From assembly GCA_000826855.1 (NCBI GenBank), contig JTLS01000068.1, positions 1 through 35,222 of the forward strand: DNA of 35,222 nt, given 5' to 3'. A program made the translations under genes and the position numbers. Below, piece by piece: positions 1 through 35,222 of the stretch. A model generated the notes under the pieces. It ran no database searches and had not been told where the DNA came from. It saw only the letters and a list, made by a program, of their open reading frames with translations. Numbering within the stretch: the stretch's first letter is position 1; each line of letters starts with the position of its first letter. The DNA is from Basidioascus undulatus (Eukaryota).

Positions 1-1285
1 GGGGGGGGGGGGGTCAAGGACGGCCTCCTTCTTACTTTAATGCAACATAGCTTTGCTGTTATCATTAAATGGTGGTAAGAACATACATCCGTCTTTTCTC
101 CAAGGTTGCGGACATCATGGAGTCCTCGCATGGTCACCTTCAGTCCTTGTGTTTATCCGCCATTCTGGGAGAAAGGGTGGCGACCTACCTTTATCTCAAG
201 TCCATACTGCAGACACTGAGAAGAGGGTATTGCAATGCCAACACGAGGCAGCAGTGGAAGCAGGCCTGCTCATCAGCTGTATTTGATAGGTTCATCATAA
301 TGCATTTTGGGTTGTTTCTCAGCCACTGGATCAACAAGATCAGGCTAGTCACCTCAACAGCCTCCAGATGAAGGATTCAATGGGTTACCTTGGCGAAAAC
401 ACGGGAGCTACGTGACAGCCCTGAGGGCGTCTTTCTGACAAGGTGGTTTCCTCGTCGCATGAAGTTGGGGTGATCATTACTGCGGAACACCTGCACAAAT
501 GAGAACGACCAAATCTATAGGGTCTAGAACGCTCTTCTTACACTAAGCTTTTATCACCCGAACGGCAGCTATTGGTTTGTTCGGTTCGCGGCCGTTCGGT
601 TCGACACTGCTCTGAAAGGCTGCACGGCTGCCCTGTCTTTCACTGAAGGGTGTTACCAAAGCGTTCCTGAAATTATAGTGTTAAAAAAGAAGCTCTACGT
701 AGGCAGAGCAAGGTTCCCAAAGCCCGTTTTCGACCCACAACCTCACCATGGCCCGTCACCGCCTTCCCTCTGCTTCTTTCCACCCTGCGACAGGAGTGCG
801 GGTGGTTAAATAATGACGAAGAAGTTATTCAACCGAGAGAAGAATGGAGCATTCTTTTATAGTGAAACTAGTGATGCTTGAGCATGTGCATCATTCCTCG
901 GCGCTGCAGCGTGCAGCATGCAGCTACTAACATCAAAGGTCCCAGATCATGGGGTTGAAGCTCAAGAAAACCTTAGGGGCTTCCTTGACAAAATATCTGC
1001 GTCAATCTGGAGCATACATCGCAGTAATCGAAGAGAAGGAGTCGAACGCAGACAGAGCTGCTGGGCAAGAAAATCCGCTCGACATCGCACCTCTCTTTTC
1101 TTGATGCCTCGCCTCAGCACATCTGTCTAACAGGCGTGCAAGTCCCTGAACTCTACCTAATTGCCCGAATGGGTCACCATTAATCTTTTTCTCATGGGAT
1201 CTTCGGGGTTCGTACACCGCGAGAAGCGTGCTCGTGGGTCATTGAGCTCCATCCGGCAACGTTCCCCCTATCCTCCCGTGCACAG

Positions 1286-1473
1286 TTCCATCCAAAAGCA
1301 CGTCGAGAACTTCGAAAATAACGAAAAAAAATCTGGACCTGGGTCCTCAAGCCCGCGCTGCAGAGGAGGAAGAGGAGTATCACCCCGTCCGGGCCGAGTT
1401 CGTCGCGCTGCTGAAGGTGCCTGAGCTCGAGGCCGAGCTCTGGGCTGCGAGGGGGTGGCTACTTGAAGAGTGA
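1286..1473 (+). pseudogene. Orphan terminal exon of an unidentified gene, frameshifted in an A8 run
   Basis: Polypyrimidine+CACAG acceptor at 1281-1285, then GC3-rich codons IQKHVENFENNEK / NLDLGPQARAAEEEEEYHPVRAEFVALLKVPELEAELWAARGWLLEE-TGA. The two halves join only if the A run at 1324-1331 is one base shorter. No convincing upstream exons. Confidence 0.35.
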
Positions 1474-1713
1474 TATGGACAAGTATATTGTATTAACTCT
1501 GTGTGTGTCTATTTTTCTGAAACGCGGCGTCACATAACGCAATCGCGAGTCCTGCGGCAAGCTCGGAGGCGCCCTCTGCACTTCGCGTCCGTGTCACGGC
1601 TGTCTCTGTAAGGTTGTAAATTGCCAGCTTTGGCCAACACAGACAACCAACCGCACGAGATAGTTCAAACAATACATAGGAGTAGTCATTTGGCAGGCGG
1701 CATCTCTACAACT

Positions 1714-4700
1714 TCATCTCGGAAACACCAGCCAGAATTTCAGGTCCCCAATCTCCTGCTCTTCAGCCAACAGCGTCTTCAGTCCCTCCGGCCTCTGCTT
1801 CTCGTCCACAGGCGTGCACCTCGTAGCCTTCGCGATCGCCTCCCGCTGCGTCCCGATCGCAAGCTTAAGCGCGTCGCCCCTCGATCCCTCTTCCAGCCGG
1901 TAGTACACATCGACGTCGTCCGTCGGCTGCAGCCCGGCCTTCTTCCGCAGCTTCTGCACGCGGTTGATGAGCTCGCGCGCCAGGCCCTCGTGCTCAAGTC
2001 CAGATGCCGCCGACAGTCTAGCAGGATCGTCACGTCCCCGTCCGTGTGCGCATCGTACCCCGCCTTGTCCGCGGGGAGCTCGATGTAGCCCGCGACGGTG
2101 AGGTCGCCCGTGACAAGCGGGATGCCGTCGACGGTCACGGAGCCTGTCTCGAGGTACGCCTTGACATCCGCGGACGAGAGTCTCGGCAGGCCCGCCTTGA
2201 CGCGGCCCATGTCCTTGCGCAGCTTGCGGCCGAGCACGGGCCAGTCCGCTGTCGCGCGGTAGCGGACGCCGGTCGATGCCTCGTCAGACGTGAAGACGAC
2301 CTCGCGGACGTTGAGCTCCTCACGCACGTGGCCCCCGAGGGAGCGGACGTCGTCGAGGAACTCAGCTTCGGGGTGGAAAATGATAAGCTCCTTGAGGGGC
2401 GTCTATAGAGAAAAGAAGCCGTCAGTATAGAGCGGCGAAAGGACAGAACAGGTAAACGACGCACTTTAAGAGCGACCTTCTGCTTCTCGCGGACAAAACG
2501 GCCGAGCTGAATGACCGACTGCATGCGCTTGACCTGGCGCTGGACGACGGGATCGAAGTACTCGGTGCGGACCGCGGGGCAAGGGAGGAAGTGGACGGAG
2601 CTGTTGTCGTCGTCGGAGGGCGGCAGGTACGCGCGCAGGCTTTGGTAGAGATTCTCCGTAAGGAAGGGGGTAAAGGAGGACTGCGGGAGGGAGTTGCATG
2701 AGTAGCTGGCGTCCCCGCTCGCGAGATGTGGGGTACGCGGTTGGGGCAAGAACCGACCATGGTGCGACAGAGCGTGAACAGCGTTTCGAAGAGGGTGTTG
2801 AGCGCCGCAATGGTGTCTTCCGTGCCGCGCTCGCCCTTCAGACGCTTGCGGTTGAAGCGGATGTACCAGTTCGTGAGCTCGTCAACGAGGCCCAGCAAGC
2901 GGGGCACGACGGTGTAAAGGCGGTAAGCTGCGTCCGTCGCCCAAACGCATCAGGACCAATATTGCGAAGCATTCGCAAGGGAAAGTACGAGCACGCACCG
3001 GCCATCTCCTCCCGCACGATCTCGATCAAGCTCTGGCAGCGCGCGAGGACCCGGAGGTCCATGACGTTGTCCGACCTGGGCGCGGCGGGGTCGTACTTGA
3101 ACTCGACCCCCGACTCCTTCTTGAGGAGCGCGACTTGGCCGAGAAAGAAGCGGAAGGAATTGAGCCAGGGGAGGAGCACGCGCGAGACGATCTCCTTCAC
3201 GCCCTCCTCGCGGAAGCGCAGGTTCTCGCCGCGGACGATGGGCGAGTTGACGAGGAACAGCCTATCAAAGCGGAGGGAGGGCATCACGTCAACAACGTCC
3301 GGCGTAGATCGAAGGAAGGCTTGGGTAAGGAAACGTACCGCAGCGCATCGGCACCATACTGCTCCATGACGATGCCCGGGTCGGGGTAGTTCTTGAGGCT
3401 CTTGCTCATCTTCTTCCCATCGCTGCGCAGCGTCCCACAAGCGCATCAGTCTCAACCCCAGCCCCGCCCTCAGAGCCCTCGCAAGCATGTACGCAGCGAG
3501 GACAAGGCGGGTCGCGATGAGGTTCTTCCACGGCGCCTTCCCGAAGAGGTGCGTGCCGAGGACGAGCAGCGTGTAGAACCACCCGCGCGTCTGGTCGATG
3601 CCCTCGGACACGAAGTCGGCCAGGAAGGTCGCCTCGAACGCGTCCTTGTTCTCGAACGGGTAGTGCGCCTGGGCGTACGGCATCCTGGACGCGCGTGCAT
3701 CACGTCAGCCGCGCACGAACAATCAAAAGAGAATCGGGCAGAAAAGGAGAGGGGGACGCACGACCCCGACTCGAACCAGCAGTCAAAGACTTCCTCGATG
3801 CGGCGGAGCACGCCCTTGCCCTGCCGCGACGGGATCGTGATGTGGTCGATCTTGTCGCGGTGGAGGTCCGTGATGTCCTTCTCGCCCGACAGGCGCTCGA
3901 GCTCCTCAATCGACCCTACCGCGACGATCTGTTGCCGTAGGGTGACTTCGTCAGCGGCGGAGGGAAAGAGGAAGAAGACTAGAGACGGACCTCCTCGTAG
4001 TCCTCGCTCACCCAAAGCGGAATCGGCGTGGCCCAATAGCGGTTCCGGGAGATGTTCCAGTCGCGCGCGTTCTTGAGCCAGTTCCCGAACCGGTTCTCGC
4101 TGACGTTGGCGGGGACCCTGCGGCACCACGGCTTTATCAGTGCCTGTCTTGCGCGACTAGCAGAAGATAGTGATGACCGACCAAAGCGTCTCGACGTTAT
4201 TCATAACCAGGTCACCGACGAAGTCGCCGACCTTCACAAACCAGGCTGGGATCGCCTTGTAGATGAGCGGCTCGCCGGACCTGTGGGTGGGTTCAGCGCC
4301 GTACACCAAGTCGAGCTGGACAAGGAGCGCGGAGAGACGGCAAACGCACCGCCAGCAGTGAGGGTACGAGTGGTTGAGCGTAGATTGGGTGACAAGACGG
4401 CCTCGCGCCTTCAAGACTTTCATGATGTCCTTGTCGGCGGTCTACATAGCATGCTAACGGCGTGAGCTATGCGGTTGGCCTGTCTCGTAGCCCGCAGGAC
4501 CGGGGAAGAAGAACAGGAGGGTGAGGAGAGAACGCGCACCTTGACGTGCATGCCCTTCCAGTCGGGCACCTCGTCCGTGAACCGGCCTGACTCGTCCACC
4601 GGGCACGGCGGCATCTCGTCCAGGCGGACGACCTTGTTCGCGATGGCGATGCGGTGGTCGTCGTCGCCAAATGCGGGCGCTTGGTGGATGATGCCCGTGC

Positions 4701-6160
4701 CCGAGTCGGACGTGACGTACGTGTCGACGAGGACCTTGAACGCCGTGTCCTTGAACTGTTGAACCCCGAGAGAGGTTCTTCAATACCGAATGCAGTCCGC
4801 GCAGGCGGAGATGGGGATGGAGAAAAGATCGAAAAGCAACGCGCACGCACCTTGTCGTAGAAAAAGTCAAATATCGGCGTGTACTCCCACTTGCCCATCT
4901 CAGCTCCCTTGAACGTCGCCAGCTTCGTGAACTTCGCCTTCTTGGGGTCCTTGTACAGCGTCGAGAGGAGGTTCTCGTGGAGGATGAAGTTGGCGTTGCG
5001 CTCCTCGTCTGGATTTTGACGTACGTGAACTCGGGGTGGACGCAGAGCGCGAGGTTCGAGGGGAGCGTCCAGGGCGTGGTCGTCCATGCGAGCAGGGACG
5101 TCGTGGGGTCGGAGAGGAGCGGGAAAGAGACGGTCACTGATGGGAGGGATCGGGTGTCAGAGGATGCAGGAACAGAAAATGAAAGTTACAGGATATGATT
5201 CGACAAGGGAGTGGAAAGAGGAAGCGAAAGAAGCTACCGGCCGGGTCCGAGATGTCTTTGTATGCCTGGCCCGCTTCGAAGTTGGACAGCGGCGTAGTGC
5301 ACGCCGTCGAGTACGGCATGACGTGGAGCCCGCGGTAGACGAGGCCCTTCTTAAACAGCTCCACAAATACATACCACACGCTCTCAGAACGAGGTGTTGA
5401 GCGTCTTGTAGTCGTCATCGAAGTCGATCCAGCGGCCCATGCGCTCGACGGTCTTCCGCCAGTCGGACGAGTAGCGCATGACGATCGCGCGGCACTCGGC
5501 GTTGTACGCGGCGATGCCCATCTTGAGCACGTCCTCCTTGCCGGATATTCCGAGCTTCTTGTCGATCTCGTGCTCGACGGGGAGGCCGTGGCAGTCCCAC
5601 CCGAACCGGCGGGGGACGTGGAAGCCTTGCGCGCAGGCATGCCGCGTCACGATATCCTGTAAAAGCAACGAGTGCGTCAGCATCGAAGGCGTTTCGACCT
5701 GAGGTTATAGCGCGTGTCCGTCCTTGGATGTCCAACGCTCACTAATGCCTCGGAGCCTCAAGTTGTCCTTGCGAGCATTGCCCTTGCGAGCATTGCCCTT
5801 GCGAGCATTGCATTGCTCCACGACATTCCAGCACATCCCTTCTCGCAACCGCGCGGTCCTACCCGCTGCGCCCTCCACCATCGCCACATGGCAAGCTCAC
5901 CTTGACCGTCCCAGCCAGAAGATGCCCATAATGAGGCAGGCCCGTGGCAAGGGCGGACCGTCGTAAAAGGAGAACAGAGGTCGGCCCTCCGAGAGCGCGA
6001 GCTGGGTCTTGAACGCGTCAATTTCGCGCCAAAACTCGATGACCTTCTTCTCCTGTTCCGAACCCAGCGTTATCATGCGTGAGCTAACTCCCCGTTAGCG
6101 CATTCAAGGGATGCTACAGTGCGAACCTCAGCGGGAGTTGAAGGGCGCCGAGACTACCAT
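1714..6160 (-). pseudogene. ILS1: Cytosolic isoleucyl-tRNA synthetase, full length (15 exons) but disrupted by five frameshifts
   Basis: Spliced translation gives [15 protein letters not shown] (HIGH-type motif), [59 protein letters not shown] and [15 protein letters not shown]. All 14 introns keep GT..AG ends. Frameshifting deletions at about 6135 (-2, early TGA), 5959 (-1), 5385 (-2), 5010 (-1) and 1995 (-1). Confidence 0.93.
5767..5811. repeat. 15-bp tandem repeat x3 (CCTTGCGAGCATTGC) in ILS1 intron 2
   Basis: Three perfect copies at 5767, 5782 and 5797, inside the 244-nt intron 5657-5900. Confidence 0.95.
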
Positions 6161-7739
6161 CCGGACGAAAAGACGGTTTGATTGGAATGTGTCCTGGAAA
6201 GCATAATGAAGGGATGGTACGCACTGTCGTGTGGTGGGATAGTCATGGCGGCGACTTAGTAAGCCGATATTATCAGTATAGAGCAAGCGAGAGTGAGTGC
6301 GACCTGGGCGACGTCGGAGGTGATGTGGCCAGCAAACGCTTGAAGACGAGGACCAAGACTGAATGAGAAGGGCGGAAAAGACGTTGAGCTTGGGGAAGAC
6401 TACGCGGGCCACGTTGATTCCGAACTTCGAAGATTCGCGAGCGAGTCACAAGGAAGGGTAAGCCTGAGTATCTCGCAGACAGAGAAAGCGGCACGCCTGC
6501 CCATTTGTTTGGTTGTCCGTCGTCGCGAGCTGCGAGAACATTAGCTGGGACATTAGCCGCCCATACGGTCGAAGTAGCACCGTCTTCTTGTCAGCCAGGT
6601 CAACGCAAGAGTGAATACGGAGTAAATGCTTGATGGAGGAGGGAAAGACGTTGCCGGCAGCACAACCAACACGACCTACCGGTAGTTTAGTACCGTAGAT
6701 AAGTACAGTACTTTGCTTGGGTGCGGCAAGCAGCACGAAGTCCGAATTGACCAAGATTCACATTCCTTTCGCACTAAATTCGGCTTTTTCCTGTCCAAGC
6801 TGACGCATAACCATTAAAGTTCCTTATTACAAAGCCAACACCAGGGCAAATTTGATGACGTCGCGAATGCTTTGTAACGCCATGCCGATGCCTCGCCTGC
6901 CAGTGCAGCCTGCCTCAGAATCAGAAGGGCGATTTGATTCCTGATCTTGAAGAAATCTGTATGTACCGAGCCAGGATGGAGAGATTTGCACACGGCTTTC
7001 TTCACGATGTACACAGCAGAGTCGCAATCATCAGTGCATTGCATGGGGTATCAGAGCAGACAGGCTCCAGATAGAACAGACGATGGCAGATCTGTCGCCA
7101 GGCTACTCCCTTGCTTTCGACTGTGCTGAGAAGATAGTGGGTGAGCGAACGTCAGCGATTTCTTCGGATAAGTGGAGTGAAGAGAGAGAGGGAACTCATT
7201 TGGGAAGAAGGACACGATGACGATGGCGATGGCGATGAGCGGGCTGGCGTGGAAACGCAGGCCAGCGCTCGCAGCGGGCTGGAAAGATGAGAAAGAGGAC
7301 AGAATGTCATGGCTAACATGAGGAGATGGTAACACACTGTCGGTGGTGAACGGGGAGTGAGCATGCAGAGATGGGGAGCGTACCGGAGCCGCATGTTGAG
7401 GTTGCCGACGCGACGTAAAATTTGGCGATCGTGTCGGTGTCGGCTAGAACTTTAACGATAGTGTCGGTGCACTTCCAAACTTCCCGCCGGTCGATTGGCA
7501 CCAACGAAAATACGAAAAACTCTGTCTCTACCAGCGCAAGCGCTGACGGTGGCGAAGAGTGTGTCCCAGAAATTGGCGCTGTCGCAGAAGCGACAGGCAC
7601 GTCGGGGACGTCGCGAAAGCCGATCAACCCGGGGTGGCCAGACCCCCTGGTGTCACGGACAGTCGGACGCCTCCTGCACAATAAGTGCTCCTCCCATGAA
7701 GCGCGCCACGGTAACTCCCCAGTACCAGTGGCTACGTGA

Positions 7740-9120
7740 CGCATCGAACTGCGGAATACGACACCTCGAGAGGTCGGGCGAGTGCGCATTGAGATGCGGA
7801 GAGGCGAAGTGCACCAAAATGCATAGGGGGACGAGTGGGAGCTCAAAAGCTGTCGGGACGCGGGAGTAACACACATTGAGATGCGGGAAGAGATGTGGCC
7901 GAAGAGGGACGCATGGACATGCGGGTTCAAGAAGCTTCGAAAAGCAGGAGGAGTGTCGAATGTCCCGAAGGATGGAAAAACCGATGGGAAATGCGAGTAG
8001 AAGAAGGCTGCAAAAGCCGGATAGAAACGCTGCGAAGAGCCGGGAGTGAAGCTTCAAGAAGCCTGTGAGTATGGAGATCTCCGAAGAGCTGAAGTGCACA
8101 CATTCGAGATGCGGGATTGGGAGCCTCAAGAAGCGAGAAAGGCACTCCGAAGAGCGGGACAGGGGCTTTGAAAAGCTGGCCGATGGAGAGGGGCTTCAAA
8201 GGGTGAAAACACGCATTGAAATGCGGGAAGAGGAAGACGAGCTTCGAGAAGCGGTGAGCAGCACATCGAAATGTGGACTGACTGACCGACGCATCGAGAT
8301 GCGGAAGGGGAGTTTCGGAGGAGCTAGCACATCGAAATTCGGGGTATAGGCACTTCGAGAAGCAGGAGGAGACGCTTCGAAAAGCGGGAAACGGGGGTGC
8401 TAAGGGTCAGCGTGCTGTGCGAGAGGACAGGGAAGGAAGGACACAGCGAGACGGACCACGCCGCTGCCAAGGAAAATCTGACAGAATTGCACAGTGGGCC
8501 ACAAAGGCATGTCAGCCGTGTTGCAAGCCACGTGGATCGCAAAGCAAAGCGTGACAGAGACACCTCACGGCGGCCACAAGACCCTGTACCAGAGAATGCG
8601 TCAGAACCGAAAGAGGTCTTCTCGAAAGGGCAAATGCTAACCGGGGGCGACGTGTACGGAAAGACGTGAGTAAGGACAAGGGGCGAAGTGTCGAGACGCG
8701 GATCGAGGACACCTCCAAAGGTGGGCAAGGGATCACTCATCGGAGCGGGACAAAGGAGCTTCGAAAAGCGCAAAGAAAGGCTTCGAAAAGCTTGCTATAT
8801 CGCTTTGAGAAGCGGGAACAAGAGGCTTCAAAGAGCTGGCACGTCGCTTACGAAAAGCCGGAGACGGACCTCGAAAGATAAGAACAGGCAGCCTTGAAAG
8901 GCCGGAGGAAAGTACCTCGAGAGGTGGGAGAGAGAGCGTCAAAATGCCAGATGGAAGCATTTCGAGAAGCGGGTGAAGAGGGTGCGCTTTCGAAAAGCGG
9001 GAGAGATGGGTGCGCTTCAAGGGGTCGGGCCGATACAATTTGACAAGTGAGCTTGAGGACTGCGCTTCAAGAAGCGGGCAAGAGGGTATCGCTCTGGGAG
9101 GGTTTCGCCTTGAAAGGCGG
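7740..9120. repeat. Periodic array of about 40 short hairpins/inverted repeats, consensus (C)RCNT-YRAR-ANGY(G)GG, in two blocks (7740-8388, 8688-9120)
   Basis: Units read directly, e.g. ACCT-CGAG-AGGT 7763, CGCAT-TGAG-ATGCG 7785, GCTT-CGAA-AAGC 7934, CACAT-CGAA-ATGTG 8262, CGCTT-CGAA-AAGCG 8373, CACCT-CCAA-AGGTG 8710, GCCT-TGAA-AGGC 8891, CGCCT-TGAA-AGGCG 9106. Modal spacing 22-23 nt with non-repeated purine-rich linkers. Confidence 0.85.
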
Positions 9121-9691
9121 AAGAGACTGTTGCGTTTGTTTTCAGGCCCGACGACAGGCAGCGCGGCGACCAGGTCTGCGATGAGTAATTCAGTGGGTAA
9201 TACTGCGACGGAGCATAAATGTACCATATTGAACTGCCGGCATACTTGCCTACAATTTACAAACGCCATCGACGCGCAGGAGGCCGTTTGACGTTGGCGG
9301 TAGGAATGCGACGTCAGCTAGTTAGCTTATCAACCCGCCCATCGATCAGCTGCGACGTCCTTGCGCCTCTTCTGCCCCTCACTTTCATTCTTTGGCAATG
9401 TTGCTGGATCCATCACTCCACAAGAATGGTTCTTTGGCAATTCATTACCCTTTCCGGTTCCCGGTCCGCTTTCCGACGCACACTGTTGACAGGTCCTGGA
9501 ATAACCGCAGGCAGGTTGCGGCGGACCGGCCTGCTTCCCTCCGGGCCGTGAAGCCCGGTGGTCACTCAACCTCCTCAAATGCACTTCTCTCCGCTTCTGA
9601 TCCGCACCACTCGAACGAGAATCCTCCGAGAGAGCGCTTACACCTCGAATTGAACTGATCTGAAGGAGCTACCAACGAGAACGCGATAGCC

Positions 9692-12321
9692 ATGACCCAG
9701 ACTTCGATCACTCACTTCACTACCCGTGCGTCCTCCGCTCCCATGTCTCCCTTCTCCCGGAGCACGCTCACCGTTGATAGCACCGGTCAGACGATGTGCG
9801 GTATCCGACCTCGCTCACGGGTGCGCTTTCCTCTGAACTTCGATCAACCACAGCCATCGCGTGAGGCTAAACTCGCTCTGCTGCAGGCGACGGCACGGAT
9901 GCAATGAACAAGACATGCGACTACTCCGCCGCGTACATCAAGCTCTTCACGTCCGATTCCAAGCTTACGGGATTTGGAATGACGTTCACTATCGGGTGCA
10001 TTACTCCCTTCCCCCCTTCTTTTCCCGTCCAGCTCGCGCTTTCCCCTTCCTTCTCCACCTTTCACCCTCGTTTCACGACTGACCTTGAACGCCCACCCTC
10101 AGCCACGGCAACGACGTTGTGTGCTCCGCCATCGAGCATGTTGCACAGCGTCTGGTCGGAAAGCCGGTTGAGGGGCTGTTTGAGGACATGGGGAAGACTT
10201 GGGACCACCTCGTCGCGGACCCGCAGTTGCGCGTAAGCTTCCCTCCCAGACCCGATCTCCTCCCCGCCCCCAAATCCACTTATTGGCTGGCTCTGACCTA
10301 CCTCTTCTCTGTACAGTGGCTTGGACCTGAGAAGGGCGTGATCAGCATCGCGACAGGCGCCGTTGTCAAGTGCGTCTTCCTTTTCTTCTTGTCAGACTAT
10401 TGTCCGAAGTGCTCTGACATTCTGAGGCTAACAGCGCCGTCTGGGACCTGTACGCCCGCTCGCGCAACAAGCCGCTGTGGAAGTTGGTCGCAGACTTCAC
10501 GCCTGAGGAGGTGCGCATTCAGCTTGTATTTGGGCTACCACGTACACCTTGCCGCCAGATAGCTTACGCAAAAGTTAATTTACAGTTCGTGAAGAGCACT
10601 TCATTCCGATACATCACCGACGCGATCACGCCGGAGGAGGCGCTGGCCCTGCTGCGGGAGAAGGCCAAGACTAAGCAGGCGCGTGAGGAGGAGGTGCTGA
10701 AGAAGGGATACCCTGCTTACACGACTGTACGCCCTCAAAATTCTTCCGATCCCTTAGGAATATGTACTAAACGTCATGTCCTTTTCACGGGAACTTTATC
10801 ACAGTCCGTTGGATGGATGGTACGCGCTACAGCCCAGCCTGCCTGTTATCCGCTTGGGTTTTCAACTGACTGTGAACCGCAACGCACTCTGCAACCTAGG
10901 GATACACCCCCGAGAAGGTGCAGCGCCTGACGCGGGAAGCCCTCGGGCAAGGGTTCAACCACTTCAAGGTTCGTGTGTCAAACCCCTTTCATTTTTCCGC
11001 GCGGCCCGCCCTGACATTGTCCCTCCCCCATTCCCAGCTGAAAGTGGGCATCTCGGTCGAGGACGACCTCAAGCGGGCGCGCCTAATCCGTTCAATCATC
11101 GACGACCCTGCGAACCTCCCCGCGCACCGGTCGGTCGACCCCCGCACTGTGGTCGGCAAGAACGCCGGGCCGACCGGGTGCGTGCTGATGGTCGACGCGA
11201 ACCAGGTACGGCTATGGAATAGTTGTGGGATGTTTGACTGAGTCGAGCGTCGCTGATGTTCTTGATTTGAGTTGTGGGTAGGTCTGGGACGTCAAGGAGG
11301 CTATCGAGTACATGAAGCAGCTCAAGGAGGTCAAGCCTTGGTACGTGTCCTTCCTCACCCGCTGCCGGCATTCGCGACCTTTCAGCTGAGAATGCGAACC
11401 TTTCCTTGCGCCCACGTAGGTTTATCGAGGAGCCTACTGCGCCGGACGACGTCCTCGGCCATGCCGCGATCCGCGCCGGGCTGAAGGGCGTCAACATCGG
11501 CGTTGCGACTGGCGAGCACTGCGCGAACCGCATGTACGTGGTTCCCCCCTATTCCGTCTCAAGCGATTGATTGATTAACGCTTTCCACCCCTACGCCAGC
11601 CTGTTTAAGCAGCTCCTGCAGGCCAACGCGATCGACGTCTGCCAGATCGACTCGTGCCGTCTTGCGGGCGTTAACGAGGTCCTAGCTGTGCTGCTCATGG
11701 CTACCAAGTTCGGGGTGCCGGTCTGCCCTCATGCAGGAGGTGTTGGTTTGGTAAGTCTGCTCTGCGCTTTCTGTCTTGGCGACTCGTCGCTGACTTGGCT
11801 GTTGCGACGCAGTGCGAATACGTCGTGTGCGCCATCTTCGACACTGCGACTAGCTTTGTACCCTGCGCCCGTTGTCTGACATTTACATTTCCCACAGCCA
11901 CCTCTCCGTCATCGACTACATCTGCGTTTCCGGCTCGTACGAGCGCAACGTCCTCGAGTGCGTTTTCACTGTCCTTGCCTTCTCCCCATTACACATCTCG
12001 CGGCTCGCTCACGCCTTGCTTCTGGCGCTTGAAGATGGGTTGATCATCTGCACGAGCACTTCCGCTACCCGGTATCAATCAACGCGAACGGGCGCTACAA
12101 CGTTCCGCTCGACCCCAACGGCGGGTACTCGTGCGTGTTCCGTCTCTTGCCCCTCTCCACTGGGCGTGTATGCTGACGATATTATCGGGTGGTTATGCCG
12201 GGGCAGCATCGAGATGTTCGACGAGTCGATCGAGAGGTTCACTTACCCGGGCGGCAAGTATTGGAAGGAGGAGTACCCGATCGAACTGGCGAAGGCGCAC
12301 GAGGGAAGGAGGGAGCTGTGA
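9692..12321 (+). CDS. lgd1: L-galactonate dehydratase / L-fuconate dehydratase (ENOSF1-like, mandelate racemase subgroup of the enolase superfamily); 17 exons, intact
   Basis: Spliced [41 protein letters not shown]...[14 protein letters not shown]...GYPAYTTSVGWMGY...HFKLKVG...LMVDANQVW...[11 protein letters not shown]...ATGEHCANR...[12 protein letters not shown]...[13 protein letters not shown]...[10 protein letters not shown]...TGA. KxK, D/E/E metal ligands and PH motif present, no frameshifts. Substrate cannot be fixed from sequence alone. Confidence 0.9.
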
Positions 12322-12698
12322 GGACGCATTTTATGACGGTGACTAGACAACGAAAGTGTTGCCAGGGACTATGTTGCCTTTGACCAGATTTGATACTTGA
12401 ACACTGGACTGCTTGTTTCATTCGTATTGTTCACTCAAACGCGCCTGTGAACGTTTGACAACCTGGTCGGGCCAGTTCTCTATCAGTAACATTACGACCC
12501 GTTAGACTCTGAAGCCAATGTTTTACAGCACAAGCCTAGAAAAGGCGCTCTGTTGGCCCCGTTGTCTCTCAACTTGGCGCAGCGCGGCGGAGGAAACAGG
12601 TGCATGGCAGGCATACGTGCGAAGGGAATTGTTGAAAGGCGATAGCAATGGGTGGAGGGAAAGACATTCCAGAAATATGTACAGCAAGCGTTCTGGGA

Positions 12699-14753
12699 TC
12701 ATGCTACCACCCGAGATCGAGTGCTCGCGCGCCGGGAGCCCACACTGTCGACCGTGCCTGCGCTCGATGCTCCCCCCGGCCGGTACGACCCGCTGTCGTC
12801 GTCAGTTTCGCTATCTTCGTCCGCCGAGCTCCAGTCCTTCTTCTTCGCCTTCTTCTTCGCACGCCAGGCGGTGTTTCCCGAAGACGACGACCGCTTCTGC
12901 TGCTTCGCGCCAGTCCCGCTGCCGCCGCCGTTCGCCTTCTTCGCCTTGGCCAGCTTGTCGAGGTACGCCTGCTCTCCTTCGAGGTTGACTAGGCTCTCGT
13001 AGTGCTCGTCGGAGTAGTGGTGGAAAATGACGAGCGATTCCGATTTGCTTCAGGGCAAAGAGATAATCAGTCTGGGAATGCCCAGCTCGCTCAGGGTGTC
13101 AACAACAGTCTCGCACCATATGACCGTCGCAGATCGCCTTATCGATCTGCTCGGAATCCATGTTGTAGTCGATTTTATTGTCCATTTCGGCGCGAAATTC
13201 GTCCATCGTCGGCGCCCGCATCAGCTGTTGGCAGAGGTGGAAGCGAGTACGCTCCTCGCGGCCTCATTCTGTCTTCTGAAATCACCGTATCCACACGTTC
13301 TTCGTCTACATATGCGTAGGACTAGCCCAGACCTGCGCGCGACCACACTGGAACCATCGTTACCTTCGGGGGCAGTTTTTCCACTTGGCCCCGTCGAACG
13401 TTCCGGCAAGTTCTCGAAAGTATAGTGTCCTCTGCATGATGTGAGGGTTCAGCGAAATGACAAGGGCGACGATGCTTAGAAACGCACATATATGCCTCTC
13501 GTACGAACAAGGGTAGCGGCACACCCTCCCAGCTTTCCCGATAGGCGCCGTACGCAACACCATGGGCGCCCGACGAGGATTTCACCCCCGAACTAGCCCA
13601 AAGTATCTTGAAAGTCGACTGTCACTCCGAGGTGAAGACACAAGAGCAGATCGTGAATTCGCATTTCTGATCTTTTTGCCTGTTACGACCTTCGTGACCT
13701 GGACGCCGCCGCCCCATGCATAGCTAGTGAGCTGTCTCGGCACTGGACGATGCTCGAGCTGGGCGGGCGTTAACTGGTGCTGGGGTTAGGCGTCGAGCCT
13801 GGCTCGAATTGGGGCGAAATTGGCATCGTCCGCGAAGATGTCGGGCTTGATGTCTGTGGTGTCCATTTCAAAGTTCCGTTGTTTTTTATTTTATTAGTGG
13901 GAAAGAGGCAAAAGGGTGTGAATAGCTGAGACGCAGAGCGCACGCACCGGAGGCGCCGCCTCACCGACTTGGGCATCAGACGACAGAGCTGCTAAAACCG
14001 CCTCGTCATCGACCTCCTCCCGTTGCAAAGGAGGTATGTTAGGAAGCTCCGTTCATGTTTATTTACGAGAGGAAACTCCGGAGCCCACCTCGCTGAAGAC
14101 GCCGCTCGAACCCGCCTCCGAATCTTGCTCAACCGTGACGGCAGTGCTCTAAACCCGGCGGAAAGGAGGGTCTACAGAAGTACGGAATCACATGTAAAAG
14201 ATCCTTACCGTGTCGCTGGAGGAAGAGTTGACGCTGACATTCCTGATCTCCACGTCGCCCTCGTCGACGTTTTCCTCCTCGTCCTTGTCGTCCTCCAGTT
14301 TCGGCTTGATGTCCGGCTTGATGTCCACGTTAGGCTTGACGTACTGTTATATTACGTATACGTTAAGTTCAAATTATTGTCTTAGTGGTAAAGGCTTTAC
14401 TTCATCATCGGAATCAGTGAGGTGGATCGGCTGTAGCGTGGTAGCATGCAGGAACGTAAGTAGGGAGTATCGACAAGAGGGATAAAGAAAAGGCCCACAG
14501 AGCCATCCAGATTGCCTAAGGCTTCCCATCGCGGCTTGATGTCCCGCTCCAGCTCCGCCTTTGCAGCAGGTTGACCTTCGCTGCAAGCTGATGTTTGCGG
14601 CTTCGCAGATCGGCGTTGTCGAGACTCGAGCTTTTGGGCGTCTTGGGATTGAGCTCCATGAGCGAGGCTGTGAAGTGGCTCGATATCCGAAGGTGCCGTT
14701 GAGGTTGACACGAAAGCGCCGAGAGGCCCGGGCGGATGTTTTATCGGCTGCAC
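12699..14753 (-). pseudogene. Decayed multi-exon gene, possibly DUF6697-like fungal domain protein
   Basis: GC3-rich exon pieces with intron signals: VKPNVDIKPDIKPKLEDDKDEEE (14210-14345), GAHGVAYGAYRESWEGVPLPLFVREAY|IGHYTF (13400-13575), MDSEQIDKAICDGHM, LVIFHHYSDEHYESLV and a K/S-rich tail to TGA at 12699. In-frame stops near 14050-14065 and phase conflicts between exons. Family call rests on remembered motif pattern only; the 5' boundary is uncertain. Confidence 0.45.
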
Positions 14754-16918
14754 CGAGAGTTGAGTGCCAAAGTATATGTGATTTAATGATTGCTTTTCCC
14801 TATGTCCTGCTTGTGTTTAAGGCGTTGGATTACTTTTGTTCGAAACCGATGATATCTTGCTGGAGAACAAACCCGGCCCACTCAACTTGTATGAGCTAGA
14901 AAATGAGAAATGGAGCCACCTTGATCAACCGTGAAAACAATCGTTTGTCGCACTACTTTGAGACTGGCTGTTGTCCCCTAGGAGAAAAGCCTATCTCAGT
15001 CGTCTCTACTTACTTACCTGGGGTGGGCCGCATCAGCCAGGAGGCTTTGTTGAAGAAGGAAGTGGAGTGGGCGGCCGGTCGGCTTCGGCTTGGTTCGCTT
15101 CACGGTCCCCTTCGACCGAAAGAGAAGCTAGAATGGAAGTGTAGAGCCACATCCCTGCGACCAAGGTGGAAACCGCCAGCCACTTGAGGGCTTTGCCTGC
15201 GCTCGGTACGGCCCTCGCGGCGAGGGCACAGACGAAAGCGTATGCGGCAGCCGCAAGCACCGCGGTGGGGATTCGGTTGAGAATAGCGGTGCGGGGCAGC
15301 CCTGTCTTGTAGAACGGCTGGGTGCGGCACACAAAGACACAGGCTGAAAAGAATATCGAAAGCAGGGCGAGGACGAGGCAGACGAAGAGAGGGAGGAGGA
15401 TGCTGGGTTGAGCATGTCAGAATTGGGAGAGCGGCTGCGACAGCCAGGACAAATGCCTGCAAGGCCGAGGTGCATCAGTGAATACTCGAATATTCAAAGA
15501 ACTCTGCTTACCGGTAGACCCATCCCGGCCTGGGACATCATGTCACAACGCTGTAGAGCCCGGTGATGGACCAACCCCGCCTGCACGACGTCAAGGGCGG
15601 CCGTGAGATTATCAACAGCCTCCTGAAGCTCGATTCTGTAGTTGCCAGGTCGACTCGAGCGAGCCTCTTCAAAGTGCATTATAGGATGTCGTGTCCCCCG
15701 TACCGTGCCAGCGCCACCAGCAGGTCGTTCAGGTGGAGCGCGGCAATGTGACTGCGCAGCGGATCACGGAGATCTGCTACATCGATAGCTCCGGCGAGCG
15801 CAAGTCTACCTGCGGGTTACATACCCTGCTGAAGTAGATCGGTGATCTTACGCCGGGCAGTTCCGCCTGCCTAGAGCAGGGAGACTGCAGGCCCGTGTCC
15901 ACCGAAGAGGAGCAGCACGGACTCGAAAGCGAAGCAAGCTGCTTGGAACTTGATAAAGCTGTTTAACAAGGGTTGCAGAACTACTGGATGTTAAATACAA
16001 TTAGCACCAGCCTTCTTGGAATAGAGAAAATTCCATACCTAGCTCTGCAGACCCACCAAGTGCAGCCACGAGAGCGTCAGCAAATGGATCCCCTGTCGAG
16101 ATCCTGACCGCGGGAAACAGATCACTTACGGGTGTGATCGACCAAGGCTGCAAAGTGTATCCTCGAAGTGGTACTTTGATGTTAAAGGGTAAGATTTTGA
16201 ATTCAGGCATCATTGAATAGTTGGACTGAGGCGCTGTGGGGCAGTCGGGTGGTGAGACGGAGTCGAGGACGTTTTCTGGTAAATGGGACGCCCTTATAAG
16301 AAGATTGTACACTTTCATATTTGCCCAAACTTCGCAGTATGGACCTTAGTGACTCTGTCGGCTGAGTTTGCCATTTGCAGTGAAAGGGTAGCCGCGCAGG
16401 CTGCCTTCACCGCCGGAAAGCCAAACAGTTGCTTCATTGCTGTCCGTTCAGGACAATCAAAGGTGGAGCATATCCAGCACGTTGCTTCTCTTCTGTGGAC
16501 CCTAATTTGTCGCTTTGGACCTCAACGTTACAAAGGAAGCGGCGGTAGTCAACGCCCTCAGACAAAGTCTCGTGTGATTGTTGAACCCTTCCGCGGCGAA
16601 TCCGACTCGCCGGTACATATCGAGTCTGTGAAGCTGAATGTAGTTTTTAGCTCTGTTTTCTCGGTTTACACCTGTTAAGAAGGGTTTACCGGCAGCGTCT
16701 GAAGCAGCTTATGAATGCTAGTAGGGGAGGACTCCCATGACTAGTTCCTCAAGGGAAGCCCCGGACTGAGCGTGTGCACTGACATACAGGGCAATTTTGA
16801 AATTTTTGCCTTCCTAAATAACTTGCCTGTGTTTGCCGGTAGATCAGCTGTACCTTCCCATACACGATGGTCAAGGCTGTTACGTCCGTCATTATGTGTA
16901 AACCGCAACGTATGCTGC

Positions 16919-16991
16919 GGGCATTTGGTGTAGGGGTTATCACATCTCATTTGCATTGAGGGGGTCCCCGGTTCAATTCCGGGAATGTCCA
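16919..16991 (+). tRNA. tRNA-Ala(UGC): tRNA-Ala (anticodon UGC), intronless
   Basis: Cloverleaf: GGGCATT/AATGTCC acceptor stem with the G3:U70 alanine identity pair, anticodon arm TCTCA-TTTGCAT-TGAGG, T arm CCCGG-TTCAATT-CCGGG, discriminator A. T5 Pol III terminator at 16992-16996. Confidence 0.96.
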
Positions 16992-18251
16992 TTTTTACAC
17001 GTTTTGTTGTGCTGTTACAGTTGCCCAAAAAGGGCATGAACAGACGTAGGACTTCAAGTCCGATGAACACTGCGTTTTGAGCTTGAAACTGTAGCCGTAA
17101 GGGTGACTGTAGCTTGTACACTTTCTAAACTTTCCCTTAGCTCGCCATTTGCAAGGTATAATGATGAAGATGTTCGGTTGGAATTTTCTGTCATGTGTTA
17201 TGGCTGCTTCAAAGGTACGGACAGCCTTCGACAGCTCCTCGCGAAAGGCAGCGACAACCATTCCGAAACCATGTCAAAATGTTGGCATCGCTGCTCCTTT
17301 CCCAACACCGTTTTGACTAACAGAAACTTTTGGGCCCTTTTTTTCTGCAGGATCCTGGAGATGTGAGTCGGCCGTCAATGTACAAGTGCACGCTAGCCTG
17401 CAGCTGGCGGCGCTGTTCTCGAGCACCGCCCGAGTGAATCGCTCTTCGGCTCAAGCATTTCCAATTGAGACCTCTCCTGTAAAGCTTCAAGAATCCCTGT
17501 TGTTTGGAGGGAATGGAGCTTGAGATTTTGCTCAGTCGTTCCCGTGTAGGCATTCACGTTATTCTTGAGCACACCAGCTTGCGGACTTCCGAGAGTGTTA
17601 CCAGGCTCATGAGGCATACGTTGAACACTAGATGATGGAGGAAGCGTAAACCTCGTCCATATGTCTTAGTTCCCTACGTGGTGTTGCACAGCTTGTGGAA
17701 TGTCTTGGCTGACATTTCTGCTACACTGTCATGACCTGGCCCCGGAGCGTTACGAAAGACTACCAAAATGAATATCATGGTCCTCTTATCTCGGACGAAC
17801 CGGGAATGCGATGCGACGTTGAGCAAACAAGTCCACGCGCCCCGCCTGCGGGCTGAAGGTACTCCGTGTGCCTTACTGTTACAGTTGCATCTCCGCGCAC
17901 ACTCACAATCACATGCCGCTTTCAATGGCCCTAGTTTCTGCCCCATTCTATGAATCCCTTTCTAATTGATCGCCGCGCCGAACTCGCCTCGTCGTCAGGC
18001 TGCAGTCCCGGGTTGCGAGAGCGCCTTCCTCCGACGCGAGTTGTCCTTCTACGCCCACGACCCTTTCTCCTCTCGACACATAGAGCCACACCGTCGAATA
18101 TAATTCACCACAATATTTCACACCCACCACGATATATTGCCTCCATTCACCCCTTACGCTCGGAATCGATTCGGCCCCGACGCGCCGCGCCCTTGCTACC
18201 CCTCGCACTGCCTTGCCCCATCAGCTTACCTCCAGCTTACCAACAAACGCA

Positions 18252-19999
18252 ATGAACAGCCCTCACCTGTATGCTTGTTGCTAGAGTTCTCTGTTAGGGA
18301 TTGCGCTGACGGTAATCACCAATCTACAGTCTCTACCCTTCTCACACCGCACCATTCTACCTCCCCTCCCCGCCGCCCATCCAGACCTCGTTCTCGTCCC
18401 AGCGCGCCGACTACTCGCATGCCCGCCAGCATACCGGCCCCGAGCTTCAGCTCAACGGAGCCGGCATGTCCCCATATTCTCTCGTGACGGGCTTTGGGGG
18501 CGGGCTGTTCGGCTGGGGAGGCGGAATGGGAGGACCGTGGGTGGCGAGTCCGACGCAGTGTGCGTCTTTCATTTCCACTTTCTGTTGGGTGGCAAGCTGA
18601 TCCTGCTGGAGTCGACAGCTCTTCCTCCTTTCTCTCCCCTCAACAACCCCAAACATACCAACAACATCTACATCCAAGGTCTTCCCGCTACGACCACGAG
18701 CGACTCTCTCTGCGCCCTCGCCTCCGCATACGGCCCTGTCGAGAGTTACAAGGCGATCATGAACCCCGATGGGAGCGGCTGCAAGGGGTAAACGCTCTTC
18801 ATCCTCGGTCTATGCTTTCGAATCTGACGAGGCGTGCGGATGTACAGCTACGGCTTCGTTCTGTCAGTCTTCGTTCCAGTATCCTGCCCGGCTTTGGGCT
18901 GACTACTTTCTCCGCTAGGTTCGAGAACGAGGAAGACGCACGCGCCGCGATCATAGACCTCTGCGCTAGGGGGTTTGTCGCAGCGTTCGCTCGTGTGCGC
19001 TTTCTTTGCTCTCAGGCGGGGCCTGACCGCTGCGTGCGTGTCGCAGTCTGTGGCTCACATCCACGCATCTGTTCTCTCCCCTCACACAGCAAGAGTCCTT
19101 CACGTCCCGACTGCGCCGTCTGGAGGACGCCAAGTCCACCAACATATACCTGTCCAAGTGCGTTTCTACTAACCCCAGGCAGACCGCGCTGACGGGAGGG
19201 CAACGCTCAAGCTTACCGGTCGACATGGACGAGAAAGGGCTGGAAGAGCTCTTCACCCCATACGCGGCCATGTCACTCCGCATCCTGCGCACGGAGACCG
19301 GCGAGTCTCGCGGGGTGGGCTTCGTCCGGTGGGTCTCTGTCAGCCCTTCCTCAAATCCCACTCGCCTGAAGCTGACTGGAGCTGCCACGTTCTAACCACA
19401 GCGTCCAAGACCGCGACGTGGCGTACCACTTCATCGACAAGCTACACAACACAACTATAGCGGGCTGCATATATCCTCTTCAAGTCCGCTTCGCCGATAG
19501 CCCCGGGCAGAAGGAGTTCAAGCGGCTTGTCTCTGCAGTCTCTGCGCAGCGCAGTCGGCGCCAGCATGCCAGATCCGCGACGTACCCGATCTGGGAGCCG
19601 CTCGTCCTCCCGCAGATCAAGTGCGCCATCTGATTTCACCCTACCTCCCCCTCGTTCTTGCTTTTCTTCCTTACTGATACCAATCCGGGTTCCAGCTACG
19701 CGGCCATCCTCCCCAAAGTCGCCCTCACGACCTCCCCGACCGACTCGCTCGGCTCGCCGCTCCAGTTCCCGCTCCCCCCGCAGAAGCAGCATATGCAAGG
19801 CTACTACGCCCCCCCGTTCCCGGAGCCGGCCGAGCAGTTTGCGTTCCCGCACGTCTCCCAGCAGCAGGCGAAGCAGCCACAGCAGCACCCCGACTTCGTG
19901 CCGCGCTCCGCGCCCGAGATGGACGCGCTCGTCGAGACGCTCTCGCAGGGCATGCGCTTCCACGGGGCGGGATGGAGGACCTGGGATGAACGGAGCTGA
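18252..19999 (+). CDS. Two-RRM RNA-binding protein, RBMS/MSSP (Shep, S. pombe Spo5-like) family; 9 exons, intact
   Basis: Spliced ORF includes NIYIQGLP...CKGYGFVLF (RRM1; RNP1 partly on a 15-nt microexon, 18848-18862), AFARQESF..RL..LED..STNIYLSNLPVDMDE..LEELF...SLRILR...GESRGVGFVR...PLQVRFADSPGQK (RRM2), with P/G/Q-rich termini. Confidence 0.85.
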
Positions 20000-21856
20000 G
20001 GAAGGCTCCATCGTTGCTATTCCTTTCACCACCCGCATACCCTGATCCCTCGCTAAATATTCCTCGCTGTTCCTGCTCGTACTTCTTGGACCAGCTCGCA
20101 CACTCTCCTCTTGATCCACCAATGATGTCTGAAATTCTCTCATTCACTGCCGGGTGTCATGCTTTGACTCAATTGAAGATTCTCCCAGTTATCTTCCGGG
20201 CAGAGAGGACTGTGCGGACTGAGGCACACAGCAACGCGAAGACGCAGTCCTACAAGACCGCTCAGGCAAGAGTCCGCGTCAGCGCTGGGTGTGAGCGAAC
20301 ATAGAGTTTACATTGTTTGCATCCTCGAGCTGTTATCTGGAGTAAAAGCATAGAAGAACCTGAGGATTTCTAGAGTAGGACGAGTGGATACAGCCGGTCT
20401 GAAGCTACGACGTGTGTTGCTGACAGGAAGAAGGGAGCTGTGGCCGTCGGGCGTGCGCGACGGGCTCATTGCTTGCGCTATCAGCGGAGCTATAGCCCTG
20501 TACCTATGGTCCCTGTGCCCGGACGCGTCTGTGGTAGCGGACTCCGCTGCTGCAGACATCTACGTATGGGTAGGCGCCCGTCTGCCGGTGCCTGCGCCTA
20601 CGCCCCGGTACCGGAGGGGCGCCGGGCCCCGTTTGCTGCCGGTTGTACGCGCCTCAGAGCGCCCCTAGCCCCAACCTCCGTCTCACGACCACCCACCAGC
20701 CCCCCCCATACGACACTCCTCCCTCGCGGCACTCTGCATCTACAACCCAATCGCTCCCTTTCCCAAAAACCCAACCACCAACCACGCGTGCCTCAACACA
20801 CACCGAATCCCGTCTAGCTTGCGAGCGGAGCGGTGCGAACGCACAAGGCCACCGGGACTCACAGAACGTCGTGTCTGTCAGATGCGTTTGAATAGGAGTC
20901 GATCCTTCAGCGCACAGATTATGTACCTCATGCGAGGACGCCCGTCTACGATTTCGAACCTCACATCGTGTCGATGCGCCTGACAGACTTATACCTTACC
21001 GTGCACGGCGGCGGCTCCAACCCATTTTCTCTCAAAGCTTGTGCTTAGTCGCTAATTCTTGCCACCGTCCACTTTAGTATACGCAAACGTGCCCGAGGCT
21101 ATCAATTAAGCAGCAGCCTTGACTCGTTCTCTTTCGTCAAGATACAAGGTCCGTGGACTTTGAGTCATTTCTCCCGCTCCGAGCAGTACAATTCATAGAC
21201 ATGAAACATTTTCTGAGCCCAATCAACTTTACAATAAATGTAATGTAAAGGCGAGTCAAAGAGCCTTCGCAGTCTGTTTGCAGTCTGTTTGCAGTTAGTG
21301 TGCCAGCAGTGGAAGTGTTTGACAGCCAGCCCGTTCCCACGCCCTCATGACGGTAGAAGACGCTGTGGTTGAGTCCAACTGCGTTGGGTGTACCGAGATG
21401 TGCGCACACGTATCTTTGATCAAACGAGCAGAACATGCAACCGCCAGCTGATCATGATCGTCATGAAAGGCATGGCTGCGATTTCAATCGTTCTCGACGC
21501 CTGTCAAAGGCCGCCTTCAGCCCTTCCTTTAACTAGAATCTCGCCAACCCGCCCGGCTTGGCGCCCGACGCTCGGGGATCCGACAGTCGCTCTCACTCCC
21601 TCACTGACTGTGACGGCCGTGACGGCGTGCCTGGCCACCATGCATGCCGGCGGCGGAACGAGGCGCCTCGTGCACAGCATGTGGAAAAGACTGTCAAATC
21701 GAGGCAGAGGCGAATGAAGAGGCGCTGTCGGCTGTCTGGAAAGCGATCAGTGTGCCGGGCGGCGTGGACGTCGCGGTGAGTGAGCGAGGCCGACGCCGGA
21801 CTTGGTTCATGAGATGAGATGAGGAATCGGCATCGCAATAGCTGCGCACTCTCTCA

Positions 21857-21938
21857 GTAATTTACCATCACCATCCATCACCAGCTTATTCCATCCCCAC
21901 CAGCATTAACACCACCTCCTTGGGCTTGCGCTATCCCT
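21857..21938 (+). repeat. 82-bp repeat, copy 1 (exact reverse complement of 35141-35222)
   Basis: GTAATTTACCATCACCATCCATCACCAGC...GGGCTTGCGCTATCCCT matches the reverse complement of the last 82 bases base for base. Confidence 0.95.
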
Positions 21939-21995
21939 CCCGCAACCCCATAACATGTGTATATGTGTATTGCTGCCCGCCAAGTGAGCATCGTC

Positions 21996-22076
21996 GGCCT
22001 GATGGTCTAGTAGTATGATTTTCCCTTAGGGTGTTCCAAATGGGAGAGGTCCCGGGTTCAATTCCCGGTCAGGCCC
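21996..22076 (+). tRNA. tRNA-Pro(AGG): tRNA-Pro (anticodon AGG) with 9-nt canonical intron (22032-22040)
   Basis: Acceptor GGCCTGA/TCAGGCC, anticodon arm TTCCC-TTAGGG[TGTTCCAAA]T-GGGAG, T arm CCGGG-TTCAATT-CCCGG, T5 terminator at 22078-22082. D loop has A in place of G18. Confidence 0.92.
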
Positions 22077-22515
22077 CTTTTTGTTTGTTCCTTCGTTTTC
22101 TTGAACAACCAACCGGTCATGAACGCTGCCTGTTTAGCTAGTTCATGGCACAGCCGTACGCCGTCTGAAATTCTTATTGTGTATATCAGGACGTACGTGC
22201 AGGACGGATGTTTGTGACGTGGTTCAGCGGACGGAGTAGAAACGGGAGAAATTCTGAAAAGAAAAAGATCCTTGCAGAGGGGACGATTTCCGTTTCGCAG
22301 CCCGACATCCCGCATAAAAGACCTTTACTGCACCGCGATAGCGCTCACCGTCGAATTACGCATAAAGCAGGAGCCGAAGCTGGAAGTAGTTTCTCAAGTT
22401 GTACTAAATGATATGATGTTACAATTGCAAAAGAGTCGAGGATATGCTGCGAGAAGAAGGGTATAGAGCCAGCGAGAGCACAGAAACCAGAAGAGCACGA
22501 GCATCGTCAGACGTC

Positions 22516-25500
22516 TCACGCCGTCTGCCCGTGCCCCGCCTTGACCGCAGCTGCCCACTGAGGCACCGACTTGGCGATGATGTTGAGCTCGCGCTTCTGC
22601 TGCGCGGGGCTGTCTTTAAGCGTGAGCGCGCCCTTGGCGAGCTTGCAGAGGTACGCGAAGTTGGCCTGCGCGGGCAGCGGCAGCGTCGCGTGCTTGCGTG
22701 CAGCGGCTGCGGCTTGGCCCGCCTTGAACTTCTCGGTCTGCATTGGAATGTGCGCTGTGAGCGCGCGGGCGAGCCGGAGCAAAGCAAGATGAAAGACTCA
22801 CGTATTCCTTTGCGATCTGCTCGGCGCGCAAGACGACAGAGAGCGGAACCTGGTCATTCACGCCCAATTCAGCAGAGCCCATCAACGTGTGCGAGGTAAG
22901 TAAGCACGTACGCCGGCGTAGCGAGCTACGTAGTGACCGTAGGAGTCGAGCGCGAGACCGGGGACGAGCTTGTACAGGAACGAGATCTGCCAGTTGACGG
23001 ATTAAATCAGTACTCTCCTCCTAAATCCCCTTGTAAGAGTGTTCACCCACCTCCCGGTTCTCTTGGTCGACAGCGGTAGCCATGTGCATGGACGAGATGT
23101 TGGGGTGGTACGCGTAGTCGTCGCCGATGGACGAGTAGTGCGTGGAGAATATGCAGCAAGGCCCGGTGTGTGTCGCGATCTGGTGCAGGACCGCGCCGGC
23201 GATGGCGATGGCTTGCGTCGTCGAGGTTCCCCGCTGCAGCGGCATCCCAAGCTGTCAGCAGAGTGTTCCATGGCACGCTATGAGGACGCACCCCGAGTTC
23301 GTCCAGAATGACCAAGCTCTTCGGCGTCGCCTCGTTGAGGATCTTCGACCTACGCAAGCGAGATGGTGTTCAGCGTGTGGAGAGGCTTGTCAGAAAGATA
23401 ACCAGCTCACGTCTCGGAGAGTTCGACCATGAAAGTGGAAGCGTTGCTGAACATGTTGTCGTATGCGCCGAGGCGACTGGCGATCCTGTCGACCGGCGAG
23501 ATGCTGTACAAGCGACAATCAACCAATGAGCTGACTAGCGGTGGGAGCAAGGGAACCGGAAAGACGCACCGAGCGCGAGTAGCAGGCACGAAACAGCCGA
23601 GCTGGGCCATAATAGTCGCAGCCGCCGTCATGCGGAGGAGCGTCGACTTGCCGGCCATGTTCTGGAATCATCCAAGAGTCAGCATCAAGCCTGCGCAGTC
23701 CGAGTCCTAAGAAATAGACGACACGCACCGGACCAGTGAGCAGCATCGTGCTCGCGTGGTCGCCGCCGAGCTGGACGTCGTTGGCAACAAAGTCCTTGCG
23801 GAGGCTCATGGACGGGTGGCGCAGGTTCTCAAAGTCGAGCACGGATGCGTCGGACTCGATGATCTCTGGACGGCACGACGGCTCCTCGATCGCCTGCGAG
23901 CTCTTCGCGAGCGAGATGAGGCAGTCGAGCTCCGCGCACGCCTTGACGGCGCGGATCCAGGTCTGTCCAGACACGTTCACATTCGTTAGTGCGCCGAAGA
24001 CATGAAAGGACAAAGAGGAACTGCGCACCTGGTAGTCCGCGTCGAACTCAGCGTACAGCCTGTTCTGGAACTCCTTGAGGACGGCCTGGCGCGTCTCACG
24101 CGCCTCCTTCAGGCGAAGCACCGTCGAGCGGACGTCCGGGCTCCAGTACCGGGTGACCTTGGTCGTGGTCGAGAGCTTGACCCAATCCTTGGGGACCTTC
24201 TGGGACTTGGGCACCTCGATCGAGTAGATCTGTGATGGCCGCGTTCAGCGACGTCAGCGAACGTTGCGCAATTGTTGCGATTTTACAGTCACGCACCTCC
24301 TTCGTGCCAACATCCTTGTAGATCATCTCTCGGCATCTGGGCGCCGCAACGTCAGCGGGGCCGCGTGTCGGTCTGCAACTGAGACCAACGTACTTCAGGT
24401 CCCTCTTGTAATCCTTCAAGTACTGCTCCAGCTCCGCCTCGATCGTCGCGATCTCCTGCTCGGCCTCCTCGAACTCCAGGTCTGCGCCGCTGACGGGCAT
24501 GAGCGTCTCTGCAGATCCCCTCCCACGTCTTTGAGCAACTGCGGCGCGCGAAGCTGCCGAGAGAGGCCGCACCGTCCTCGGTGACGAAGAACTTTGTCTC
24601 GATGTGCTTGATGTGCTTGGACAGGTCCGGCGCGTCGCGGAGGAGCGCGGGGACGCCGGCGGACTTGAAGTCCTCGCAGCTGTTGAGGAGCGTCTCGAAC
24701 GTCTTCTGGATCTTGCCGAAGGCCTGGAAACCAGGAGCCCATCCCCATTAGTCTCGCTCGCATTCGCACCGCACCCAAGACTTGCCTTGATGACGCTGAT
24801 GAATTGCTTCGGCCTGATGGCCTTGGCGTGGATGCGCGAGAGGAGGCGCTCGAGGTCCGGTAGGCCCTTCGCGAGCTGATTGAACGACGTCTTGAACGCC
24901 AGGTTGGCCATGATGTCCTCGACGGCATCAAGCCTGCAGGAATTCGGCTGTCAAAATGGCAGTGCATCGATACAAGTTCGTGCACAGACGACGCACCGGT
25001 CGTTGATCGCCTTGGCCTCGCGCAGCGGGCTGCAGAGCCAGATGCGAAAGAGCCGTTTGCCTGCACGAGATGTAGAACTCGTATGAGCATGAGCAAATCT
25101 CAGTAGGCGGAAAGAGACGCACCAAAAGGCGTGATGCAGCGGTTGAGCAGCTTCAGCAGCGTGTCGTCCTCGCCGCCCTCGCTGTTGACGAGAACCTGCG
25201 ACAAGCCGCAGAAGTCAGCATCGCAACGCCACGCCAGTCCATACTGCATGCTAGAGGAGAGGCACCTCAATGTGCGCCAGCGTCCGGCCGTCGAGCACCA
25301 TAGCCTTGCCCTTGGCAGTCGCGTCGTAGATGTTGAAGTTGCCGAGGGAGAGCAGGTCCTTGTCGAGGTTGAGGCTGCGGAGGTACCAAATGAGCGCGCC
25401 GAGCGCGCCGAGCGCCTCGATCGCCTCGGGCTTGTCGTCCATCTGCTGGATCGCATCCGGGATCTTGCCGCCGTCCGCCATCTCCTCCCCGCCCTCGTCG

Positions 25501-27812
25501 CCGCCGCCGTAGAGCTTGCGGATCTCGTCCATCGTCTCGGCGACGTCCAGCGCCTCCTTGCCCGCGCGCAGCGCGGTCCAGACGGTCGAGAGGGGGCAGA
25601 TGTTGCGGAGGACGCGGAGCGTGAGGACGTTGAGGTTGCCCTGCGGAAGATAGACTCATGAGCGGCGTGTCGAGCAAGAAACGGGAAGACACACCTTCTC
25701 GTGCACGATCTCCTTCGGGCGCAGTTGGCGGACGGTCGTCTCAAGGCGGCTGCGTGCTGTGTCGTCCTCGAACCAGGTCAAGTTGAACTCGCCTGTCGCA
25801 GCGTCGAGGATGCAGATGCCGAACACGGGCTTGCTCGCCCCATTCTCGGAGATGCCCTCCTATTATCCCAGCCCGTACGCGATCAGCCAAGCAGCCTTCT
25901 CCTCTTCGCAGCCGCCTTCCCCTCCAACGTACCTTGATCGAAACACAGTGCGTCGCCGAGTCGTCCTGGAGGAGCGAGCCGTCGACGAGAGTGCCGTTCG
26001 TGAGGACGCTGCGGAGCTCCCGCCGGACGATCTCCTTGTCGCCACCCTTGGTCTTCGCCCCGCCGCCAGCCTTTGTGCGCATGTCCATCCCGATCGCGGT
26101 CTCGCACTGCTCGACCTTACCGACCTTGTAGCCGAGCGCGAGGAACTTGGCTGCGTAGAAGTCAAACGAGGCCTGGGGCGCTACCTGTCAGTACAAGGCG
26201 TAGGGTGCGGTGCAAGGGGACGGCGCACCTCGGGGACACCGACCATGCACATCTTCACGCGCGAGGTGAGCTTGAGGTCCAGCTCGCGGTGCCCGATGAT
26301 CTGGAATGGGGATGGGTCAGATGCAGCATTTAGGTAGTGCGAGCAGAGCTACGCACAGCATCGTTCTCGTAAAGCTAAAGAACGGAGTCAGAATGAGTCT
26401 CTCGCAGCTAGGTTGCAATCTGCGACGCACCTCGTAGAACTTGCCCTTTTGGAAGAACAAGATGATGTCGAAGTGGTCCTTCTTGATCGCCCAGAACTAA
26501 ACAAACATCCAGTGAGCAAACGTTCCCGCCTTGGAAGCGGTACAACAACGGACCTGCTTCTCGAACGGAGTGAAGGCGTTCCACTCCTTGCTCGGGATGT
26601 ACAGCGTGCGGGGGTCGTAGTCCGGGTGTCCGACGGGGTTCTTGTCTTTCTGCTCTCCGTCCCCGCCGTTGTCCACTTCCGTGAGTACGCCCTGCCATGT
26701 TCTCACATGATGAATGGGATGCCAACGAACGTCCAGCGGGTTCTCCAAGAACGCAAACGGCTTCTCCTCCTTCTTCTTGTCCTCCTTGCTCTGCAGCGCG
26801 TCTCGCTCTGCTTTGGTCATGAACTCGATCGCGCCGCCCGCGCGGCCGGACGACGACGCCCCCTGCTGCGCGGCACTCGACGAGACGGACGCGCGCTTGG
26901 TCTTCGACGGTGCCGAGGCGGTCTTTTTCTTGGACGCGAGCGCCTCGTCGTCGGAGCTTTCGACGACGGCGACCTTCTTCTTCTTCTTCTTGGAAGAGAG
27001 CGTTTCGTCCTCGGAGCTGTCGTCGTTGAAGGCGGAGGATTCGGGAGCTGCAGCGGACAGGTGAGCGAGGGAAGAGGTGAAGGTCGAAGGGAGGCGGGCG
27101 CACTAGGAACAGCTTCGGACATCGCCTCGTCCTCCTCGCCGTCTGGAGCGATAAAGTCGTCGTCGTCGCTCTCAATGATGCGTGCGCGCTTCGAGCGGCC
27201 CGAGGCAGTGGAACCTGCAGTCGACCTGTCAAGCGAGCTCGTTCAGAGAGCAGCTATAACAAGGAACGCACCTCGAGGCTTGGAGAGCTGTTCCTTGAGC
27301 GACTCGAGATCCCCATCTTCGTCGTCCGACTCCGCATAGTTGACCCTGCGCTTCTGGGAGCGCGACACCGCCGCCTTCTGCGCACGCGTCAGTCACGAGG
27401 GGCCATCCCAGAACCGAAAAGAGAAACGCACCTGCTCCAGCTTCTCTTCCCCATCCACCTCCATCTCCATCGTCGCGTCCGTGAAGCTCGACTCGTCGTC
27501 CTCGTCGCGCGGACGTGACGCGGTCGTGGACGCGATGCTGGGGGACGAGTCTGCCGCGGAGCTAGGCGTGACCTTTGCGCTCCCTGCGCCGTTCGACTTG
27601 GACTCGGGGAGGGGAGTGGCGTGCGCGAGAGGGGAGGAGTGCGGCTGGGGTTTGGGAGCGGGCTTGGGCTTGGAGGAGGAGGCGGGCATGGGCGCGGCGG
27701 GGGAGGACGAGCCTGCCTCCGAGGAAGGGCGGCGGAAGAAGCCCGCGCCGAAGAGCGTGCCTTGCTTGAGCGCGGGCTTTTTGATGGATGAAGAGGGCGT
27801 GGATTTGGACAT
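22516..27812 (-). CDS. MSH6: DNA mismatch repair protein Msh6; 26 exons, open frame can be maintained throughout
   Basis: N-terminal PIP-like [11 protein letters not shown] and acidic/basic disordered region; [33 protein letters not shown] (Phe-X-Glu mismatch motif), [20 protein letters not shown], Walker [21 protein letters not shown], Walker [28 protein letters not shown]. Exon 3 needs the second of two nearby acceptors to stay in frame. Confidence 0.93.
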
Positions 27813-27904
27813 GGTGTGCTGGGTGTGGCGCTGATGGTCCAATGGAGGGGTGATGGCGTGGGGTGTCGTGGTCGCGGTCAGAAGAAGCAAAGGTCGAGGA
27901 CAAC

Positions 27905-27943
27905 ACGCGACGCGTTAACGCGGCGCGACCTCATTTCCCGCGT
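27905..27943. promoter_or_regulatory. Cluster of MCB-like (ACGCGT/CGCG) cell-cycle boxes upstream of MSH6
   Basis: ACGCGA 27905, ACGCGT 27910, ACGCGG 27918, CGCG 27924 and TTTCCCGCGT 27934, about 90-130 nt upstream of the MSH6 ATG. MSH6 is an MBF target in budding yeast. Confidence 0.65.
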
Positions 27944-29435
27944 ACTTTTCAGGTTTCAGTTTCAGTTCCACTCACTGTGATTGGCAAACAATTGCTTGAA
28001 AGCAGGTAATGAGCACAGCTAGAAATGTCTTACTACACGTAAAAGGATGGTACATTTCGACCATGACCAGGGAAAGAGTTGGAAGGGAACAAATGGCAAT
28101 GGCGATGCAGCGGTCGCAGCCTGGTAGATTCGACCGCACAGCCTTTTCGTCCACTGATCATGGTTATACCGTCACTTTCACCTAGGAGCTCAGAAAAAGT
28201 TCAATTCCTATCATGCGCAAGAAGGAGGATTCCGACGGAAAGCAGGACCTTCACCATTCACTTTCCTCACATCTGCTTGGCGTACAGGTTCATCAATGGT
28301 CTCGTCGAGCGTCTGAAGAGTTATGAACATGGTCTAAGGAGACAATCATATATATCTCAAGAACTCCAGAGTTGTCCTACTCCTTGTTGTGATACCTACC
28401 TGGTCTCAGAAGCAAGTCTCGTCTATGCCTCCTTCTCAACGACAGTTTGTGGAAAAGCATGTAACATGCGGCACTGGCTCCCTGACATTCAGACCTCCCC
28501 GATTTCGGAAGTGGTATTGAGGTAATATTTGTGAGCTGAATCTCTCAAATGCAGTCTGTGTACAAGGCGGAGACCGTCCCCGTTTGGGTGCTGGACAATA
28601 AAGAGTCGCAGTCAAGGTTCTGTGTCTCCGTTGAGTTGAAGCGAGAGGAAATTAAATATCACGCACCCCCTCAATTCTCGGTCCTAAGCCCATAGCCCCT
28701 GCAGCTGCAGGTAGCTCTGAATTGCTCTGAAGCAGGCGAAGGCCCGCCCGTCGTACGCCTGGAAAGCCTGGTCGACGCCAGTTGGCGCAAAACCCACCGC
28801 TCTTCTAGAAATGCTTACGTGCGAACTGACGTTGTAAACGCAGCTGATGGGTAGCCTCTTTTATGCTCTGGGTGCTGGTGCTTCAGCGTATGTCGCCGGT
28901 ACAAAACCTGTGCGCATGACGGAGATGTCGGGCTTCTCATCACGTCCTTGAGGTCACTCTGTGGTACTACAGATTCTCTTAGAAAACGACTGTTCAGAAA
29001 GTGTTCGCAGAACCCATCGAACCTTTCGGCGGAGTGCACTGAGGGCATCGTTCTTCCGGCGGCGGCATCATTCCGCCCAGCCTGACTCGTTCGCAGCCCG
29101 CATAAAAAGCATCCGTCCTCGCTGTCCTCCTCCTCCCTCGCCCTGAAGGTCCATCATTCGCACCATCGTGACCAATATCTAAATCGGAATGCTACGCATT
29201 GATATTCTGGAGTCCTTAATAAGCTGTGAGAAAGACGCGATGACTGAGCTGCTCGCTGAGAGCTGAGTAAGGTCCGCTCGGGCTACAGACGTCAAGACCG
29301 AGCGGACGGTGCCTAAGGCGGTGACTCGACGCGAGGAGAAGGTGCGCGCCTTCGCAGCCTCCCAAATCTCTGAATGAAATTACAGGCGGTCTCTTGTCGT
29401 CTTACCATCATCTCCACATTCGTTTGCTCCCCATA

Positions 29436-31144
29436 ATGGGTCTCCCCAGCAACCCCCAGCTCATCCTGACGCTGCACACGCGCGTCCTCTTCGTCCACCC
29501 GCGCGCTGAGGGCGTGCCGGACGCGGCCGAACTGGAGAATGCCACCTTGCGGGGCGTGTTGGATTTCATACTGCCGAGTATGTTGCACCTCATCTTGCAG
29601 CTGGAGATGGTTGTTTATGGACTGTTTCGTTTCAGCACCCCGCAAACTCAGCCGCTTGACCGTCTCGTTCGTGGGGGAGGAGAGCATGTCCTTCCCGAGC
29701 GGCGCGTCCGAGCAGCAGCGGACGCTCGAAAAGGTGTTGGAGGTGCCAGGATTGGCGGATGAGGTTCTGGACAAGGGGGTTCACCGGTGCGTTTCTGTTC
29801 CTTTGGCGTAAATATCGCAGCGACAGCTGACCTGGGGGGACCGCCGCAGCTTCGAGTTCGCTTTCGAGGTCCCCGCAGAGACGTCCAGCTACGAGCGCAG
29901 TCCTCATGGGCGACTGTTCTACTTTGTTCGGGCCAAAGCGACTTTCCCGGGCTTGCTGGCTCGGCCACTACGGGCGGAGAAGGTGAGTCTTGCGGCGAGT
30001 GTTTGCAGTGCTGCTCAGCGAATTGACCATCTGTTTCGCGCTGCAGAGCCTCTTCATCGTTGCGAACCCGAACATGGATGGCACTCTGGCATATGAATGT
30101 ACGCAGCTTCAGTTCCAGAAGTGCACTGCTCAGACTGCTCACTCTCGCCCAATATTTAGACGTCCACCGCGACGCAGTAGACGGCTTAGGCGTCAGTCAT
30201 ACTGTCTCCATGCTCCATCCTTCCAGCCTATCTGACCCTACTCCACGTCCACAGCCCCTCATCGCATCCATCAAGACCCCCCACCTCACCATCGGCGGCT
30301 ACCTCCGCTTCTCGCTTACCCTTCCCGCCCCGCCGTCTGACCTCGTCCTCCACTCAATCGAGTTCTTCCTCCTCCAATTCACCACCTTGCACTCGCGCGT
30401 GCGCCCCGGCGTAGTCGAGCAATGTCCCATCTCGCGGTTAAGCCTGCTGCGACTATACGGGACTGGGACGGGCGCGGAGCTCAAGAAGGACGGGGACGAT
30501 GCGCTGTGGGAGGGCGAGTGGGTCGCTAGGATTCCGGGCGACGATGACGCGCGGTGAGTCTACTTTGCGGGGAGGGGGGCCAAGAGCTGCGTGGGTCTCG
30601 AGCTCATGGAAGGGCTGGCTGTGAACAGGGCTACCACGGTACCCGGCTCGGAAAGCGCGATCCGCATGTCCCACAAGGTCGAGATGGCCGTGGTATTCTC
30701 CAACGCCGACTCGGACGGAAAACGCAAGAACAAGCAGCTCTTCACCATGACCCGCGAAATGACTATCCCCTCCGTGCGCATTCCGCTCCTCCCCCGCCTT
30801 TCTTCCCGTCGCCGAGATACTGACAGTGCCTCCCCGGGAAGTGCTGCTGCATGCTCGACTCCATCGTCCTCCCCCGATATTCGGAGTGCGACCCAGCGAG
30901 GGGTGGAAACGGCCGGAAAGAACTGACCGTTGAGGCGTGCACGTGCGGCGAGACGCTCGAGGAGCTCCTGGGGCAGGACGTCGCGCAGGGCATCCAGGAG
31001 GGGATCAGGCGCGGGCCGCGCGTGGAGACGCCCGAGGAGCCGGAGAGCGAGGAGGAGCTGGACGAGGTGGAGCGGCTCAAGAGGCTGAGGGACGCGAAGG
31101 CGTTGCAGGAGTACGAGGTTTTGCCGCAGTGTTTGTCCCGATAG
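29436..31144 (+). CDS. Arrestin-like (alpha-arrestin fold) protein; 8 exons, intact
   Basis: Spliced ORF: LRGVLDFILPTPRKLSRLTVSFVG...LDKGVHRFEFAFEVPAETSSYERSPHGRLFYFVRAKATF (arrestin-N pattern)...IRMSHKVEMAVVF...MTIPSCCCMLDSIVLPRY (LPxY motif)...CTCG...TAG. All splice phases agree. Confidence 0.7.
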
Positions 31145-31884
31145 GCGGTTGGATCGATTTGGATGACTTACTATCACCCATTGATGTTTAAAATTTCCTT
31201 GCGGTCTCTGTACTCTGCTTGCGTACCGCAAATGTCCTTTAAGAGGACAGCAGCCCATACGCCAGCGCTGGCGACTGGCAATCTCGAGAGCGCAGACTTC
31301 AGTTTTCAGCCTGGCAATCGAGGGATGGGCATTTTTCTAGTCGGTATAATCCTTGTTAATTTGTATTATTAGGAGCTGCCAACACCCCAAAAGAGAGGCA
31401 AAGGGCAATGAACGTTCTCTGCGGCCGCCTGCATCCGATCCAGTTTCGCTACGCTGACGAAGGGACGAGACCCCTCCGCTTGTAAAGTGGGGATCATTCA
31501 CTTTTTTTAATAAATTCCCGGCCGTCAGATTATCCTCCGTGCGTATGCAGCCACTGTCGCTGGCACCTATAAGCATCCCGTTCCAGCGATCCTCGACGGA
31601 ATGACAGCGGACGTGGCTGAGCGCGATCATACCATATTACCAAAAAAATTGAACTAATCGAATAAGACACCCGAACAGAGATGCCGATGCACTTCTACTA
31701 GTGGGTCATGGCTGCGGGCATACCTCAACATTCCGCAACTCCGGGAACACCGTGCCTCCGGGTCCGCTGCTGCTGCCGGGCTGTTCGACTAGCGGCTTCT
31801 GCCCGTTGTACTCTCCATAAAGATCATGACCTGTTCACACTTCGGAGGCTTAACTCCATCTTATTTTCTACATCTGCGAAAGTC

Positions 31885-33745
31885 ATGGGACACTACCTCC
31901 TCGCTACAATTCTCCTCCTTCCGCTGTACCTAGGCGTCCAAGCGGCATGGGGCAAGCTCAAGCAGTGGTGGTATTTTCGCGACATTCAAGGGCCGTTTAG
32001 TACTGCAGCGGTAAAAAAGTGACCTGGCGAGTTGCATGGATGAGAGAGGGGTGATCGGCAAAGCGACGGTCACTGGCTGTACGGCAACGAGCTCGACCTG
32101 CTGCGGTCCGGCTTCGACAGTGTGGAGCGTGGGTGGTACGACCGGTTCGGGAGCGTCCTGAAGTAGGTATTTCTCGCTATACTAGAGGTGTATCTTTCAT
32201 GTGTTTTTCATTACTACTGATTCCCCCACTATTCCCCACTAGGATCAAAGGCGGCTTTGGCTACGGCGCTGTGTTAGTGATTGCCGACCCTGGTGCGGCC
32301 AACCATATCTTTGACAAGCATCCCTACCTGTGAGGCAACCAATATTTTATCTTTATGGACGGACATAAAGCTCAGCGCTACGCCGTGAGTACGCAGCTAC
32401 CCGCGCATAGCGGAGGGACGCATGATTTCGAGCTGCTTTTCGGAGACGAGCTCGGTAAGTGGTTCGTTGAAGTTCATCCAAATCTGAACGGGACTGATAC
32501 TCAGAGTTTTGGTTATACATCCTTAACAGTCACAGCGGAAGGGGAAGCACACAAGCTCCAGCGTCGAACCCTCGGCCCGTCGTTCAAGTGCGTCGGTTGA
32601 AGCGCTGCATTTTGCCGGCGCTCACAACGTCCGGATTCTATCGGAACGTATTTTTTTGGGCGTTCACACGTTCAGTGAGGACCAGACTGCTCTACATGAA
32701 ATATCCAACCACCTGACGTCCCCTTGACGATACTTAGCTTATGGGAGAATGGGACAAGCTACTGGCTGAGAATGGCTGTACGCTTTTGACATCTTTTCCT
32801 CTTTCTTTACCGAAAGATGCTGAAATAGAGCGTGGTTCCTAGCCGCCGTCCTGGACATGCACCCATGGATGAGCCGGATGACGCTCAATGTGATAAGCGA
32901 AGTGCGGACTCATGGCCACTACGGAAAAGTCCGAACGCAGGCTGAACTTGAAGCTGGGATTGAAATAAGCCGTCTTTGGTGTCAGCCCTGGTGCAACGGT
33001 TGGGAATCTGAACCCGATCGCTCGTGCAGTTTTGGAGCAGGCGAATGCGGACCCTAAAACGCTGTTCACCGTGAGCTTTACCTTGCCCTTGATATCGAAC
33101 TGGCTCTTCAATACCAGACCCTTTCTAATGGTTCTCCTTGTCCGACCGTGCCGCCACAGGTCACATCTTTACTTCGCGCATTCCCCTTCGTCCTTTCTCT
33201 TCCCATGCCCGGCCAGAAGTCGCTCGCCACCGTGCGCGATACCGTCGCCGAGGTTGCGCTCGCGATCATGGCGAAGAAGGCCGCCACAGTAGCAGAGGTA
33301 GAAGATGAGAAGCATGTTGAGGGAACGGAAAAGAACTTTATGAGCCTTCTGCGAGCGTTGATCACTCTTCGAACTTCGTACGATGCTGACCCTTCATATT
33401 TTCACTGACAGTCAAGCCTTATCCGGACATATCCACCAAGACTTTCATGCAGCTCGCAACGATAATTTTTGCCGGTAATTGTGTCTTTCTTTTATGGCTC
33501 GCTTTCAATCATATGCTCAGACCACACATAACGACAGTAAACGACTTCCTCATCGATTGTCATGTCGCTCTACCGCCTGGCCGCGAACCCGCTCATTCAG
33601 GACCGACTCCGTTTGGAGGTCTTCTCTCTCAACCGCGAGCCCACGCACGATGATTTTGTGTCGCCCTCGCTCCTGCCCTACCTCGACGCGTTCATCAAGG
33701 AAGTCCTGCGTATGGACGCACCTGCTCCCCGCCTTAACCGTAGCG
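31885..33745 (+). pseudogene. Cytochrome P450, disrupted and 3'-truncated
   Basis: N-terminal membrane anchor, IQGPDGHWLYGNE, VIADP, AEGEAHKLQRRTLGPSF (helix C), DMHPWMSRMTLNVIS, I-helix TIIFAG..(E>TAA at 33538)TTS, LPYLDAFIKEVLR (ExxR). -1 frameshift near 32427, donor mutated to GAGCGT near 33353, and no PERF or FxxGxxxCxG exons downstream. Confidence 0.85.
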
Positions 33746-33767
33746 TAAGCAGTTCCTGTTCATACCA

Positions 33768-34230
33768 CTACAGCCCTTTACTTGTAGTCCTCAGACGATT
33801 GACTCCCACCTCGCTGCCGACGCCGAACAGGTCGAAAAGCGGATCGGACGCCAAGAAGGAAGCAGCGAGGTCGTCGAGTACGTTCTTGGACGTGAGGGCG
33901 ATTGGCGGGAGTCCTGCGTTCGGCTCAGACGGGAGCTGGGCGAAGCGCGAGGTAGGTGTCCAGCGCTGGCTGCGGTCGAGCGTGAGCACCGACGTGGACG
34001 TCGCGGGGTGAGCAGGAGCTGGGCTAGACGGAGCCGCCGGAAAATGCGCGCGTGGGCATGCTGAAGGCGGGGGTGGTGATGGACGCGCCGGGGTGGCCGC
34101 TGCCGCCTGCGTTTACGCACGGGCGGCGGTCTTTGTGCGGGGATGGCGGATGTACGGGATGCTCGAGTTGGCGGGGATGCACTCGAGCCCGGCTACGGTA
34201 CAGCGCTTGCAGTGGCCTGCTTGGTCCCAT
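33768..34230 (-). pseudogene. Fragment of an unidentified P/S-rich gene abutting the truncated P450
   Basis: GC3-rich frame ATSTSVLTLDRSQRWTPTSRFAQLPSEPNAGLPPIALTSKNVLDDLAASFLASDPLFDLFG, with broken frames upstream. Confidence 0.3.
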
Positions 34231-35140
34231 TCCTGCTCATGAGATCATATGGGTTCCTTTTTAGCCAGCATGTATTTGGGTCGAGCAGCAGAGAATTGAT
34301 GAGAGCGCACTTCATCGCACTTCTTGCCTCGTCTGCAGTACAAAGTAAAGGAGCGCATGTCCGCAGGTCCTCCAGCCACTAAATGATGATTCAAGATCAG
34401 AAAGTATATTCACGGACGCTCTGCATGTTCGGCCTAAATAGACATCGTACACAGCCGACCAAGATCAGCACATTCCGCACCCCCGCGGTGACCAATCTCA
34501 TCGACTTACACCTAGTTTTACTCCTCCGCTGCGTTGCCGACATCGGAACGTGTGGTTCTTAGAGAAAATTGGGGAAGAACGGAAGGTATGTGCGTTAGTG
34601 GCTGTGAGATGGGGAATTTTGACTTGGTGGTGGTCAAGACGAGATGTTCGTGGCAGATGGCGAAGGCGCCTGAGATGAAGTTGCCCTGCTGCGCGTATCG
34701 CGCGGTTACACACCTACACCCTGAGACCTTTGGGACCTTCCTTCCAAATCAGCAAGGATCCGTCTCCGTTGGGAATACTGTAGAATTGGAATATTACCCA
34801 GATGGAATTCGTTGGTATCGATGCAGATGTTGATTCTGTGCAGGTCGTCAGTTCGCATTCAGCCCATTGCCGAAAGTCAAATTGTCACGATATAGAACCC
34901 TTCAGACCAAGGCATAAGTCAGACCAAAGTCGGTATGAAATGAGGCTAAATCACGTTCGATGAGCTGCAGCGTGCTGGATTTGCCGCAGCCAGAAGGACC
35001 GACGAGCGCGACGAACTGGCCGGGCTTGATCTCGAGGTTAAGGCCGCTCAGAACTCGAACTCCGGATCGGGTCGGGTAACGGACTTATGAAAAAATTGTG
35101 AGCAAATTTACTGGGTGTGCAGTCTAAAGGGAACAGCGCA

Positions 35141-35222
35141 AGGGATAGCGCAAGCCCAAGGAGGTGGTGTTAATGCTGGTGGGGATGGAATAAGCTGGTG
35201 ATGGATGGTGATGGTAAATTAC
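35141..35222 (-). repeat. 82-bp repeat, copy 2 (runs off the window end)
   Basis: Exact reverse complement of 21857-21938. Confidence 0.95.

Follow-up and report, generated by a model that had tools for sequence, protein, structure and literature searches.

A tandem array of co-varying mini-hairpins in Basidioascus undulatus: a candidate internal array of a dispersed non-coding repeat

Tandem rows of short units are known from the minisatellite-like internal arrays of dispersed repeats, such as the tandem repeats at the centre of DINE-1 and the minisatellites contained in MITEs. The A-repeat of Xist is a module of a mammalian long non-coding RNA (lncRNA) with units of ∼24–26 nt, in which short GC-containing tetraloop hairpins are joined by low-complexity linkers, and it acts, as far as known, as a multivalent protein platform. 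Fission-yeast meiRNA also binds and sequesters protein at multiple sites, but with linear motifs. In bacteria, REP/BIME and REPIN sequences are short dispersed hairpin units with co-varying arms; a dedicated HUH-class nuclease is believed to recognise them in the form of single-stranded DNA hairpins.

The locus described here lies in a window of 35 222 nt (GenBank assembly GCA_000826855.1, contig JTLS01000068.1, positions 1 to 35 222 of the forward strand). The original prediction, made from the letters of the window, was an array of about 40 tetraloop hairpins with a period of ∼22.5 nt at 7740–9120. In the present analysis 43 units were located on the + strand at 7741–8385 and 8688–9118, with a modal step of 22–23 nt. 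Each unit consists of a 12-nt core (RCNT-YRAR-ANGY), usually followed by GGG and then by a purine-rich linker, and the consensus over the 43 units is GCTTCGAAAnGCGGGA. The units were taken from a position-weight scan, the matrix of which was seeded with perfect hairpins and treated columns independently; from its 44 matches those at 7924 (overlapping its neighbours) and 8534 (in the spacer) were removed, and 7840, a perfect hairpin below the scan threshold, was added. Block 1 (7741–8385, + strand) contains 26 units of about 22–23 nt with starts from 7741 to 8374; the steps are mostly 21–23 nt, with some of 25–38 nt. It is followed by a spacer of ∼300 nt (8386–8687, + strand) without units, in which the weak match at 8534 was the only one. 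Block 2 (8688–9118, + strand) contains 17 units plus a variant at 8734. The scan placed its starts at 8688, 8711, 8758, 8780, 8802, 8825, 8847, 8868, 8891, 8914, 8936, 8959, 8987, 9014, 9037, 9064 and 9107, and the spacing is steadiest from 8688 to 8959 (21–23 nt). The predicted starts in block 2 were thus recovered by the scan, except that the CTC/GAG variant unit at ∼8735 was recognised by eye and in repeat family D7.

The units run head to tail and share a recognisable consensus. Because the units agree at only ∼61% in the core and their linkers are random, Tandem Repeats Finder detected no more than three short rows within the array; the longest, at 8960–9017, has 2.1 copies of a 28-nt period. 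Families D1 and D3 represent duplications of two-unit segments in the array (61–76% identity). A covariance model of the unit, as proposed with the original prediction, was scanned against the other 33.8 kb of the window and found no further unit (best match 12.2 bits, E = 1.8); its matches inside the array follow from how the model was built. Self-comparison of the head (see below), spacer and tail with the window gave no second copy within the 35 kb.

Perfect hairpins with a 4-bp stem and a 4-nt loop number 21 in 7740–9120 (15.2 per kb) compared with 106 over the remaining 33.8 kb (3.1 per kb), and 5-bp stems number ten compared with 23. In 1000 dinucleotide-preserving shuffles of 7740–9120 the mean was 4.35 perfect hairpins (s.d. 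2.12, maximum 13), so that the excess stands in the shuffle test named with the prediction. Twenty of the 43 units are perfect, with stems GCTT/AAGC (nine), GCAT/ATGC (four), ACCT/AGGT (three), GCCT/AGGC (two), ACAT/ATGT (one) and AGCT/AGCT (one); together with CTC/GAG in the 8735 variant, these include every stem type listed in the prediction.

The predicted YRAR loop is present in 37 of 43 units, and position 3 of the loop is adenine in all 43. No unit carries an inverted loop, all loops being of one polarity. Changes from CGAA comprise 32 transitions and eight transversions, compared with 20 and 15 among uncompensated stem changes (Fisher p = 0.045). Decay of CpG (CG to TG or CA) was considered as the origin of the YRAR loops and rejected, the observed/expected CpG ratio being 1.11–1.15 in the array and 1.06 in the window.

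Pairing and spacing had also been predicted to be kept without conservation of the linkers, and the figures agree with this: identity between units is 0.61 in the core and 0.376 in the linker, compared with 0.344 expected from composition, and the information per column ranges from 0.05 to 2.0 bits. The even divergence over the unit that neutral decay predicts was therefore not seen. These values bear on a neutral, minisatellite-like origin, in which a quasi-palindromic unit was amplified and a few double changes, arising by chance or by template switching in which replication copies one arm from the other, were spread by unequal exchange without selection. A core at 0.61 beside linkers at composition level speaks against such an origin, although the purine-rich linkers are prone to slippage and could lose similarity faster than the core.

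The claim that both arms change together stood up to both controls. The arm covariation score, computed over rows that are paralogous units of one array, was 0.447, compared with 0.204 ± 0.026 in shuffles (none of 500 reached 0.447) and 0.09–0.14 when the partners were slid by 1–3 columns; at the unit level the covariation is real. Stem pair 3/10 is Watson–Crick in 35 of 43 units, where 15.5 are expected, and it carries 0.86 bit of mutual information, whereas no other column pair exceeds 0.36. Double-sided changes over all five pairs occupy 34 cells, compared with 12.5 ± 2.8 in shuffles (0 of 500 reach this number). Twenty-seven of 30 doubly changed stem cells are Watson–Crick, which is not expected of a neutral array: a neutral star-tree simulation gave 4.3–6.6 such cells, with a maximum of 17 in 5000 runs. 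The four core pairs hold only six distinct compensated pair types, and the count of independent events is therefore modest; six types have P = 0.07–0.12 in the star-tree simulation at the observed, inflated divergence, a result that a neutral array would accommodate.

The distribution of the variants points in both directions. The three commonest variant stem states are all compensated (A–T at 3/10 in nine units, C–G at 3/10 in seven and A–T at 1/12 in seven), while the commonest mismatched state is found in five units. Under neutrality single changes should far outnumber double changes and be equally amplified, an expectation at odds with the three most amplified variants, each of which is compensated. 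A–T at 1/12 moreover occurs on four different backgrounds of inner pairs, which also argues against neutral spread. Clustering of variant types by block favours it: all nine units with A–T at 3/10 are in block 1, pointing to an origin in a small number of events, and five of the seven with C–G at 3/10 are in block 2. The reduction of the units to one or two ancestral repeats, named beforehand as an outcome that would contradict the prediction, was thus reached part way, with six compensated types clustered by block. Unit flanks carry no subfamily signal (identity 0.365 for the same and 0.365 for different stem types, permutation p = 0.47). The two-unit duplications D1 and D3 and chimeric units such as 8123 (GCCT/AAGC), which resemble exchange between unit types, are in keeping with a neutral array. 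So is template switching, which is reported to create and maintain hairpins in the part of PMC8794818 consulted; in the corresponding part of PMC8604942, template switching between arms is reported also to invert spacers, and against this stands the lack of any inverted loop among the 43 units. On balance, a wholly neutral origin is considered to be unlikely.

The array is located between two ordinary fungal genes of housekeeping type, which are divergently transcribed from a shared upstream region. One of these encodes an isoleucyl-tRNA synthetase that is 48–60% identical to basidiomycete proteins of several classes, with no close relative. The position of the array, flanked on either side by the 5′ end of a divergent gene, would suit a row of duplex DNA sites bound by a dimeric factor and acting between the promoters as an enhancer, insulator or silencer, as would the 12-bp quasi-palindromic core with its regular spacing of 22–23 bp (about two helical turns) and the good conservation of four stem positions and the loop. 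Half-sites that are read independently fail, however, to predict the complementarity at 3/10 (T–A, A–T or C–G; 35 of 43 units), the centre is always asymmetric (YRAR) and in a single orientation, and the same array is found at other loci with unrelated flanks. Heat-shock elements, as a more specific reading, do not fit: the T at position 3, G at position 8 and A at position 10 required by TTCnnGAA are combined in only a minority of units, T being present at position 3 in only ∼41% and A at position 10 in ∼45%, and ATC..GAT and CTC..GAG variants are common among the units. A double-stranded binding array is accordingly regarded as quite improbable.

Folding calculations gave little sign of a stable RNA. 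The consensus hairpin has an energy of −1.0 kcal mol−1 as a 12-mer and −3.4 kcal mol−1 as a 14-mer, the folding z-score of block 2 against shuffles is +0.55 on the + strand and −1.59 on the − strand (neither significant), and RNAalifold returned no consensus pairs on the unit alignment. Rfam gave no match in 6600–9700 up to E = 5, and a tRNA at 16919–16991 is all that reaches the gathering score anywhere in the window. The suggestion that a repeated structure has been selected is thus borne out as regards covariation and the retention of pairing and spacing, but not as regards a stable RNA. Mismatches are spread over the four core pairs (11, 11, 8 and 8), and those of G·U type favour neither strand (12 versus 9). 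Units 8193 and 9014 have the stem GCTT/GGGT, which as + strand RNA forms three wobble pairs and one C–G pair.

A protein-coding repeat was rejected, as the period of 22–23 nt is no multiple of three. Pfam found no family in any of the 17 open reading frames over 7054–9668, and a minus-strand frame of 246 amino acids had no homologue among 1240 candidates. Five overlapping minus-strand frames stay open only because that strand is pyrimidine-rich. The stretch 7516–9100 is non-coding.

Transcription was assessed from the contigs of run X3, which is recorded as ‘DNA?’ and the contigs of which carry no strand, ends or level. Spliced contigs of this run reach 6622 on the left, with CT..AC joints at 6051>6126 and 6153>6225, and start at 9608 on the right, with GT..AG joints at 9725>9791 and 9819>9886; as these joints fall in the two flanking genes, the run behaves as cDNA. 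Exact contigs of the same run cover 7466–7769 and 8856–9013 within and beside the repeat. Stretches such as 6670–7339, 8278–8813 and 9082–9483 have no cover, which is not evidence of silence. The run also holds contigs of another copy, so that more than one copy is probably transcribed. The left-hand contig starts 50 nt outside the left boundary of the repeat, so that the putative transcript is not delimited by the element.

These contigs, those of the other copy included, would be expected if the locus belonged to a small gene family of host lncRNAs in which ∼40 weak hairpins might form a platform that binds or sequesters a hairpin-binding protein, by analogy with the Xist A-repeat. The covarying arms, the loop adenine in 43 of 43 units with loops held to YRAR, the wobble pairing of units 8193 and 9014 on + strand RNA and the slightly greater folding stability of the head relative to shuffles, confined to the + strand (z = −2.0), would all agree with such a function. 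It would be harder to reconcile with perfect pairing in just 20 of 43 units, with mismatches that are not concentrated at the stem ends and wobble-type mismatches without strand preference (12 versus 9), with the lack of a folding signal in block 2 and in the unit alignment, with a contig beginning 50 nt beyond the repeat, with differences between copies in the number and order of units and with the failure of a metagenome pattern scan to find a relative in other organisms. We regard a host lncRNA as possible, though on the doubtful side.

The array is preceded by a non-repetitive head (7516–7740, + strand), which is the best-conserved part in the other genomic copies. Two hairpins can be read from its sequence, at 7531–7544 (5 bp, loop CAAG) and 7579–7596 (7 bp, loop AGAA); four of 200 shuffles fold as well as the head on the + strand, and on the − strand its z-score is −0.46. 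The stretch from about 7516 to about 9100 recurs in diverged form at other places in this genome, in at least two and probably three further copies. They are known from match tables, and the differences and pieces given here are counted among the matches listed. Contigs of the copies match parts of 7516–9097, namely 7516–7696, 7898–7976, 8071–8142, 7556–7648, 8076–8134, 8289–8406 and 8665–9016 at about 80–92% identity. One contig shows 27 differences over 7516–7696 and does not resemble the window before that segment; a second shows eight over 7556–7648; and 8665–9016 is matched by another contig with 49 differences and seven gaps. In the copy that spans the spacer, the match is joined from 8406 to 8665, 300 other letters replacing 258, and the spacer is not conserved at 80% or more. 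The number and order of units differ between copies. The copy contigs are of the same depth class as the source contig, and their flanks are unlike the window, as is expected of dispersed copies. An allelic origin of the extra contigs was rejected, since their flanks fail to match 6000–7515, including the start of the isoleucyl-tRNA synthetase gene. Neither the membership of the array in a multi-locus repeat nor the exact cDNA-like contigs formed part of the original prediction.

Among the differences listed, another copy is paired where the window copy is mismatched at 8339 and 8340 (unit 8329), 8352 and 8364 (unit 8352) and 8735. With 20 of 43 units perfect and several mismatches corresponding to intact pairs in another copy, the window copy is partly decayed.

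Hallmarks of mobility were sought around the element. Inverted repeats of at least 16 nt are absent from 5800–10300, and the best terminal inverted match (GTCTCT[A/T]CC at 7524 and 9119, 8 of 9) was reached by 76 of 300 shuffles. No word of 5–8 nt is shared between 7495–7526 and 9118–9155 as a target-site duplication, the right boundary being approximate. Visual inspection showed neither a poly(A) nor a Helitron-type end: the last hairpin (9107–9118) is followed by GGAAGAGACTGTT without CTRR, and no CTRR follows the palindrome at 7531–7544 on the other strand, the ends of the element being imprecisely placed. The window contains no transposase or reverse transcriptase. A reading as a repeat element thus has against it the lack of any such hallmark (inverted repeats, target duplication, ends, transposase), the very low copy number, the modest covariation at the level of events, the lack of a thermodynamic signal and the even spread of mismatches.

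The explanation that we favour, and which we place just short of an even chance, is that the hairpins form an array inside a dispersed non-coding repeat of low copy number, the units of which were kept pairable in single-stranded form and are now partly decayed. The element would be ∼1.6 kb in length, may have been mobile and would comprise the head at 7516–7740, block 1, the 300-nt spacer and block 2, ending near 9120. The array would have grown by tandem and multi-unit duplication, and in each 22–23-nt unit the 12-nt core would fold into a 4–5-bp hairpin with a YRAR loop, followed by GGG and the purine-rich linker. The core arms would have changed together at least six times, with the compensated variants becoming the commonest variants, and from this we infer that pairing within one strand was constrained during the history of the family. 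The constrained strand could be either a single-stranded DNA intermediate or a transcript, the latter being represented by contigs. On their own the hairpins are too weak to stand; if they act, they may do so as ∼40 low-affinity sites for a putative protein clamping short hairpins in which the loop adenine is invariant.

A further reading, which we consider doubtful, is a small basidiomycete lncRNA family of ∼40 tandem mini-hairpins (4–5 bp, YRAR), with arms selected to be complementary, that serves as a scaffold or sponge and has come from, or spreads like, a mobile element. If true, fungi would have an equivalent of the repeat-module lncRNAs exemplified by the Xist A-repeat. If the pairing of the arms is truly selected, the locus would offer a rare example from eukaryotes in which the minimal hairpins of a long array are kept by compensatory change, and would provide a natural multivalent hairpin platform that could be used to fish out its protein partner. 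If the covariation instead stems from template switching or the spread of a few variants, it would be a clean natural example of tandem arrays mimicking RNA covariation and a caution for covariation-based discovery of non-coding RNAs inside repeats. Under either reading, a 1.6 kb repeat covered by cDNA-like contigs sits between two housekeeping promoters.

That no described element resembles the array, as stated in the original prediction, was corroborated in Rfam, in one metagenome pattern scan and in the literature consulted, the accessible parts of which contain no description of a fungal array of this sort. The metagenome scan, with a three-unit pattern, returned 26 loci; all were rejected as unrelated simple tandem repeats of other composition, none having GGG, purine-rich linkers and varied stems. 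The bacterial REP/BIME and REPIN sequences share with the array short hairpin-forming units with co-varying arms, but they are prokaryotic, have much longer stems and usually occur as singlets or inverted doublets, whereas here there are 40 direct copies and no candidate nuclease gene in the window. The Xist A-repeat resembles the array in its repeated short tetraloop hairpins with linkers between them; it differs in having ∼8 copies, compared with ∼43 here, and U-rich rather than purine-rich linkers, there is no sequence relation, and the present locus is multi-copy, its putative RNA being represented by contigs. Minisatellites and internal arrays differ in that the units here are too diverged (three short rows in Tandem Repeats Finder), with the divergence sitting in the linkers while the 12-nt core keeps pairing, and in that terminal repeats and target duplications were not found here. 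They resemble the present array, by features of organization rather than by sequence comparison with the DINE-1 and MITE examples, in the head-to-tail units of 20–30 nt with interspersed variants, the multi-unit duplications within the array, the variation in unit number between genomic copies, the unique conserved segment that adjoins the array and the occurrence as several dispersed, non-coding copies.

Direct reading of 7400–9500 revealed two + strand blocks, 7741–8385 and 8688–9118 (the latter opening with GTGTCGAG at 8688), in which the motif RCNT-YRAR-ANGY recurs, usually with GGG and a purine-rich linker downstream. A position-weight matrix seeded with perfect hairpins, its columns scored independently, gave 44 candidate units at ≥4 bits within 7690–9160; at 10 bits there were 34 in the array region versus 4 in the rest of the + strand and 5 along the entire − strand. 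The unit starts of the original prediction, which had described an array of covarying tetraloop hairpins, were recovered within 1 nt, and the modal step was 22–23 nt. The working set (n = 43) consisted of these candidates minus 7924 (overlapping neighbouring units) and 8534 (located in the spacer), plus 7840, a perfect AGCT/AGCT hairpin below the scan threshold. All four stem pairs of the 12-nt core (1/12, 2/11, 3/10 and 4/9, flanking a loop at positions 5–8) were formed in 20 units and at least three in 33. Tandem Repeats Finder returned just three short rows within the array (the longest 2.1 copies of a 28-nt period, 8960–9017) because the units are too divergent.

Perfect hairpins with a 4-bp stem and a 4-nt loop numbered 21 in 7740–9120 (15.2 per kb) versus 106 in the remaining 33.8 kb (3.1 per kb); those with a 5-bp stem numbered 10 and 23, respectively. 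In 1000 dinucleotide-preserving shuffles of 7740–9120 the mean was 4.35 perfect 4-bp hairpins (s.d. 2.12, maximum 13), so that the proposed excess over chance held. A covariance model of the unit found nothing comparable in the rest of the window (top match outside the array 12.2 bits, E = 1.8); its matches inside the array follow from its construction.

Covariation was assessed in an ungapped alignment of the 43 units, which come from one array and are rows related by duplication. Pair 3/10 was Watson–Crick in 35 units, with 15.5 expected from column frequencies (T-A 18, A-T 9, C-G 7, G-C 1), and pair 1/12 in 32 versus 23.9 expected (G-C 25, A-T 7). The mutual information of 3/10 was 0.86 bit, the second-best column pair reaching 0.36. 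Standard pairs (79.1% versus 64.4 ± 2.0), doubly changed cells (34 versus 12.5 ± 2.8) and the covariation score (0.447 versus 0.204 ± 0.026) each exceeded all 500 shuffles, and sliding the partners by 1–3 columns lowered the score to 0.09–0.14; the predicted covariation of the arms was thus confirmed against both controls. With GCTT/AAGC as the consensus, the 172 cells of the core stem comprised 107 consensus cells, 35 one-sided changes, 27 two-sided paired changes and three two-sided unpaired changes. A neutral star-tree simulation at equal divergence, a divergence inflated by the amplified double changes themselves, yielded 4.3–6.6 double changes that pair, and at most 17 in any of 5000 runs. 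The signal is weakened by the small number of distinct compensated pair types (six; at least six arose in the simulation with P = 0.07–0.12), by the clustering of variants in blocks (A-T at 3/10 in block 1 in nine of nine units, C-G in block 2 in five of seven) and by two-unit segments duplicated inside the array (two families). We read these data as pairing having been favoured; the independent events are few.

A neutral reading of the array, under which a small number of double changes arose by chance or template switching and were then amplified, was considered unlikely. Template switching has been reported to make and maintain hairpins (PMC8794818). Against pure amplification of lucky variants, flank identity was 0.365 both within and between stem types (p = 0.47), each of the three most frequent variant states was compensated even though one-sided changes must originate much more frequently than compensated doubles, and A-T at 1/12 occurred on four inner-pair backgrounds. 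In addition, the core is conserved (identity 0.61) whereas linkers lie at composition level (0.376 versus 0.344), all 43 units have A as loop base 3, and loop changes comprised 32 transitions and eight transversions versus 20 and 15 among stem changes left uncompensated (p = 0.045). Decay of CpG as the origin of the YRAR loops was dropped, CpG not being depleted (1.11–1.15 in the array versus 1.06 in the window).

A stable structure was not borne out. Fewer than half of the units are perfect; the consensus 12-mer and 14-mer gave −1.0 and −3.4 kcal/mol as RNA and −1.6 and −3.8 as DNA; block 2 folded no better than its shuffles (z = +0.55 for the + strand and −1.59 for the − strand); and RNAalifold predicted zero consensus pairs. 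Stem mismatches were evenly distributed across the four pairs. The hairpins, if they matter, must be protein-stabilized. Would-be G·U mismatches were equally common on the two strands (12 on +, nine on −), and the strand is not distinguishable from sequence. Units 8193–8204 and 9014–9025 share the stem GCTT/GGGT, whose three one-arm transitions are all wobble pairs as + strand RNA and three A·C mismatches on the other strand.

Contigs of two public assembly-type runs (X1 and X2), which contain the stretch exactly and are possibly where it comes from, were compared with it at 80% likeness; further contigs matched, and their depth class equals that of the source contig. A 16,959-nt contig carries 7516–7696 with 27 differences, then 7898–7976 and 8071–8142 in the same order, and differs from the window upstream of 7516; a 3,420-nt contig carries 7556–7648 with eight differences. 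A third (4,421 nt in X1; 5,105 nt in X2, where it is joined with a 673-nt piece) matches 8076–8134, 8289–8406 and 8665–9016, the last with 49 differences and seven gaps; where the window has the 258-nt spacer, this contig has 300 different letters. These contigs are not alleles, since none matches 6000–7515. The region from ~7516 to ~9100 is thus a repeat that has two or more (probably three) additional copies, with unit number varying between them. Immediately outside its left boundary lie three direct copies of GTGTCGG (7431–7470). The segment preceding the array contains two hairpins longer than those of the units, with loops of the same flavour: CAGCG-CAAG-CGCTG (5 bp, 7531–7544) and CTGTCGC-AGAA-GCGACAG (7 bp, 7579–7596), the latter with a 1-nt deletion at 7581 in another copy. 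Among the differences listed, several give another copy intact pairs at sites mismatched here: unit 8329 becomes ACAT/ATGT through 8339 T>G with 8340 C>T, unit 8352 gains a 5-bp stem through 8352 A>G with 8364 A>G, and a pair is likewise intact through 8735 A>G; two changes, 8781 and 8789, go in the opposite direction in an indel-affected unit. We tentatively favour a dispersed, low-copy non-coding repeat that carries the units as its internal array; these would have been kept pairable when single-stranded, in a transcript or a DNA intermediate, and may now be partly decayed in this copy.

The array occupies the upstream region common to two divergently oriented genes, being flanked by an isoleucyl-tRNA synthetase gene on the − strand (Pfam matches 1717–5704, N-terminus near 6058–6077) and an enolase-superfamily gene (MR_MLE_C) on the + strand (ATG at 9693). 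The synthetase shares 48–60% identity with proteins from several basidiomycete classes, and no close relative appeared. The window also encodes an RRM protein, a MutS homologue, a P450 and a tRNA-Ala (TGC; 16919–16991, + strand), the sole Rfam or ARAGORN match; no transposon protein was found in it. A third run, X3, is recorded only as 'DNA?' and probably represents cDNA, because its contig joints match introns read in both flanking genes: 6051>6126 and 6153>6225 for the short synthetase introns near the gene start (6052–6125 and 6154–6224, CT..AC on the + strand), and 9725>9791 and 9819>9886 for those of the enolase-superfamily gene (9726–9790 and 9820–9885, GT..AG). The synthetase transcript extends to at least 6622 in an X3 contig, which makes its 5′ leader long. 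Exact X3 contigs cover 7466–7769, beginning 50 nt outside the repeat, and 8856–9013. Other X3 contigs show differences and joints belonging to another copy, so two or more copies seem to be transcribed; contigs of this kind carry no strand, end or level information. A host lncRNA binding a protein at many sites is a possible, if doubtful, alternative to the dispersed repeat, and an array of duplex-DNA binding sites is very improbable; a heat-shock-element array was rejected.

A protein-coding reading was rejected, the period not being a multiple of three; long − strand frames are explained by pyrimidine richness, none of the 17 ORFs matched a Pfam family and a homologue search with the 246-aa − strand ORF found none. 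A known RNA family was rejected (no Rfam match to the array), and a TIR element is not supported on present evidence. A metagenome scan for relatives gave 26 loci, every one an unrelated simple repeat. An unrelated metagenome contig carries at ~1609–1720 (− strand as printed) a four-unit array made up of AGCTTCGAAAAGCTT and AACCTCGAAAGGCTT in alternation, a small second case of arms covarying within a tandem repeat.
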